In this document: positions 1-64,000 of the stretch, in pieces | How positions within the stretch are numbered: position 1 is the first letter of the stretch | Layout of the letters: every line of letters begins with the position of its first letter | NCBI GenBank assembly: GCA_902489775.1 | Contig: CABUBH010000005.1 | Coordinates: forward strand, 6,415-70,414 | Reading direction: 5' to 3' | Length of the DNA stretch: 64,000 nt | From: an uncultured Collinsella sp. | Lineage (GTDB): Bacteria > Actinomycetota > Coriobacteriia > Coriobacteriales > Coriobacteriaceae | The notes under the pieces: generated by a model | Database searches by the model: none | What the model saw: the letters and a program-made list of their open reading frames with translations, nothing else | What the model was told of the DNA's origin: nothing | Program-made: the position numbers and the translations under genes

Positions 1-1
1 C

Positions 2-1156
2 CGTTGCGTACGTTAAGAACGAGCTCGATTTACCCGCCGTAGCAGGATAATCGCCATACTCCAAGGCTCGGTCGGGCGACAGAAGCGAGCCGTAGGTCTT
101 AGCCGAAGTGTCAATCAAAAAATGCGACGCCTGAACTTTAACCAGGTATTTGTTTTTCCTTCCCGCAGCGCACGCGAGCGGCTCACGCGACAGGAAGAGG
201 TACGGCCCGCCCTCGTTACCGATATAGGTGCCCATATTGCCCAGGCTGCCCACACCGCTATACGTCGCCTCAATGGAGAACACGAAGGTGTCTCCCATAT
301 ACACGGCCTCGAAAGGCGAAACCGACGAAGGAAGCACCAGCTGAGCCCGCTTCGTGTTGTTGCCGTCAGTCAGGTCGATCGCCGTCATACCGTAATAGAC
401 GCCCTCATCATTGTGTACACGGGGCGAGATGGTCAGGATGCCGTCGCTCACACGCGGGGCGGATGCGAAGCGGCCCGTCGACTTCCAAATAGTCTCAGGC
501 TTGGACTCGCTGGGCGACTGACGGTAGCAGTACGAATCGTTACTCGTCTTGGTGCCGCCGGACGAAGGCATCTTATACCAGATGACCGACGACCCATACG
601 CCGTGAAGAGCGGCGGATCGTAGTTTTCGCCACCGCGGTCGAGCTCGACAGCGTTGCCGGTAAGGGAGGAGCCTGCAAGGTTTTGCGCATAGAGTTTCCA
701 AGACGCATTGGCGAAGTTCATCTCGACCCACGCGAACACGCCATCACCCGCGCGAACGTCATAAAACGCATAACCGGTTCCCTCAATGGGATCCTCAATA
801 AGTGTGGTAAGCGAGCCATCGCCCAGGTTGAGCACACCAAGCGTATTGGCATGCAGGGCAGAAGCAGGCGCCATCATCGCGGCAGCGTAGTCGCCATCGC
901 AGTAGTACAGCAGCGTGCCCAGCGGCAGCGTCCACGAGGCCGCGGGCTCAAGATCGATATCAACAGCTTCGTACTCATCAGTGATCGAGACAATCTTCGA
1001 ATCGTCCTTGATAACCTGCGGCTCGCCAGCGGCGTCATCACTCGTGCCCGTTTTTTTCGAGCAACCGGCCAGTACGGCAGCAGCACCAGTAGCGGCGCCA
1101 CCCAGCACAAAACCTCGACGCGTTATTCCATTCTTAAAGCGATCAGCGATGCTCAT
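2..1156 (-). CDS. Tat-signal lipoprotein, function unknown (C-terminus runs off window)
   Basis: Absent from the ORF track because there is no stop in the window. My translation from the ATG at 1156 stays open to position 2: MSIADRFKNGITRRGFVLGGAATGAAAVLAGCSKK. This gives a twin-arginine motif (RRGFV) plus a lipobox (LAGC). The start overlaps the stop of the upstream gene (TAATG). Confidence 0.6.
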   Translation of the reverse strand, partial: MSIADRFKNGITRRGFVLGGAATGAAAVLAGCSKKTGTSDDAAGEPQVIKDDSKIVSITDEYEAVDIDLEPAASWTLPLGTLLYYCDGDYAAAMMAPASALHANTLGVLNLGDGSLTTLIEDPIEGTGYAFYDVRAGDGVFAWVEMNFANASWKLYAQNLAGSSLTGNAVELDRGGENYDPPLFTAYGSSVIWYKMPSSGGTKTSNDSYCYRQSPSESKPETIWKSTGRFASAPRVSDGILTISPRVHNDEGVYYGMTAIDLTDGNNTKRAQLVLPSSVSPFEAVYMGDTFVFSIEATYSGVGSLGNMGTYIGNEGGPYLFLSREPLACAAGRKNKYLVKVQASHFLIDTSAKTYGSLLSPDRALEYGDYPATAGKSSSFLTYAT

Positions 1157-1419
1157 TAGGCGATCTCTGCGCGAGCGGCCTCGATAGCGCGCGTAAGCTG
1201 ATCGGCGCAAGAGGTCTTTTTCATACCGCAGGTATTACCGGCGAGAACCTCGATTACGCGATCGGCGGGAGCGCCCTCGACCAGCCTGGAGATGGCCTTG
1301 AGGTTGCCATCGCAGCCGCCAGTAAACTCGACGCCCAGCACCTTGCTGCCATCGTCAGAGAGATTGAGGTGAATATTGCGAGAGCATACACCCTGAGGCT
1401 TGTAGTCAAAACTAATCAT
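1156..1419 (-). CDS. TSCPD-domain protein, TIGR03905 family
   Basis: 87 aa containing FTGGCDGNLKAISRLVEG...GNTCGMKKTSCADQL, the characteristic TIGR03905/TSCPD pattern. Confidence 0.75.
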   Translation of the reverse strand: MISFDYKPQGVCSRNIHLNLSDDGSKVLGVEFTGGCDGNLKAISRLVEGAPADRVIEVLAGNTCGMKKTSCADQLTRAIEAARAEIA

Positions 1420-1532
1420 TGAGATCCCCTCTCAGAAAGAAATTTCAGACGTCTATTATCCCCGCCTGGACCGACTTATTATCGCAAGCACCGATTCAAC
1501 ATCCTACGATGCTTGGACTGGTGGGGGCAAGA

Positions 1533-3332
1533 TTAGCAGTCCGCACCCTGTACGTGGACCATGCGCTTCTCCCGATACATATTGTGGTCGGCGACGCGAT
1601 ATACATCGGCCAGCGTATTTCCAGCCGTCTCGACGGTCGCCACGCCAATCGATGCGCTGACCGTCAGGGTCTCATCGCTTACCGCGGCAAGACCGAGACG
1701 AAGATCCTGTTCCAGCCCGAGCGCAGACTCGTTGTCAGTATGGGGGCAAACCAGCAAAAACTCGTCGCCGCCAACGCGCATCGGCAGGTAATCCGCACCA
1801 GCCACCCGCCGCAGCACGGACGCCGTCCGTCGCAGCAGCTCATCCCCCATCTCGTGACCATAGATGTCGTTGGTCCGCTTGAGATAATTACAGTCCACCA
1901 TAATCACGCTCACCGGCAAGTCCTCGTTTACCAGGCTATCTCCACGCGATTCAAGATAGTTGCGGTTGCGAAGCCCCGTCAGTTTATCTTGGTATGACAG
2001 CTCCTCGGCATGCTTGACCATCGATATGTTGTGCGTCGCCACGACAACCGACTCCAGCCGGCCTTGCTCATCGCGATGCTGGGGGACAACCTGTAGCGAG
2101 TACCAAGCGCCTCGACAATCTCGCACCTCGGCAGCCAAGTATGGTACGCCCTCCATACGTTCACGAAGCGTACTTATATCTACGAGTCCCACAACCGCTT
2201 CGCGGCTTTCGGGGCTCACGATATCCCGGCAGACTGTGTCCATAAAGTCATATGCCTCGTTGTGCTCGGCGAATATCTTCGCTATCGCCGGCGACATATT
2301 GATTCCCTCGATCTCGAGGGTGTCGAGATGCAAAAGGAAGGTCGAATCGTAGATGGCGCTTATGGCATTGATAATGCCGAGCTGTTTATCCTTTTCGACC
2401 AAATTGCGGTGGTCAACGATATTTCGAGCCAACAGCACCACGACCCAAAACGCGAGGCACACCAAGACGCCGACGGCGACAAATGAAATCCTGTCAGACA
2501 TGACCTCAGATTTGGGATAGAGCGCAAACAGGCGGTAGTCCTTATATGCCGCACGCACGGCGTACCATTTGTCTCCTCGATATTCGATGCGCGTCAGGCC
2601 ATCTTCTTTCCATTCAACTCCTGTACTGGTGAGGAGTCGAGCGAGCGACACATCGGCATCGGCGCTGTTGGATGAGACAATCTCCGCATCCTCCATAACA
2701 AGCACCGTGGGGCCCTGGTGGAAGGTGTTGTTCGAAAGCACGTCGGCTATGGCATATGAATAGTCGTCCGCCGAATCGGAAACAAGTGAGCGGTATGCCA
2801 GGGCAACGCCGTCGCCATACGGGACAGCACAGACGGCAAAAACGACACCACGGCGCTCAACGACAGTTGAGTAGGTCACTTTGGAACCTTGATACATCGA
2901 TGCGACCGGCGAACAGGCCAGCTCCTCTCGCCACAACATGAGCGGATCGCGACCATCGATGTCGTAGTGGGCAGCCATATGGCCATCGGAGTCCATGACC
3001 ATCAACCCCGAAAGGTTCTCGGCATGGACAAATTGCTCGACAAGGTCGTTGTTAACCTCAACGCGATCAGAGGACAGGAACGTCGCAAACGATTCGACCG
3101 CGGCGAGCAAATCGTGCGTCTCCTCGGTTTTTCTCCCCTGTTCGTAGCGGTCATATTTTTCGCAAGCGTTTTCCAAAAACACCATGGTTTCTTGGCCAAA
3201 CCCAAGCGTTTTTTCGAGGCAGCGATGGGTTCCAACCGCATACAACAGGCCTAATAAGACAGCGCTGACAATAACGCCGACAGCTATGACGGTCAGAGTC
3301 TTTCGACGCAAGCGGTGCTTGTCATTTGTCAT
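1533..3332 (-). CDS. membrane sensor diguanylate cyclase (GGDEF domain)
   Basis: RVGGDEFLLV active-site motif and LTGLRNRNYL. Two TM helices bracket a ~270-aa extracytoplasmic domain. I place the start at ATG 3332 (MTNDKHRL), which forms an ATGA overlap with the stop of the upstream binding-protein gene. Confidence 0.85.
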   Translation of the reverse strand: MTNDKHRLRRKTLTVIAVGVIVSAVLLGLLYAVGTHRCLEKTLGFGQETMVFLENACEKYDRYEQGRKTEETHDLLAAVESFATFLSSDRVEVNNDLVEQFVHAENLSGLMVMDSDGHMAAHYDIDGRDPLMLWREELACSPVASMYQGSKVTYSTVVERRGVVFAVCAVPYGDGVALAYRSLVSDSADDYSYAIADVLSNNTFHQGPTVLVMEDAEIVSSNSADADVSLARLLTSTGVEWKEDGLTRIEYRGDKWYAVRAAYKDYRLFALYPKSEVMSDRISFVAVGVLVCLAFWVVVLLARNIVDHRNLVEKDKQLGIINAISAIYDSTFLLHLDTLEIEGINMSPAIAKIFAEHNEAYDFMDTVCRDIVSPESREAVVGLVDISTLRERMEGVPYLAAEVRDCRGAWYSLQVVPQHRDEQGRLESVVVATHNISMVKHAEELSYQDKLTGLRNRNYLESRGDSLVNEDLPVSVIMVDCNYLKRTNDIYGHEMGDELLRRTASVLRRVAGADYLPMRVGGDEFLLVCPHTDNESALGLEQDLRLGLAAVSDETLTVSASIGVATVETAGNTLADVYRVADHNMYREKRMVHVQGADC

Positions 3333-4201
3333 GATTCCGCTCCTTGCCCGCCCGTCGTCGCTCCTGCCTTGTAATTGTCCACAATGCGCTCTATCGTGCC
3401 GTCTCGATCCATGTCGAACAGCGCGGTATTGAGGTTTTTGACGCACTCTCCCTCATAGGCAACATCAAATGCAACGCCCAGGTCAACCGTCATAACGTTG
3501 TCGGCAAACACACGATAAACGCCGGGATACTGGGCGACGAGTCGATCAAGCGATTGAACGTCCGCCATCCAACAGTCGACATACCCTTTGGCGAGGGCGG
3601 CTTTGCAGAGCTCGGCAGAACCATACGATTTGATTTGCACGTCCGGCGAGATTTCCAGATCCCCTGCGAGCAATCGGCGTTCGCTCACCGAGCCCGCAAT
3701 CACCGCGATGGTCTTGCTTCCATCGAGATGCGCCAAGGACTTGATGCCACTCGTTTTCTTGGCGACAACCGAAACCGTCACGGTTAGATACGGCTCGGTC
3801 CAGTAATACTTATCCTCGCGATAACAGGGAGAATAATCACACCACAGGCAATCGATATCACCGTTTTTGAGCAGCCGGTCGCGATCGTTCCAGTCAATAT
3901 CGACAAACTGTGGCTTGAGCCCCGCGCGCTTGCAGGCCTCGCGGGCGATGTCGATATCGATACCGGCGTAATCGCCCGTGGTATCGACATACACATAGGG
4001 GTCGTTATCCGTAACGCCGATTTTGAGTACCGGGAGGTCTTTGTCGGCTTCATTCGAGGAGGAAGAACTGCTTCGAACGGTATACGTCAGGGCGGCCACA
4101 CAGGCGGCAACAAGGAGCATGAGCGTAAACGAGACGATGGCGGCTCGCTTGGTGCGTCCGGGCACGCGCCTCCCTTCATCGAAACAGCAGTCGGATTTCA
4201 T
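3329..4201 (-). CDS. extracellular solute-binding protein, family 3 (amino-acid type)
   Basis: LKIGVTDNDPYVYVD..GDYAGIDIDIAREACKRAGLKPQFVDIDWNDRDRLLKNGDIDCLW is typical of SBP_bac_3. An N-terminal signal/anchor is present. Start uncertain (4201 ATG or 4255 TTG). Confidence 0.8.
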   Translation of the reverse strand: MKSDCCFDEGRRVPGRTKRAAIVSFTLMLLVAACVAALTYTVRSSSSSSNEADKDLPVLKIGVTDNDPYVYVDTTGDYAGIDIDIAREACKRAGLKPQFVDIDWNDRDRLLKNGDIDCLWCDYSPCYREDKYYWTEPYLTVTVSVVAKKTSGIKSLAHLDGSKTIAVIAGSVSERRLLAGDLEISPDVQIKSYGSAELCKAALAKGYVDCWMADVQSLDRLVAQYPGVYRVFADNVMTVDLGVAFDVAYEGECVKNLNTALFDMDRDGTIERIVDNYKAGATTGGQGAES

Positions 4202-4430
4202 TGTATACCCGGGGCTGATGCGGCAATAAAAAAGCGCCTCACCCAAGATGGGCAAGGCGCCAAAGGTTGAAATGCATCCGCAAGCGGTCGAATTAGGTTA
4301 ATCCTACTCGAAGTTCAGCTGCTCCAGGATGCGCCCCCGACCGCTGCCTCGTTCAGGCCGTTGGCGCCGACCGCGTCTCTGGCGGTTTCCGATGCGCCGC
4401 ACTGCGCGCGACACACGGGCTGAAGTCTTT

Positions 4431-4473
4431 AACGCAAAAGCCCCGTTGGTCAAACACGTTACCAACGGGGCTT
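4431..4473 (-). terminator. intrinsic terminator after the Big_2 adhesin gene
   Basis: 13-bp perfect stem AAGCCCCGTTGGT/ACCAACGGGGCTT, followed on the minus strand by TTTTGCGTT. Confidence 0.7.
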
Positions 4474-4508
4474 GGACTGAAAGGTCGCGCTTAAACGAGA
4501 GGGGCGCC

Positions 4509-7500
4509 CTAACGCTCGAAACGTTTGCGCATAAGCGCGAAGGCAATCAGCGAAGCGCCGGCAACGGCCATAATAAGGGCGACGGCAAGGGCCTGGTCGC
4601 CCGTGTTGGCGAGCGCACCCTTAGTAGTCTTAGCAGACTTTTTGGTTACCTTGGTCGTCGTCTGCTGACCGGGCTGGGACGGCGTCGCGGGCTGAGTCGG
4701 CTCCCCCTTGCCCCCCTCGCCCGTCACCACGTACGTCGAGAAGTGGCTCGTGCGGAAGCAGAGGTAGTCCCCCTCGATCCACGTATCCATAGCCTGGGTG
4801 GAACCGTCCTCGGCAACGTAAAGCACCTTGAGATTAGTGAGGGCTTTCATAGCTGCGGTCATCTTGACACGGACGATGAAGGACATGCCATCGTAGTTCT
4901 CGATGGCCTCGCCATCCTTGAGAAGCTTGATATCGAGTTTCTCAGCAACCTTGGTGCTCCCCTGCTCAAGGCCGGAAATCGCAGCATTGGCGGCGTCGGA
5001 AAGGTCCGTCGGTTTCTCGACCACAAGAGAGATGTTGTTGTTCTGGGCAAAGCCGGCAGCAACATCGTTCTCGGCGCTTACGCTAACGTCCGTTCCGTCG
5101 CTACTCGCAACACCTGCGATGGTCCTCGCCGCTACGCTAACGGCGCAGGTCGCGGTTTTGTCGCCACAGGTGGCAGTGATTGTGGCTGTACCGGCCTTAA
5201 GCGGCGTCACGACGCCGTCTTTGACCGTGGCGACCGATGAATCGCTGGAGGTCCAGCTCACAGCCGCATCGTCTGCATCGGCAGGATTCACCGTTGCGGA
5301 GAGCTTTGCGGAGGCATCGCCCACAGTAAGGGACAGGCTCGTCTTGTTGAGTTCGACCTTCTGGACGGGATTGATAACGGTCACAGAAACGGTCTGGGAG
5401 AGCGACTCTGCTGTGATGACAAATGAACCGGAACCTGTCTTGAGAGCGGTAACGGTGTAGGAGCCATCGCCGTTGTCGACAACCTTAAATGCTTTCGAAG
5501 CGCCCGTGTCATCCAGAGCAAGCTTGGTCTCGTCGACATCACCCGCAAGGGCTCCGGCAAGAGAAACCTTTACGGTGCCTTCTTCGCCCTTCTTGAGGTT
5601 GAGGGCGCTCTGGTCGACCGCAAGATTTGTTGCGGGGTTGGAAACAGTCACAGCACAATCTTGAGAATAGTTTCCGTCTTCGGTCGAAGCAGTAATGGTT
5701 GCGGTGCCTTTGGAAACAGGCGTCACCTTTCCGGCCTGATCGACCGTAGCGACACTTTCGTTGCTGGACTTCCAGACAACTGTCTGGTTAGCTTCCGCGG
5801 GAACGACCGCTGCCTTAAGCTGCTCGACTGCAGCGCCCACAAGCGCGACTTTCTGCTTATCAAGCGTGATACCCGTGGCAGGTTGAATAACCGTCACCTT
5901 GCACGCGGCACTATGATCGCCGTCCTCAGTGGTGACGGTGATCGTGGCGGCACCGGCCTTGACCGGGGTCACGACGCCGGCCACAACCGTGGCAACCGTA
6001 GGATCGCTCGACGACCAGGACACGTTCTTATTCGTTGCGTTATCGGGCTCAACCGTTGCGGTCAACGTCGAGGGTTCACCACCCACAGCAAGCTTAAGGT
6101 TCGCAGCGCTGAGTTTGACGCCCGACACCTTTACAACCGGAGTGGTTACCGTAATCGCATCCGTGGTTGCAGAGACCCCATCAACCGTTGCCGTGATCGT
6201 GGCATCACCGTCACCGACAGCGGTAACAAGACCGTTAGCGTCGACGGTAAGGACGCTCTCGTTGGAAGAGGACCAAACAACTTGGCTGGCCTTGTCATCA
6301 GGGGAGACCTTTGCCTTCAGCTGCTGAGTCGTGCCTTTATCCATGGAGGTTGAGTAGCTGTCCGCAATGGAAACCGCAGTCTTTGCAGGCTCCTCGCCAG
6401 GCTTGACAACATGAACGGTCATCGTGTCGCAGAGACGACCACCCAAGTACATTGAAACCGTTGCATCGCCGTAACTATGAGGCACTAAATACCCCAAGTA
6501 ACTGCCACCACTAAACATCGGTCCTTTTACCTCGAGGACATCCGGATTATCTGAAGTGAAAGAATACTTTGCGCCGGCATAGGAGTCCATCAATTCCTCA
6601 GCGCTTTTACTCAGCACGCCCTTTGGATATTCAAACCCCCTGTCACATTCCAGCCAAAGCCAATCTTTGGATATACTATCTGAACTGACCTCACAGGGAA
6701 ATGTATAATCGCTCGACACAAACTTAGCCTTCGAAAGGCTCACTTCCGCAGGGTCGACAACCTCCATCTCAAAGGGATGGTCATTGCCAAGGCCATCACG
6801 AGCATGAGCCTTAACGGTGCCAGGCTTTATTGCCTTAAACGAGTTTTCACCACCGATAAGCTCAACGACATCGTTGCTTTCCAGAGAATAGGTTACAGCG
6901 CCAAAGTCCGCACCCCAATGTGCGCGCTGGCATGCCTTCAGTACTTCATTTGGAGAAACGTTGAGAATGGCAGTCAGATAATAGCTGTCCCCAACCAGCA
7001 TCTTTTGCTTTTTGTTCCCACGCTCATTGAATCCGGGCTCCTGATTCTCGGTTACAACATCACATAGCTTCTTCGTCTCAACTTCACCGTTGCAATAGTC
7101 GACAAGAACCTTGGCCTCTTTAGCATCTTTCGACAACGCCTCGAGTTGCAAAGAAGCGCTTAGCTCGGAAGTTCCATATGATGAATAATTCGAATTCACC
7201 CTTGCCTGGACTTTGGAATCCTTTGAGGGGTCTTCCTTAATAACAAAATATGTGGCCGCACGGCTCTCGTCCACGGGACGAACGTCAACTCTCCCCTCTA
7301 GTAATGCATAATGCGTGTTCCCGCATTTTTGCGGACAATCATCCGTGTAACCCAGCGTTGCGGTGTTTGTTGTCGCACCAGATTGGTCGTAAGAAACGAA
7401 ACTGACCTTAATTGGATTGACTTTAGCCACACTTTTAATCTTAAGAGAACCGTTTAAACTCTCGTCGGTCTTGCTCTTCAGGGTTATAGTCGTTGTGCCA

Positions 7501-7850
7501 ACTTTGGTGGGGCTAATTGTCAATACCCAACTATGTGACTCATAACTTACCTTAGCGATATCCTCGTCAGACGATGTGATATCGATATCGCTAGGGTCAA
7601 TGTGCGCCCATTCGTGATTTTTATTAAAAAAGGAAAGCCTTCCTTTCACCGTCTGTCCAACAGCGACATCAAATTCTGACCACACATCGCCTGTAGACGA
7701 ATCGTATGGGAGAAACGATGCACCCATGGAACCGTCCTGCGACTCCAGCATGACAGCATCCGCATGCGGAGCGGCCACCGTCAGCCCAAACGTTGCCGCC
7801 GTTAAAGCAACACAGATGCCTGTGGCTATCCTCCAAAACCCTTTTCCCAT
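4509..7850 (-). CDS. LPXTG-anchored surface protein with tandem Big_2 (bacterial Ig-like) repeats
   Basis: Signal peptide MGKGFWRIATGICVALTAATFGLTVAAPHADA. About 6-7 Big_2-like repeats (..VTAVGDGDATITAT.., ..VTPVKAGAATITVTT.., ..VTPLKAGTATITATC..). C-terminal LANTG, a hydrophobic helix and RKRFER. The start could instead be GTG 7895. Confidence 0.85.
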   Translation of the reverse strand: MGKGFWRIATGICVALTAATFGLTVAAPHADAVMLESQDGSMGASFLPYDSSTGDVWSEFDVAVGQTVKGRLSFFNKNHEWAHIDPSDIDITSSDEDIAKVSYESHSWVLTISPTKVGTTTITLKSKTDESLNGSLKIKSVAKVNPIKVSFVSYDQSGATTNTATLGYTDDCPQKCGNTHYALLEGRVDVRPVDESRAATYFVIKEDPSKDSKVQARVNSNYSSYGTSELSASLQLEALSKDAKEAKVLVDYCNGEVETKKLCDVVTENQEPGFNERGNKKQKMLVGDSYYLTAILNVSPNEVLKACQRAHWGADFGAVTYSLESNDVVELIGGENSFKAIKPGTVKAHARDGLGNDHPFEMEVVDPAEVSLSKAKFVSSDYTFPCEVSSDSISKDWLWLECDRGFEYPKGVLSKSAEELMDSYAGAKYSFTSDNPDVLEVKGPMFSGGSYLGYLVPHSYGDATVSMYLGGRLCDTMTVHVVKPGEEPAKTAVSIADSYSTSMDKGTTQQLKAKVSPDDKASQVVWSSSNESVLTVDANGLVTAVGDGDATITATVDGVSATTDAITVTTPVVKVSGVKLSAANLKLAVGGEPSTLTATVEPDNATNKNVSWSSSDPTVATVVAGVVTPVKAGAATITVTTEDGDHSAACKVTVIQPATGITLDKQKVALVGAAVEQLKAAVVPAEANQTVVWKSSNESVATVDQAGKVTPVSKGTATITASTEDGNYSQDCAVTVSNPATNLAVDQSALNLKKGEEGTVKVSLAGALAGDVDETKLALDDTGASKAFKVVDNGDGSYTVTALKTGSGSFVITAESLSQTVSVTVINPVQKVELNKTSLSLTVGDASAKLSATVNPADADDAAVSWTSSDSSVATVKDGVVTPLKAGTATITATCGDKTATCAVSVAARTIAGVASSDGTDVSVSAENDVAAGFAQNNNISLVVEKPTDLSDAANAAISGLEQGSTKVAEKLDIKLLKDGEAIENYDGMSFIVRVKMTAAMKALTNLKVLYVAEDGSTQAMDTWIEGDYLCFRTSHFSTYVVTGEGGKGEPTQPATPSQPGQQTTTKVTKKSAKTTKGALANTGDQALAVALIMAVAGASLIAFALMRKRFER

Positions 7851-7918
7851 TCCCCTAAGTCCAATCTCTCGTGAAAAAACGCAGCATTCTCCCACACCTT
7901 AAAATTGGCTTAAGGATA

Positions 7919-7929
7919 CCCCCCCCCCC
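7919..7929. repeat. homopolymeric C11 (G11 on the coding strand of the adhesin) in the adhesin upstream region
   Basis: Direct count: c at 7919-7929. It lies 69 nt upstream of ATG 7850 and 24 nt upstream of GTG 7895. Confidence 0.95.
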
Positions 7930-8145
7930 GACAGTTACCGGCAAGGTAATGTTTGTCAGATGTCTCAAATTATCGGCAAGCAGCACAGTTGACGCGCATA
8001 TATCGCTGACGTCCAGCTTTCTAGGTGCGCTCATGCACAAGCCCCGCTGGCAGAGCGAGCTGCGAGCGGGGCTTGTGTTGGAAAGTCGCACTCGAACGAG
8101 GGCCGCGGAGAATTGATCGATTTGACTACCTCCCCGATCGGTCAA

Positions 8146-9489
8146 TTAGAACTCGAGCTGCTCCAGGCGATCGAAGACCGTGTCGATGCGGGTGAGGAAG
8201 TCCCACGGGTCAAAGATCTCGTCGAGCTTCTCCTGGCTGACGGTGCAGCGCGGATCGGCCTCGAGGCGCTCCTTAAAGGTAGGACCGGAGACGCAATCCT
8301 GCACCTCGTGCCACGTGGCCATGGCGTTTTCCTGCACGATGGCATAGGCATCCTCGCGGGTGATGCCTGTATCGACGAGAGCCAGCAGCACCTTGGAGGA
8401 GAAGATGAGGCCGCGGGTCTTGTTGAGATTGGCCATCATGCGGGCAGGGTACAGCTGCAGGCCGTCGATGACGCGGATGAGGCACTGGAACATGTGGTCA
8501 AGGGCGATGAAGCTATCGGCCTGGGCGACGCGCTCGGCAGAGGAGTGCGAAATGTCGCGCTCGTGCCACAGGGCAACGTTGTCGAAGGCGACCTGGGCGT
8601 TGGACTTGACGATGCGCGAAAGGCCGCAGACCTTCTCCATAGTGATGGGGTTGCGCTTGTGCGGCATGGCGGAGCTGCCCTTTTGACCCTTGCGGAACGG
8701 CTCCTCGGCCTCGAGCGTATCGGTCTTCTGCAGGTTGCGAACCTCGGTCGCAATGCGCTCGCAGGTAGCTGCCGTGGTAGCGAGCACGCCGGCAAGGTAG
8801 GCGTGGTGGTCACGGCTGATGACCTGCGTAGACAGCGGATCGTGAACCAGACCAAGGTGCTCGCAGACATACTCCTCGACAAACGGCTCGATGGAGCTGT
8901 ACGTGCCGACAGCGCCCGAGATGGCACCGAAAGCAACGTTCTTACGGGCGTCCTCAAGACGGTCCAGATCGCGCTTGAGCTCCCAGGCCCAAGAGCCAAA
9001 CTTCATACCGAAGGTCATCGGCTCGGCATGGATGCCATGAGTACGGCCGGCGCAGAGCGTGTTGCGCTCCTCGAAGGCGCGACGCTTGCAGATCTCGCCG
9101 AGCTTCTTGACGTCCTCGATGATAAGGTCGCAAGCCTGAGTGAGCTGATAGCACAGAGCCGTATCACCCAGGTCGGAGCTGGTCATGCCGTAGTGAACCC
9201 AGCGGCTGGGCTTGGGCTCGCCCTCGGGAACGTCGGCATCGATATACTCCTTCATGTTGGTCAGGAAGGCGATGACATCGTGGCGCGTGACTTCCTCGAT
9301 CTCGTCGACCTTTGCCTTCTCGAAGTTGGCGTGGTCGCGAATCCACTGGGCTTCGTCTTTGGAAATACCGATCTTGCCGAGCTCCGCCTGGGCCTCGCAG
9401 GCCAGGACCTCGATCTCCTGCCAAATGGCGTACTTGTTCTCGAGGGAGAAGATGTGTCCCATCTCCGGGCGGGTATAGCGATCGATCAT
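8146..9489 (-). CDS. purB: adenylosuccinate lyase
   Basis: 447 aa, MIDRYTRPEMGHIFSLENKYAIWQEIEVLACEAQ.., with the fumarate-lyase signature SSAMPHKRNP. RBS AAAGGAG. Confidence 0.95.
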   Translation of the reverse strand: MIDRYTRPEMGHIFSLENKYAIWQEIEVLACEAQAELGKIGISKDEAQWIRDHANFEKAKVDEIEEVTRHDVIAFLTNMKEYIDADVPEGEPKPSRWVHYGMTSSDLGDTALCYQLTQACDLIIEDVKKLGEICKRRAFEERNTLCAGRTHGIHAEPMTFGMKFGSWAWELKRDLDRLEDARKNVAFGAISGAVGTYSSIEPFVEEYVCEHLGLVHDPLSTQVISRDHHAYLAGVLATTAATCERIATEVRNLQKTDTLEAEEPFRKGQKGSSAMPHKRNPITMEKVCGLSRIVKSNAQVAFDNVALWHERDISHSSAERVAQADSFIALDHMFQCLIRVIDGLQLYPARMMANLNKTRGLIFSSKVLLALVDTGITREDAYAIVQENAMATWHEVQDCVSGPTFKERLEADPRCTVSQEKLDEIFDPWDFLTRIDTVFDRLEQLEF

Positions 9490-9591
9490 AGCGGCTCCTT
9501 TTTGGTTATTGGCACGTTGGTCGTAACTCGACTATTGTACCGTGCGCAGGTGCCCGTATGAGCTACGGGCATCAACCTAACATTTTGAGAT

Positions 9592-9609
9592 TGGAGCGGG
9601 CAACGGGAC
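9592..9609 (-). repeat. 18-nt duplicate of the 3' end of tRNA-Gly (att-like scar)
   Basis: TGGAGCGGGCAACGGGAC at 9592-9609 is identical to 9784-9801, the acceptor/T-stem 3' end of the tRNA-Gly gene. Confidence 0.8.
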
Positions 9610-9739
9610 GTCCGCGTATTTGCTTCGCAAATCCGCACCGGCTACGGTCGCCTATCGGCGACCTTGCCTGCTCGCTATAAACGCTTCGCGTTTATTTAAC
9701 GCTCGCACCCTGTCGGGTTCGAGTCCCGGCACTATATTG

Positions 9740-9781
9740 AAAAAAGCACGGCACCGGAACGGTGTCGTGCTTGTGCTTTTT
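9740..9781. terminator. bidirectional hairpin terminator downstream of tRNA-Gly
   Basis: 12-bp stem AGCACGGCACCG / CGGTGTCGTGCT with a GAA loop. It is flanked by A6 on the left and T5 on the right. Confidence 0.65.
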
Positions 9782-9783
9782 AC

Positions 9784-9858
9784 TGGAGCGGGCAACGGGA
9801 CTCGAACCCGCGAGTGTCAGCTTGGGAAGCTGATGCCTTACCACTTGGCGATGCCCGC
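9784..9858 (-). tRNA. tRNA-Gly (anticodon CCC)
   Basis: Hand-folded cloverleaf: acceptor GCGGGCA/TGCCCGC, anticodon loop TTCCCAA, T-loop TTCGAGT, encoded CCA. 75 nt. Confidence 0.9.
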
Positions 9859-10155
9859 TTGTGTGTTGGCTAGTATAACGCGGTTGTCTTGTTCGATACA
9901 AGGGTGTCGATGCTTGTTTTAGCTGTGGAGAATCGTCTGAAAAACAGTCCAATTGTGGAGACAGGGACCTCTGGTGTCCTTATTTCACCATCTTTTACCT
10001 GCGGTTTTATTTGATTGTTCCATATGAACCCAATTTGTCGGAAATCGGGCAAGCTTTTGGTCAGCTTCCGGTACTTACCCGCATGAACCTCGGGGGTAGC
10101 CTCGTCCCAAGCGCCGCAGCCTCCCCGTGCGGCGCACGAGGGATAAGGAGCAGCC

Positions 10156-13100
10156 ATGTCCAACGCACCCACGCACTCTGTCCACAGCGCAATCGCAACA
10201 GGCCCGCTGCTCCTACTCCTCTTCCTACTCATCAGTTGCTTGGCTCCGAGACCCGCACTTGCCATCGACGGGTACGATCAGCTCGGCTTTCGCACCATTA
10301 GCGACGATTGTGGGCCCTTCTTCATCGGTAAGTACGAGGCTCAAGACGCCTCAATCGCGTACTGTATGAACCAGGAACGTCCCGGTCCCACCAAGCCGGG
10401 TGGCCCATGGCTCAACTTTGATCAGGGCTGGGTATGGCTCGACGACGAGTTCGCGGCGATCGTTTGTCACGGATATCCTTCCGCAACGTCATTTGGCGGT
10501 TACAGCCTGTCGCCCGATCGCGCCCGTGCCGCCACTCAACTTGCCGTATGGATGCTTAACGGCACCACCCATGTCGACGGCACTTACTCCTATACAACAG
10601 CTCAAGGCAAAACAAAGAGCGGGCATTTTACCGCCGACAATGAGGTTGTGGCTGCCGCACGGTGGCTTCACGACAATGCAAAATCGGGAGGCATCAAAGC
10701 CGCTCCGCACCGCGCACGGCGCTATTTGGGACCCATATCGGGCGGCAGCAAACGTCAAGACATGCTCTACGTGCTGCCAGCGGTCTCTGTTTCTTTCCAA
10801 AAGAAGTCCGCGAACACCGCCATTACCAGCGGAAACGACACCTATCAGTTTGACGGGGCAACATTCGATATCTTCGAGAGCATGAGCGACGCGCGCGTGG
10901 GCACGCTCAAAATGGACGGCAACGGCCGAGCACAGGCAACACTTTTACCCAACACAGCATACTACCTGGTAGAGACAAAGGCACCGGCAGGCTATATCCC
11001 TCGACGCGACCGCATCCCCTTTACCACGGAAGGCAATGGTGGTCATGTCACAATCGATGAGCAGCCAGGCACCATCACGTTGCGCATCGTAAAGACCGAC
11101 GCCGCAACGGGCGCCGGAGCCCAAGCGGGGGCCTCGCTTGCCGGCGCCGAGTTTACCTGCGTCTCTCAATCCACCCCCGGATGGACGCAAACCCTCACAA
11201 CCGACGAAAACGGTCGAGCCGCCCTTGATAACGTTCCCCTGGGAACCTTCACCATCTATGAGTCGAAGGCTCCCGAGGGCTACCTTCTGCCCAGCGACAG
11301 CTGGACCTACACCGTTGGAGCCGACCAGCTGGGCGACTCGGGCGTCGTCGAGCTCGAATCTCGCGTTTCTGATATTCCGATTGCATTTGACCTTGAGATT
11401 TCCAAATTCAAAGATCATGGCAACAGCGATCAGTCTGGCTTGGAGCAGCCCGCGGAAGGCGTTGTCTTCGAAGTCGTCAGTAATAGCTCACAACAGGTTG
11501 TTGGAACGTTAACCACAAATATCTATGGTTTTGCCTCCACCAAAGACCAGCCCGGAGCATGGTTCGGCGCGGGCAAGCGGCCCGACGGCGTCCACGGATC
11601 CATCCCCTATGACCGTGCCGGCTACACAGTTCGGGAGGTCCCAGAATCCGTCCCCGAAGGCTTTAAACAGGCAGGAGAATGGACCGCCTCGGCCGAACAG
11701 ATTGCTGACGGTGCCGAGCTTCAGTACATCGTGGACAACCATGCCCTATCGACACATCTCCAGATTGCTAAGCGCGACGCCCAAACCGGTGCCGCGGTTC
11801 CCCTTGCAGGCTTTAGCTTCCAGTTGCTCGACAGCAACCACGAGCCCATCTCACAAACGTGCTGGTATCCGACCCACAATGTCCTGAACACCTTTACGAC
11901 CGACACAACTGGTACCGTCACGCTGCCCGAGTCTCTTAACCCGGGCACCTACTACGTGCGAGAAGTCTCGGCAAAGAAGCCTTATCTTGTCGGAGAGGAT
12001 CTCGAGATAACAATCCCTGCCGACAGATATCTAACGCCCGTTGCGATTGCCTCATACTTCGACGATGCGGCAACCGGAAGCATCGAAATCGTAAAGTCCG
12101 ACGCTACCGATGGGCACAACCTCATGGGGGCCGTGTTTGATATTCGAGCCGCGGGCGATATTATTCGCCCCGACGGCAGTATCGTTGCCCTGGACGGCGA
12201 AACCGTCGCCACCGTAACGACTGACGAGCAGGGGTCCGCCCGTGCGAGCCATCTTTCGCTGGGATGTGGAACCGCATGCTACGAAGTCGTTGAGACCCAA
12301 GCGCCCGAAGGATATCTCCTAGACCAAAGTCCCCATACGGTCGAGCTGTCATATGCCGACCAGACAACGTCCGTCATCGAAGCCCATCTCGGAGTATTCG
12401 ATGATTTCACCAAGATCGATATCTCAAAAGTCGACCTAACCGGAAAACAAGAGGTGGAGGGCGCTCAGCTCACCCTATATGGACAAGACGAAACCGAAAT
12501 CGGCTCTTGGACCTCATCCGATAAACCTCACCGCATCGAACATCTTGCGCCCGGCACCTACACGTTGCGCGAAATGATGTCCCCGCGAACCTACGACCTT
12601 GCCGAGGAGATAACGTTTGAAGTGAAGGCTACGGGAGAAGTCCAATCTTTCGCAATGAAGGACGCGCCGATCGAGATCAAGGGACAGGTCGACAAGCGTC
12701 AAGAAATTGCCCAGCCCACCGGGGATGGCCTCTTGGCTAACGGCGATGGCAAAAACCGCGCCGCGACACAAGCCGATGCGGAAGGGTTTTTCTCCTACAC
12801 CGTCGATGCGCGAAACGAGTCGACCACCTGGGTTGATGAGTTCACGATTACCGATGATCTTGAGTGCGCCAAGGACGGTACGGCAAGACTCGTCTCAATC
12901 GAAACCCCTATTGCCATCGGCGACCTCAACGGTCTGTGCAACGTGTGGTACCGCACAACGCCGCTGGGCTCGTCAGACATCGACGAGCAGGCAAACGCGA
13001 CGCTTGACGATGGACATGAAAACCCCTGGCTTGAGTCCGACGAAGTTAAAGAGAGCCTGGGCGAGGACCGCCGTCTCGTTGATTACGAAGGCTGGCATCT

Positions 13101-13587
13101 CTGGAAAACCGATGTCCCGACCACAAAATCAATCACGCTTGAGGTAAATGAGCTCGACCTTCCCGTCGATACCATCGTAACGGGCATTCGCCTTGAGTAC
13201 GGTGCGGTGGACGCCGACTTTGCAACCAGGTGCGACGAAGATTCTTGGAAGCGCGAAGACCTTAAAAACGAACATGACGATCTCGATGACGCCAAGGCAA
13301 CCCTCGGTACAGACGCCCGGAGTGCAGTAGTCCATATGCAGGCAACTTCTTCCTATACGCCCCAGGCACCAGTTGCCAACAGCGCCCGTGTCGACCTCTG
13401 TCGCAACGGCGGCGGCGACAAACTTGAGTCACATGACGAGGATCGTGTCGTTCAGCGCTGCACCCTACCGCAGGACCTACCGGCAACAGGATCAGTTCCC
13501 ATCGCCGCCTGCATCACCGCGCTCCTGACCTCGGGTGCGGCAGCCCTATGGTTCGCTCGCCTTAGGTCGATCCCAAAGAAGCGCTAA
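10156..13587 (+). CDS. LPXTG-anchored thioester-domain (TQXA) adhesin with Cna-B/SpaA-type repeats
   Basis: Signal peptide. IAYCMNQ (Cys70) plus TQLAVW (Gln128) match the thioester-domain Cys and TQXA motifs. Repeated prealbumin-fold signatures (YYLVETKAPAGYIP, FTIYESKAPEGYLL, YEVVETQAPEGYLLD, YTLREMMSPRTYDL). C-terminal LPATG, a TM helix and KKR. Confidence 0.85.
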   Translation: MSNAPTHSVHSAIATGPLLLLLFLLISCLAPRPALAIDGYDQLGFRTISDDCGPFFIGKYEAQDASIAYCMNQERPGPTKPGGPWLNFDQGWVWLDDEFAAIVCHGYPSATSFGGYSLSPDRARAATQLAVWMLNGTTHVDGTYSYTTAQGKTKSGHFTADNEVVAAARWLHDNAKSGGIKAAPHRARRYLGPISGGSKRQDMLYVLPAVSVSFQKKSANTAITSGNDTYQFDGATFDIFESMSDARVGTLKMDGNGRAQATLLPNTAYYLVETKAPAGYIPRRDRIPFTTEGNGGHVTIDEQPGTITLRIVKTDAATGAGAQAGASLAGAEFTCVSQSTPGWTQTLTTDENGRAALDNVPLGTFTIYESKAPEGYLLPSDSWTYTVGADQLGDSGVVELESRVSDIPIAFDLEISKFKDHGNSDQSGLEQPAEGVVFEVVSNSSQQVVGTLTTNIYGFASTKDQPGAWFGAGKRPDGVHGSIPYDRAGYTVREVPESVPEGFKQAGEWTASAEQIADGAELQYIVDNHALSTHLQIAKRDAQTGAAVPLAGFSFQLLDSNHEPISQTCWYPTHNVLNTFTTDTTGTVTLPESLNPGTYYVREVSAKKPYLVGEDLEITIPADRYLTPVAIASYFDDAATGSIEIVKSDATDGHNLMGAVFDIRAAGDIIRPDGSIVALDGETVATVTTDEQGSARASHLSLGCGTACYEVVETQAPEGYLLDQSPHTVELSYADQTTSVIEAHLGVFDDFTKIDISKVDLTGKQEVEGAQLTLYGQDETEIGSWTSSDKPHRIEHLAPGTYTLREMMSPRTYDLAEEITFEVKATGEVQSFAMKDAPIEIKGQVDKRQEIAQPTGDGLLANGDGKNRAATQADAEGFFSYTVDARNESTTWVDEFTITDDLECAKDGTARLVSIETPIAIGDLNGLCNVWYRTTPLGSSDIDEQANATLDDGHENPWLESDEVKESLGEDRRLVDYEGWHLWKTDVPTTKSITLEVNELDLPVDTIVTGIRLEYGAVDADFATRCDEDSWKREDLKNEHDDLDDAKATLGTDARSAVVHMQATSSYTPQAPVANSARVDLCRNGGGDKLESHDEDRVVQRCTLPQDLPATGSVPIAACITALLTSGAAALWFARLRSIPKKR

Positions 13588-13597
13588 CGCGATAAAA

Positions 13598-13629
13598 AGC
13601 GGGCGAGTCAGTCTCCCGCCTCGCCCGCT
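13598..13629. terminator. hairpin between convergent genes
   Basis: AGCGGGCGAG ... CTCGCCCGCT 10-bp stem, flanked by AAAA and TTT. Confidence 0.5.
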
Positions 13630-13652
13630 TTCAATCATGTAAATCGCCACAT

Positions 13653-13871
13653 CTACTCGGCAGATGAAGATCCGCTGTCGACGAGCGCCTGCTCGGACTC
13701 GGGGATTCCATCGGCACCCGTACTTTGCTCTTGCTCCACCTCTTCGCTGATTGCGGATGCGGGGGTCGACCCCTTTACACCCACGATATAGGCAGCCCCA
13801 AATCCCAAAGCGACGGCAATAAGGGTCAGAATCAAATAAACAGGCCAATGACGTTTAATGAACGAAAACAC
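13653..13871 (-). CDS. small single-pass membrane protein
   Basis: 72 aa with one TM helix (WPVYLILTLIAVALGFGAAYIV) and an acidic tail. It starts 22 nt after the stop of the M28-like gene on the same strand. Confidence 0.5.
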   Translation of the reverse strand: MFSFIKRHWPVYLILTLIAVALGFGAAYIVGVKGSTPASAISEEVEQEQSTGADGIPESEQALVDSGSSSAE

Positions 13872-13892
13872 GTTGACTCCTTAGAGCTCCGC

Positions 13893-16800
13893 CTACGAAC
13901 GGCGGATAACCTCGGTCACGACCTCGGATACCGTGGCAATGTTCGTCGGGTTAACGTTGTGGGGCAGGTCGTCCTCGGTGCGAGCACAAGCCAGGCGCGT
14001 GCCGTCCACACCGGCGATGGTGAGGGCACGACGGCTCGCCTCGAGTGCGGCATAGGCATCGGTCTTGGCATAGGGCATCTCGAGCGCACCACAATCGACA
14101 TGGAACGACTTGCAGACCTTGCTGACCAGATTCATGATGCGGCGGTCGCCCTTAAGCAGCTGCTGCTCGCCCTCGACCGTCACTACCGAAAGCCTACCGG
14201 CGCCGACGGATTCAAGATTGATGAAGAATACGCCGCGGAGCTTATCGCGATGCGAGGCCAAGAACGCCTTCATGCCGGCGCCATCACAATCCGAGGCACC
14301 CGTCGCCACAAACCAGATATCGTGACCAAGCAGTTCGTCATCGCCCATAGAAGCGACAGCCGAGAGCATGTCCTCGTCAGATGCACCATCGGAAGACGTG
14401 GCGCCGCCCTTCCAGCCGTCGTTATCGTCCTCGAAGTTATCCCACGAGCCGATACCGCGGCCAGACTTCTTAGCATCGTAATCGTCTTCGACACCCAGCC
14501 AGTCACTCATGCTGTCCTGATCGTTTTTCTTTTTACGACCAAACAGACCGCCCAGACCGCGCTTGCGGGGCTTGGGCGCGGCCGAAGCGGGAGCCGAGAT
14601 GGTCTCGAGCGGCTGCGCGCCCGACGCGACGGGCATGGAAGGTGCAACGGGCGCCGACGTGGGCTCGGGACCCTGCGCCGTCGCGAAGGGGTCATCGACC
14701 TGAGCCGAGGGGTCGGGAAGGTCGAACAGTGACGTGCGAGACGCAACGTTAGCCTGCTTCATCGACGGCAGCGACGGATCGGGAACCGAAGCCAACGGCG
14801 ACGAGGAGGGCGTAGGCACCGGAACTGACGCCGGATCGGGAACATTCATCTGCGGGCGCGGCGTGGCCTGAGACGAAATCTGCGCCATGAGGGAATCGAC
14901 CGTTTCGTCCTGAGTGGGGGCGACGTTGGCAACCGTGGAGCCAGAACCACCCGGAGTCGGCATGGTGAAAATCTGCGTGGAGTAAGGTCTCGACTCGTCC
15001 GTCTCGGGCGCCTCGGAAACCTCGGAGACCACAGCTGCCTCATCCTGCTCGACCTCGGCCGAATCGTTCTGCTCAACCGCTACGTGCTGCTCTTCCTCAG
15101 CACTGACCTCAACGACCTGGTCTTCGGCAGCATCCGGGACTTCAACCGCATCGGCGGTCTCGGCATCGTTTGCCACAGCGGCCTGATCATCGGAAGCCTC
15201 AAGGGGCTCAGCAATCGCGGTGCCCTGTTTTTCAAACGTTATCGTGGCATCGAACTGCGCGGCGTCGAACGACATGGTGCCATCAACGGGCTGCTGGGGC
15301 TCGAAAGACGTCGTCGCCTCAACAACATCAGCGGATGCCGGTTGCTGGGACTCAAAAGACGTCGTAGCTTCGGCAGCGTCGACGGCCACGGGCTGCTGAG
15401 CCTCGTTCTGTTCGAACTCCTGCGCCGCACGCTCACGCTCCGCCTCGGCTGCCTGCTGCTGAGCGATAGCCTCCTGCTCGGCAGCCTCGCGTGCGATGGC
15501 GCGCTTTTCCTCAAAGTCGTCGATGAATTTCTTGCCCTTTGCAAATGCACCCTTAAAGAAGCTGGAAGCACTGGCCCCAATCGAAGAGAAGGCGGATGCA
15601 ATATCGGCATGGGGCGTCGCCGCGGGAATCTCGGCCGAGAAATCGGTATCACTCTCGTAAGACACGCGCCTCGGCTGTTCAGCGTAATCGTCGTCAGACT
15701 CGTCCGTAACGTCTTGCGCCGGCGCGGCGGGAGCCAAAATGTCCAGTCCTGCCGCGGGATCGATCGCGGACACCGCCTCGGGCTCGGCAACGGCAGCGGT
15801 AACCGCGGCAGACTCATCATCCACGGCGACAACGGGCGCAGGTGCAGTCACGACGGGGGCAGGCTCGGGCTCGAATGTCGGCTCCTCGCCCTCCTCGTAA
15901 TCGAGCGTACAGGACTCGGGAAGCATGCCGAGTGCGCGGATGGCATCCGAACCAAAGCGGATGTTGCCGGCGGCATTGCGATAGAGCTTAGGCTCAGGCT
16001 CGCTGGGCTCGACCACAACAGACTCCTCCGCCGACTCGGCAGCGGGAACCTCGGCAGCAGGCTCTTCGACTTGGACAGCCTGGCCCTGCGCCTCGGGCAC
16101 AATGGAGCCGATCAGCGTCTCGTCGGCAGATGCACCCTCAAAGCCATCGATCTGCTCGTCGAAAGCCTCGCCTTGTTCGGACTCGAGCTGATCATCGGAA
16201 GCGATCGGCTGGCCAAACTCGTCCTCCTCGTAGGTAGGCTCTTCGTACTCAATGGTGTTGCCATAGTCGTTTTGCTGCTGGGCCGCGGCATATTCCGCCG
16301 CCGCACGTGCCATCTCCTCGGCGCGACGTTTTTGCTCACCAAAATAGGTGTCGAACGGAACATCGTCGGGGAACTCATTCTCGCCCTGGAAGGGGGCGAC
16401 ATTGTCCATAACGCCAAGCAAAGCGGCGACAGAAGATTTGTTGCACACCGCGCCGGACGTATAGGGAAGGATGTAGCGATTGGAGATGATGTTTGCCGCG
16501 TTGGCGAGCGCAACGAGAGAGGCGAGAATCGCGACGATCCACAGCAGAACCTTGAGCGCGCCGGGAAGCGGCAGGATACGCAGGACGGCGACGGCAGCGG
16601 GGGCAACCGTGGCGACGGGCAGCAACTTAGCGATGAGCGCGCGGTACGAAGCATAGGGTTCGCGGGCAAGCAGCTCGGCGCGAGGGGAGTCGTAATGTGC
16701 GACAACGACCACCGGGCGATTGCGCGGGGACGCGAGCGGGCCAGAAGCCTTGTGATAGGCGATGACATTTTGGCTCACGCCCGTCTTTCCCAGCCCCGAA

Positions 16801-17108
16801 ATCACGGGATGCCCGGTACGCTCGAGCACATAGAGCACGGCACCGATGATGGCCAGCAGGGTACCGACCAAGCCGATGCCGCCACCGATACCCATAAGCA
16901 GGGCGCCGACAAACGCAAGGATGCCGGTGATAGCAAATGCCAGCCTGCTCGGCGCGGGAGCATTAAACTCCTGCACCTCGGGATCAAAGCCATGGTTGCG
17001 GAAAATCTGAGCGATATCCTCGGCAGCCAAGCGCTCTTCTTCGCTGCATGCCGGCGTGATGCCGGTGTTCTGCAGCAGGTGGTTGATATAGTTCTGGGTG
17101 TTCGCCAT
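13893..17108 (-). CDS. polytopic membrane M28-peptidase-like protein with a ~600-aa acidic/Pro-Ala-rich insert
   Basis: The N-terminal part has TM helices and VVVAHYDSPRAE (an M28-type HxD metal site). The C-terminal part has IWFVATGASDCDGAGMKAFL and FFINLESVGAG. The centre is low complexity. I place the start at ATG 17108 (MANTQNYINHLL). Confidence 0.7.
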   Translation of the reverse strand: MANTQNYINHLLQNTGITPACSEEERLAAEDIAQIFRNHGFDPEVQEFNAPAPSRLAFAITGILAFVGALLMGIGGGIGLVGTLLAIIGAVLYVLERTGHPVISGLGKTGVSQNVIAYHKASGPLASPRNRPVVVVAHYDSPRAELLAREPYASYRALIAKLLPVATVAPAAVAVLRILPLPGALKVLLWIVAILASLVALANAANIISNRYILPYTSGAVCNKSSVAALLGVMDNVAPFQGENEFPDDVPFDTYFGEQKRRAEEMARAAAEYAAAQQQNDYGNTIEYEEPTYEEDEFGQPIASDDQLESEQGEAFDEQIDGFEGASADETLIGSIVPEAQGQAVQVEEPAAEVPAAESAEESVVVEPSEPEPKLYRNAAGNIRFGSDAIRALGMLPESCTLDYEEGEEPTFEPEPAPVVTAPAPVVAVDDESAAVTAAVAEPEAVSAIDPAAGLDILAPAAPAQDVTDESDDDYAEQPRRVSYESDTDFSAEIPAATPHADIASAFSSIGASASSFFKGAFAKGKKFIDDFEEKRAIAREAAEQEAIAQQQAAEAERERAAQEFEQNEAQQPVAVDAAEATTSFESQQPASADVVEATTSFEPQQPVDGTMSFDAAQFDATITFEKQGTAIAEPLEASDDQAAVANDAETADAVEVPDAAEDQVVEVSAEEEQHVAVEQNDSAEVEQDEAAVVSEVSEAPETDESRPYSTQIFTMPTPGGSGSTVANVAPTQDETVDSLMAQISSQATPRPQMNVPDPASVPVPTPSSSPLASVPDPSLPSMKQANVASRTSLFDLPDPSAQVDDPFATAQGPEPTSAPVAPSMPVASGAQPLETISAPASAAPKPRKRGLGGLFGRKKKNDQDSMSDWLGVEDDYDAKKSGRGIGSWDNFEDDNDGWKGGATSSDGASDEDMLSAVASMGDDELLGHDIWFVATGASDCDGAGMKAFLASHRDKLRGVFFINLESVGAGRLSVVTVEGEQQLLKGDRRIMNLVSKVCKSFHVDCGALEMPYAKTDAYAALEASRRALTIAGVDGTRLACARTEDDLPHNVNPTNIATVSEVVTEVIRRS

Positions 17109-17306
17109 GTGCGCTCCACATCCATAATCCGACAAATAGGCCCAATGCATGCACATTAGAACCGTATATAGTCGAAAGTATACCCCGAGCGAGCGCAAAC
17201 GACCGAATTCGGGCCATCTTAACGCCCCGAGCGGACAAGGATATAGCCTAATCTCCATATCGGACTAAAATCATGGCAGCAAACCACCTTCCCATGCGAG
17301 GACTCT

Positions 17307-18329
17307 ATGACGGCAAGCGACACGACCGCTACGAACAAAAAGGGAACGCCGGAGCCCAGTTTCGATAAAACTGCCCAGCGCATCCTCAATCTTTTCTTTG
17401 TGCTCAACAGCTCTCCCGAGCCGTTGACGACCGAGCAAATCGTCTTGGATTCCGATTTGGGGTATGGCTCGGGCAACATCGACTCGGATAAGCGCAAGTT
17501 TCGTCGCGATCGCGACAAACTACTCGAACGCGGCATTGTTATCAAAGAGGTTCGCCCCGCCGGCGCGCAAGAGACCGAGGAAAGCTCGTGGACGATCGAC
17601 CGCGAGCACACGTTTGCGGCAGGTGGTCTCATCACCGCAGACGATGCCGACATCTTGCTGGACGCCATCGACCAGACGCTTGCGGCCGGCTCCTCCGCTT
17701 TTGCCGCGCCGCTCGCCGACATCCGGTCCAAGATTGCCTATCTCACCGGCATATCTGCCGCAGACGAGGCGCCGATCCATCGTTCTCCCACCGTCGATGC
17801 AGTTTGGAGCGCCTTTGCCGAGCGCTGTGCACTGCGCTTTTTGTATCAGAACGGTCGCGGCGAGCAGAAAGAGCGCACCGTCTGCGTCTACGGTATGTTC
17901 GAACACGATGGCACGGCGTATTTCTGCGGTCTGGACAATGCCACCGACAACATCAGAACGTTCCGCTGCGACCGCATCGTCCGCGCTTGGCGCCCCTCAA
18001 AGGCATACTCCATTCCCGCAGACTTCAATCTCAACGATTACCTGTTCTTTGAGTTCGATTTTGCCGACCGACCGCCCGTTGCGGCAACGTTCTCGTTCGC
18101 GCGCGAGTCGCAAGCCGATATGGTCAGCGGTCTCACGCGCGGGCGAGGCGATCTTGCACGCAGCGAAGAAGGATGGACCTGGACCGTTGACGTGCGCGAC
18201 TTTGACGCCGCCGCCTCATTCTGCATGGCCCATGCCATGGACGGCATGAGACCCGTTGCCCCCGATGCACTCAAACTGGCATGGAACCACCTCATCGAAA
18301 GGACGGTGCATGAGCATGCCCGCTCGTAA
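17307..18329 (+). CDS. HTH + WYL-domain transcriptional regulator (PafB/PafC-like)
   Basis: N-terminal wHTH (AQRILNLFFVLNSSPEPLTTEQIV). WYL core ALRFLYQNGRGEQKERTVCVYGMFEHDGTAYFCGLDNATDNIRTFRCDRI. Confidence 0.8.
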   Translation: MTASDTTATNKKGTPEPSFDKTAQRILNLFFVLNSSPEPLTTEQIVLDSDLGYGSGNIDSDKRKFRRDRDKLLERGIVIKEVRPAGAQETEESSWTIDREHTFAAGGLITADDADILLDAIDQTLAAGSSAFAAPLADIRSKIAYLTGISAADEAPIHRSPTVDAVWSAFAERCALRFLYQNGRGEQKERTVCVYGMFEHDGTAYFCGLDNATDNIRTFRCDRIVRAWRPSKAYSIPADFNLNDYLFFEFDFADRPPVAATFSFARESQADMVSGLTRGRGDLARSEEGWTWTVDVRDFDAAASFCMAHAMDGMRPVAPDALKLAWNHLIERTVHEHARS

Positions 18330-19233
18330 ACTCACCAGCGAGCAGAGACTCTCGCGTGCCATCGACATCATGGAAGCCCTCTACGCCGCCGGGAGCGTGG
18401 GGCTGACGAGAAATGAGATTTGCAATCGCTTTGACATTTCCGGAACCTCGCTGGACGAGATTCTCGATATTGTCTCGACCCTCGCTGATCGCGAGTCGGG
18501 CGCCCGCATTATCTGCGAGCGCAACGGCGAACACATATCCCTTACCGGCGATGCGGGGTGCGTGCTGCCGCTGCGCTTGAGTGCCGCCGAAGGCGCCGTG
18601 CTCAACCATGAACTTGAATCACTGGGGATCGAGCCCCAGGCGGCGGCTCGGATTCGACATGCTCTCCTTCCCGAAGAGCTCAGCTACAATCAGCGCGTCG
18701 TCGATACTGTTGTCCGCGGATCGCACTGGCAGCAGCTCAGCAGCGCTATTCAGGACGGCGTTCGTTGCCGTATTACCTATCGTTCGATGGACGATGCACA
18801 GCCGCGCGAGCGCCTCATCGACCCCTTGCGCATCGCGACGCATGGCGACCAGACCTACCTGATTGCCTGGGACATCGAAGTTGATGGGCAACGTTCCTAC
18901 CGCATGGACAAAATCGAGGGCCTTTCCCTCACCGAGGATTCCGTCGAGCGCCACGCGCCTTCGACCGCATCCCTTCACGACTCCCTCTCCCAAGCGGAGC
19001 AGGGCGTAAAGCTCCTCATGCCGCGCGACATGGCAGAGCGTCTGGGCTGGGCCGGCATTATGTCGATCGAGCGCAGCGGGGCAGACACGGCAACGGTAAC
19101 CGTGCATTACGGCTCCGAGCGTTGGCTGCTGAGCCAGATAATCGCAGCGGGCGGAGCCATCCGCATCTTGGATGACCCCACCCTGTCAAAGCGTCTGTGC
19201 GATATGGCAAAAACCCTCGTCTGTCCGCTTTAG
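18310..19233 (+). CDS. HTH + WYL-domain transcriptional regulator (second PafB/PafC-like paralogue)
   Basis: RLSRAIDIMEALYAAGSVGLTRNEI (HTH). RCRITYRSMDDAQPRERLIDPLRIATHGDQTYLIAWDIEVDGQRSYRMDKI (WYL). It overlaps the previous gene by 20 nt. Confidence 0.8.
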   Translation: MSMPARKLTSEQRLSRAIDIMEALYAAGSVGLTRNEICNRFDISGTSLDEILDIVSTLADRESGARIICERNGEHISLTGDAGCVLPLRLSAAEGAVLNHELESLGIEPQAAARIRHALLPEELSYNQRVVDTVVRGSHWQQLSSAIQDGVRCRITYRSMDDAQPRERLIDPLRIATHGDQTYLIAWDIEVDGQRSYRMDKIEGLSLTEDSVERHAPSTASLHDSLSQAEQGVKLLMPRDMAERLGWAGIMSIERSGADTATVTVHYGSERWLLSQIIAAGGAIRILDDPTLSKRLCDMAKTLVCPL

Positions 19234-22124
19234 CGCCGCCGCTCGTGGCGTGCGCGCCACAGTTGCAGATAGTGACCGATCTGCGCCGATTCGATGCGCT
19301 GGTAGGAGCTCGTGGGCAGCGACGTTAAGAACTTCTTTCCGTAGCCCTTCGTCACCAGGCGCGGGTCGGCCAGAATCAGCACGCCGCAATCAGTCGACGA
19401 GCGGATAAGGCGGCCGGCCGCCTGCTTGACCTCGAGCACCGCCTCGGGCAGCGAATAGCGCGCCCAAGCGCGGTCTTCGCGCAGGTTGCGCTCGCACGAG
19501 AGCGGGTCCGTGGGGCTCGAGAACGGCAGCTTGGGAATGATAACGCAGCGCAGCGTCTCGCCGCTGGCGTCGAACCCCTCCCAGAAAGCCTTAAGCGCAA
19601 AAAGCGATGAAGTCGGCTCGTTGATAAAACGATCGCGCAGACGGCGCGGGGACGAATTTCGCTGCTGACAGTTAAGCTCCAAGCCCGCACGGGCCAGCTT
19701 GGGCTCCACGCGGGCGAACAGGTCCTCCATGTCACGCCTGTTGGTGAACAGTGTGAGCACCGATCCGCCCATGGCAAGATGGGCGTCGACCAGCACGCGC
19801 TCGAGCGCCGTAAGATAGCTCTCACGATCGCGCGGATCGGGAATATCGCCCGCAACGACTACAGCCATGTTCGAATCGAAGTCGTAGCTCGAGTCCAAGT
19901 GCAGCGATGAGGATGTTGAAGCGCCGATGCGATCGAGGCCGACCGCGTGGTTAAAGTGTTCAAAGCTTTTGGACACCGTCATGGTCGCCGAGGCAAAGAT
20001 AGCCGTGTGGACCTCGGGCAACCACTCGGTCGCCAGGGCCTCGCCAATGTCGATGCGCTCGGCGGTCATTGACTCGCCGCCGGCACGCAGCCTGCGATTG
20101 ACCTGCAGCGAGTACACGTAGTGCTCATCGGTACCATCGATGATGAGTTTGAGGTTCTCCGTTAGTTCGTGCAAACGATGCGAGATATCACTCAGGTCGA
20201 CAACGGTCTCGGGCTTATCGCCGGCGACGGCTTGCACCAGCGCATCGACACTCTTGTCCGCTTGCTCCAGTGCGTCGATGGCGGCGTGCGCCGACTGCAT
20301 AAAATCATGCCAGTCGTCCGATTCGCGCAGCTCGGGGCCAATCCACAGGTTTGCGCTGTCGTAGCCCCCGCGGGCGCGTCGGCCCAGCTCACGAACACCA
20401 TCGAACACATCGGCAATCGCCATGCTCGCACGGGCGACGGTGGATGTCGCCTTGGCGGTTAGGCCAAGATAGAGCGTGGAGCCCTCAGAAGTCGCCAAAT
20501 CACGGGAAACCTGGCTCAGCGCACCGGAGCTCGAACCGCCCAGGCGCTCAAACAGAACGCGTGACTCATCGGCCGAGACCACGCGCGCCCACTGGCGGCG
20601 AGCCTCGCGCTCGATGGAATGGGCCTCGTCGACTACCCAATGGCGAATCGGGGGCAAAATCCTACCCTCGGCAGCGACATTGCGGAACAACAGCGAGTGG
20701 TTGGTGACCACCACGTCGGCATGCGCCGCACGGCGACGCGCGCCGTGAACCAGACATTTGTCGGGGAAGAACGGGCATAGGCGACGGGCACACTCGCGCG
20801 AGGCCGTCGTAAAGTCGGGACGATTGACGCTGCGCCAGCGAATGCCAAGCGAATCGAGGTCGCCGTCTGCCGACTGGCACACGTACGCCATGATGACCGC
20901 AACTGCCGTGAGCGTGTCAGCCGGATCGCGCTTGGTGGTGATCTCGACCTGGCCGCGACTCATGCGCTCGAGCTTGCGCAGGCACGGATAGTGGTCATAG
21001 CCCTTGAGGGCGCAAAATGACAGGCCGGCGTCCAGTTGTTCGGCAAGTTTTGGCAGCTCATGGTACATGAGTTGGTCGGCGAGATTATTCGATTTGGTCG
21101 CAATGCCAACGGTAATGTTGTTACGGCGTGCAGCCTCGGCAAAAGGCACCAGATAGGCCATCGACTTACCGACGCCCGTACCCGCCTCGATTACACGGTG
21201 CGTACCCGTGACGAGCGCATCGCGGACCTCGAGTGCCATCGCAATCTGCTCATCACGCGGCTCGTAGGTGGGATACATGCGATTGACCAGGCCACCCGGA
21301 GCATAATCCGCCTCGATTTCTTCGCGGCTCGGCATCTTGAGGACCGGCAGTTCGTCGGCATCCACGCGATCGTCGGCACGGTCGGCCTTGAGAACGTCGG
21401 CGCGTGCGGCGCTGAGTGAGAAGATGGAGCCCGGGTTCTGACCCGCCAAAAACGAGAAGATGGGACGATAAGACCAAGGCACATCGGGATGCATATCGGC
21501 CAAGCGCGTCATAAGACCCTGAGGCAGGTCGGTGAGCGCCACGAGCAGCACGCGCCACACCCCACACAGAGCGTCGACATCGGCATTCGCACGATGCGAC
21601 ACCGAGTCACAGCCGAACAGGTCGGCCATAAAGGACAACTTGTGCGACGCCAGGCGCGGCAGTGCGATGCGAGACAGCGCCAATGAATCGATCCAAATAT
21701 CGCTGACGTTAACTCCGCCCTTGACCGACTCGATAAACGAGCGGTCGAAGGTGGCGTTATGAGCGATGACTGGGCAACCGCCGACAAAATCGGCGAGAGC
21801 AGCCACGGCGTCGACGGCCGACGGAGCGTCAGCCACATCGGCGTTCGTAATGCTCGTGAGCTCGGTAATCTCGGCGGGAATCAACTGCTTGGGATGCACA
21901 AAGGTATCGAAGCGGTCAACGACCTCGCGGCCCGAGAGTCGGGCCGCGGAAATCTCAATCAGCTCATTGTCTTGCACCGAAAGACCCGTGGTCTCGGTGT
22001 CGAGGACGATGACATCCTCCTCGATAAGCCCGAACGACTGCGTCTTGGCACGCTCGGCAAGCGTGGCATAGGAATCGATGACAAACTGCGGCGTTCCAGG
22101 AGATACGGCGTCCTTGATTAGCAT
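19230..22124 (-). CDS. dinG: bifunctional 3'-5' exonuclease / DinG-family ATP-dependent helicase
   Basis: N-terminal DnaQ-like ExoI motif VIVLDTETTGL, Walker A AGTGVGKS, and the DEAH box as VVDEAHS. 964 aa. Confidence 0.9.
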   Translation of the reverse strand: MLIKDAVSPGTPQFVIDSYATLAERAKTQSFGLIEEDVIVLDTETTGLSVQDNELIEISAARLSGREVVDRFDTFVHPKQLIPAEITELTSITNADVADAPSAVDAVAALADFVGGCPVIAHNATFDRSFIESVKGGVNVSDIWIDSLALSRIALPRLASHKLSFMADLFGCDSVSHRANADVDALCGVWRVLLVALTDLPQGLMTRLADMHPDVPWSYRPIFSFLAGQNPGSIFSLSAARADVLKADRADDRVDADELPVLKMPSREEIEADYAPGGLVNRMYPTYEPRDEQIAMALEVRDALVTGTHRVIEAGTGVGKSMAYLVPFAEAARRNNITVGIATKSNNLADQLMYHELPKLAEQLDAGLSFCALKGYDHYPCLRKLERMSRGQVEITTKRDPADTLTAVAVIMAYVCQSADGDLDSLGIRWRSVNRPDFTTASRECARRLCPFFPDKCLVHGARRRAAHADVVVTNHSLLFRNVAAEGRILPPIRHWVVDEAHSIEREARRQWARVVSADESRVLFERLGGSSSGALSQVSRDLATSEGSTLYLGLTAKATSTVARASMAIADVFDGVRELGRRARGGYDSANLWIGPELRESDDWHDFMQSAHAAIDALEQADKSVDALVQAVAGDKPETVVDLSDISHRLHELTENLKLIIDGTDEHYVYSLQVNRRLRAGGESMTAERIDIGEALATEWLPEVHTAIFASATMTVSKSFEHFNHAVGLDRIGASTSSSLHLDSSYDFDSNMAVVVAGDIPDPRDRESYLTALERVLVDAHLAMGGSVLTLFTNRRDMEDLFARVEPKLARAGLELNCQQRNSSPRRLRDRFINEPTSSLFALKAFWEGFDASGETLRCVIIPKLPFSSPTDPLSCERNLREDRAWARYSLPEAVLEVKQAAGRLIRSSTDCGVLILADPRLVTKGYGKKFLTSLPTSSYQRIESAQIGHYLQLWRARHERRR

Positions 22125-23083
22125 GCAATGCCCGCTCGGCGAAGGCCCATGCGAATCAGGCTGTCACAGACCTGCGGGAACGTCATATCGTCCGTATGGC
22201 GAATCTCATCCGGATACAGCGACGTATCGGTCATACCCGGAATCGTATTGGTCTCGAGGATAACGGGGCCGTCCTCACTCACGATAAAGTCGCTGCGCGA
22301 GATGCCCAGGCAACCGAGGGCCTTGTGGGCAGCACAGGCAAGTTCCTGGGCGCGAGCGTAGTTCTCGGGCGAAATCTGAGCCGGAATGCGATGGATATCC
22401 GTGGGGTCGACGTACTTAACGTCCAGATTGTAGAACTCACAGTCCTCGGGCTTGCGAATCTCGACGATCGGCAGGGCGCGCACTTCGTCCTCGCCATACA
22501 CGCCCACCGTGATCTCGGTTCCCTCGATGCACTTCTCGACCAGCACCTTATCGCCGTACTCAAAGGCCTTGGCGATGGCGGCAGGCAGCTCGGAAGGCTC
22601 GTGAACCAGGGAGATACCATAGCTCGAACCATTGACGGCGGGCTTCACAAAGCAGCGCTCGCCACAAACCTCGACGATGTGATCGATATCGACTTCGTCG
22701 CCCGTCTCGAGTGCCAGACCAGGGGCAATGGGGATTCCTGCCTTGGCGTACAGGAGCTTCGAGACCTCCTTATCGGCACCACAGGCGCTCGCAAGCACGC
22801 CCGAGGCCGTGTAGGGGATACCCAAGGTCTCCATGGCGCCCTGCATGGCACCGTCCTCGCCGCCTGCTCCGTGCATGGCGATAAACGCCACGTCAAAGCC
22901 GCTGGTTGCCATGGTCACCATAAAGTTATCGGCAGCCGTGTCCAGCAGTTCAACCGAGGTGTAGCCGGCCTCCTTCAGGGCCGCCACGACGTTCTTTCCC
23001 GAATTGAGCGAAATCTCACGCTCAGCGGAATGACCACCCGCCAAGACCGCTACGTGCATGTTCTCTAGGCTTTTACCCGGCAT
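22118..23083 (-). CDS. ddl: D-alanine--D-alanine ligase
   Basis: HVAVLAGGHSAEREISLNSGKNV.. and the ATP-grasp region. Strong RBS GAGGAGGAG. 7-nt overlap with the dinG start. Confidence 0.95.
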   Translation of the reverse strand: MPGKSLENMHVAVLAGGHSAEREISLNSGKNVVAALKEAGYTSVELLDTAADNFMVTMATSGFDVAFIAMHGAGGEDGAMQGAMETLGIPYTASGVLASACGADKEVSKLLYAKAGIPIAPGLALETGDEVDIDHIVEVCGERCFVKPAVNGSSYGISLVHEPSELPAAIAKAFEYGDKVLVEKCIEGTEITVGVYGEDEVRALPIVEIRKPEDCEFYNLDVKYVDPTDIHRIPAQISPENYARAQELACAAHKALGCLGISRSDFIVSEDGPVILETNTIPGMTDTSLYPDEIRHTDDMTFPQVCDSLIRMGLRRAGIAC

Positions 23084-23168
23084 GGGCAGACTCCTCCTCT
23101 ATAATTTCTGCAGCTGATACCATATTGTAGCGATACCCTCTACGTTTCCCCAAAATCGAAAGGCTTCC

Positions 23169-24221
23169 ATGAATCCCAGGACTAAATCTCAGGACATTCG
23201 CGACTTGAGCCAAAACGATATCCGCGAGCTTGTTGCCGAACTTGGCCAGCCCGCCTTCCGCGCAAAGCAGCTCATCGAATGGGTCTTTGAGAAGAACGTT
23301 TGTTCGTTTGATGATATGACCAATCTACCCAAGGCTTTCCGTGAGCAGCTTAAAGACGCCTTTGCCTTCGATACGCCGACAGAGCTCACCAAGCAGGTTT
23401 CCAAGGACGGCTCTCGCAAGTATCTTCTCGAGTATCACGACGGCATTTCCGTTGAGACGGTTGGTATGCCGCGCCGCAACAAGCTGTCCGTCTGCGTTTC
23501 CACCCAGGCCGGCTGTGGCATGGGCTGCGCCTTTTGCGCCACCGGCCTCAACGGCCTTAAACGCTCGCTGACCGCACAGGAAATCGTCGACCAGGTGCTC
23601 CATGTTTCTAACGATTTTGGCGAGCGCGCGACGAGCGTCGTCTTTATGGGCCAGGGCGAGCCCTTCGCCAACTATGATGAGGTGCTTAAGGCCCTTCGCA
23701 TTCTTAACGATCCCGACGGTATCGGTATTGGTGCACGCCACCTTACCGTGTCCACCAGCGGCGTTATTCCCGGCATTCGCAAGTTCGCCGACATTCCCGA
23801 ACAGTTTACGCTCGCCGTCTCGCTGCACTCCGCTATCCAGTCTACGCGCAACAAGCTTATGCCCGGCGTTAAGAAATACACGTTGCTGCGCCTTCACGAG
23901 GCCCTGCAGCTTTACACCGAGAAGACCGGACGCCGCCCGACCTACGAATACGCAATGATTGAAGGCGTCAACGATACTAATCCTGAGATGCAGGCACTTT
24001 GCGACTTCTGCGAGGGAACGCTGTGCCACGTCAATCTGATTCAGCTCAACGACATTGAGGGCAGCCCGCTCAAGCCGTCTCCGATCCACAAGGTCGAAGA
24101 TCTTCAGCGTCGCCTTGAGTCCCGCGGTATTGAGACCACGATCCGCAATTCACGTGGCAACGACATTGACGCTGCCTGCGGTCAGCTGAAGCAGCGATTC
24201 AAAGTTCAAAAGAACGCGTAG
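23169..24221 (+). CDS. rlmN: 23S rRNA/tRNA (adenine-C2)-methyltransferase, radical SAM
   Basis: QAGCGMGCAFCATG CxxxCxxC cluster, with full-length RlmN-like sequence. Confidence 0.95.
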   Translation: MNPRTKSQDIRDLSQNDIRELVAELGQPAFRAKQLIEWVFEKNVCSFDDMTNLPKAFREQLKDAFAFDTPTELTKQVSKDGSRKYLLEYHDGISVETVGMPRRNKLSVCVSTQAGCGMGCAFCATGLNGLKRSLTAQEIVDQVLHVSNDFGERATSVVFMGQGEPFANYDEVLKALRILNDPDGIGIGARHLTVSTSGVIPGIRKFADIPEQFTLAVSLHSAIQSTRNKLMPGVKKYTLLRLHEALQLYTEKTGRRPTYEYAMIEGVNDTNPEMQALCDFCEGTLCHVNLIQLNDIEGSPLKPSPIHKVEDLQRRLESRGIETTIRNSRGNDIDAACGQLKQRFKVQKNA

Positions 24222-24237
24222 GGGAGACACCCGACAG

Positions 24238-24253
24238 CGTTTCATGTGAAACA
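24238..24253. promoter_or_regulatory. degenerate parS-like site
   Basis: CGTTTCATGTGAAACA versus the consensus TGTTTCACGTGAAACA (2 mismatches). Confidence 0.4.
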
Positions 24254-24257
24254 TCGA

Positions 24258-24298
24258 CGGCCTCGATTGCAGAAATTGCAATCGAGGCCGTTTCATTT
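24258..24298 (+). terminator. rlmN intrinsic terminator
   Basis: 14-bp stem CGGCCTCGATTGCA/TGCAATCGAGGCCG followed by TTTCATTT. Confidence 0.7.
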
Positions 24299-24350
24299 AT
24301 ATCCAAAGAACTTAGGCACTCAAACTTATTAAACAATTTTGAGTCGAAAT

Positions 24351-24388
24351 AAGGGGTCCTTGTCTTAAGTATCAGACAAGGACCCCTT
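24351..24388 (-). terminator. hairpin after the parB / small-membrane-protein operon
   Basis: 15-bp perfect stem AAGGGGTCCTTGTCT/AGACAAGGACCCCTT. The U-tract is weak. Confidence 0.5.
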
Positions 24389-24415
24389 TAGAATTGCTGA
24401 GTAATTGTTAGGTAC

Positions 24416-24670
24416 CTAATAACCAACGTTCTCCCATTGATGATTAACCCAATCCTGATTAATCTTGGGATTCTTAGTTACCTGAGCGGTTCGCATAGCG
24501 ACATCTTCCGTCATTACATCCATTTTCTTCTTAGATGTGTCGACAATATCCTGCGCTCCACGAAGCAGTCGACCTCGCAACTCCTCGTCTGTCGCGATCT
24601 TATATCCGGCAAAGGCACCAGCGGCGACGGTGGTTACCAAAGCAATCACTGTGAGGAACTTATTCTTCAT
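24416..24670 (-). CDS. small membrane-anchored protein (possibly YtxH-like)
   Basis: MKNKFLTVIALVTTVAAGAFAG TM helix followed by a charged helical region. The start overlaps the parB stop. Function is not supported beyond topology. Confidence 0.45.
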   Translation of the reverse strand: MKNKFLTVIALVTTVAAGAFAGYKIATDEELRGRLLRGAQDIVDTSKKKMDVMTEDVAMRTAQVTKNPKINQDWVNHQWENVGY

Positions 24671-25565
24671 CCTGATCCTCCTGACCAAATTGAATCATTT
24701 CGCCAAGAATGCGGGAAAGCTCTTCTTCGTCTTTGAATTCAATCTCAATCTTATTCTTACCGCGGGAGCTCTTCACTCGCACGTTGGTATTGAAAACCTG
24801 ACGAAGAACACGAGCAGCCTTCTTAAACGACTGAGGCGTTGCGGGTCTGGGTGTCTTCGGCGTCTCTCCGGCAGAAAACAATGGAGCAAGATTTTCTGTC
24901 GCACGTACCGAAAGACCTTCTGCAACCACCTTCTCGGCAAGTCGAATCCGAGCATCTTCGTAGGGAACAGCCAGAATCGCCCTTGCATGGCCAGCGGTAA
25001 GCTTTCCTTCAAAAATCATCTGCTGAACAACGTCAGGAAGATCTAGAAGACGGAGGGAATTGGTGATTGCAGAGCGCGACTTACTGACAGCCTTTGACAG
25101 GGCTTCCTGCGTCATACCACTTGCATCGATAAGCTGGCGATACCCCTTTGCCTCTTCAACGGGATTCAAATCGGAACGTTGAAGATTCTCGATAAGCGCC
25201 AGGGCAAGCATCTCTTCATCATTAACATCTTTAATGATGACGGGCAGTTCTTCAAGACCAGCAAGTTTCGACGCCTGATAACGGCGTTCACCGGCAATGA
25301 TCTCATAACCGTTACCATGTTTGCGAACCAACAGCGGTTGCAAAACACCGTGTTCCTGAATTGACTCGGACAACTCCCTGAGTTCAGTTTCATTGAAGTG
25401 AATACGTGGCTGATTCGGGTTTGGAACGATATCTTCAATCGGAAGCTTCGTTTCTGCTGCAGCATTTGAAGCTGAAGCTGCAGAACCACCGGTCTCATAT
25501 TCAGCTTCAGACACGAGCGCGTTTAGTCCACGGCCTAATCCACCGCGCTTCTTCACACTAGGCAC
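24660..25565 (-). CDS. parB: chromosome partitioning protein ParB/Spo0J
   Basis: GLGRGLNAL, IVPNPNQPR, and the arginine patch IIAGERRYQAS. GTG start overlapping the parA stop. Confidence 0.93.
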   Translation of the reverse strand: MPSVKKRGGLGRGLNALVSEAEYETGGSAASASNAAAETKLPIEDIVPNPNQPRIHFNETELRELSESIQEHGVLQPLLVRKHGNGYEIIAGERRYQASKLAGLEELPVIIKDVNDEEMLALALIENLQRSDLNPVEEAKGYRQLIDASGMTQEALSKAVSKSRSAITNSLRLLDLPDVVQQMIFEGKLTAGHARAILAVPYEDARIRLAEKVVAEGLSVRATENLAPLFSAGETPKTPRPATPQSFKKAARVLRQVFNTNVRVKSSRGKNKIEIEFKDEEELSRILGEMIQFGQEDQDEE

Positions 25566-26358
25566 GCTTGATCACCTCTTTTGCAAGGTTCATATATGCT
25601 TTTGCACCCTTATTTTGGGGTGCATAGGTAATTACAGGCTCACCAAAAGACGGAGCTTCGGAGATTTTAACTGTACGAGGAATCAATGTTTTAAATGCTT
25701 TGTCGCCAAAGTACGACTGAACCTCTTCAACGACCTGATTTGAAAGAGAAGTACGCGAGTCATACATCGTCATAAGAACGCCATAAGTATCCAAACCCTT
25801 ATTCAGACGCGATTTAACCATCTTCATTGACTCAAGAAGCTTCGTTACGCCCTCAAGCGCGTAATACTCGCACTGAATTGGGATCAAAACGCTATCTGCA
25901 GCCGTTAGTGCATTGATGGTTAGAAGTCCAAGCGAAGGCGGGCAGTCAATAAAGATGAAGTCAAACTCATCCTGAATCGGCTCAAGCAGATCTTTTAGAC
26001 GTGTTTCGCGTGCAATTGCACTCACAAGCTCAATTTCTGCGCCTGCAAGCTGAATTGTTGCCGGAATAACGAACACCTTTTTACAGTTCGTATCAAGAAC
26101 GAGCGATTCTGCAGGCACGTCATTCAACAATGCATCATAAATACAGTGATCAAGGTCTTCTTTTTCGATTCCAAAACCACTCGTGCTATTACCTTGCGGG
26201 TCAAAATCGACAATGAGCGTCTTCCGACCTTGTTCACCCAGTGCTGCGGCAAGATTTACAGCCGTTGTCGACTTACCAACACCGCCTTTTTGGTTGATGA
26301 TTGCAATGATACGCGTGTTTTTTGCGCTCTTGGAACGCTTAACGTCGCGAAATCCCAC
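25558..26358 (-). CDS. parA: chromosome partitioning ATPase ParA/Soj
   Basis: Deviant Walker A IINQKGGVGKSTTAVNLAAAL. GTG start preceded by AGGAGGG. Confidence 0.95.
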   Translation of the reverse strand: MGFRDVKRSKSAKNTRIIAIINQKGGVGKSTTAVNLAAALGEQGRKTLIVDFDPQGNSTSGFGIEKEDLDHCIYDALLNDVPAESLVLDTNCKKVFVIPATIQLAGAEIELVSAIARETRLKDLLEPIQDEFDFIFIDCPPSLGLLTINALTAADSVLIPIQCEYYALEGVTKLLESMKMVKSRLNKGLDTYGVLMTMYDSRTSLSNQVVEEVQSYFGDKAFKTLIPRTVKISEAPSFGEPVITYAPQNKGAKAYMNLAKEVIKRA

Positions 26359-26397
26359 GGTCCCTCCTGGTGTGTATTAATGCCGTTAAACGGAGGA

Positions 26398-26413
26398 TGT
26401 TTCACGTGAAACA
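26398..26413. promoter_or_regulatory. parS site (perfect consensus)
   Basis: TGTTTCACGTGAAACA, part of the 18-bp palindrome ATGTTTCACGTGAAACAT. Confidence 0.9.
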
Positions 26414-26436
26414 TTCCGATTTGTTATCAACTACGA

Positions 26437-26452
26437 TGTTTCACGTGAAACA
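26437..26452. promoter_or_regulatory. parS site (perfect consensus)
   Basis: TGTTTCACGTGAAACA, 39 bp from the previous copy. Confidence 0.9.
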
Positions 26453-26475
26453 TTTTGAGTCGACACTATCCATTA

Positions 26476-26491
26476 TGTTTCACGTGAAACA
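26476..26491. promoter_or_regulatory. parS site (perfect consensus)
   Basis: TGTTTCACGTGAAACA, 39 bp from the previous copy. It abuts the rsmG stop codon. Confidence 0.9.
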
Positions 26492-26492
26492 T

Positions 26493-27230
26493 CTAAGCAA
26501 GCGGATTCTTCTTCGCCATGCCATTAGCACGCGGAAGAGTAACGGATGCTGGACGAGACTTCTTAAGAATGATGAACTCACGATGCCCTAAGCCATCAGG
26601 CAAATCTAATTCATCGGTGAAAAGCGCTGTAAAGCCGCAGATCTTAGAAGCAGCCTCGCCAGAATCAAGCTCTTCATCTGTGGGATTGCCCTTAGTAATG
26701 ACAAAGAGTCCACCGTCTTTCAAATAAGGAGAAGCATATTCAACAAGAACCGGGAACGGAGCAAGTGCACGAGCAGTAACAACAGCAAATTGCTTCTTAT
26801 GAGAACGTGCATATTCTTCTAGACGATCATGAACAGCATGGGCGTGCTTCAGGCCAAGGCTCTTAACAAAAGAGTTAACAGCATCAACTTTCTTACCAAC
26901 TGAATCGATATAGGTTGCCTTACGGCCACTGGCAATAGTCAGAGGAATACCAGGGAAACCAGCACCAGTACCCATATCAAGCAGCGCACCCTCAGGGGCC
27001 TTATTGATATAAGGAAGTAATACAAGTGAGTCCAGAATGTGAAGAACTGCAGCATCGTCAACATTCAGAATGCGCGTAAGATTAGTAGCCTTATTGGTCT
27101 CCAATACAAGATCCAGGTGCTGAATACAGGCCCGAAGCTCGTCATCGGAAACCTTCAATGAATAGTCTTTGCAATACGAAGCAAGACGGCTAAGCATCTG
27201 GTTTGCTTGCTCATCAGTCAACACAAACAA
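26493..27230 (-). CDS. rsmG: 16S rRNA (guanine527-N7)-methyltransferase
   Basis: SAM-binding LLDMGTGAGFPGIPL. I place the start at TTG 27230 (RBS AAAGGAG plus 5 nt), because the track start 27299 lies inside the upstream terminator hairpin. Confidence 0.9.
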   Translation of the reverse strand: MFVLTDEQANQMLSRLASYCKDYSLKVSDDELRACIQHLDLVLETNKATNLTRILNVDDAAVLHILDSLVLLPYINKAPEGALLDMGTGAGFPGIPLTIASGRKATYIDSVGKKVDAVNSFVKSLGLKHAHAVHDRLEEYARSHKKQFAVVTARALAPFPVLVEYASPYLKDGGLFVITKGNPTDEELDSGEAASKICGFTALFTDELDLPDGLGHREFIILKKSRPASVTLPRANGMAKKNPLA

Positions 27231-27272
27231 GACGACTCCTTTCTGACAAAAATCAGTGTATCGAGAACTTTT

Positions 27273-27307
27273 GACAAAAAAAGGGGACGTGGAAACCACG
27301 TCCCCTT
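27273..27307 (-). terminator. intrinsic terminator between jag and rsmG
   Basis: 12-bp stem AAGGGGACGTGG/CCACGTCCCCTT, then TTTTTTGTC on the minus strand. Confidence 0.75.
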
Positions 27308-27325
27308 AGCATAAGCTCAAGCAGA

Positions 27326-27895
27326 TTATCGAGCAACAATCACTACGTGACGATCGGGGTCAGAGCCCTCAGAATGGGTATCGACCGCATCGTTGCCACG
27401 AAGTGCAATATGAACCAGTCGACGCTCATAGGCATTCATGGGCGGAAGCGAAACACTCTTATGAGTGCGAATAGCACGCTCGGCAGCAGACTGAGCCATG
27501 GATGCGACCTTGTCTTGACGGCGGCTCTTGTAGCCCTCAACGTCCACCACAACGGGATACCTAAAGCCAAGTTTACGGCTCACCTGAAGCGAGAACATGA
27601 CCTGAAGGGCATCAAGCGTACGACCGTGACGACCAATGAGAACAGCAAGGTCAGGAGCCGTTACGTCCAGAATCAGCTCGCCCTCATCGCCCTCATACTC
27701 ATCGATAGGAGAGTTGGCGGCATCGAAGTGCGAAAGGATGGAACGCAGAATAGAAATCGCAACATCGGCAATGGTGTCAAGCTCCTCATCAGTCAGCTCT
27801 TCACCAGCCTTGTAGCGCTGTGCAATCTCGGGATAATCGCCCGCAACCTGCGGGGCAACCTCCTCAAGCATATCCTCGATGATCTCTTCAGACAT
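27326..27895 (-). CDS. jag: Jag/KhpB RNA-binding protein (KH + R3H)
   Basis: R3H motif ERRLVHIALRG..VDTHSEG. Conserved position after yidC. ATG 27895 with GGAG 6 nt upstream. Confidence 0.88.
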   Translation of the reverse strand: MSEEIIEDMLEEVAPQVAGDYPEIAQRYKAGEELTDEELDTIADVAISILRSILSHFDAANSPIDEYEGDEGELILDVTAPDLAVLIGRHGRTLDALQVMFSLQVSRKLGFRYPVVVDVEGYKSRRQDKVASMAQSAAERAIRTHKSVSLPPMNAYERRLVHIALRGNDAVDTHSEGSDPDRHVVIVAR

Positions 27896-27940
27896 AACGT
27901 ACTCCAAAAGTTAGGTACCTAAATAAGATTGATATCCCGA

Positions 27941-28711
27941 CTACTTCTTCTTGTGCGGACGCGGCTTCTTCTCACGGCGCGTGACCTCGACCTGCAGCGG
28001 GGCGTTCTTAAGACGCTCCTCCTCATCGGCCTTGGCCTTGTCGATAACCTTCTGCGTCACGAAGATCTGCTGGATAACCTGCCAAGCAGAAGATACATCG
28101 TAATAGAGCAGGACGCCGACGGGCAGGCTCCAGCCCATCCAGAGCATCATGACGGTCATAACAACGGCCATCATGCGCATGCTCTGGGCCTGCTGACCAG
28201 TCTGATTACGAGACATATACAGCTGCGGAATCAGGGTCAGGACGGCAAACAGGATCAGGCAGACCAGCGCAGGCAGTGCAACCATAAAGCCATCGGCAAA
28301 GGAAGCGCTCGGCGTCGTGGTCAGGTCGGGCAGAATGTTGAAGAACGAGAACGTGCCCTCGTCAAAGTACTGCGGCAGATTGCGCAGCAACGTGAACAGG
28401 GCGAACAGGATAGGCATCTGGATCAGCAGCGGCAGACAACCAGCCATGGGGTTGAACTTGTTCTCGCTGTAGAACTTCTGCATCTCCTCGGCCTGACGCT
28501 GGGGATCGTCTGCATAGCGCTCCTGGATCTCGAGCATCTTGGGCTGCAGCACCTGCATGCGGGCCGTCGACTTGGTCGACTTGAGCATAAGCGGCGTCAG
28601 CAGCAGACGGATAATGACCACCAGGATGATGATGGACAGGCCCCAGTCGACCGCAAAGGTCTGGATGAGCTTGAGCAGCTCAAAAAGGATGTTAACGATC
28701 CAATCCCACAT
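27941..28711 (-). CDS. yidC: membrane protein insertase YidC (short Gram-positive type)
   Basis: WGLSIIILVVIIRLLLTPL, GCLPLLIQMPILFALF, and a basic C-terminal tail. Confidence 0.93.
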   Translation of the reverse strand: MWDWIVNILFELLKLIQTFAVDWGLSIIILVVIIRLLLTPLMLKSTKSTARMQVLQPKMLEIQERYADDPQRQAEEMQKFYSENKFNPMAGCLPLLIQMPILFALFTLLRNLPQYFDEGTFSFFNILPDLTTTPSASFADGFMVALPALVCLILFAVLTLIPQLYMSRNQTGQQAQSMRMMAVVMTVMMLWMGWSLPVGVLLYYDVSSAWQVIQQIFVTQKVIDKAKADEEERLKNAPLQVEVTRREKKPRPHKKK

Positions 28712-28740
28712 GTAAGTTTTCCTCCGATAGCGAGTGCCCG

Positions 28741-28965
28741 CTAGGGCACAGGGTCATAACCGCCGACGTGCAGGGGATTGCAGCGAGCGATGCGCCTCAC
28801 GGCAAGCCAGCAGCCTCTCAAAACACCGTATTTCTCAATCGCCTGAACGGCGTATTGCGAACACGTTGGATAATAAATGCAGGCGTCAGGCAATAAGGGC
28901 GAAATAACCTGTTGATATATGCGAATAGGAGCGATGGCAACACGCCGCAAGACGTGATTGCTCAT
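28741..28965 (-). CDS. yidD: membrane protein insertion efficiency factor YidD
   Basis: YQQVISPLLP..CIYYPTCSQYAVQAIEKYG. ATGA overlap with the rnpA stop. Confidence 0.9.
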   Translation of the reverse strand: MSNHVLRRVAIAPIRIYQQVISPLLPDACIYYPTCSQYAVQAIEKYGVLRGCWLAVRRIARCNPLHVGGYDPVP

Positions 28966-29300
28966 CGCTCCTCCCCGGCAACGCCGGCGCGTTTCATAAG
29001 CGAACGCAACGCCTTGTCCATCTCCTGCGGCGAGGAAACCCTCGTCTTGGGAGTTGCGAACAAGATGATGTCATAACCCGCAACGGGAAATCCGCAGCTG
29101 CGGGCGGCCTCGCGCATCACACGCTTAGAACGGTTGCGCACGACCGCACAACCGAGCCGTTTAGCACCAACGAAGGCGACCCTTCCGGAGTCGCCTTCGC
29201 CAACCGATTCACATATGGTCATTCGAATCAGAGGATGATTGAAACGACGCCCCTGACTGAACACATGCTCGAAATCTTGCCGAGACTTAATAGTCTTCAT
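28962..29300 (-). CDS. rnpA: ribonuclease P protein component
   Basis: 112-aa basic protein in the conserved position after rpmH. GAKRLGCAVVRNRSKRVMRE. Confidence 0.9.
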   Translation of the reverse strand: MKTIKSRQDFEHVFSQGRRFNHPLIRMTICESVGEGDSGRVAFVGAKRLGCAVVRNRSKRVMREAARSCGFPVAGYDIILFATPKTRVSSPQEMDKALRSLMKRAGVAGEER

Positions 29301-29320
29301 GCGAGATGTGTGTATCGCTG

Positions 29321-29455
29321 CTAGACAGTGAGACGCTTGCGGCCCTTGGCGCGACGACGGGCGAGCACGGCACGACCACCCTTAGTGGCCATACGGGCAC
29401 GGAAGCCATGGGTCTTGGCACGCTTACGCTTATTAGGCTGATACGTACGCTTCAT
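29321..29455 (-). CDS. rpmH: 50S ribosomal protein L34
   Basis: [44 protein letters not shown] (44 aa). Confidence 0.95.
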
Positions 29456-29527
29456 CTTAAGTTCCTCCTGCTGCATTTCGAGTGTCCGCGGGGACGCGGA
29501 CGCAGATATAGACACGTGAGCTTGAAG

Positions 29528-29557
29528 ATTGTAGGGAAATCAATGTTCAAATGTCAA
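29528..29557 (-). promoter_or_regulatory. putative sigma-70-type promoter of the rpmH operon
   Basis: On the minus strand: TTGACA (29557-29552), an 18-nt spacer, then TACAAT (29533-29528). Confidence 0.5.
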
Positions 29558-29632
29558 GAAATCAAAGGTAAAAGGTTGCGCAGTTCACACGGTTCCCCCA
29601 TAAGCCGAGCTCGATTTAGCGGTACATGGCAA

Positions 29633-29790
29633 TTTTTCACGATATTTCATCGAGTTTTCAACAGGTCATGTTGGCAATGTTGAGAACTTTTCGTCCGTTT
29701 TCCAAAGTTTTCAACAGGTTTTGAAAAGTTGTCGAAAGATGAGAAACATTGCACGGTGAGCTACTATTTGTTCGAAACCTTTTGAAAGAT
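29633..29790. promoter_or_regulatory. origin-flank repeat array (DnaA-box-like 9-mers, ~10-11-nt phased units)
   Basis: GTTTTCAACAGGT at 29654-29666 and 29707-29719. Tandem GTTTTCCAAA GTTTTCAACAG GTTTTGAAAA GTTGTCGAAAG at 29697-29739. Also TGTTGAGAA, TTTTTCACG and GTTCGAAAC. Confidence 0.6.
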
Positions 29791-29800
29791 TGCGAGCGGC

Positions 29801-31153
29801 ATGTCTGACGACTTTTACACCATGGTCGATTCCGGAGACCCGGCACCCGACAACGAGCACATCACCGGCGTGCGCGAAGAGCGTGAGGAAGGCGAGCAGA
29901 CGACCACGCAGGCGCCAAAAGCCATGTACGCCGCGCGCATCGCCGTCTATGATGACATGCTGTCGACACCGCGTGTGATCGTCATTGATCCGCAAGATGT
30001 CCGCACGTATTTGGAAGAGACGACCAACACCGTCTACCAGTGCATGAAAGAACAAGGTGGCCATATCTCGCTCATGGTCATCCGCGAGATTGTCGAAAAC
30101 TTTATCCACGCGCACTTTGCCGAGCCCATCATCTCGATTCTGGACGGCGGAGACACCATCCGCTTTGCTGATCAAGGACCCGGCATCGACGACAAGGAGC
30201 GCGCTTTCGACTTTGGCGTTACCAGCGCAAACAGCAAGATGAAGCGCTATATCCGTGGAACCGGAGCAGGGTTTCCCATGGTGCAGGAGTATTTGGAAAA
30301 CGCCGGCGGGGCCGTGTCCATCGAGGACAACATGGGCAACGGCACCGTGGTTACGGTAAGCCTGGACCCTAAACGCGTGCAGGAAATAGAGCGTGCCGGC
30401 GGACGCGGTGCTGCCGTGCGGCCCGAGACGGAGCAGCCCACATATCCCCTGCCGGGAGCTTTTGCGCAGCAGCCCATGGCAACGCAGCAGATGCAGCCCC
30501 CCGTGGGACAGATGCAGCAGCCCGGAATGCTTCCTACACAAGAGCCCCAGGCGGCATCGATGTCGATGCCGCCAAACGCGCCAGGGGCCATGCCGCTGGC
30601 GGATCAGGATGCAGCAGCAATGCAGCAGGCGACGGGGGCACCGGGTGGCCAGCAAATGGGATATCAGCCGTACCAACAGGGATATCCATATCAGCAGATG
30701 CCGCCACTGGGGTATGGCCAGCAGTATCCGCAACAGTACCCGCAGGGATACCAGCAGCCGTACCAGCAGATGCCCCAGCAACAGTACAACCCCTGGGCAC
30801 AGCAGGCACCGGCGCAGCCTTACCAACAGTGGCCGCAAAGTTTTCAACAGCAGATGCCACCCATGCAGAGTTCTCAACAACCAGCAGCTCAAATGATGTA
30901 TCCTAATGCGGCAAATCAGTATGCACAGCCACAGCCGGACGTGTTCGTAAGCGATCGCGGCAACGCCGCGCTGGGCTATCTGGCGCAAAATCAGGCGTGC
31001 GGTGCAACCGATCTGGCGAGGACGTTTGGAAACTCGGCCCCCACTTGGTCACGCACGCTCAATGACTTGGCGCAGGCTGGCTTGGTCATCAAGCATGGCC
31101 AGAAATACCATCTGACCGAACTCGGCGCCGCTCGCGTGCGAGCTCAGAGCTAA
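29801..31153 (+). CDS. uncharacterised GHKL-type ATPase domain / Q-P-Y-rich low-complexity region / C-terminal winged-helix protein
   Basis: N box REIVENFIHAH, G1 DQGPG, G2 GTGAG. Residues ~205-380 are Gln/Pro/Tyr-rich. The C-terminal ATDLARTFGNSAPTWSRTLNDLAQAGLVIKHGQKYHLTELG is wHTH-like. The stop lies 15 nt before the dnaA start. The start codon is uncertain (weak RBS). Confidence 0.75.
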   Translation: MSDDFYTMVDSGDPAPDNEHITGVREEREEGEQTTTQAPKAMYAARIAVYDDMLSTPRVIVIDPQDVRTYLEETTNTVYQCMKEQGGHISLMVIREIVENFIHAHFAEPIISILDGGDTIRFADQGPGIDDKERAFDFGVTSANSKMKRYIRGTGAGFPMVQEYLENAGGAVSIEDNMGNGTVVTVSLDPKRVQEIERAGGRGAAVRPETEQPTYPLPGAFAQQPMATQQMQPPVGQMQQPGMLPTQEPQAASMSMPPNAPGAMPLADQDAAAMQQATGAPGGQQMGYQPYQQGYPYQQMPPLGYGQQYPQQYPQGYQQPYQQMPQQQYNPWAQQAPAQPYQQWPQSFQQQMPPMQSSQQPAAQMMYPNAANQYAQPQPDVFVSDRGNAALGYLAQNQACGATDLARTFGNSAPTWSRTLNDLAQAGLVIKHGQKYHLTELGAARVRAQS

Positions 31154-31168
31154 AGAACGGGAGAGACA

Positions 31169-32893
31169 GTGGACGAGGAAGCAAGCATCATCCTGGGGGA
31201 TGCCATCGCCTTTTGCCAGCGCGACGGCCAAGATGCACGCCTCATCAACATGCTGGGGCAATCGCGCGCCATAAGCCTGACCGAAGATACGCTCACGATC
31301 GAGGCGCCCTCGCGCTTTGCCATCGCGCAGCTCAAAAAGCATCAGCCGACTATTGAGGCCTATCTGGAAGAAATCGCCTTTGCACCGATTGCGCTCGACA
31401 TCGTGGCACCGCAAGGCGCCGCGACGGAATCCGCTGCCGCGACGGCGCCCGCCACGGCTCCCGCTGCTTCCCCGGCGGTGCCGGCCTCCACAGGCGACGC
31501 GCCGACAATCGAGCACCAGCACGGTGATGTTTCCCGTGAAACCATGGCACCATTGCCGACCGCGGCGGCGACGTCAACGAACGCACCCGTCACGCACATG
31601 CCCATCGCTCACGACGCAGCGGCGGGCGCTGATTCGGGCATTGCAATCAAGAACACGCTCTCGGCCGATGATTTTCGTCGCATGATGAACCAGATGAAGG
31701 GTGGAGCGCCGACTAAATCCACGCAAGCTGCGACCCCCGCTTCACCCATGCCAGCACCAACCGTGCCGGCCGAGCAGAATACGGATGGAGCCCCACTCGC
31801 CGCGAACTCAAAATTTACCTTTGAGAACTTTGTCTACGGCCCCGAGAACAGCCATGCCTATCGCTCGGCACTCAAGTTTGCCGCCCTCGCGGACGAGCGC
31901 GGCACGTGCACATCACTGTTCATCTACGGCAAATCGGGCCTGGGCAAGACCCACCTGTTGCTCGCTATCAAAAACGAGCTCGCCGAGAAGTCGCCCGAGA
32001 TCAAGGTCAAGTATGCCAACTCCCAGGCATATCTGGACGACCTGATGACCGAGTTCGACCGCCAAAAGAAGAGCAACGCCCCCATCATGCAGGCGTACCA
32101 CGGCGTGGACGTGCTCATCATCGATGACATCCAAAACATCATCGGCAAGCGCGCGAGCGTGGACTACTTTTTCCAGCTCATGGACGAGTTCATCCGCAAC
32201 AACAAGAAGGTCGTCATCGCGGCAGACCGCGCCCCCAAGGACCTGAGCATGGACGAGCGTCTGACCAGCCGCTTCAACGCCGGCATGCTCTGCCTGGTCG
32301 CAGAGCCCAGCTACGAGATGAAATACAAGATCTTGCAGCGCTATTACGAGAACACCATCGTCGCCGCTCCCGAGGCAGGCGACGACTCACTGCTGGCGGC
32401 CTACGGGGGCGACGGCGGGCACCTGACCGACGAGCACTTTAAACACATGGCCGAGGTCTCGGGCACCAACATCCGCGAACTCGAGAGCTTTTGCGAGCGC
32501 TGCGCCGGCGAGGCGGGCGACCGCGAGCGCGAGGGCGGGGAACTCACCTTTGACGATATCGACGCCATCGCCAACCAGTACTTCGACACATCGGCCAAAA
32601 AGATCAACGTCCAGACGGTTCAGTCCGTCATCGAAGAGCAGTACGGCGTGACGCACGAGGAGCTCATCGGCCCGCGTCGCAACGCCAATATCGCCAAAGC
32701 ACGCCATATCGCTATCTACCTGGCCATCGAGATGTGCGAGATGACGACCACGGCGGTGGGCGCCGAATTTGGCAACCGCAACCACTCGACCGTCAGCACG
32801 AGCTACAAAAAGGTCCAGAAGATGATCCAGGAAGACCGCACCGTCACCGAAGACCTCAAATCGCTGCGCGATAAAATTACACTGCGTTCGTAG
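31169..32893 (+). CDS. dnaA: chromosomal replication initiator protein DnaA
   Basis: FTFENFVYGPENSHAY, Walker A GKSGLGKTHLL, and domain IV NHSTVSTSYKKV. GTG start after GGGAGAG. Confidence 0.97.
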   Translation: MDEEASIILGDAIAFCQRDGQDARLINMLGQSRAISLTEDTLTIEAPSRFAIAQLKKHQPTIEAYLEEIAFAPIALDIVAPQGAATESAAATAPATAPAASPAVPASTGDAPTIEHQHGDVSRETMAPLPTAAATSTNAPVTHMPIAHDAAAGADSGIAIKNTLSADDFRRMMNQMKGGAPTKSTQAATPASPMPAPTVPAEQNTDGAPLAANSKFTFENFVYGPENSHAYRSALKFAALADERGTCTSLFIYGKSGLGKTHLLLAIKNELAEKSPEIKVKYANSQAYLDDLMTEFDRQKKSNAPIMQAYHGVDVLIIDDIQNIIGKRASVDYFFQLMDEFIRNNKKVVIAADRAPKDLSMDERLTSRFNAGMLCLVAEPSYEMKYKILQRYYENTIVAAPEAGDDSLLAAYGGDGGHLTDEHFKHMAEVSGTNIRELESFCERCAGEAGDREREGGELTFDDIDAIANQYFDTSAKKINVQTVQSVIEEQYGVTHEELIGPRRNANIAKARHIAIYLAIEMCEMTTTAVGAEFGNRNHSTVSTSYKKVQKMIQEDRTVTEDLKSLRDKITLRS

Positions 32894-32901
32894 GGAAATA
32901 G

Positions 32902-33000
32902 AGACACCTGTTGAAAACTTGTCGAAACCATGGGCATAAGGTGTCTAAAACCCAACCCGCGGTGGTGAAAAGTTTTGCGCAGGTTTTGAACGTGGAAAAC
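32902..33000. promoter_or_regulatory. oriC DnaA-box-like cluster in the dnaA-dnaN spacer
   Basis: Reverse copy of GTTTTCAACAGGT at 32906-32918, TTGTCGAAA at 32919-32927, TGGTGAAAA, phased GTTTTGCGCAG GTTTTGAACGT, and CGTGGAAAA. Confidence 0.6.
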
Positions 33001-33080
33001 CACCCCCGTTGCACACAGGTTGCTGTCGATTCTCTTTCTGGGTCTGACCTGCGTCTTTGGGAGTAATCAACAGTTTCGTC

Positions 33081-33131
33081 AGTACTATTACTATTATTAA
33101 GATATTTATATCTATAGAAAGGTATTAAAAG
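33081..33131. promoter_or_regulatory. AT-rich putative DNA-unwinding element with a DnaA-trio-like trinucleotide run
   Basis: AGTACTATTACTATTATTAAGATATTTATATCTATAGAAAGGTATTAAAAG in an otherwise GC-rich context. The minus strand reads TAA TAA TAG TAA TAG TAC (33099-33082). Confidence 0.55.
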
Positions 33132-34235
33132 ATGAAGTTCACCGTCAGCCAGAGCTCGCTTACACAAGCCATCGGCGTCGTTATGAAGGGTGTCGCTTCG
33201 GCATCCACCCTCCCCATCCTGTCGGGCGTGCTCGTTAAGGCCCAAGACGGCATCTTGGAATTTCAGACCTCTAACTACACCATCTCGATCCGTCATCGCA
33301 TCGCGGCGCATGTCGAAGAAGAGGGCGAGATGGTTATCCCCTGTAAGATGCTCTCCAATATCACCAAGACCCTCCCCGATGCCCCGGTCACCTTTGAGCT
33401 GTCCGAGCGCCAGGTGCTGATTGGTTGCGAGAAGAGCTCTTTCCGCCTGAACACGCTCGATGCCAATGACTTCCCCGAGTTTCCGGCCTATGCCATCGAG
33501 AGTGCCGTGGAGCTGCCGACCGATGTCTTGTCCGAAATGGTCGGCCGCGTGTGGCGCGTCACCTCGACCGACAAGGCTCGCCCCATCCTGGGCGGCGTGC
33601 ACATGAAGGTCGAAAACAACACCGTACGCCTGGTGGCGACCGATTCCTTCCGCTTGGCCGTGTGCGATACGCAGGTCGAGACCTCGACCCTCGAGGGCTC
33701 CTTTGAGCTCAACGTTCCGGCCGACGCCTTTAACGACGCGCTAAACATCATGGCTAGCCAGGCGACCATCATGATCGGGGCTACCGACACCCAGGTCGTC
33801 TTCGAGGCCGGCAACACCACCTACGTGTCGCGCCGCATCGAGGGCGTGTACCCCAACTACAAGCAGCTCATCCCCGATTCGTGCGTGACGAGCGTCAAGA
33901 TCGACGTCGCCGCCTTTAACGCCGCCCTCAAGCGCGTGGCCGTTATCGCGAGCGCCAACCCCGCCGTCAAGTTCGAGATCGATGTCGAGAACGGGCAGAT
34001 GGGCCTGTCCTCCATTTCCAATGACCAGGACCTTGCGCAGGAGACGATCGATGTCGAGGCCGAGGGCGAGTCAGGTACCATCGCCTTCAACTACCACTAC
34101 ATCTTCGGCTGCCTCAATGCCCTGTCCAAGGAGAAGGAGATCACGCTGGAGCTCAAGAGCTACTCGCAGGCGGGCATCTTCAAGTCCTACGACAAGATCA
34201 ACTACCTGTACCTGGTCATGCCGGTCCGCATCTAG
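33132..34235 (+). CDS. dnaN: DNA polymerase III beta sliding clamp
   Basis: 367 aa, MKFTVSQSSLTQAIGVVMKGV... In the conserved position after dnaA. Confidence 0.97.
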   Translation: MKFTVSQSSLTQAIGVVMKGVASASTLPILSGVLVKAQDGILEFQTSNYTISIRHRIAAHVEEEGEMVIPCKMLSNITKTLPDAPVTFELSERQVLIGCEKSSFRLNTLDANDFPEFPAYAIESAVELPTDVLSEMVGRVWRVTSTDKARPILGGVHMKVENNTVRLVATDSFRLAVCDTQVETSTLEGSFELNVPADAFNDALNIMASQATIMIGATDTQVVFEAGNTTYVSRRIEGVYPNYKQLIPDSCVTSVKIDVAAFNAALKRVAVIASANPAVKFEIDVENGQMGLSSISNDQDLAQETIDVEAEGESGTIAFNYHYIFGCLNALSKEKEITLELKSYSQAGIFKSYDKINYLYLVMPVRI

Positions 34236-34244
34236 CGCTGCGCC

Positions 34245-35351
34245 ATGACCATGTTCGCCCGCGATCTTTCCGTCGCGCACTACCGCAGCTTCGATAGCTA
34301 TCGCCTTGCCCTGGACGAGGGCGTGACGATACTTGCGGGACCCAACGCGGCGGGAAAGACCAATCTCATAGAGGCGCTGCAGCTGCTGACGAGCGGTTCC
34401 TCGTTTAGGCATCCGACCGCAGCCGAGCTCGTCCATGACGGCGTGGGCTCGTGCAAGGTCGAGCTGAGGCTCGAGGGCGACGGACGCGTGCTTGATATGG
34501 GATTGAGCGCGGAGGACGGTAAGCGCTCGTTTAGCCGCAACGGTAAGAGATGCTCTGCCGCCGGTGTGCGCGGGGTTCTGCCGAGCGTGCTGTTTTGCCC
34601 CGACCATCTGGACATGGTTAAGCGAGGCGCCAGTGTGCGCCGCGCCGCCCTCGATGACTTTGGCATGCAGCTGAGTGCGCGTTATGCCGATCTTGCGAGC
34701 ACCTATGGGCGCTGCGTGACCCAGCGTAACGCCCTGCTCAAGGAGACCTGGTGCTGTCGCGAGATGCTCGGCGCGTGGAACGATTCGATTGCCCGCGCGG
34801 GTTCGGCCCTGCTCGTGCACCGGTTGGCCCTACTCGACCGGCTGGCGGGCCATGTGCACACTGCCTACGGGCAAGTGGCGTCCGGCGAGGCTGCCAACGT
34901 GGCCTATGCGTCCACGCTGGGGGATTTGCCCCAGGTCGAGGATCGCGAAGAGCTGAAGGGCTGGGCGTACGAGCGCATGCTGGCTGCCCTTGATGAGCAC
35001 GCCGACGAGGAAATCCGCCGCGGCGTGACGTTGGTGGGACCGCATCGCGACGAGATTGAGTTTACCGTGGCGGGTCGCTCCGCCCGTTCATTTGCCAGCC
35101 AAGGACAGCAGCGTACATTGGTGCTGTCCTGGAAGGTGGCCGAGGTTGCCGTGGCTCGCGATGTCCTGGGCACCGCCCCACTGCTGCTTTTGGACGACGT
35201 GATGAGCGAGCTCGACGGCGAGCGTCGCGGCGCTTTCCTGCGGCTGATCGGCGATGATATCCAGACGGTCATAACCACGACCAACCTGGGGTACTTTACC
35301 GATGACCTGCTTGATCGAGCCAAGGTGGTGAGCATGGGTGAGACGTGCTAA
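34245..35351 (+). CDS. recF: DNA replication/repair protein RecF
   Basis: Walker A GPNAAGKTNLIEAL, signature FASQGQQRTL, and Walker B LLLLDDVMSELD. Confidence 0.95.
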   Translation: MTMFARDLSVAHYRSFDSYRLALDEGVTILAGPNAAGKTNLIEALQLLTSGSSFRHPTAAELVHDGVGSCKVELRLEGDGRVLDMGLSAEDGKRSFSRNGKRCSAAGVRGVLPSVLFCPDHLDMVKRGASVRRAALDDFGMQLSARYADLASTYGRCVTQRNALLKETWCCREMLGAWNDSIARAGSALLVHRLALLDRLAGHVHTAYGQVASGEAANVAYASTLGDLPQVEDREELKGWAYERMLAALDEHADEEIRRGVTLVGPHRDEIEFTVAGRSARSFASQGQQRTLVLSWKVAEVAVARDVLGTAPLLLLDDVMSELDGERRGAFLRLIGDDIQTVITTTNLGYFTDDLLDRAKVVSMGETC

Positions 35352-35901
35352 TTACGAGCGCGAGAGCGAAACGGTCGCCTTCAGCGGGTTTTTGAACGCA
35401 GAGCGCCAGCGCATCCTGGCGTCGGCGACCCCCGAGCGCCGTGCGCAGATGGAGGCCGCCGAGGAGTCGCGCACGGTCTATCGCGCATGGAACGCGGTGT
35501 GCTCGGGCACGCGCGAGGGACGGCATGTGACGGGACTGCGCTACCTGCCCGAGTCCAATGAGCTGCTGGTGTATCTCGACTCGCCCTCGTGGACGCAGGA
35601 AATGACGCTGTTGCGCGAGATCATCCGCGCGCGCATGGAGCGCGCCGGTGCGCATGTGGACGGCCTGGTGTTCAAAACCACCGCGCCCGGTCACACGCCG
35701 CCCGCCGCCAAGGAGCGCCTGCGCCCGTCGACGACCGAGCGACCGCCGGCCCCGCACGCCGACCTAAGTGAGGCCGAGCGTACCGAGATCGAGCGCCAAG
35801 TGGCGCCCATCGAAGACCAAAAACTGCGCGAGGCCCTCGAGAATGCCATGAGAGCCAGTGCCGAGTGGGCCAAGGGCGTGCAAAGCAAAAAAGAGCCTTA
35901 A
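35338..35901 (+). CDS. DUF721 / DciA-like protein
   Basis: It occupies the recF-gyrB slot, as actinobacterial DciA (Rv0004) does. The sequence ..VYRAWNAVCSGTREGRHVTGLRYLPESNELLVYLDSPSWTQEMTLL.. fits the DUF721 pattern. GTG start overlaps recF by 14 nt. Confidence 0.6.
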   Translation: MRRANYERESETVAFSGFLNAERQRILASATPERRAQMEAAEESRTVYRAWNAVCSGTREGRHVTGLRYLPESNELLVYLDSPSWTQEMTLLREIIRARMERAGAHVDGLVFKTTAPGHTPPAAKERLRPSTTERPPAPHADLSEAERTEIERQVAPIEDQKLREALENAMRASAEWAKGVQSKKEP

Positions 35902-35964
35902 ATCGCATCTGGTGGCCTTGTAGAGCCAAATACCCTCGTTCCCGAGGGTATTTTTTTACGATAA

Positions 35965-38037
<2,073 letters not shown>

Positions 38038-38044
38038 CCTGTTC

Positions 38045-38143
38045 GGCTTTCCCAGCCACCGCACCTTCGCCCTCAATCGTCGGTCGCGTACCCAAGTACG
38101 CTTCCCTCCTCTTTCGGGCGAATCTGCGGCACCTGGAAAAGCC
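38045..38143 (+). repeat. structured intergenic element, copy 1 (imperfect 28-nt inverted arms around a conserved 43-nt core)
   Basis: The core at 38073-38115, TCAATCGTCGGTCGCGTACCCAAGTACGCTTCCCTCCTCTTTC, matches 56209-56251 at 39/43 positions. The arms at 38045-38072 and 38116-38143 are 22/28 complementary. Confidence 0.7.
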
Positions 38144-38192
38144 GTCTCCGTGGTAGGGAACTAATGGACCACGCAAACCATGAGGAGGTAAC

Positions 38193-40934
38193 GTGGCAGA
38201 CGATATCAACAATAACGAGGGTATGGACGAGGCCGGCGACGCCGGCATGCCTGACGATCTGAAGCGCCTGCTCGCCCGCGCCGAGCAGGGCGAGGACGGC
38301 GACCCCGATGCCTACAACCCCGATGCCGACGAGGACGAGGAAGAGGATGACGACGGCGAGCTCGAGGAGAGCTTTGGCGAAGTCGACCGCGGCGCCTCCG
38401 CAGGCGAGGATATCAACGGCGGCCAGCTCCAGATTTCGGAGTTCGGCCGCGAGATGAAGCAGTCGTTCATCGAGTACTCGATGTCGGTCATCACGGCACG
38501 CGCCCTGCCGGACGTGCGCGACGGCTTAAAGCCGGTGCACCGCCGCATCCTGTACGCCATGAACGAGAGCGGCATCTACCCCAACCGCCCGCACAAGAAG
38601 TCGGCCTGGACGGTCGGCGAAGTTATCGGTAAGTACCACCCGCACGGTGACTCCGCGGTCTACGAGGCCATGGTTCGTCTGGCACAGTGGTTCTCCATGC
38701 GTACGCCGCTCATCGACGGTCACGGTAACTTCGGCAACATTGACGGCGACGGCGCGGCGGCCATGCGTTATACCGAGAGCCGCTTGGCCAAGCCCGCCAT
38801 GGAGCTCTTGCGCGACCTGCAGAAGGATACCGTCGACTGGCAGCCCAACTACGACGAGTCACTCGCCGAGCCCCAGGCGCTGCCCGCGCGCTTCCCCAAC
38901 CTGCTGGTCAACGGTAGCCAGGGCATCGCCGTCGGCATGGCCACCAACATCGCCCCGCACAACCTTACCGAGGCGATCGAGGCCACCTGTTACCTGATCG
39001 ACAACCCCGACGCCACCGTCGACGAGCTCATGCAGATCATGCCCGGTCCGGACTTCCCCACCGGCGCCATCATCATGGGCAGCGCCGGCATTAAGCAGAG
39101 CTACGAGACCGGCCGCGGCTCCATTACCGTGCGTGCCAAGGCGCACGTGGAGTCCACCAAGACCGGTCGCAGCCGCCTGGTCTTTACCGAGATTCCCTAT
39201 ATGGTCAACAAAGGCACCCTGCAGGAGAAGATCGCCCAGCTCGTCAACGACAAGCGCATCGAGGGCATCTCGGATATGCGCGATGAGTCCAACCAGAAGG
39301 GTATCCGTCTGGTCATCGAGCTCAAGAAGGGCGTCATTCCGCAGGTCGTGCTCAACAACCTGTATAAGTACACCTCGCTGCAGACGACCTTTGGCGCCAA
39401 CAACCTGGCACTCGTCAACGGCGTTCCCAAATGCCTGAGCCTGCGCGAGATGCTGCAGCACTACATCGACCACCAGGTCGACGTAGTCACCCGCCGCACC
39501 CGCTTCGACCTTAAGAAGGCCCAGGCCCGCGCGCATATCCTTGAGGGCTACTTGATGGCTCTCGACCATATCGACGAGGTCATTAGCATCATCCGCTCCT
39601 CGCAGACCGACTCCGAGGCCAGCAGTCGCTTGATCGAGCGCTTTGGCTTTACGCCCGAGCAGACCACGGCCATCCTCGAGATGAAGTTGCGCCGCCTGAC
39701 CGGCCTGGAGCGCGACAAGATTCAGGAAGAGTTGGACGGCCTGCGCCGCGCCATCGCCTACTACGAGGACCTGCTGGCGCATGAGGAGAAGATCCTGGGC
39801 GTCATCAAGGAAGAGATGCGCGAGATCTCCAAGAAGTTCGGCGATAAGCGCCGCACCGAGATCAGCCAGGTCGAGAAGGACCTGGATGTCGAGGACCTCA
39901 TCGCCGACGAGGATATGGTCGTGACCATCACCCACACCGGCTACGTTAAGCGTATCCCGGTTGCCGCCTACCGCGCCCAAAAGCGCGGCGGCAAGGGCGT
40001 GTCGGGCGTCAACCTCAAAGAGGACGATGTCATCGATGAGATGTTCATCGCGTCCACGCACGAGTACGTGCTGTTCTTCTCGAGCAAGGGCAAGGTCTAT
40101 CGCCTGAAGGTGCACGAGCTGCCGGTAGGTACGCGCCAGGCACGCGGTACCGCGATCGTCAACCTGCTGCCCTTCGAGGAGGGCGAGAAGATCGCGAGCG
40201 TCATCAGCTGCCGCGAGTTCCCGGCCGACGAGTACCTGATGTTTGCCACCAAGAGCGGTATGGTCAAGAAGACCGTGATGAGCGCATATGACCGCAGCCG
40301 TCGCGACGGCCTAATCGCTATCAACCTGCGCGACGACGACGCGCTGTTGAACGTGCGCCGCGTGCGCGAGGGCGACAAGATTATCCTGGCCACCACCGCG
40401 GGCAAGGCGATCATGTTCTCCGAGGAGCAGGTGCGCGCCACCGGCCGCGATACCAGCGGCGTTCGCGGTATCGGTATGAAGGACGGCGTGAGCGTTCTGG
40501 GCATGGAAGTCACTAACGGCAACGGTGATCTGTTCGTCATCACCGAGCGCGGCTACGGCAAGCGCACGCCGGTTGCGGACTACCCGGAGCAGAATCGCGG
40601 CGGCCAGGGCGTCTACACCATCCAAATGACCGAGCGTAAGGGTAACCTCGCGGCCATGAAGACGGTGGGCCCGCAGCACGAGCTGTTCATCGTGACGGAG
40701 GGCGCGACGGTCATTCGCGTCAAGACCGACGAAATCAGCCAGACTGGCCGCGCCACCCAGGGCGTCAAGATGATGACCGTCGACGACAACGACCGCATCT
40801 GCGCTGTCGCCCGTATGACGGCAGCCAAGGAAAAACCCGAAGGCGAAGCCACAGAAAACGGCTCTGCTTCCGAAGAAACCCCTGTCGATCTAGGCGACGG
40901 CAACGACATGCCAGAAGATCTCCTCGACGAGTAA
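38193..40934 (+). CDS. gyrA: DNA gyrase subunit A (with a ~85-aa acidic N-terminal extension)
   Basis: [31 protein letters not shown] and the active-site region AAMRYTE. GTG start 4 nt after GAGGAGG. Confidence 0.97.
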
Positions 40935-40974
40935 GAGGCCCTGGCTGGTAGAAAATATCAGACCCCATATATCG

Positions 40975-41007
40975 GCGGTCGGCGCACTGCGCGCCGACCG
41001 CTTTTTT
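40975..41007 (+). terminator. gyrA intrinsic terminator
   Basis: GCGGTCGGCGC / GCGCCGACCGC 11-bp stem followed by T6. Confidence 0.85.
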
Positions 41008-41023
41008 GAAAACCTTGGGACTC

Positions 41024-41165
41024 GTGTTCGCCCCGGTCGCACGGCGACATGTGAAGTCGATCGCGAGTTCCGCACGAGCCAGAGAGCACTTAATGTGCTC
41101 TCTGTGCGAGTCAGGACTGTCCGAGTAGGCGACTTCACATGCCGCCGTGCGACCGGGGCGAACAC
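41024..41165. repeat. 142-bp nested inverted repeat (36-bp arms, inner 9-bp palindrome)
   Basis: Arm 41024-41059 against the reverse complement of 41130-41165 gives 35/36 identity. Inner AGAGAGCAC TTAAT GTGCTCTCT at 41081-41103, extended by CGCAC/GTGCG. Confidence 0.8.
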
Positions 41166-41191
41166 CCTTCAAAGATTTTCAAAAAAAGTTG

Positions 41192-41221
41192 TTGACGCGC
41201 GCGTAACGACTCGTCTAATAT
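41192..41221 (+). promoter_or_regulatory. putative promoter of the tRNA Ile-Ala-Ile cluster
   Basis: TTGACG (41192-41197), an 18-nt spacer, TAATAT (41216-41221), preceded by an A/T tract. The tRNA starts at 41236. Confidence 0.5.
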
Positions 41222-41235
41222 ATCCCTTGCGCGAT

Positions 41236-41312
41236 GGACCTGTAGCTCAGTTGGTTAGAGCGTCCGGCTGATAACCGGGAGGTCACAAGTTCGAATCTTG
41301 TCAGGTCCACCA
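41236..41312 (+). tRNA. tRNA-Ile (anticodon GAT)
   Basis: Hand fold: acceptor GGACCTG/CAGGTCC, anticodon loop CTGATAA, T-loop TTCGAAT, encoded CCA. Confidence 0.9.
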
Positions 41313-41323
41313 CTTTCTTTCGC

Positions 41324-41368
41324 AATAAACACCCCAGCGAGAGCCGAGTCGCCGCTGGGGTGTTTATT
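41324..41368 (+). other. 16-bp perfect hairpin between tRNA-Ile and tRNA-Ala
   Basis: AATAAACACCCCAGCG ... CGCTGGGGTGTTTATT with a 13-nt loop. Confidence 0.7.
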
Positions 41369-41379
41369 ACTGTCTCCGT

Positions 41380-41455
41380 GGGGGTTTAGCTCAGCTGGGA
41401 GAGCGCGGGCTTTGCAAGCCTGAGGTCAGGGGTTCGATCCCCCTAACCTCCACCA
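41380..41455 (+). tRNA. tRNA-Ala (anticodon TGC)
   Basis: Acceptor GGGGGTT/AACCTCC with the G3:U70 identity pair, anticodon loop TTTGCAA, encoded CCA. Confidence 0.9.
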
Positions 41456-41459
41456 TGAT

Positions 41460-41536
41460 GGACCTGTAGCTCAGTTGGTTAGAGCGTCCGGCTGATAACC
41501 GGGAGGTCACAAGTTCGAATCTTGTCAGGTCCACCA
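41460..41536 (+). tRNA. tRNA-Ile (anticodon GAT), identical second copy
   Basis: The sequence is identical to 41236-41312. Confidence 0.9.
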
Positions 41537-41550
41537 TCAAAACTGTGAAG

Positions 41551-41580
41551 AGCCCTGGGGCGTTGCCTCGGGGCTTTTTT
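41551..41580 (+). terminator. terminator after the tRNA cluster
   Basis: AGCCCTGGGG / CCTCGGGGCT stem (two G-U pairs) followed by T6. Confidence 0.65.
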
Positions 41581-41720
41581 CTTACCCACAGAAGGTAGTC
41601 AAAAAAGCTCTGTCTCAAATTAACTACTTTGATTTTGTGTGCTGCGCGAAAGTTTGGGTAGTATAGCTATTCAATGCGGCGGGCCGCCGCATGTTAACCG
41701 CTACGTACCGGAGGTGTTCC

Positions 41721-42221
41721 ATGGTTCGTGTCGACATAGAGACTATCGTCATGGCCGCCGGTCCCGTGCCATCGCTTATCGTGCTTCGCGAACGCTGCAG
41801 CAAGTCGGATTCCCCCGCGCCGCTGCGCTCCCTCTCCATCCAGACTGGTTCGTTTGAAGCTGCTGCCATTAGCCGTGGCATCGATAGCGGCCGCGCCGAG
41901 CGCCCAATCACGCACGACCTGCTGCTCGACACCGTCGACGCCCTGGGTGCCAAGCTCGAACGCGTCGAAATCGTCCGCGCCGAGCCGCCCGTGTTTTACG
42001 CGACGGTTGTCGTGTTGGCCGATGGCAGCGAGCATAGGATCGACGCGCGCCCGAGCGACGCCATCGCCCTCGCCGTACGCAGCAATGCCCCCATGTTCGT
42101 TGAAGACGACATCATGAATCGCTTGGGCACCGTCTCGCCGCACGCCGAGGAAGTCGACGACGAGCAAGAGTTCGAAAAGTTCGATGAGTTCGTCCACACG
42201 CTCTCGCCCGATGATTTTTAA
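41721..42221 (+). CDS. bifunctional nuclease family protein (DUF151/BFN domain)
   Basis: ..SLSIQTGSFEAAAISRGIDSGRAERPITHDLLLDTVDALGAKLERVEIV...IDARPSDAIALAVRSNAPMFV. ATG after GGAGG. Confidence 0.8.
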   Translation: MVRVDIETIVMAAGPVPSLIVLRERCSKSDSPAPLRSLSIQTGSFEAAAISRGIDSGRAERPITHDLLLDTVDALGAKLERVEIVRAEPPVFYATVVVLADGSEHRIDARPSDAIALAVRSNAPMFVEDDIMNRLGTVSPHAEEVDDEQEFEKFDEFVHTLSPDDF

Positions 42222-42611
42222 ATGCTCGACAAACACGCGACGGAGTGCGCGCTCATGAGCGTCGGAGTTTCTGCTGAGGCGGCTGCGATCGCCCGCGAGG
42301 CCCAGATGCGCTCTGAGGCGTCCGAGGCGGCACGCATTGCCTATGTGACGCAGGCCCGCACGCTTCGCGAACGCCGCGGCTCGTTTATCAAGATGGTTGT
42401 CATCTCCGCCCTTGTCGCGGCAATCTGTTCGCGCCTTCGTGGTACAGTTGGTGCGCTTGGGTTTTCGATCTCTACGGGCCTGGTGATCTGGGGTGTGGTC
42501 GACGCGGTAATGCTGACCAGTCAGATCAAGGTGCTCGACAAGCGCGCGATGGATATGATGCGCGCCCGCGACGCTGCCGCCAAGATCGCCGCCGAGGCAC
42601 AGGAACTGTAA
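42222..42611 (+). CDS. hypothetical membrane protein
   Basis: 129 aa with two predicted TM helices. The ATG directly abuts the TAA of the previous gene. GC-rich third codon positions. Confidence 0.5.
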   Translation: MLDKHATECALMSVGVSAEAAAIAREAQMRSEASEAARIAYVTQARTLRERRGSFIKMVVISALVAAICSRLRGTVGALGFSISTGLVIWGVVDAVMLTSQIKVLDKRAMDMMRARDAAAKIAAEAQEL

Positions 42612-42641
42612 CGACGCCGGACTCGATGGGAAGGTCTAAAG

Positions 42642-43091
42642 ATGGCACAGGATATGCAGGACGCCGGTAACGTCTCCGCCGAGCTCGACGCCATGGTGTG
42701 TGACCTGATTGGTGCGTTCTTGGACGACCTTGCCGCCGGCGAGAATCCGGGCGTAGTTGTGGCGATTGAGGACGCTGCTTCCAACCGATATCTGGCGGCG
42801 CTCGACGAGGACGGCGAAGAGGCGTGCCTCGAGGCGGCCACCAACTTTATCTCCGAACACAAGATGGGTCTTAAGGACGAGGGCCTGGGCCGTATCGCCC
42901 GATATGCCATCGGCTACACCGGCTGCGTCGAGGTTGACGGCGGCTATCACGATGCTCTGCTCGTGAGCTTCTTCGAAACCACGCTCGAGAGCGGTTTTTC
43001 GGCATATGTGCTGTATGAGGGCATGGGCGCCGGCGATGGTTTTATGTGGAGCGACCCTGAACCTGCAGGTGAGGAAACCCCTCTCATCTAA
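42642..43091 (+). CDS. hypothetical acidic cytoplasmic protein
   Basis: 149 aa with RBS GGAAGG. I recognise no motif. Confidence 0.5.
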   Translation: MAQDMQDAGNVSAELDAMVCDLIGAFLDDLAAGENPGVVVAIEDAASNRYLAALDEDGEEACLEAATNFISEHKMGLKDEGLGRIARYAIGYTGCVEVDGGYHDALLVSFFETTLESGFSAYVLYEGMGAGDGFMWSDPEPAGEETPLI

Positions 43092-43208
43092 AATCGCTAA
43101 AATAAACGAGTTTTCGGTAAAAGGCTCAATATTCCCGCCGAGCGTTGCATTGCTGGGTGGGTCGCATACGCGTGCCGGTTGTATATAGATAGAAGATAGG
43201 GGAACTAC

Positions 43209-45047
<1,839 letters not shown>

Positions 45048-45075
45048 GCGCTGGGTTTTATAACGTCTAACGAGA

Positions 45076-45110
45076 AAGGGCGTCGACCGCAATGGTCGGC
45101 GCCCTTTTTT
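45076..45110. terminator. terminator between convergent typA and the bactofilin-like gene
   Basis: GGGCGTCGACC / GGTCGGCGCCC stem followed by T6. Confidence 0.75.
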
Positions 45111-45176
45111 GTGCAAGAGGATTGAGCTGGTCTGCGCCACCATAAAGGTGCCTGGCCCCTTTATGTTGGTTGGCGG

Positions 45177-46322
45177 CTAAGCGGTGGGGAGTTCTGGCGT
45201 GTTAGCCGGCTGCTGCGGTTTGAGGTGGGCGTTGCGCCAGATGATTTGGATGATGTAGCCGAGTGTAAAGACGAAGGCCACGCCGCTGATGAAGTCGCCT
45301 ACGAGGGGGATTGCCGTAAGCGCGCCCGCGGCGATGCCACCTACGGCCGCCATGGCGTAACGGTTCTGGCTGTGTCCGACCATGCGGGCGATCGCACACC
45401 CCGCAAAGGCACTCGACACCAACGCGATGCCGATAACGCCGCACAGGAGGGTTCCGGCAAGCGACAGGCCAGCGATAGAGATAATCAGCAGCAGGACGGC
45501 GGGGACGACAGCAATCGTACCCAGAAGACCGCTCACCCACAGGGGCGTGGGGCGCTGGTGAAGCATGCCGGCGGCACTGGCGGTCGCACGCGGAAAGACG
45601 AGCTCGAGCAGCAGGGCGACAAAGCAAGTCGAGAGCGCCGAGGCGACGATGCCGCCGATGACATCGTTAACGGTGGAAGTATCTTCGTTCTCGGTGCGGT
45701 CGATCTTAAGTGCGCCTACCTCGGCTCCCGCGGCGCGCTCAGGGTCCTCGGAGACGTGCGCGTTCACGGTGCCGGTGATATGGGCGTTCTTGCCCAGGAT
45801 GAGCTTGTCGGCCCAAACCTCGACATCGCCCTCGACGGTGCCATCGATGGTCACCGTATCGCCTGCCAGCGCTGCCGACTTGGTGGAGCCTCGCAGGGCA
45901 ACCGTCTCGCCCATCGCGTAAAAACAGTTGGCGGTGCTACCGGTGTTGAGCACAACGTGCTGGCCGGCCACCGTGACGCTGCCATCAACCGTGGTCTTGG
46001 CGATGTCGATGGTGCGTGCCGCCAGACGGACGGCGCCGCCAACCGTGCAGTCGCGGATCGAGAGGGTATCGCCCGCGGCGATGACATCACGGTCAATGGA
46101 CGCATCGTCCAAGTTGAGGGCCTGGCCGGCCCAGTACAGGTCACCATCGACGCCGGACGGATTGGCGTCATTGTCGGTCGCAAGTACGTTGCCTGCGGTG
46201 TCCGTGCCGGCGAACGACGCCGTGGGAAGCACGGTGATCGCCAGCGCGATGAGCGCGAACAGGATGGTGATGCGGCCCCATGCTTTACGGCGCTGGGTCA
46301 ACGGGAATTGATTACAGGGCAT
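45177..46322 (-). CDS. membrane protein with a bactofilin-like (polymer-forming, beta-helical) extracytoplasmic domain
   Basis: Repetitive ..GDTLSIRDCTVGGAVRL..VDGSVTVAG..GDTVTIDGTVEGDVEVWADKLILGKNAHITGTV.., and 4-5 C-terminal TM helices. ATG 46322 with GAAGGA 6 nt upstream. Confidence 0.55.
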   Translation of the reverse strand: MPCNQFPLTQRRKAWGRITILFALIALAITVLPTASFAGTDTAGNVLATDNDANPSGVDGDLYWAGQALNLDDASIDRDVIAAGDTLSIRDCTVGGAVRLAARTIDIAKTTVDGSVTVAGQHVVLNTGSTANCFYAMGETVALRGSTKSAALAGDTVTIDGTVEGDVEVWADKLILGKNAHITGTVNAHVSEDPERAAGAEVGALKIDRTENEDTSTVNDVIGGIVASALSTCFVALLLELVFPRATASAAGMLHQRPTPLWVSGLLGTIAVVPAVLLLIISIAGLSLAGTLLCGVIGIALVSSAFAGCAIARMVGHSQNRYAMAAVGGIAAGALTAIPLVGDFISGVAFVFTLGYIIQIIWRNAHLKPQQPANTPELPTA

Positions 46323-46428
46323 AGTGAATCCTTCGTCAGATGCTCGATATGCATCTAACAGGGTACCCAACGCGCGGGCGCTCTAAAAGAACCTCTCGGT
46401 TGCATTTCGAGGGGTTGTGTCGTGCTGC

Positions 46429-47118
46429 CTACTTTTTACGGTGCAAAAAGCGCGCGATGTCTTCTTCGGTGGGGCTTTTGATGTCAAAGCGCAGCGAGAG
46501 CCAGCGCAGTCCCATGGTCACGACAACGCATACGACCAGCGCGGCGACATTGCTCATGATGCCGCTCATAACGAGACACACATAGCTTGTCGATCCGGCG
46601 ATGGCGGCGATGGCATAAAAGTTAGTACGTTGGAAAATGCCCGGAACCACGCCCATAAAGCCGTCGCGCAGCATGCCGCCGCCTACTGCGGTAAAAAAGC
46701 CCATCATGATGCACACCGCCGGCGCAAAGCCGTAGACCAGCGCCTTGTCTGCTCCAGTGGCGGCGTAGATGCCGACCGAGATGATGTCGAGCAAGGGGAT
46801 GAGTTTTTCGGGCTTGTCGACGATTGCCGGGAAAATATAGATGATGGCCGCCGTGGCAATGGAAAGCGGGAGTGCCATCGGCTGGTTGAGGATGTAGACG
46901 TTGCCCACCTGCAGCGTCATGTCGCGCAAGAGACCGCCGCCCAGACCGCAGACCACCGCGAGCGCGACCGCGCCCACCAGGTCGAGCTTGTGCTCACGCG
47001 CAACCAGCACACCCGAGATCGATGCAGCGACAACAGCGAACATCTCGAGCCAAAACGGAATAGCGACCATGGCATCCGAGGCATGTGGGGTAACGGTCAT
47101 AGCGGCGACGACGGGCAA
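46429..47118 (-). CDS. trimeric intracellular cation channel / UPF0126 (YadS/YicG) family membrane protein
   Basis: Two UPF0126 repeats: FAVVAASISGVLVAREHKLDLVGAVALAVVCGLGGGLLRD and VGIYAATGADKAL...FFTAVGGGMLRD. TTG start after AAAGGA. Confidence 0.8.
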   Translation of the reverse strand: MPVVAAMTVTPHASDAMVAIPFWLEMFAVVAASISGVLVAREHKLDLVGAVALAVVCGLGGGLLRDMTLQVGNVYILNQPMALPLSIATAAIIYIFPAIVDKPEKLIPLLDIISVGIYAATGADKALVYGFAPAVCIMMGFFTAVGGGMLRDGFMGVVPGIFQRTNFYAIAAIAGSTSYVCLVMSGIMSNVAALVVCVVVTMGLRWLSLRFDIKSPTEEDIARFLHRKK

Positions 47119-47249
47119 GATGGGGTCCTTTGGATTGTGGGTTTAGACAATGCCCGTACATAGTACATGTTCGGCGCCGATTGCGATCCTATTGCTCGGC
47201 AAACGGTCGGGACTGGATGCGGGCGTGGCGTTACTGGAATGCCAAGGGT

Positions 47250-47330
47250 CCAAAACATGTACGTCAGCCTCCAAAAACGACATTTTCCGACATCTTTGGA
47301 GGCTGACGTACATGTTTGGATTGAGCTCAC
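47250..47330 (+). repeat. left inverted repeat (contains a 23-bp perfect hairpin)
   Basis: AAACATGTACGTCAGCCTCCAAA (47253-47275) pairs with TTTGGAGGCTGACGTACATGTTT (47295-47317). The tail GTTTGGATTGAGCTCAC faces the ORF. Confidence 0.85.
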
Positions 47331-47422
47331 AGCATGAGTGAGTTGATTTACTCACATCCGGTATATTTCCCCACTTCAACGGACATAAGAGTTGGATACC
47401 GGCTCAGAGCGAGAGGCCCTCA

Positions 47423-48430
47423 ATGGATACCCCTGTTCTCATTTCGCATAAAACCGCATGGCTTGTCCATCATGCACCCCAGAATTTGGTTCAGTCTCTT
47501 GCGCGGCACGACTACCAGATAGGCGCACAAGGCATCTCCACCCAGCAACGTGTTGCGCGCATACGACAGGCCCTTACCGACTGCGGCATTCCGTCCGATA
47601 TGCTTAAGACTATCGATATCGCGGTTGTATTCGAATTCGAGCGAATTCGTACCAAAGGCGTCGTTTGCCACATTCTTGGACAAAATCTTCCCTACGAGCA
47701 TATTAACGAGTTGACGCCCGGAATCTTCATCACCGACGAAGCCTTCGCCTTCGTGCTCGCTGCCGAGTGGATGGATAGGATCGAATATCTCGAATATGGC
47801 TATGAAGTTTGCGCCGATTATCGCATGAGGCTCAATCCCGCCGACCCTTATACCGAGCAACCAGCCACCACCTCCAAGGATGAAATAACCGAACTGCTCG
47901 ATCGGCACCCCGGCAAACCCGGTGCCACACGTGCACGGCTCGCGCTCAGGCACATCTACGATCACTCGGCCTCGCCTATGGAGACCGCTTCGGCAATCGC
48001 CCTCTCGCTCCCAACAAGCGAAGGCGGCGTTGGCATCCGAGGTATCGAACTCAACAAACCGCTCGAGATCCCTCAACGTCTCTGGCATTGCGCCAAAGCT
48101 CGAACACTCAAAATCGATGCGCTCGTGACCTATAAGCGCAGGGAGCTCGGTATCGAATATAAGGGCGGTTTTCACGATGAGCTCGAGCGCAAGGGAGCAG
48201 ATGCGGAGCGAGAGGCCGTTCTCTCCCAAATGGGATATCGAATCGTTACGCTCACTTCGGCTCAGTTCGGCAGCCAGCTCGCCTTTCACCGCGCCATGAA
48301 CAACATTCGCGAAGCACTCGGCATGCCTCGATGTACCGATACCGAGTACCAACGAAAGCAAAATGAACTGCGCAAGGCACTTATCCGCAACTGGAAAAGC
48401 ATACGAGACGAGGAGGCACCTTCCGAATAG
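47423..48430 (+). CDS. DUF559 / Vsr-fold (PD-(D/E)XK-like) endonuclease-domain protein with an AbiEi-like N-terminus
   Basis: The C-terminus LKIDALVTYKRRELGIEYKGGFHDELERKGADAEREAVLSQMGYRIVTLTSAQF resembles the actinobacterial DUF559 pattern (D..aveyDG..H......D..R...L...Gw.v.r). The N-terminus is ISHKTAWLVHH. Confidence 0.55.
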   Translation: MDTPVLISHKTAWLVHHAPQNLVQSLARHDYQIGAQGISTQQRVARIRQALTDCGIPSDMLKTIDIAVVFEFERIRTKGVVCHILGQNLPYEHINELTPGIFITDEAFAFVLAAEWMDRIEYLEYGYEVCADYRMRLNPADPYTEQPATTSKDEITELLDRHPGKPGATRARLALRHIYDHSASPMETASAIALSLPTSEGGVGIRGIELNKPLEIPQRLWHCAKARTLKIDALVTYKRRELGIEYKGGFHDELERKGADAEREAVLSQMGYRIVTLTSAQFGSQLAFHRAMNNIREALGMPRCTDTEYQRKQNELRKALIRNWKSIRDEEAPSE

Positions 48431-48440
48431 CGCCACTCCC

Positions 48441-48520
48441 GTGAGCTCAATCCAAACGTGTACGTCAGCCTCCAAAGATGTCGAAAAATGTCGTTTTTGG
48501 AGGCTGACGTACACGTTTGG
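48441..48520 (-). repeat. right inverted repeat (inverted copy of 47250-47330)
   Basis: The reverse complement aligns to the left copy with one indel and three substitutions. The same hairpin is retained. Confidence 0.85.
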
Positions 48521-48551
48521 GGAAGCGCGGGATCGAGATGTATTTCGATAA

Positions 48552-48578
48552 CAAAAAAGCTCCCATTCTAGGGAGCTT
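48552..48578 (-). terminator. terminator after tRNA-Ser(CGA)
   Basis: AAGCTCCC / GGGAGCTT stem, with TTTTTTGT on the minus strand. Confidence 0.7.
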
Positions 48579-48590
48579 TCTCAATCTAAA

Positions 48591-48681
48591 TGGCGGAGGA
48601 GGAGGGATTCGAACCCTCGTGACCTTATACAGGCCAAACGGTTTTCGAGACCGCCGCATTCAACCACTCTGCCACCCCTCC
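48591..48681 (-). tRNA. tRNA-Ser (anticodon CGA)
   Basis: Acceptor GGAGGGG/CTCCTCC, anticodon loop CTCGAAA, long variable arm, T-loop TTCGAAT, encoded CCA. Confidence 0.85.
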
Positions 48682-48729
48682 GCGTGGGGTAAAAACAAAG
48701 CAGGCTCGAAGGCCTGCTTTGGAATTAAC

Positions 48730-48820
48730 TGGCGGAGAGTCAGGGATTTGAACCCTGGAGACGCTTTTGACGCCTACACGATTTCCAATCGTGCTCCTTC
48801 GGCCACTCGGACAACTCTCC
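48730..48820 (-). tRNA. tRNA-Ser (anticodon GGA)
   Basis: Acceptor GGAGAGT/ACTCTCC, anticodon loop TTGGAAA, long variable arm, T-loop TTCAAAT, encoded CCA. Confidence 0.85.
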
Positions 48821-48836
48821 GTTAAATGCGAAAGTT

Positions 48837-48864
48837 AGTATACACGAGGAATCGCAAGGTGCAA
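48837..48864 (-). promoter_or_regulatory. putative promoter of the tRNA-Ser pair
   Basis: On the minus strand: TTGCAC (48864-48859), a 16-nt spacer, then TATACT (48842-48837). It lies ~17 nt upstream of the tRNA 5' end. Confidence 0.45.
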
Positions 48865-49315
48865 GCCGAAAACTTAGCATTTTTTGATCCACAGTGTCTC
48901 GCGCTGTGCCTAAAACGCGCGGCACATGCAGCCTGACCAGCAAAATCATGCTAAGCGAATTGCTCAAAAAAGGACTTTATAGACCACGAGCAAACGAATT
49001 TAAAATCTTTTTGGCGATCAATTAGACCACTGGTATGCATTTTGCGACCACAGCCTTGTGCCCGTTGGCCTGCGGCTTGGCTCAGCTTGTCCTAGCGGCA
49101 CCGTATCTTGTCCACAGATTCGTCAAGCTTTTGGACAGCATTTGGTTGGAATGCGCATGAAACGTCGTGCGAGCATGGGCATATGTGGAGGTCATGAGGT
49201 TGTAGCTGCATATTCTTGCGGCTTGGGAGGTTGAAAGATATTATTACCAAGTCTTTTCCTGCTTCAGGCGCACCTTCACGACCTGAAGCCACATTTGCCC
49301 AGAGGAGGTGACAAT

Positions 49316-49609
49316 ATGAAGGCTTATGAACTGCTGTTCTTTGTTGACCCGTCGCTCGACCCCGAGACTCGTCTCGCTGTTATGAAGCGTATCGATACCA
49401 CGATCGCTGAGGGCGCTGGCAAGGTCGACTCCGTTGACGAGTGGGGCAAGCGCAAGCTCGCCTACGAGATCAACGACCTCACCGATGGTGACTACACCCT
49501 CATCAACTTCCACGCAGATCCTACCCAGATCGCCGAGCTTGATCGCGTCCTGCGCATCACCGACGCTGTGGTCCGCCACATGATCGTCCGTCGCGACGAC
49601 CAGGAGTAA
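49316..49609 (+). CDS. rpsF: 30S ribosomal protein S6
   Basis: MKAYELLFFVDPSLD...WGKRKLAYEI. RBS AGAGGAGG. Confidence 0.95.
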   Translation: MKAYELLFFVDPSLDPETRLAVMKRIDTTIAEGAGKVDSVDEWGKRKLAYEINDLTDGDYTLINFHADPTQIAELDRVLRITDAVVRHMIVRRDDQE

Positions 49610-49657
49610 GACTGTCGTTTTGGACTGGGCTTGTGCCCCAAGAGGAAGTAGTGAGTT

Positions 49658-50110
49658 ATGAGCATCAATCGAGTGAACATCACCGGTAACCTCACCCGCG
49701 ATCCCGAGCTGCGCGCCACCGCCGGCGGAACCCAGGTTCTGTCTTTTGGCGTCGCCGTGAACGATCGTCGCCGCAACGCGCAGACTGGCGAGTGGGAGGA
49801 CTATCCCAACTTTGTCGACTGCACTATGTTCGGCACCCGCGCCGAGGCCGTGAGCCGTTTCCTGGCAAAGGGAAACAAGGTCGCGATCGAGGGCAAGCTG
49901 CGCTACAGCTCTTGGGAGCGCGACGGCCAGCGCCGGAGCAAGCTTGAGGTCATCGTCGATGAGATCGAGTTTATGAGCTCCCGTGGTGGCCAGGGTGGCT
50001 ACGATCAGGGCGGTTACGCCCCCGCAGCTCCCGCGCCCGCAGCACGTCCCGCCGCGCCGGTGGCTACGCCGCCTGCGGTCGACGTCTACGATGAGGACAT
50101 CCCGTTCTAA
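49658..50110 (+). CDS. ssb: single-stranded DNA-binding protein
   Basis: OB fold NRVNITGNLTRDPELR, a Gly/Pro-rich linker, and the C-terminal tip DEDIPF. Confidence 0.95.
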   Translation: MSINRVNITGNLTRDPELRATAGGTQVLSFGVAVNDRRRNAQTGEWEDYPNFVDCTMFGTRAEAVSRFLAKGNKVAIEGKLRYSSWERDGQRRSKLEVIVDEIEFMSSRGGQGGYDQGGYAPAAPAPAARPAAPVATPPAVDVYDEDIPF

Positions 50111-50182
50111 GGGGTGTTCACCTATTTTTGAGTGAGAGGCGACTTTGGTTCGCCGAAGTTGCCAAATGAAAGGTATTTTGAC

Positions 50183-50449
50183 ATGGCTAATGATTTTTCT
50201 GCACGTCAGCCGCGTCGTAAGTACTGCCAGTTCTGCAAGGAGAACACTGAGTTCATCGACTATAAGGACACTCAGCTTCTCCGTAAGTACATGACCGACC
50301 GTGGCAAGATCAAGCCCCGTCGCGTCACTGGCGCTTGCACGCAGCATCAGCATGACATCGCCAACGCCATCAAGCGCGCCCGCGAGATGGCTCTCCTGCC
50401 GTACACCGTCCCCGTGGTTTCCTCTCGTGGCAACCGCGACCGCGGCTAA
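50183..50449 (+). CDS. rpsR: 30S ribosomal protein S18
   Basis: [40 protein letters not shown]. Confidence 0.95.
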
Positions 50450-50464
50450 GAAGGGAGACGCATC

Positions 50465-51004
50465 ATGAAGGTTATTCTTCTCGATGAGATCAAGGGCAAG
50501 GGCGGCGAGGGTGACGTCGTAGAGGTCGCTCAGGGTTACGCTGAGAACTTCCTGTTCCCCAAGAAGCTCGCTGTTGCCGCCACCAAGGGCAACCTCAAGC
50601 AGCTTGACGAGCGTCGCAACAACATCGCCAAGCGCGAGGCCGTCCGTCTGGCTACCGCCAACGAGACCAAGGCTGCCTTCGAGGGCAAGACGGTCACCGT
50701 TGACGTCAAGGTCGGCGACGAGGGCATCCTCTTTGGCTCCGTTACCGCCGCTATGATCGCTGACGCCATCAAGGCTCAGCTCGGTATGGACATCGACCGC
50801 AAGCGCGTCGAGCTCGGTAAGCCCATCAAGGTTGCCGGTGCCCACACCGTTGCCATCTCGCTGTACCGCGAGATCAAGGCCGAGGTTGTCGTTCTCGTCG
50901 GCGTTACTGCCGAGGAGCTCGCTGCCGAGGCTGAGGTCGAGGAGGCCGCTGAGGTCGCCGAGGCCGAGACCGCCGAGGTCGAGACTGAGGCTGCTGCCGA
51001 GTAG
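50465..51004 (+). CDS. rplI: 50S ribosomal protein L9 (with acidic Ala/Glu-rich C-terminal tail)
   Basis: MKVILLDEIKGKGGEGDVVEVAQGYAENFLFPKKLA. Confidence 0.95.
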   Translation: MKVILLDEIKGKGGEGDVVEVAQGYAENFLFPKKLAVAATKGNLKQLDERRNNIAKREAVRLATANETKAAFEGKTVTVDVKVGDEGILFGSVTAAMIADAIKAQLGMDIDRKRVELGKPIKVAGAHTVAISLYREIKAEVVVLVGVTAEELAAEAEVEEAAEVAEAETAEVETEAAAE

Positions 51005-51036
51005 CATTTGCTGCAACGCAACAATCTTGTTCTAAG

Positions 51037-51076
51037 AAGGGCGCTCTGGGAAACCAGGGTGCCCTTTTGTTTTTTG
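51037..51076 (+). terminator. terminator after rplI
   Basis: AGGGCGCTCTGG GAAA CCAGGGTGCCCT stem-loop followed by TTTTGTTTTTT. Confidence 0.7.
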
Positions 51077-51228
51077 CGCTGAGTGAGTGTCATGGTGAAC
51101 GTTGCGTCGAAGTCTTATATACAGGACCGTTCATCCGTTTGGTTCGGTGATGATTGGCGGCGCGCGGCGCGTTTTGGGATCGTGGCTGATACTATGGATG
51201 CTCGCAAGCGATATGAATGAGGATGCTC

Positions 51229-52620
51229 ATGGCATATGACGATAGGGAGACCGGGCTGACGGTTGAGGACCGCGGCTCAAAGTTGGGTCTTCCCCAAAAC
51301 CAAGATGCAGAGGCCAATGTACTGGCCGCTATGCTGCTATCGCCCGAGGTGGTCGAAGAAGCCCAGGTCGAGCTGCAGCCCGATGACTTCTACCGGCCCA
51401 TTCATAAGACCATCTATACCGCGATGGTCGATATGTACAACAGCCGCATTCCCATCGACTCCATCTCGCTGATCGATTACCTACGAAGCATCAACAAGCT
51501 CGATGCCGTGGGCGGCGAAGCGTACATTTTGGAGTTGATGGGTCAGACCCTGTCGCTCGTCAACTGGCAGCACCATGCCGCCATCGTTCGCCGTGATTCG
51601 ATGCTGCGTGAGCTGATCGGCGCCACCAACGAGATCAACGCGCTGGCATATAACGCCCCCACCGACACCAAAGAGGTTGTCGAGCTGGCCGAGAGCAAGC
51701 TACTCAAGGTTACGGCGCGCGAGGTCAAGTCGAGCTACAAGACGCTGACCGAGTTTATGGTCGAGGCCTATAACGAGGCCGAGGAAGTGTGCCAGGCCGG
51801 TGGCCAGGCCGCGGGCGTGCCCACTGGCTTTCCGTCGCTCGACCGCATGCTCATGGGCTTCCGCGAGGGCCAGCTCATCATCATCGGCGCCCGTCCTGCT
51901 GTAGGTAAGACGTCGTTCGCTCTGAACCTGGCACTTAACGCTGCCGCTGCTGGTTATACCGTCGGCTTCTTCTCGCTGGAGATGTCGGGCAAGGAAATTG
52001 CCCAGCGCCTGATTTGCGCCTACGCCATGATCTCGATCAGTGACTTCCGCATGGGCCGCATTAGCCCCGAGCAGTGGGACAATATCAACGAGGCCACGCA
52101 GACCTTGTCCAAGCTCGATATTCTGATTGACGATACGCCCGGCACCACAGTGACCGAGATTCGCGCCAAGAGCCGCCGCATGCTCCATAACAAGGAGAAG
52201 GCAATCATCATCCTGGACTACCTGCAGCTGGTGAGTCCTCCGCCGGGACGCCGCTCCGAGAGCCGTACCGTCGAGGTTTCGGAGATGTCGCGTGGCCTGA
52301 AGATCATGGCCAAGGAGCTCAAGATCCCGCTCATCGCGCTGTCGCAGCTCTCGCGTCAGGTCGAATCCCGTACCGGCAAGCGCCCGCAACTTTCCGACCT
52401 TCGTGAATCGGGCTCCATCGAGCAGGACGCCGATATCGTTATGTTCTTGGACCGCTCCGCCGACGAGGCCGAGGCCTCGCGCGACGATCGACCCGACGAG
52501 GACGTTACGCGTATCGTCGTGGCCAAGAACCGTTCGGGCCCGATCGGCGACGTCGACCTGATGTTCCTGCCGGCATCCACCAAGTTCTATGAGCTTGATG
52601 GGGCACATGCCGAGGAGTAG
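51229..52620 (+). CDS. dnaB: replicative DNA helicase DnaB
   Basis: LPQNQDAEANVLAAML and Walker A GARPAVGKTSFALN. No intein-sized insertion. The start could be 51217. Confidence 0.95.
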   Translation: MAYDDRETGLTVEDRGSKLGLPQNQDAEANVLAAMLLSPEVVEEAQVELQPDDFYRPIHKTIYTAMVDMYNSRIPIDSISLIDYLRSINKLDAVGGEAYILELMGQTLSLVNWQHHAAIVRRDSMLRELIGATNEINALAYNAPTDTKEVVELAESKLLKVTAREVKSSYKTLTEFMVEAYNEAEEVCQAGGQAAGVPTGFPSLDRMLMGFREGQLIIIGARPAVGKTSFALNLALNAAAAGYTVGFFSLEMSGKEIAQRLICAYAMISISDFRMGRISPEQWDNINEATQTLSKLDILIDDTPGTTVTEIRAKSRRMLHNKEKAIIILDYLQLVSPPPGRRSESRTVEVSEMSRGLKIMAKELKIPLIALSQLSRQVESRTGKRPQLSDLRESGSIEQDADIVMFLDRSADEAEASRDDRPDEDVTRIVVAKNRSGPIGDVDLMFLPASTKFYELDGAHAEE

Positions 52621-52704
52621 GACAGGCGCCCGTTGCATGGGTATACTGGGAATGTTTTGTGCTTCTGCGTGCCGGCGTGGCGCGTAGACAGTCCATGAAT
52701 GTAA

Positions 52705-54000
<1,296 letters not shown>

Positions 54001-54118
54001 TCGGGACTATTCGGTTATTGCGATATACCCCTTTGCAGCCCAAGCGGGCGGCCGAGGGGTATATTTGCTTGCAAAGGGCTCGCGCGGAGCGGGCCGTTCA
54101 TCCATAGAGGAGGCACCC

Positions 54119-55423
54119 TTGAAGGCGGACACTCAAACCATCGACATCCTGTTGTTGGGCAGCGGCGGCCGTGAGCACGCTTTGGCAGCGAAGCTCGCAG
54201 CATCACCGCGCGCCGGCAAGCTCTACATCGCGCCGGGTAACGGCGGCACCGCGAGCTGTGGCGAGAACGTTGTTCTCGACGATTGCGATCCTGCGGCCGT
54301 GGCGGCGTTTGCGCAGAGCCACGGATGCGGACTCGTGGTGATTGGCCCCGAGGCCCCGCTCGTGGCGGGTGTGGCCGACGCCGTGCGCGCGGCAGGTATC
54401 CCGTGCTTTGGCCCGGGTGCCGAGGGCGCCCAGATGGAGGGCTCCAAGCTGTTCTCCAAGCAGCTCATGGAGCGCGCGGGCATTCCGACGGCTGCCTATG
54501 GCTCGTTTACCGATGAGGCTTCTGCTCTTGCCTATGTGCGCGAGCAGGGTGCTCCGCTGGTCGTGAAGGCCGATGGCCTGGCCGCGGGTAAGGGCGTTAT
54601 CGTGGCGACCGAGCTTGCGCAGGCCGAGGAGGCCGTGCGCGAGTGCTTTGGTGGCGTCTTTGGTGACGCCGGCAACACCGTGGTCATCGAGGAGATGCTC
54701 GTTGGCCCCGAGTGCTCGCTGCTGGCCTTCACCGACGGCAAGACCGTGCGCCCCATGACCACTTCGCAGGACCACAAGCGCGCGCTCGAGGGCGACCTTG
54801 GTCCCAACACCGGCGGCATGGGCGTCTACAGCCCGGTGCCCATCGTGACTGACGAGGAGCACGCCACCATGGTGGAGGTCATGGAGCAGACCGTGGCCGA
54901 GCTCGCCGCCGAGGGTATCGACTACCGCGGCTGCCTGTATGGCGGCTTTATGCTCACCCCCGCCGGCCCCAAGGTGCTGGAGTTCAACGCCCGCTTTGGC
55001 GACCCCGAGACGCAGGTCGTGCTTCCGCGCCTTAAGAACGACCTGGTCGAGGTCATGCTGGCTTGTGCTAACTGCGAGCTCGACCAGATTGAACTCGACT
55101 GGCGCGACGAGTGGGCCGTGGCCGTTGTCCTGACGAGCGCGGGCTATCCCGGCAGCTATGAGAAGGGCAAAGTCATCACCGGTATTGAGGATGCCGAGGC
55201 CATGGAGAACGTGACCGTGTACCACGCGGGCACTGCCGTGGTGGACGGCCAGCTCGTGACCAACGGCGGCCGCGTGCTTGCCGTGACCGCCCTGGGCGAC
55301 ACGTTCGAGAACGCTCGCAACCTTGCCTACGAGGCCTGCGAGAAGATTGATTTTGAGGGCAAGACCCTGCGTCATGACATTGGCCTGCGCGCGCTGCGCG
55401 GCCGCGACGCCTGGGATGCCTAA
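54119..55423 (+). CDS. purD: phosphoribosylamine--glycine ligase
   Basis: [18 protein letters not shown] and an ATP-grasp domain. I place the start at TTG 54119 after GGAGG, because the track start 53951 would overlap purA. Confidence 0.93.
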
Positions 55424-55444
55424 AATCCGAGAGGAATGAGACGG

Positions 55445-56140
55445 ATGGACGAGAAGAACGAAGAGCTCGTGGACGCGCAGATCGTCGAGCAGGACGGTCG
55501 CACGTATGGGCACGCCGAGGGCGAGCCCGGTGGCGAGGTCGTTGATGAGCCGGTGCTGGTGCTGGGCGACGACGATCCGCACGATGCCGAGCTGCACGAG
55601 AAGATTCTTTCGGAGGAGTGCGCCTGGAAGGGCAAGATCCTCGATGTCCACCGTCTTGAGGTTGAGCTGCCCAACGGTCACCGCAGCGCCCGCGATATCG
55701 TTCGCCATCCGGGTGCGGCGGCCGTTGTGGCACTGACCGAGAGCGGCAAGATCGTACTGGTGCGTCAGTACCGCACCGCCATCGACCGCGTGACGGTCGA
55801 GATTCCCGCCGGCAAGCTCGACCCGGGCGAGGATCCGCTCGATTGCGCTAAGCGCGAACTGCACGAGGAGACGGGCTTTAGGGCCGGTCGCATTCGCTTT
55901 TTGACGTCGATTGTCACGTCTTGCGGTTTTTGCGATGAGATCATCCACATCTACTTGGCTACCAAGCTCGAGTTTGATGCGCCCAACCCCGATGATGACG
56001 AGTTTGTCAACGTTGACCTGGTGCCGCTACACGAGCTGATCGACGCCGTGCTCGACGGCAAGATCGAAGACGCCAAGACCGTCGTGGGCGCGCTTGCCTG
56101 CGACAGCATCGCACACAGGCTGGGCGGAACTGAGCTCTAG
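55445..56140 (+). CDS. NUDIX hydrolase (ADP-ribose pyrophosphatase-like)
   Basis: Nudix box GKLDPGEDPLDCAKRELHEETGF. Confidence 0.88.
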   Translation: MDEKNEELVDAQIVEQDGRTYGHAEGEPGGEVVDEPVLVLGDDDPHDAELHEKILSEECAWKGKILDVHRLEVELPNGHRSARDIVRHPGAAAVVALTESGKIVLVRQYRTAIDRVTVEIPAGKLDPGEDPLDCAKRELHEETGFRAGRIRFLTSIVTSCGFCDEIIHIYLATKLEFDAPNPDDDEFVNVDLVPLHELIDAVLDGKIEDAKTVVGALACDSIAHRLGGTEL

Positions 56141-56168
56141 GTTACGCGGTTTTACCAAACCGCGTAAC
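56141..56168 (+). other. 12-bp perfect hairpin immediately after the Nudix stop
   Basis: GTTACGCGGTTT TACC AAACCGCGTAAC. No U-tract follows. Confidence 0.6.
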
Positions 56169-56172
56169 GAGT

Positions 56173-56292
56173 CGACGCTGCAAACGCCCCTAAGCGGCAA
56201 TCTGCCTTTCAATCGTCGCTCGCGTACCGAAGTACGCGTCACTCCTCTTTCAAGGCACCTTGCTCGCTTAGGGACGTTTTCGCTGACGCTGC
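56173..56292 (+). repeat. structured intergenic element, copy 2 (same 43-nt core as 38073-38115)
   Basis: Core at 56209-56251: TCAATCGTCGCTCGCGTACCGAAGTACGCGTCACTCCTCTTTC. Flanking imperfect inverted arms (..AAACGCCCCTAAGCGGCAATCTGCC / GGCACCTTGCTCGCTTAGGGACGTTTT..). Confidence 0.7.
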
Positions 56293-56387
56293 CAGAACAT
56301 CGGCGTTATGCTTGTTGGGATGCTTTGTTTTCAGCCCGACCGGTTCAACCGGATTTCTCACACCATTAATTTCTCTCCGAGGACTGC

Positions 56388-58160
56388 ATGTTTAAGAGGT
56401 TTCTTTCGTATTACGAGCCCCAGATGGGGCTTTTTGTTGCTGATACTGTTTGTGCTCTGGTGCTTGCTGCCATTGACCTGGCGTTCCCCATTATCCTGCG
56501 CAATTTGACCGGTGGGCTGTTTACTCAGGGTCAGGCTGCCATTATGCAGGCGCTCGGCATGATCGCGGTGGGCTTGGTGCTGATGTATGCCGTCCGCTGT
56601 GCCTGCCGCTACTTTGTGAGCTATTGGGGTCACGTGATGGGCGCGCGCATGGAGTCCAAGATGCGCGAGGACCTGTTCGACCAGTATGAGCGCTTTAGCT
56701 TTGCGTACTTCGACCGCAACAGCTCGGGCGACATGATGAGCCGCGTGGTCAACGACCTGTTCGATATCTGCGAGGCGGCGCACCACGTGCCCGAGTGGAT
56801 CATCATCTGCGGCATCGAGATTATCGGCTCGTTTGTGATTCTCTTTACCATCGCTCCGGTGCTGGCACTCGCCATGGCCGTGGTGACGGCGGCGTTTGCG
56901 GTCGTCATGTTTTGGCAGAACATGCGCATGCGCGAGGTCTTTAGCGACAACCGCAAAAAGATCAGCGGCATCAATGCGCAGCTGCAGGATTCGCTGGCGG
57001 GCATGCGCGTGGTCAAGAGTTTTGCCAATGAGGAGACCGAGCGTGCCAAGTTCCGTGCCTCTAACGACCGCTACCTTTTGTCCAAGGAGAACATGTATCA
57101 CGCCATGGGCGTCTATACCGCGACGTATGGCCTGCTCTCGGGTGTGCTCTATGTGATCGTAGTGCTGCTGGGCGGCTGGCTGGTCGCCCAGGGACAGCTG
57201 CAGGCGGTCGATATGGCGACCTTTGCACTCTATATTGCGCTGTTCTGCACGCCGCTTGAGACGCTCGTCAATTCGGCCGAAACGTATCAGAAGGCTATCG
57301 CCGGCTTTAAGCGTATGGACGAGGTGCTCTCGACCGCGCCGGATATCCAGGACAAGCCGGGCGCCACTGATCTGCAGGTGACTGCCGGCGCCGTGGAGTA
57401 TCACGACGTGTGCTTTAACTACGAGGACGTTGAGCTGGGCGAGGGCGATGCCGACGAGCGTCCCGTTATCGACCATATGGACCTGTCTATCAAGCCCGGG
57501 CAGACCATCGCGCTGGTTGGCCCCTCGGGCGGCGGCAAGTCCACGACCTGTTCGCTGCTGCCGCGCTTTTATGACGTGGCTGCCGGATCCATTAGCATCG
57601 ACGGCCAGGACGTGCGTGACGTGACGCAGCATAGCCTGCGCCGTGCCATCGGCCTGGTGCAGCAGGATGTCTACCTGTTTGACGGTACGATTGGCGAGAA
57701 CATCGCCTACGGCAAGCCGGGTGCTACGGCAGAAGAGATCGCTGAGGCGGCCCGTCGCGCCAATATCGATACCTTTATCGAGTCGCTTCCACAGGGCTAT
57801 GACACGGTCGTGGGCGAGCGCGGCAGCCGTCTTTCGGGCGGGCAGAAGCAGCGCGTTGCCATCGCGCGTGTGTTTCTCAAGAACCCCAAGATCCTGATTT
57901 TGGACGAGGCGACGAGTGCTTTGGATAACGAGAGCGAGGAGGCGGTGCAGGAGTCGCTCGAAGAGCTGGCACGCGGCCGCACCACGATTATCATTGCCCA
58001 CCGTCTTTCGACCATTAAGCACGCCGATGAGATTGCGACCGTTGAGCATGGTCGCGTTGTGGAGCGTGGCACGCACGAGGAGCTTCTCGCCCGTGGCGGC
58101 ACCTATGCCCGTTACTATCGAATGCAGTTCGAAGGTGCGCGTGCGCACGAGCTCGACTGA
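56388..58160 (+). CDS. ABC transporter, fused permease/ATP-binding protein (type I exporter, MsbA/multidrug-like)
   Basis: Six-TM domain, Walker A GPSGGGKST, signature LSGGQKQRVAIAR, and Walker B ILILDEATSALD. Confidence 0.92.
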   Translation: MFKRFLSYYEPQMGLFVADTVCALVLAAIDLAFPIILRNLTGGLFTQGQAAIMQALGMIAVGLVLMYAVRCACRYFVSYWGHVMGARMESKMREDLFDQYERFSFAYFDRNSSGDMMSRVVNDLFDICEAAHHVPEWIIICGIEIIGSFVILFTIAPVLALAMAVVTAAFAVVMFWQNMRMREVFSDNRKKISGINAQLQDSLAGMRVVKSFANEETERAKFRASNDRYLLSKENMYHAMGVYTATYGLLSGVLYVIVVLLGGWLVAQGQLQAVDMATFALYIALFCTPLETLVNSAETYQKAIAGFKRMDEVLSTAPDIQDKPGATDLQVTAGAVEYHDVCFNYEDVELGEGDADERPVIDHMDLSIKPGQTIALVGPSGGGKSTTCSLLPRFYDVAAGSISIDGQDVRDVTQHSLRRAIGLVQQDVYLFDGTIGENIAYGKPGATAEEIAEAARRANIDTFIESLPQGYDTVVGERGSRLSGGQKQRVAIARVFLKNPKILILDEATSALDNESEEAVQESLEELARGRTTIIIAHRLSTIKHADEIATVEHGRVVERGTHEELLARGGTYARYYRMQFEGARAHELD

Positions 58161-58179
58161 TTGATATGACAGGAAGTTT

Positions 58180-59145
58180 ATGGCTGACAAGAACCCTTTG
58201 ACTCCGGAAGAAGTGACGGAGTTATTCTCCGAAATCGATGCATCCGGCGTCTTGGATCCCACGCTTGCCAAAAAGCGAACCGAGCGCATGCGTGAGAAGG
58301 AGGCTGCGTCCAAGCGCGGTGACAAAGCGGCGCTAGCGCAGCTGCGCAGTGAGGACCGCGCGAGCCAGGCAAAACATATCGACCCGCTGTCCGAGGACGA
58401 TCCTTCGGGCTCGCAGGTGAGCCATACCATTACGAAGACCGCGATGGCCGTGGTCATCGGTATTTTGGTGCTGATCGTGGGCATGCAGATTGGCTACGGC
58501 GTGATGCGTCGTCTGAACACCGCCAACCTGTCCGAGAGCGTTTCGGTCGATACCGTTTCGACGGCGCTGAAGGGTGGACTTGAATGGGGCAACGGCTTTA
58601 CGCAGTTCCCGCTCGACTTTACCGTCGATGAAGCCGATGAACGCACGGGCACGGTCGAGGTGACGGTGTTGGACACATCGTCTGCCAACGAGCTCGAGCT
58701 GCTGTCCAACGGGCAGATTCAGGCCGCTGCGCTTGCGACCAACGCGTTGCTCAACGATAAGATCGACCGCGTGGTGTATAACGTTCACGCCTATATCGAC
58801 GAGGATAGCAACATTCAGCACGATTCCTTCTTTGGCATGTTCCCCGCGCGCGGCCACCAGAGCGCCATTTTGACGTTCGTGTGGACCAAGAGCTCATCCA
58901 ACGCCACGAGTATCGACTGGAAGATGCGCATCGTGAGTATGGATGACACCATCGCCGAGCGCATTCAGAAGCAGGTGAACTCGGTGTCGTCGTTGATTGA
59001 GGACCCGGTGGTGAGCCAGACCAAGATTGACGAGGAAAAAGCCGAGCGCGATCTGGAGCATCGTTTGCATGGCCGCGAGATTTTCCGTGGCGGCAAGCCC
59101 GATCGCACACCGTCCGAACTGCTGGAGCAGGACAAGAAAAAATAA
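58180..59145 (+). CDS. hypothetical single-pass membrane protein
   Basis: 321 aa with one TM helix (AMAVVIGILVLIVGMQIGYGV). RBS AGGAAG. I recognise no motif. Confidence 0.55.
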   Translation: MADKNPLTPEEVTELFSEIDASGVLDPTLAKKRTERMREKEAASKRGDKAALAQLRSEDRASQAKHIDPLSEDDPSGSQVSHTITKTAMAVVIGILVLIVGMQIGYGVMRRLNTANLSESVSVDTVSTALKGGLEWGNGFTQFPLDFTVDEADERTGTVEVTVLDTSSANELELLSNGQIQAAALATNALLNDKIDRVVYNVHAYIDEDSNIQHDSFFGMFPARGHQSAILTFVWTKSSSNATSIDWKMRIVSMDDTIAERIQKQVNSVSSLIEDPVVSQTKIDEEKAERDLEHRLHGREIFRGGKPDRTPSELLEQDKKK

Positions 59146-59151
59146 GACGCC

Positions 59152-59191
59152 ATCATCCCGCGTGAGCCACAAGCCCCGCGGGATGATTTTT
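59152..59191 (+). terminator. intrinsic terminator
   Basis: ATCATCCCGCG / CGCGGGATGAT stem followed by TTTTT. Confidence 0.7.
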
Positions 59192-59322
59192 CCGGGACGG
59201 GGATTAAAAAACATTATGCATAGAAAGTCATAATTATCATTTCGTAAACATTTCGATGAAATTAACGCCATAGAGCATGCTTGCGGTTACAATACCGCGA
59301 GGCCTAACTACACACCTTTAAG

Positions 59323-59340
59323 CCGGTCCTGTGAGACCGG
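59323..59340 (+). promoter_or_regulatory. hairpin abutting the carA RBS (weak resemblance to a PyrR binding loop)
   Basis: CCGGTC CTGTGA GACCGG, directly followed by GAAGGAG and ATG 59352. GGUCCUGUGAGACC shares ~9/14 positions with my recollection of the PyrR consensus (A)GUCCAGAGAGGCU. Confidence 0.3.
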
Positions 59341-59351
59341 GAAGGAGAATT

Positions 59352-60797
59352 ATGGCGAACAACCATACCGCGGGCGCTGCCGCCCGCACCTTCGCGCCCA
59401 GCGAGCTTTGCCAGCGTATGCTGGCCAAAACCAGCAAGGGCACCTGCGGTCCCTGCATCCTGTATCTTGAGGATGGGACCATTTTTTATGGACGTGCATG
59501 CGGCGCCGCGGGCACCGCGACCGGCGAAGTCTGCTTCAACACCTCGCTCGAGGGCTACTTTGAGGTCATGACCGACCCGAGTTATGCCGGCCAAATCGTA
59601 ACCATGACCTATCCGCAGATCGGCAACTACGGTATCGACGAGACCGACGTCCAGTCGGCCTTCCCCGGCGACGACGTGCGCCCTGCGAGCGCTCCGGCTA
59701 TGCGCGGCATGATCGTTCGCGATATGTGCGCCACGCCTTCTAACTGGCGCTCGGCCGTCAGCGTGCCGGAGTACCTGCGCGCCCACGGCATCGTCGCTAT
59801 CGAGGGTGTCGACACCCGCGCTCTGGTGCGCCATCTGCGCGACAATGGTTCCAAGATGGGCATTATCTCGACCGAGATCTTCGACGTCGACGAGCTTGCC
59901 GAGCGTCTGGCCGCAGCGCCCACGCTGGTAGGCGAGAACCTGGTGAAGACCGTAAGTTGCCCCGCGCCTCACGAGTTTGTGGCCGCCGACCTGCCTGCCA
60001 CGCATGACTTTGCACTTGCGGTTGCCGCTCCTGCCCGTCACAAAGTGGTCGCCTACGACTGCGGCGTCAAGCGCGGCATTCTGGAGGGCCTCGTCCGCGC
60101 CGGCTGCGACCTTACTGTCGTGCCGTGGGATACGCCCGCGAGTGAGGTGCTCGACATGAATCCCGATGGCGTCTTTTTGTCCAACGGTCCTGGCGACCCC
60201 GATGCCGTGGTGGAGACCTACGAGCAGGTGCAGCAACTGATCGGCAAGGTGCCGGTCTTTGGCATTTGCCTGGGTCACCAGATGATCAGCCTGGCCTGCG
60301 GCGCCCAGATGGAAAAGCTTAAGTTCGGTCACCGCGGTGGCAACCAGCCGGTTATGAACCTGGTGAGCCGCCGCGTGGAGATTACCGCGCAAAACCACGG
60401 CTTTGGCCTGCTGTTCCCCAGCCTGGGCAAGCTGATTCCCGAGCTTTCTGGCGGCGAGACCGAGCATGCGGCCGACGGCGATCTGCGCGCCTGGGTGCGC
60501 CGCGGCATCGCGCCGGTCGTGATGAACGAGCGCTTCGGCCGCATTCGCCTGACGCATGTGAACCTCAACGACGGCACCGCCGAGGGCATCCAGCTGCTCG
60601 ACGCCCCGTGCTTCTCGGTCCAGTACCACCCCGAGGCCTCGCCCGGCCCCACCGATGCCCACTACCTCTTTACCGCCTTTACGCGACTCATGGACGGCGA
60701 GGAGAACTACCTGGACATCGACACCGCGAAGGACCGCCTGCAGGGGTGGAACTTTGCTGAGTCCGAGACTGCCGCGACCGAGACCGAGGAGAACTAA
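59352..60797 (+). CDS. carA: carbamoyl-phosphate synthase small (glutaminase) subunit
   Basis: [26 protein letters not shown], and catalytic GICLGHQ. ATG after GAAGGAG. Confidence 0.95.
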
Positions 60798-60798
60798 C

Positions 60799-63999
<3,201 letters not shown>

Positions 64000-64000
64000 A

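Follow-up and report, generated by a model that had tools for sequence, protein, structure and literature searches.

The window, by which we mean the whole 64-kb stretch of DNA analysed here, contains an origin region of the Collinsella type in which an open reading frame of 450 amino acids, hereafter X, lies between rpmH and dnaA. X occupies 29801-31153 on the plus strand, with an ATG start and a TAA stop at 31151-31153. Divergent from it lies rpmH, encoding ribosomal protein L34 (29321-29515, minus strand; Pfam Ribosomal_L34, E=3e-24), which has a sigma-70-like promoter at 29557..29528 on the minus strand (TTGACA-18-TACAAT, 11/12 positions matched); rnpA follows at 28962-29300 on the same strand. 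On the other side of X, both Pfam and NCBIfam identified dnaA (31169-32893, plus strand; Bac_DnaA, E=1e-41; Bac_DnaA_C, E=9e-21), which encodes 574 amino acids from a GTG at 31169. The dnaA-dnaN spacer (32894..33131) carries box copies and an AT-rich stretch, and is followed by dnaN, encoding the beta clamp (33132-34235, plus strand; Pfam DNA_pol3_beta domains), and then recF. An antisense 425-residue frame (29711-30988, minus strand) was set aside as an alternative gene because the conserved domains and the homologues belong to the plus frame. A search of the X region against Rfam returned no relevant family, the sole match being a spurious sub-threshold IRES.

The ORF coordinates confirm the earlier note's description of X as a gene that fills the rpmH-dnaA gap on the dnaA strand and stops 15 nt before the dnaA GTG. 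The spacer between the two genes (AGAACGGGAGAGACA, 31154..31168, plus strand) contains a GGGAG that is Shine-Dalgarno-like for dnaA, and is too short to leave room for a promoter or a terminator. No hairpin had been seen there, and we found no terminator-like site on the plus strand throughout 29200-33300. The X-dnaA promoter presumably lies in the rpmH-X spacer (29516..29800), which holds the box array; no consensus plus-strand promoter was detected in this interval.

Repeats around the origin region

The rpmH-X spacer contains non-canonical repeats, namely TTTTCAACA 9-mers at 29655 and 29708 on the plus strand and one-mismatch copies of the same sequence at 29678 and 29719 on the minus strand. 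It also contains TTTTCCAAA at 29698 and the 13-mer GTTTTCAACAGGT at 29654 and 29707. Further boxes occur on the minus strand of the dnaA-dnaN spacer (TTTTCAACA at 32909, TTTTCACCA at 32963 and TTTTCCACG at 32991), where the AT-rich stretch at ~33080-33131 is, judged from sequence only, a candidate DNA-unwinding element. TTWTNCACA boxes are absent from the whole 64 kb. The array had been placed upstream of X rather than directly upstream of dnaA; this arrangement is real, and DnaA-box clusters occupy the equivalent position in distant loci. Among 50 rpmH-X spacers compared, 44 contain TATCCACA, and DnaA-box clusters precede X in 44/50 loci.

Could the repeats be an operator specific to X? We rejected GTTTTCAACAG(GT) as such an element because other lineages carry canonical TTATCCACA or TTTCCACA boxes in the spacer. 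The DnaA domain IV signature in the window is divergent (ARH...GNRNHSTVST), and the box variant tracks domain IV substitutions. With canonical boxes elsewhere and a variant that follows domain IV, the repeats are most simply read as variant DnaA boxes, and we consider it most likely from these sequence comparisons that they are lineage-variant forms of the box and not a separate X operator. Apart from DnaA boxes, the 50 spacers share no second conserved motif that might serve as an operator for X. A specific X operator is therefore not evident, a point that counts against the role proposed for X below.

Domain architecture of X

The N-terminal segment of X (residues 1-39; 29801..29917, plus strand) consists of an aromatic motif, MSDDFYTMVDSGDP, and a disordered stretch, with pLDDT below 50 for residues 1-35. 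The motif is kept in Coriobacteriales relatives as FYPFVD. Beta-clamp-binding motifs follow the consensus QL[SD]LF; compared with it by eye, the aromatic motif (FYPFVD, FDYSFV) did not fit.

Residues 40-200 (29918..30400, plus strand) form a family-specific extension followed by a histidine kinase (HK)-type GHKL ATP-binding domain, as identified by Pfam, Foldseek and AlphaFold. The extension consists of an 'ARIAVYDD..PRV' beta-hairpin and a helix at residues 67-84. Pfam HATPase_c matched residues 93-190 at 43.3 bits (gathering threshold, 26.4), and was matched by all 70 members of the X family examined. The motif set comprises an N box (E96, E99, N100 and H103), a G1 box (D124-G128), lid residues K132 and K148, and a G2 box (G153-G157); E99, N100, H103, D124, G126, G128, K132, G153, G155 and G157 are invariant in the family and E96 is nearly so. 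The positions given in the earlier note for REIVENFIHAH (95-105), DQGPG (124-128) and GTGAG (153-157) were exactly right. Predicted confidence for residues 40-200 is mostly 85-97, falling to 69-82 at residues 101-110 and in the ATP-lid region (121-160). The best Foldseek matches are the HK catalytic and ATP-binding (CA) domains of EnvZ, HK853, CpxA and ZraS, and a PDB profile search with the X family returned KinB and the MutL N-box region among its matches. The Bergerat/GHKL fold that had been read from the motifs is thus backed by Pfam, Foldseek and the PDB profile search.

The 175 residues that follow (201-375; 30401..30925, plus strand) form a linker rich in Q, P, A, M, G and Y (27% Q, 18% P), which is predicted to be disordered from its composition and a pLDDT below 50; the AF2 models show confident N-terminal and winged-helix domains with this disordered segment between them. 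Within Collinsella the linker is 74% identical, compared with 98% for the core. As measured between alignment anchors, its length in the family ranges from 18 to 200 residues with a median of 30, and falls between 18 and 48 in most members; by eye, it reaches ~400 residues in some. Long Q/P/G/Y-rich linkers are a feature of gut lineages.

Residues 376-450 and the stop codon (30926..31153, plus strand) encode a winged helix of the MarR/IclR/DtxR/TrmB type with a C-terminal helix, assigned from sub-threshold Pfam matches and a pLDDT of 95-98. In X itself the winged-helix models stay below threshold (HVO_A0261_N, 31.7 against 35; MarR_2, IclR and ArsR weaker). At the family level HVO_A0261_N matched 65/70 members, TrmB 53/70 and HTH_IclR 39/70, with HTH_IclR exceeding its cut-off in one member (P0269); the FtsK_gamma winged-helix model matched 11/70. 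AlphaFold predicts a confident three-helix-plus-wing fold for residues 385-449, and PDB profile matches of this region include FabT, MarR, AdcR, MntR, IclR and Csa3. Family-wide Pfam and PDB profile matches thus bear out a C-terminal winged helix at ~385-447, of the MarR/IclR/DtxR type. The region carries almost no net charge (mean -0.33; 42% of members have a positive value), a point against the role proposed below: DNA binding is plausible but not assured, and the domain could mediate protein contacts instead. The HMM searches and structure prediction that the earlier note had proposed place HATPase_c above threshold and support both the GHKL and the winged-helix fold.

Conservation of X and its linkage to dnaA

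At E<1e-30 the X family comprises 253 clusters (50% identity). The sample consists of high-scoring members, and weaker paralogues may lie elsewhere, which counts against the proposed role. Named members come from Collinsella, Eggerthellaceae, Parvibacter, a 'Coriobacteriia bacterium' MAG, Ca. Aquicultor (Ca. Aquicultoria) and Armatimonadota. The best 80 genome-contig matches were all Collinsella, at 97-99% identity; wider taxonomic coverage came from representative proteins, from look-ups of exact sequences and from a scan of metagenomes. In that scan dnaA was the next gene on the same strand in all 72 loci with more than 210 nt of sequence after X; the GC content of these loci spans 27-70%. 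It was also the next gene downstream in 3/3 loci inspected for a Collinsella relative and in 6/7 loci fetched for distant representatives, the seventh (L088) ending ~0.6 kb past X with no DnaA match there. Gaps between X and dnaA are mostly -11 to +31 nt, and the two genes overlap by 4 nt in three loci (L100, L111 and L125). Some lineages have 60-230 nt with TATAAT-like hexamers between them, and here dnaA may also have a promoter of its own, a further point against the role proposed below.

In two loci from independent projects (L169 and L170), dnaN-recF is inverted upstream and rpmH-rnpA-yidC lies downstream of dnaA, with X and dnaA still adjacent; elsewhere X is flanked by rpmH/rnpA/yidC and dnaA/dnaN/recF. 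X and dnaA are thus joined in an operon-like linkage in lineages from at least two phyla. A survey of rpmH-X-dnaA synteny had been proposed for Coriobacteriia and Actinomycetota genomes; the arrangement proved to be conserved well beyond them, including Ca. Aquicultoria and Armatimonadota. The same comparison, with dnaA next on the same strand in every informative metagenome locus and with short gaps and overlaps, strengthens the case that X and dnaA are probably co-transcribed.

The core of X is 46-52% identical between Collinsella and members from other classes or phyla, compared in the same genome pairs with 29-36% for DnaA domains III-IV, 28-40% for DnaN, 30-45% for RecF and 28-46% for YidC. 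The ATPase core is under very strong purifying selection. X is also more conserved than DnaA, whereas similar rates of divergence would be expected if DnaA were its sole partner; this counts against the role proposed below. Neither plasmid nor phage homologues of X were found, which argues that X is not a mobile-element gene. We found no curated NCBIfam model for X, no literature on the family or on any gene intervening between rpmH and dnaA in these taxa, and no solved structure describing it. The earlier note was aware of no characterised system built in this way, and the absence of a curated model or paper is consistent with that view.

Relation to known systems and a proposed role for X

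X shares its fold and the N, G1, F-like, G2 and G3 boxes with HK CA domains (HK853, EnvZ, CpxA and KinB), which are its best Foldseek and HMM matches, and its G1-G2 spacing (~29 residues) is one that we take to be HK-like. Unlike sensor histidine kinases, X has no DHp/HisKA domain, phospho-acceptor histidine, sensor or transmembrane region, or adjacent response regulator; its neighbours are rpmH and dnaA here, and their equivalents in more than 80 related loci. It instead carries a beta-hairpin and helix in front of the CA-like domain and a winged helix behind it, and its N box (E-x-x-E-N-x-x-H-A) is nearer to the GHL pattern. No HisKA-type Pfam model matched at E<=1 and the sole invariant histidine, H103, lies inside the N box; a classical two-component kinase was therefore rejected. 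The same results, with an N-terminal extension made up of a beta-hairpin and one helix, agree with the earlier reading that DHp and sensor domains are lacking. CA domains of the HK type ordinarily depend on a DHp partner, which X lacks, and this counts against the proposed role.

SpoIIAB, RsbW, CapK and BCKDK/PDK are stand-alone GHKL proteins, with no DHp, that use ATP on a partner protein, as would X, and SpoIIAB and BCKDK gave weak matches. X differs from the SpoIIAB type in having no STAS domain or partner, no nearby sigma factor and no HATPase_c_2 match, and in lying in a dnaA operon and not in a stress or immune setting. With HATPase_c_2 unmatched at E<=1, TIGR01925 far below its cut-off and no STAS or sigma genes seen, an anti-sigma kinase of the SpoIIAB/RsbW type was rejected. 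The STAS/sigma check used Pfam on called genes of Collinsella-relative and some distant loci, and the 80 metagenome loci were screened for dnaA, dnaN, recF, rpmH, rnpA and yidC only. With the GHL ATPases (MutL, MORC, GyrB/ParE and Hsp90), X shares the Bergerat fold and an E-x-x-x-N N box with a catalytic-type glutamate, and the family profile matched MutL residues 16-77 at E=1.1e-3. In contrast to GHL proteins it has no transducer resembling ribosomal S5 domain 2, its G2 box and lid are HK-like, and its C-terminus is a winged helix, not a dimerisation or endonuclease domain. The N-terminal fold stops at ~200, where the linker begins, and DNA_mis_repair and HATPase_c_3 were unmatched; X was accordingly rejected as a GHL ATPase.

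Among solved structures, DIP2311 (PDB 3lmm) alone aligns with the X family over its GHKL-like domain as well as its winged helix, in 283 columns with a query-normalised TM-score of 0.46; the rmsd of 15.9 Å shows that the domain arrangement is not the same. X has neither an AlbA_2 domain nor a HATPase_c_4 sequence match, these being, we assume, the domains of DIP2311-type proteins, and DIP2311 is itself uncharacterised. An anti-phage defence component was also rejected, since PADLOC gave only winged-helix-level matches to Csa3/CasR C-termini (E 1e-6 to 6e-3) and no plasmid or phage homologues were found.

Good understanding of how replication initiation is controlled is confined to a handful of model Proteobacteria and Bacillota. 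Accessory regulators of DnaA or oriC include Soj/ParA, YabA, SirA and DnaD in Bacillota and Hda, DiaA and SeqA in Proteobacteria, as well as HobA, HP1021, MtrA, CtrA and Spo0A; they are lineage-restricted, some are ATPases (Soj, Hda), and they modulate DnaA or bind oriC. To our knowledge, none of them is a GHKL protein or is encoded directly upstream of, and overlapping, dnaA across phyla, and we are aware of little on initiation control in Coriobacteriia or Armatimonadota. X showed no homology to these regulators, Pfam and NCBIfam giving only HATPase_c/HK-type and winged-helix models; under our best explanation it would be a functional analogue. X is always immediately upstream of dnaA, has stayed there through rearrangement, is more conserved than DnaA and has an intact ATP site and a winged helix, which together make it a strong candidate for a part in initiation. 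We therefore propose, with a probability of roughly one half, that X opens a conserved two-gene module with dnaA and encodes an ATP-dependent factor, tethered to DNA, whose target is DnaA, oriC or the expression of dnaA. We infer that X uses ATP, that it binds DNA and that DnaA or oriC is its target. The protein would combine an HK-type GHKL domain, with every ATP/Mg motif and no DHp, with a disordered linker and a winged helix. A single DnaA-box-controlled transcript would yield both X and DnaA, and X appears to be translationally coupled to DnaA in several lineages, so that the two would be produced together. The winged helix may hold X to DNA at or close to the origin or the dnaA-promoter region, where the ATP-binding domain could target DnaA, the DnaA-oriC complex or the dnaA promoter, working as a switch or kinase that depends on ATP; initiation or initiator supply would thereby be tied to ATP or to a phosphorylation signal.

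A stronger form of this proposal, which we advance tentatively and hold to be distinctly doubtful, is that the chromosomal initiator system of Coriobacteriia, Aquicultoria, Armatimonadota and related lineages has a second, obligate component in X. X would then be a GHKL-type ATP-dependent enzyme, co-translated with DnaA and tethered to origin DNA, that phosphorylates DnaA, remodels it in an ATP-dependent manner or remodels the DnaA-oriC complex. If true, this would be a kind of initiation control to which none of the known systems Hda/RIDA, YabA, Soj, SirA and SeqA corresponds. X is a concrete candidate for the missing initiation regulator or co-factor in these lineages, and should DnaA prove to be its target, the mechanisms that control the bacterial initiator would gain a GHKL-type ATPase or kinase. 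Among the Coriobacteriia are genera that abound in the human gut, Collinsella and Eggerthella for example, and X could offer a lineage-specific handle on the growth of gut members of the class.

The same features were weighed against three other readings. X may be a plain transcription factor. Its winged helix would recognise operators at the X-dnaA promoter, and perhaps at other sites, and its GHKL domain would sense ATP or another nucleotide, tuning transcription of the dnaA operon to the energy state without touching DnaA or oriC. The type of the C-terminal domain, the annotation of members as 'predicted transcriptional regulator' by their sources and the location of X immediately after the region that holds the promoter and the boxes would all suit this, and the GHKL-like plus winged-helix plan recurs in DIP2311. 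We nevertheless regard it as unlikely: an operator beyond the DnaA boxes is not conserved in the 50 spacers, the core keeps all motifs of the catalytic type, among them the E-x-x-x-N glutamate that pure ligand sensing would not require, the cross-phylum identity of the core is unusually high for a ligand-sensing regulator, and the winged helix is nearly uncharged overall. Even if X were only a transcription factor, it would define a widespread unnamed family that deserves a name and a curated model.

X might alternatively organise or compact origin DNA in the manner of MutL, MORC or GyrB, with ATP-driven dimerisation of the N-domain bridging winged helices and the linker perhaps condensing, so that its role would lie in architecture or segregation and not in DnaA control. 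The GHL-like N box, the profile match to the MutL motif I-II region (E ~1e-3), the FtsK_gamma matches and the presence of parA and parB a few genes away are in keeping with such a role. MutL has an N-terminal ATPase, a disordered linker and a C-terminal domain, a plan that X resembles, and the long linkers of gut lineages fit as well. GHL ATPases, however, use the transducer domain to couple hydrolysis to dimerisation, and X, whose domain ends at ~200, has no such S5-fold. Its G2 box, lid and best structural matches are those of HK CA domains, in which dimerisation does not depend on ATP. The linkers of most members are so short that condensate behaviour is not a family trait, and the linkage is specific to dnaA, not parAB. 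We judge this reading improbable.

We attach little credence to the third, in which X would be a GHKL serine kinase or partner-switching factor like SpoIIAB, RsbW or CapK, with a substrate other than DnaA, its adjacency to dnaA reflecting shared expression at a locus that lies near the origin and is linked to growth rate. Several members carry the JGI annotation 'anti-sigma regulatory factor (Ser/Thr protein kinase)', the weak SpoIIAB match comes from the Armatimonadota member only (TIGR01925, 25.4 bits against a cut-off of 135), and GHKL serine kinases of the BCKDK type are among the Foldseek and HMM matches. A GHKL kinase tied to transcription control does exist in CapK, which carries an HTH and controls the winged-helix repressor CapS, its substrate (PMC13373217). 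Against this, HATPase_c_2 is unmatched, STAS and sigma genes are absent from the neighbourhoods seen, and the 72/72 adjacency, the overlaps and the survival of rearrangement are far tighter than convenience of co-expression needs.

The DnaA-box-like sequences also recur within X itself. An exact copy of GTTTTCAACAG lies inside the linker coding sequence at 30840..30850 on the plus strand, and an exact TTTTCAACA 9-mer at this linker-internal offset is kept in 82/82 Collinsella loci.

Linkage of X to dnaA and strength of selection

The window comes from a Collinsella genome (C. aerofaciens-like) and covers its chromosomal origin region. In a scan of 185,579 species genomes, amino-acid identity to X was 97-99% in the best 80 loci, which are labelled Collinsella nearly throughout, with a few MAG records given as 'uncultured bacterium' or 'Oscillospiraceae bacterium'. 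The minus strand carries, in order, jag, yidC, yidD, rnpA and rpmH; the plus strand carries X, dnaA, dnaN, recF, a DciA-like gene and gyrB. As the earlier note described, X (29801-31153, +; 450 aa) fills the rpmH-dnaA gap and stops 15 nt ahead of the dnaA GTG (31169), the sole content of this spacer being a GGGAG ribosome-binding sequence. In agreement with the earlier note, which saw no hairpin between the two genes, a consensus scan of 29200-33300 found no terminator-like site on the plus strand. An L/R/C/H-rich antisense ORF of 425 aa lies opposite X (29711-30988, -); it was treated as spurious, being of the type expected opposite a GC-rich, Q/P-rich coding region. The 187-aa gene downstream of recF (35338-35901, +) has an orthologue in locus L001, another X-bearing locus, with a weak DciA (PF05258) match, and its product is probably the DciA-type helicase-operating factor of the Collinsella lineage.

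The X-dnaA linkage on which the earlier note had built recurs when related genomes are surveyed. Among 80 metagenome loci (GC 27-70%), all 72 that reach >210 nt past X carry dnaA after it on the same strand, and dnaA is the next gene in six of seven loci fetched for distant representatives, the seventh ending too early. At the ORF level the two genes are mostly -11 to +31 nt apart; they overlap by 4 nt in three loci, and a minority of loci have gaps of 60-230 nt. On two rearranged metagenome contigs from independent projects, L169 (557-7743) and L170 (19-4167), the minus strand upstream of X carries recF and dnaN, and rpmH, rnpA and yidC follow dnaA on the plus strand; X and dnaA are adjacent in both. 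The survey, including these rearrangements, thus places the linkage with dnaA itself and not with rpmH or the general neighbourhood. X and DnaA are encoded together, and their translation appears to be coupled in several lineages. The L34 proteins of L169 and L170 are 98-100% identical to that of Collinsella, so both contigs are probably from Coriobacteriia.

Lineages with wider gaps have TATAAT-like hexamers there, and dnaA may therefore have an additional promoter in them. Gaps of 86-136 nt in three such loci (L084, 3788-3872; L089, 1949-2083; L088, 1361-1465) include a -10 hexamer that is perfect or nearly so (TATAAT or TAGAAT), accompanied by a GGTACG...CGTACC hairpin in L084 and a TTTTCAACA box in L088, which suggests an additional promoter or leader close to dnaA in some lineages.

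When proteins of ten distant loci are compared with their Collinsella counterparts, sequence identity indicates that X is under stronger constraint than DnaA. The X core is 46-52% identical, compared with 29-36% for DnaA domains III-IV, 28-40% for DnaN, 30-45% for RecF and 28-46% for YidC; ribosomal protein L34 (63-84%) alone exceeds it.

Searched exhaustively with HMMER, 1.84 billion representative proteins yielded 253 family clusters (50% identity) at E<1e-30, and the 150-residue core stays about 50% identical down to the weakest of the matches listed. Named members, sampled from strong matches only and with MAG taxonomy as given by submitters, come from Collinsella, Parvibacter caecicola and Eggerthellaceae, one 'Coriobacteriia bacterium' MAG, Candidatus Aquicultor secundus (Actinomycetota class Aquicultoria) and many Armatimonadota MAGs. 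No homologue was found among 72,556 plasmids and 50,697 phage genomes. The label 'Oscillospiraceae bacterium' on L041, a locus 98% identical to Collinsella X, and 'Bacteroidales bacterium' on a member of the cluster of L109 probably reflect MAG mis-binning. The X clusters of L109 and L148 occur in an abundant organism, on 2.0-2.25 Mb contigs.

An intact GHKL domain tethered to a winged helix

Pfam HATPase_c matches X at aa 93-190 with 43.3 bits (threshold 26.4), and the Foldseek top rank is held by histidine-kinase catalytic domains (EnvZ chimera 4kp4, HK853, CpxA, ZraS), with BCKDK-type kinases below them. Both results uphold the GHKL fold read from the translation, for which the N box, G1 and G2 positions had been given exactly. 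The only structure spanning both domains was the uncharacterised DIP2311 (3lmm), at an rmsd of 15.9 Å. In two alignments of diverse members, the ATP/Mg ligands Glu-99, Asn-100, His-103, Asp-124, Gly-126, Pro-127, Gly-128, Lys-132, Gly-153, Gly-155 and Gly-157 are invariant and Glu-96 nearly so; Arg-46, Asp-51, Pro-57 and Arg-58 of a family-specific N-terminal extension are invariant or nearly so. X has no HisKA/DHp match, and the alignments contain no conserved histidine outside the N box, in agreement with the proposed lack of a phospho-His domain.

AlphaFold2 modeling of X from a 26-sequence alignment gave confident domains at aa 40-200 and 380-450, with disorder at aa 201-373. The model of P0269, a 281-aa family representative with a short linker, has the same layout (70 sequences, mean pLDDT 86): a beta-hairpin and a long helix precede the N-box helix and a Bergerat-fold alpha/beta sandwich; about 35 disordered residues follow, and then three helices, a beta-wing and a terminal helix. 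The predicted C-terminal MarR/ArsR-type winged helix is also supported: its match is sub-threshold in X itself yet detected in 65 of 70 family members, and the family profile matches the MarR, AdcR, MntR, IclR and Csa3 winged helices there. This region has a net charge near zero across the family, a caveat to its proposed role on DNA. X joins a nucleotide-binding GHKL domain, which is intact, to a winged helix by a tether. The linker, Q/P-rich in X and 74% identical within Collinsella versus 98% for the core, ranges across the family from 18 to 200 aa by alignment anchors (about 400 aa in some members by eye) and behaves as a fast-evolving tether, not a domain.

Ahead of a disordered stretch, aa 1-14 of X (29801-29842) and its homologues hold a short conserved aromatic motif, M[SA][DE]DFYPFVD in Coriobacteriales and FDYSFV straight before the core in other clades; in Armatimonadota and Aquicultor its place is taken by an amphipathic helix of the DFLRQVIEE type. 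The motif looks like a docking peptide. It did not fit the consensus of a beta-clamp-binding peptide.

DnaA boxes and DnaA domain IV

The DnaA-box-like array lies upstream of X rather than directly upstream of dnaA, as had been noted; exact GTTTTCAACAG copies occur in the rpmH-X spacer, in the dnaA-dnaN spacer and at one site within X. The origin-associated 9-mer is TTTTCAACA (29654-29719, 30840-30850 and 32906-32918), and nine of the 21 9-mers resembling it in the window fall inside 29.6-33.0 kb. Canonical TTWTNCACA boxes are absent from the entire 64 kb. The rpmH-X spacers of other X-bearing lineages have canonical boxes, with TATCCACA in 44 of 50; it is the sole recurrent motif in these spacers, which gave no evidence of a separate conserved X operator. 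Lineages with canonical boxes have the canonical DnaA domain IV signature PRQ...GGRDHTTV.H, in place of which Collinsella DnaA reads ARH...GNRNHSTVST (about 32590-32770); the substituted positions are presumably the base-contacting Asp-433, Thr-435 and His-439 of the E. coli DnaA-DNA structure. DnaA of L136, a further X-bearing locus (SNREHAT), is likewise paired with TTTTCAACA. Since domain IV is substituted here and canonical where the boxes are canonical, we read the repeats as lineage-variant DnaA boxes, and the pairing in related lineages suggests initiator-box co-evolution.

X-dnaA sits behind a DnaA-box cluster, which in Terrabacteria is the usual layout of an autoregulated dnaA promoter, or of a bipartite origin's left half; dnaN is preceded by a second box cluster and by an AT-rich stretch that is a candidate unwinding element. 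The exact GTTTTCAACAG at 30840-30850 falls in the fast-evolving linker coding sequence, where all 82 Collinsella loci, some only 85% identical in protein, keep an exact TTTTCAACA 9-mer at the same offset; the site may function as an intragenic DnaA box, or its retention may just reflect shared ancestry. A near-copy, TTCTCAACA, lies at 30871 as a second repeat in the linker coding region.

Possible action of X on DnaA

The closest functional likeness of X is to the catalytic domain of histidine kinases. With no DHp domain, acceptor histidine or adjacent response regulator, it is not a two-component kinase. We favor, at roughly even odds (about 0.5), a reading in which the winged helix would bring X to DNA within or close to the origin or promoter region; there the ATPase domain, as an ATP-dependent switch or kinase, would target DnaA, its complex with oriC, or the dnaA promoter. 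That X is instead an ATP-sensing transcription factor for its operon is possible, at clearly lower probability; conservation of the core fits enzyme-like catalytic constraint better than a simple binding module. A MutL/MORC-like DNA organizer dimerizing with ATP appears unlikely. The family profile, with KinB as its best match, also matches the MutL N-box region. X lacks a transducer domain and is therefore not a GHL ATPase. Slightly less probable still is a SpoIIAB/CapK-like serine kinase with a substrate other than DnaA. The recently described CapK-CapS system shows control of a wHTH repressor by a GHKL kinase (PMC13373217); it relies on STAS domains, which X lacks. With neither an HATPase_c_2 match nor a neighbouring STAS or sigma partner, X is not a SpoIIAB-type factor.

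The domains of X are already known; its architecture and cross-phylum coupling to dnaA are new. Pfam and NCBIfam scans found no relationship to known DnaA regulators, and source annotations stop at 'ATP-binding protein', 'histidine kinase', 'helix-turn-helix domain-containing protein' or 'hypothetical'. The earlier note knew of no characterised system of this kind, and we likewise found neither a description of the family in the full-text literature nor an NCBIfam model covering it. A gene that overlaps dnaA and exceeds it in conservation in lineages of at least two phyla would surprise replication specialists, and the proposed action of X on DnaA is directly testable.

At 574 aa, Collinsella DnaA is of unusual length; an A/P/T-rich stretch of low complexity (31400-31800, aa about 80-210) separates domain I from the AAA+ domain, and no Pfam DnaA_N match was listed. 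The low-complexity linker of X is also much expanded in the same gut lineages, and the two expansions may be parallel.

What the first reader, a model, noticed from the sequence alone, without database searches (positions are those of the whole stretch)
47250..48520. 1.27-kb cassette: DUF559/Vsr-like endonuclease gene bracketed by ~80-bp inverted hairpin repeats, next to two tRNA-Ser genes
47250-47330 and the reverse complement of 48441-48520 align over ~81 nt with one indel and three substitutions. Each copy contains a 23-bp perfect hairpin (AAACATGTACGTCAGCCTCCAAA / TTTGGAGGCTGACGTACATGTTT). Each also has an asymmetric tail, GTTTGGATTGAGCTCAC, which faces inward on both sides, so these are true terminal inverted repeats rather than two independent terminators. 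The left copy terminates no gene. The only ORF inside (335 aa) ends with a Vsr/DUF559-type nuclease pattern (..LGIEYKGGFHDE..DAEREAVLSQMGYRIVTLT) and starts like AbiEi-type antitoxin domains. The cassette sits between a channel gene and tRNA-Ser(CGA), and appears less GC-rich than its neighbours. It could be a non-autonomous or selfish (homing-like) element, or a hairpin-bounded mobile defence or addiction gene. No transposase or integrase is present, so the mobility mechanism would be unconventional.
Basis: partly seen in the sequence, partly recalled or inferred. Interest (0 to 1): 0.68.

Follow-up and report, generated by a model that had tools for sequence, protein, structure and literature searches.

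The report
Nuclease gene bracketed by palindromic repeats
In the gut bacterium Collinsella, a dispensable nuclease-like gene sits between two copies of a ~70-bp hairpin-forming repeat that also occurs at other places in the genome, and exchange between the two copies most likely explains why related strains carry the gene flipped, unflipped or replaced by a single repeat; it is not a transposon.

Summary
Arms 47250-47330 and 48441-48521 are 81 nt and 95% complementary, and each holds a perfect 23-25-bp hairpin with a 19-nt loop. They bracket a real 335-aa gene.

The "terminal inverted repeat / mobile cassette" reading is only partly right. The window is Collinsella aerofaciens-group DNA.
- All 80 closest genomes have this arrangement at this locus.
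- Lineages with 50-85% identical ORFs have the gene in the opposite orientation. In the four inspected, the two hairpins are direct repeats.
- Many strains have no ORF and exactly one hairpin between the same flanks.
- Two remoter relatives have neither.

The same hairpin sits at two or more other loci. At one, two copies bracket a 4.3-kb ABC-transporter segment that other strains replace with a solo hairpin. A second palindrome family has 28 matches in 0.9 Mb of a C. aerofaciens record.

Best reading: these are REP/REPIN-like extragenic palindromes. Recombination between two copies deletes or inverts what lies between them.

The ORF has a conserved D..ExK (DUF559/MTES_1575-like) domain, dN/dS about 0.1, and frequent loss or frameshift. 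I found no AbiEi domain, no target-site duplication and no second insertion site.

A dedicated hairpin-directed cassette recombination system is not excluded (about 15%).

The parts
47250..47330 (.). Left copy of the extragenic palindrome (channel-gene side). Stem 47253-47275 / 47295-47317, loop 47276-47294, inward 13-nt tail 47318-47330.
   Evidence: the same element is present in all 80 closest genomes
48441..48521 (.). Right copy of the palindrome (tRNA side), inverted relative to the left copy. Stem 48452-48476 / 48496-48520, loop 48477-48495, inward tail 48441-48451.
47423..48430 (+). Accessory gene of 335 aa. It has a family-specific N-terminal region (about residues 1-200) and a C-terminal DUF559/MTES_1575-like PD-(D/E)xK nuclease domain with D232, E245 and K247.
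47331..47422 (+). Leader between the left palindrome and the ATG. It holds a block conserved across lineages (GGTATATTTCCCCA ... CGGACATAAG) and a GAGAGG ribosome-binding-like site, and is the probable internal promoter (inferred).
   Evidence: Compared by eye between window, L002 and L088/L092. The consensus scan found no sigma-70 match here.
46429..47118 (-). Conserved left flank: Gly_transporter / trimeric intracellular cation channel family gene.
48551..48590 (-). The tRNA-Ser operon's own intrinsic terminator (GAAAGCTCCC..GGGAGCTTT + T-run on the - strand). It lies between tRNA-Ser(CGA) and the right palindrome, so the palindrome is not needed to terminate the tRNAs.
   Evidence: Sequence; the homologous terminator is present at empty sites L095 and L097.
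48591..48820 (-). Conserved right flank: tRNA-Ser(CGA) 48591-48681 and tRNA-Ser(GGA) 48730-48820.

Best explanation
The two 81-nt arms are two copies of a Collinsella-specific extragenic palindrome of about 70 bp (23-25-bp stem, 19-nt loop). It is a low-copy member of a REP/REPIN-like class of dispersed hairpin repeats in these genomes. They are not the ends of a transposon.

The palindromes bracket an old, vertically inherited but dispensable gene for a two-domain protein whose C-terminal domain is a DUF559/MTES_1575-type PD-(D/E)xK nuclease.

Each palindrome contains both arms. Two copies therefore offer homology in direct and in inverted register.
- Exchange in direct register deletes the gene and leaves one palindrome (the solo allele).
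- Exchange in inverted register flips the gene.

The window carries the flipped allele, which is fixed in the C. aerofaciens-type haplotype. The co-directional allele with direct repeats is probably the older state.

Shown here: the three alleles, their exact junctions, the same palindrome at other loci with and without other cargo, stem covariation, and purifying selection with frequent loss of the ORF.

Inferred: that the exchanges are ordinary homologous or replication-template-switch events rather than the work of a dedicated recombinase; that the palindromes also serve as U-tract-poor bidirectional terminators or insulators; and that the protein is an active DNA nuclease with a defence or genome-conflict role.
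For: 1. Fixed site. All 80 best GTDB loci (ORF 97-100% identical) show channel(-) / palindrome / ORF(+) / palindrome / tRNA-Ser(-).
2. Opposite orientation. The ORF is co-directional with the channel gene in the 85%, 83%, 76%, 53% and 50% lineages. The flanking hairpins are direct repeats with lineage-specific stems but similar geometry in L002, L005 and L088. L092/L093 is an exception, with a flipped loop in the channel-side copy.
3. Solo alleles. About 16 metagenome contigs have tRNA-Ser terminator / one palindrome / channel gene and no ORF. Their outer flanks match those of the window's two copies, for example L164 and L194. In the hairpin-selected set the counts are 12 inverted, 11 solo and 5 co-directional.
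4. Empty sites. L095 and L097, in remoter relatives, have neither palindrome nor ORF.
5. Other loci. The same stem occurs at a PHP|larC locus as a solo copy in 23 contigs. In 5-6 contigs two direct copies bracket a 4.3-kb segment with two ABC-exporter genes and ygbA. It also occurs next to tRNA-Pro / CDP-alcohol transferase beside variable cargo.
6. A second family. The palindrome AAGTTGCGGTG... of the same design gives 28 BLAST matches in one 0.9-Mb C. aerofaciens record.
7. Stem evolution. 18 of 25 stem positions show compensatory double changes. Watson-Crick pairing is 0.897 against 0.850 (maximum 0.867) when arms are shuffled among copies. Loop orientation is polymorphic even at solo sites.
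8. The ORF. dN/dS is 0.10-0.14 between the closer lineages and 0.15-0.30 against the two most distant ones. 8 of 24 full-coverage ORFs carry frameshifts or premature stops, and the five aligned have different frameshifts.
9. Allele history. At least 10 allele changes are needed on the flank-gene tree.
Against: - Simple exchange between stems cannot by itself turn a direct pair into the window's pair, which is fully inverted in loop and 13-nt tail. It needs an additional loop flip or conversion. Loop flips are seen, but the tail extension is unexplained.
- 23-25 bp of homology is near the lower limit for RecA-dependent exchange (my own knowledge of E. coli, not tested here).
- Two independent loci show the same 'two copies with cargo against one copy' polymorphism. 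That is also the signature of site-specific integration and excision.
- The two copies at the locus, and copies at different loci, share lineage-specific stems. This concerted evolution needs gene conversion or turnover that I have not demonstrated.
- Copy number of this family is low: 3 BLAST places in 0.9 Mb.
- No RAYT-type gene was looked for.
- Terminator function is not supported by the consensus scan.
Confidence: 0.58

Rival explanations
1. The palindromes are recombination sites for a trans-acting recombinase, used as folded hairpins or cruciforms. This would work like integron attC sites or Acinetobacter pdif sites. Under this reading the ORF, the ABC-exporter segment and other cargos are cassettes that excise as circles carrying one palindrome and reinsert at solo palindromes in either orientation.
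For: - Two loci show exactly 'flank-H-flank' against 'flank-H-cargo-H-flank'.
- The cassette is found in both orientations at locus 1.
- Stem and loop lengths are broadly conserved despite complete sequence turnover between lineages.
- A recurrent C.C/G.G mismatch at stem position 9 in many copies recalls strand-marking extrahelical bases.
- L094 has an array-like H-ORF-H-channel-H layout.
- Cassette alleles are shuffled relative to the flanks.
Against: - No cargo was seen at more than one locus.
- There is no recombinase in or next to the cassette. The only integrase found (L157/L160) sits in a classical tRNA-Pro island with a duplicated tRNA 3' half.
- The ends do not fit the attC core: GTTTGGA matches GTTRRRY at 5 of 7 positions.
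- The window's stems are perfect.
- At locus 3 of a sequenced strain the cargo has a palindrome on one side only.
- The inverted and co-directional ORF haplotypes differ at dS about 0.8-1.0, which points to one ancient inversion rather than ongoing flipping.
Confidence: 0.17
2. The ORF is a selfish, homing-type nuclease that recognises the solo palindrome or its cruciform and copies itself into it by break repair.
For: - There is presence/absence polymorphism at one fixed site, with recurrent decay of the gene.
- The family profile weakly matches the Vsr-like homing endonuclease I-Bth0305I (3r3p, E 0.034) and a DUF559 structure (3hrl, E 0.005).
- GC is lower than in the coding flanks.
Against: - The presumed target is intact on both sides of the gene, so it is not disrupted as in homing.
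- The same palindrome brackets unrelated cargo and persists in ORF-less strains.
- Long-term dN/dS of about 0.1 at one vertically inherited locus points to a host-beneficial or at least maintained function.
- A 31%-identical paralogue in C. aerofaciens is not flanked by this palindrome.
Confidence: 0.07
3. The hairpins act only at the RNA level, as U-tract-poor terminators, stabilisers or RNase III sites insulating the ORF transcript. Their similarity reflects a local duplication, and the allelic variation comes from ordinary homologous replacement through the flanking genes.
For: - The co-directional arrangement puts one hairpin after the tRNA operon and one after the ORF.
- Copies of the second palindrome family lie between convergent gene ends.
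- Compensatory changes keep the stem paired.
Against: - In the window, and at the PHP|larC locus, a copy lies between divergent genes where nothing needs terminating.
- The tRNA operon has its own canonical terminator.
- The scan called no terminator and there is no Rfam family.
- Identical stems at unlinked loci are not explained by a local duplication.
Confidence: 0.1

Closest known systems
REP / BIME sequences and REPINs (REP doublets forming hairpins) of Proteobacteria (PMC3116915, PMC3337134)
   Same: Short extragenic palindromes. Each unit is two inverted arms of about 25 nt around a spacer and forms one long hairpin. Families are genome-specific, dispersed and intergenic, evolve in concert and keep the stem by compensatory change. 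They sit at the borders of variable segments.
   Different: This family is very low-copy (at least 3 loci; 3 BLAST places in 0.9 Mb), although a sister family reaches 28 matches. The host is an actinobacterium (Coriobacteriia). No RAYT transposase has been looked for or found. The stems are longer and perfect.
Acinetobacter pdif (dif) modules (PMC6449649, PMC13141974)
   Same: Discrete gene modules without their own recombinase, bounded by short palindromic sites. The sites are often in inverted orientation and are found with different cargos.
   Different: pdif sites are 28-bp XerC/XerD sites (11-6-11) on plasmids, and the modules are seen in many contexts. Here the arms are 23-25 bp with a 19-nt spacer, the loci are chromosomal, and each cargo is seen at one site only.
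Integron gene cassettes and attC sites
   Same: Single genes separated by hairpin-forming imperfect palindromes of 57-141 bp. The layouts are solo-site and array-like, and the cassette holds no recombinase.
   Different: No IntI gene was seen. The ends do not match the R''/R' core (GTTRRRY). The window's stems lack extrahelical bases. The ORF appears to carry its own promoter region. To my knowledge integrons have not been described in this phylum.
DUF559 / Vsr-like PD-(D/E)xK nucleases (PDB 3hrl; homing endonuclease I-Bth0305I, PDB 3r3p, PMC3239194; superfamily survey PMC3424549)
   Same: The C-terminal beta-beta-beta-alpha core has D...E-x-K and a following D-x-x-R-x-x-x-L...G motif. There are sub-threshold Pfam hits and weak profile hits to both structures.
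   Different: The protein is a full-length family of about 325 aa (3360 cluster representatives) with its own 200-aa N-terminal region of unrecognised fold. Scores are below the Pfam gathering thresholds. No activity is known.
Neisseria minimal mobile elements and Correia/dRS3 repeat-bounded islands (from my own knowledge, not checked in the paper library)
   Same: Alternative gene cassettes sit between the same conserved flanking genes. They are associated with small palindromic repeats and exchanged by homologous recombination.
   Different: The organism and the repeat sequences differ. Here the repeat itself is the exact junction of the deletion and inversion.

Membership tests
DNA transposon / MITE-type element with terminal inverted repeats | Terminal inverted repeats at both ends in all members | tested here: not met
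   The repeats are inverted in the window and in its 80 closest relatives. They are direct repeats in the L002, L005 and L088 lineages and in L101/L151/L159.
DNA transposon / MITE-type element with terminal inverted repeats | Target-site duplication flanking the element | tested here: not met
   The outer flanks ...CAAGGGT|CC and TTTGG|GGAAGCG share no direct repeat. Solo alleles keep one whole palindrome, not an unoccupied target.
DNA transposon / MITE-type element with terminal inverted repeats | Copies at several genomic sites | tested here: not met
   Every ORF locus examined lies between the channel gene and tRNA-Ser: the 80 kept of 542 tblastn-confirmed stretches in GTDB species genomes, 14 loci from encoding contigs and about 30 metagenome contigs. 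Only 80 of the 542 were inspected.
REP / REPIN extragenic palindromes | Intergenic unit made of two inverted arms around a spacer that folds into one hairpin | tested here: met
   23-25-bp arms and a 19-nt spacer; all copies are intergenic.
REP / REPIN extragenic palindromes | Many dispersed copies per genome | tested here: inconclusive
   This family: at least 3 loci and 3 BLAST places in a 0.9-Mb record. The sister family has 28 matches in the same record. No complete genome could be scanned.
REP / REPIN extragenic palindromes | A cognate RAYT (Y1 transposase) gene in the genome | not tested
Integron cassette / attC | R'' (RYYYAAC) and R' (GTTRRRY) core sites at the base of the stem | tested here: not met
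   The bases are TCCAAAC ... GTTTGGA, which match at 5 of 7 positions each.
Integron cassette / attC | Extrahelical bases marking the recombined strand | tested here: inconclusive
   The window's stems are perfect. Many other copies carry a C.C or G.G mismatch at stem position 9.
Integron cassette / attC | Integron integrase (IntI) with attI next to the array | tested here: not met
   Between typA and dnaB there are only housekeeping genes. The only tyrosine recombinase seen (L160) scores far below the IntI cut-off (52 against 265 bits) and belongs to a tRNA-Pro island.
DUF559 / MTES_1575 (Vsr-like PD-(D/E)xK nuclease domain) | Pfam score at or above the gathering threshold | tested here: not met
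   MTES_1575 scores 24.1 bits against 38.2; DUF559 scores 13.8 against 20.6. At E <= 0.01, 24 of 44 family members hit MTES_1575 and 17 of 44 hit DUF559.
DUF559 / MTES_1575 (Vsr-like PD-(D/E)xK nuclease domain) | Catalytic D ... E-x-K residues conserved | tested here: met
   D232, E245, Y246, H251 and D260 are invariant in 44 sequences at 22-40% identity. In that deeper family alignment the consensus is ExD, as in canonical DUF559. K247 (ExK) is invariant only within the 9 Collinsella-lineage sequences.
DUF559 / MTES_1575 (Vsr-like PD-(D/E)xK nuclease domain) | Restriction-endonuclease-like fold | tested here: inconclusive
   The AlphaFold2 model has pLDDT 93.6. Foldseek against the PDB gives no hit with E <= 0.001, but the top of the list is almost entirely PD-(D/E)xK nucleases such as the R2 endonuclease domain, AF1548, cap-snatching endonucleases, Bax1, Cas4 and TnsA. 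The profile hits 3hrl at E 0.005.
AbiEi-type antitoxin N-terminal domain | Match to AbiEi_4 or a related winged-helix model | tested here: not met
   No hit at E <= 1 for the ORF. None among 44 family members at E <= 0.01. No PADLOC hit.
Free-standing homing endonuclease gene | The gene interrupts, and so destroys, its own recognition site | tested here: not met
   A complete palindrome is kept on both sides of the ORF, and the solo allele equals one of them.
Canonical intrinsic terminator | Short-loop GC-rich stem followed by a T-run | tested here: not met
   Not called by the scan, which allows loops of 3-8 nt only. The loop is 19 nt and the tail is GTTTGG/GTTTTGG.

The most novel reading that the evidence does not exclude
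The 23-25-bp-stem, 19-nt-loop palindromes are the recombination sites of an undescribed cassette-exchange system in Coriobacteriia. A host enzyme would cut and rejoin them, perhaps in folded form. Accessory modules such as this nuclease gene, an ABC-exporter pair and lantibiotic-protection genes could then be excised, inverted and inserted at solo palindromes. This would be a chromosomal, dispersed analogue of integron attC or pdif modules in a Gram-positive gut commensal.
Probability: 0.15. Interest if true: 0.8.

Novelty: new member of a known kind. Interest (0 to 1): 0.42.

Why it matters
Collinsella aerofaciens is one of the most abundant actinobacteria of the human gut, and its strain-level gene content is poorly understood. 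This locus shows that a small family of hairpin repeats marks exact breakpoints where accessory genes are present, flipped or absent. That gives a concrete, testable handle on how its pangenome is reshuffled.

The work also delimits a large, uncharacterised family of about 325-aa DUF559-like nuclease proteins (3360 cluster representatives) for which there is now a confident structure model.

If the palindromes proved to be true recombination sites, this would be a new cassette system outside the Proteobacteria. If not, it is an ordinary case of repeat-mediated deletion and inversion.

Tried and rejected
- **Transposon or MITE with terminal inverted repeats.** Rejected: direct repeats in sister lineages, no target-site duplication and a single site.
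- **Active phase-variable inversion.** Rejected for now. All 80 close genomes have one orientation, and the two orientations correspond to ORF haplotypes separated by dS of about 0.8-1.0.
- **Integrase-driven island at tRNA-Ser.** Some strains carry an inverted ~27-nt copy of the tRNA-Ser 3' end next to the palindrome, but there is no integrase at this locus. The integrase found near a palindrome at the tRNA-Pro locus has its own duplicated tRNA half and is unrelated to the hairpin.
- **AbiEi or toxin-antitoxin reading.** No model hit.
- **Known RNA family.** Rfam gave only sub-threshold microRNA-precursor-like hits, as any long hairpin does.
- **Phage or plasmid origin.** No phage hit. The only 'plasmid' hits are a mislabelled chromosomal Collinsella record and an Arthrobacter replicon.
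- **Word-index protein search with the alignment.** It added no distant relatives. The exhaustive HMM search was needed.
- **First structure model.** The model from the 21 close homologues was poor (pLDDT 56.9) and was replaced by the 44-sequence model.
- **G.T against A.C mismatch counts as an RNA-against-DNA test.** Abandoned, because the palindromes could not be given a consistent strand.
- **Locus 3.** It turned out not to be a clean two-palindrome cassette.
Full report
**1. The observation**

The sequence is as described.
- The repeat finder reports inverted arms 47250-47330 and 48441-48521, 81 nt, 95% complementary and ungapped. Each arm holds its own perfect hairpin: a 23-bp stem on the left and a 25-bp stem on the right, both with 19-nt loops.
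- The stem 15-mer occurs four times in the window, against 0.14 expected, and in none of 100 shuffles.
- These are the two longest local hairpins in the 64 kb.
- The loops and the 13-nt inward tails are in inverted orientation.
- Between the arms lies a 335-aa ORF (47423-48430, +). To the left is a Gly_transporter/TRIC channel gene (-). To the right are tRNA-Ser(CGA) and tRNA-Ser(GGA) (-), then rpsF-ssb-rpsR-rplI.
- GC is 52-58% across the cassette and 59-64% in the coding flanks. The tRNA/intergenic stretch to the right is also low, at 49-52%.

**2. The gene**

The + strand ORF is real.
- It has 68 close homologues in the word-indexed search, all Collinsella-type.
- An exhaustive HMM search finds 3360 cluster representatives at E <= 1e-3 and 2263 at E <= 1e-10. 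Most are full-length proteins of about 325 aa.
- Pfam gives only sub-threshold hits, at residues 225-285: MTES_1575 at 24.1 bits against a 38.2 cut-off, and DUF559 at 13.8 against 20.6. At E <= 0.01, 24 of 44 diverse members hit MTES_1575 and 17 of 44 hit DUF559.
- The family profile weakly matches the DUF559 structure 3hrl (E 0.005) and the Vsr-like homing endonuclease I-Bth0305I, 3r3p (E 0.034).
- D232, E245, Y246, H251 and D260 are invariant at 22-40% identity. K247 is invariant within the Collinsella lineages; the deeper family consensus is ExD, as in DUF559.
- With the 44-sequence alignment AlphaFold2 gives pLDDT 93.6 and pTM 0.90. Foldseek finds no PDB match at E <= 0.001, but the top of the list is nearly all PD-(D/E)xK nucleases.
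- The N-terminal 200 residues match nothing. The suggested AbiEi domain is not supported, and PADLOC and NCBIfam are silent.
- Between lineages dN/dS is 0.10-0.14, rising to 0.15-0.30 against the two most distant ones.

**3. The same locus in relatives**

The window is Collinsella aerofaciens-group DNA. 542 tblastn-confirmed stretches in GTDB species genomes encode a relative.
- All 80 best loci (97-100% protein identity) have exactly the window's arrangement and both palindromes.
- Lineages whose ORF is 85%, 83%, 76%, 53% and 50% identical hold it at the same place but in the opposite orientation, co-directional with the channel gene.
- In L002, L005 and L088 the two flanking hairpins are direct repeats of each other. 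Their stems are lineage-specific, but the geometry is kept at 18-25-bp stems and about 19-nt loops. L092/L093 is an exception, with the loop of the channel-side copy flipped.
- The inverted-repeat state is therefore derived and particular to the aerofaciens haplotype.

**4. Empty and solo sites**

- Two remoter relatives have tRNA-Ser, its own terminator and then the channel gene, with spacers of 56 and 281 nt. They have neither ORF nor palindrome.
- About 16 of these show the tRNA-Ser terminator, one palindrome and the channel gene with no ORF. The outer flanks match those of the window's right and left copies respectively, for example L164 and L194.
- Among hairpin-selected contigs that cover both flanks there are 12 inverted, 11 solo and 5 co-directional alleles.
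- On a neighbour-joining tree of the flanking genes (100 loci) at least 10 allele changes are needed. Co-directional or solo alleles have inverted-allele neighbours at 96-97% flank identity.
- The co-directional and inverted ORF haplotypes themselves differ by about 16% of nucleotides, with dS 0.8-1.0. The alleles are therefore old and have been moved among backgrounds.

**5. The palindrome is not private to this gene**

In the same scan 101 of 120 loci hold a complete hairpin, and their flanks fall into three genomic places.
- *Locus 2.* This lies between a PHP-domain gene and larC. It is solo in 23 contigs and in a sequenced C. aerofaciens strain. In 5-6 contigs two direct copies bracket a 4.3-kb segment with two fused ABC-exporter genes and ygbA.
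- *Locus 3.* This lies between the tRNA-Pro terminator and a CDP-alcohol phosphatidyltransferase gene. It is solo in some contigs and adjoins variable cargo in others. In the sequenced strain a 5.4-kb module with a two-component system and lantibiotic-protection ABC genes has the palindrome on one side only.
- *A second family.* A palindrome of the same design (AAGTTGCGGTG...) gives 28 BLAST matches in that 0.9-Mb record, against 3 for the family studied here.
- One lineage (L094) has palindrome-ORF-palindrome-channel gene-palindrome.

**6. How the palindromes evolve**

- Across 117 distinct copies, 18 of 25 stem positions show compensatory double changes, for example G-C in 64 copies against A-T in 37 at position 13.
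- Watson-Crick pairing is 0.897, against 0.850 (maximum 0.867) when 3' arms are dealt among copies.
- Copies within a genome lineage, including copies at different loci, share the same stem variants.
- Loop orientation differs even among solo sites.
- Rfam has no matching family, and the consensus terminator scan does not call them.

**7. Gene loss**

In the hairpin-selected set 8 of 24 fully covered ORFs are disrupted. The five aligned carry different frameshifts (+2 at two sites, -1 at others), and several converge on a 291-292-aa product. Together with the solo alleles this shows a gene that is maintained over the long term but often lost in individual strains.

**8. Interpretation**

The best-supported reading is as follows.
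- The arms are two copies of a REP/REPIN-like extragenic palindrome.
- Because each copy contains both arms, two copies can pair in direct register, which deletes the gene and leaves a solo copy. They can also pair in inverted register, which flips the gene.
- The window carries the flipped allele.
- This accounts for the exact junctions, the single chromosomal site, the lack of a target-site duplication and the same polymorphism with unrelated cargo at locus 2.

What it does not fully explain:
- the extension of the inverted repeat into the 13-nt tails;
- the inverted loop in the window;
- the genome-wide concerted evolution of the stems;
- whether 23-25 bp of homology suffices.

These gaps leave room for a dedicated hairpin-directed recombination system (about 0.15-0.17). 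A homing-nuclease reading (about 0.07) is disfavoured because the palindrome stays intact on both sides and persists without the ORF. A purely RNA-level terminator reading (about 0.1) is disfavoured because some copies lie between divergent genes and the tRNA operon has its own terminator.

For the protein I commit, at low confidence, to an active DNA endonuclease with a defence or genome-conflict role. The grounds are an intact catalytic motif, purifying selection, low GC, deep allelic divergence and frequent loss.

**9. Comparison with known systems**

- In architecture and behaviour the repeats are closest to REPINs (PMC3116915, PMC3337134).
- As repeat-bounded modules without their own recombinase they resemble pdif modules (PMC6449649) and, more loosely, integron cassettes.
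- Membership of the transposon/MITE class, the attC class and the AbiEi family was tested and not met.
- Membership of REP/REPIN is met for architecture, inconclusive for copy number and untested for a RAYT gene.
- The protein works like a DUF559/Vsr-type nuclease domain but scores below the Pfam thresholds.

**10. Verdict**

This is a new member of a known kind: extragenic palindromes mediating deletion and inversion of an accessory gene. The open question of whether the palindromes are true recombination sites is modest but real. Interest 0.42.

Noticed in passing
window 26395-26493: Three copies of the 18-bp perfect palindrome ATGTTTCACGTGAAACAT at 39-nt spacing. This looks like a triple operator or binding-site array.
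   Followed up: no
window 48522-48550; L088 2640-2800; L092 2790-2830; solo loci L142, L158, L181, L188, L189, L192, L199: Between the tRNA-Ser terminator and the palindrome many strains carry an inverted copy of about 27 nt of the tRNA-Ser(CGA) 3' end (GGAGGAGGGATTCGAACCCG). It is often followed by a block of about 150 nt with its own small hairpins, which read on the other strand resembles a tRNA-like gene with a large insert. The window keeps only a degenerate remnant. ARAGORN calls nothing there.
   Followed up: partly
L222 18897, 25624, 27209; L136 120, 1705; L125 145, 6897; L210 8417: A second family of long extragenic palindromes (AAGTTGCGGTGRAATAG..., 20-25-bp stems, 17-29-nt loops). 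It gives 28 BLAST matches in the 0.9-Mb C. aerofaciens record and none in the window.
   Followed up: partly
PLSDB record NZ_OY725717.1 (L221-L223): The record is labelled 'plasmid 6' (899,693 bp) of C. aerofaciens TSDC17.2-1.1. It carries the his operon, eno, recA, ftsK, rny, pnp and purH, so it is evidently a chromosome segment and not a plasmid.
   Followed up: no
L221 3761-4951 (NZ_OY725717.1 289881-291071, WP_320678086.1): A 396-aa paralogue of the ORF (31% identity over residues 82-324) lies elsewhere in C. aerofaciens, next to an ArsR / heavy-metal ATPase operon. It is not flanked by the palindrome studied here. A different 42-nt inverted repeat lies downstream of it.
   Followed up: partly
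L094 175-243, 1440-1508, 2539-2607: In the lineage with a 53%-identical ORF, three copies of that lineage's own palindrome separate the ORF, the channel gene and the next gene. The layout is array-like.
   Followed up: no
L110 (1057-bp contig, coverage 1.4): One palindrome joins the larC-side flank of locus 2 to the CDP-alcohol-transferase-side flank of locus 3. This is either a rearrangement between palindromes at different loci or an assembly chimera at the repeat.
   Followed up: no
L160 1712-3540; L157: A 495-aa tyrosine recombinase with a duplicated 3' half of tRNA-Pro, which is a classical tRNA-targeted island. It happens to lie about 70 nt upstream of a palindrome copy.
   Followed up: yes
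stem position 9 of the palindrome (window 47267/47303 and 48468/48504): This position is G-C in the window. Across 117 distinct copies it is C.C in 46, G.G in 8 and C-G in 7, making it by far the most frequent mismatch within the core 23-bp stem.
   Followed up: partly
L043 (CAVALS010000066.1): A contig binned as 'Bacteroidaceae bacterium' carries this Collinsella locus at 98% identity, which is probably bin contamination.
   Followed up: no
L042 (JBKXIH010000001.1): In this 2.4-Mb contig rpsF lies about 1.6 kb further from tRNA-Ser(GGA) than in the other loci (7533 against about 5882 in locus coordinates). This suggests an insertion between the tRNA genes and rpsF.
   Followed up: no
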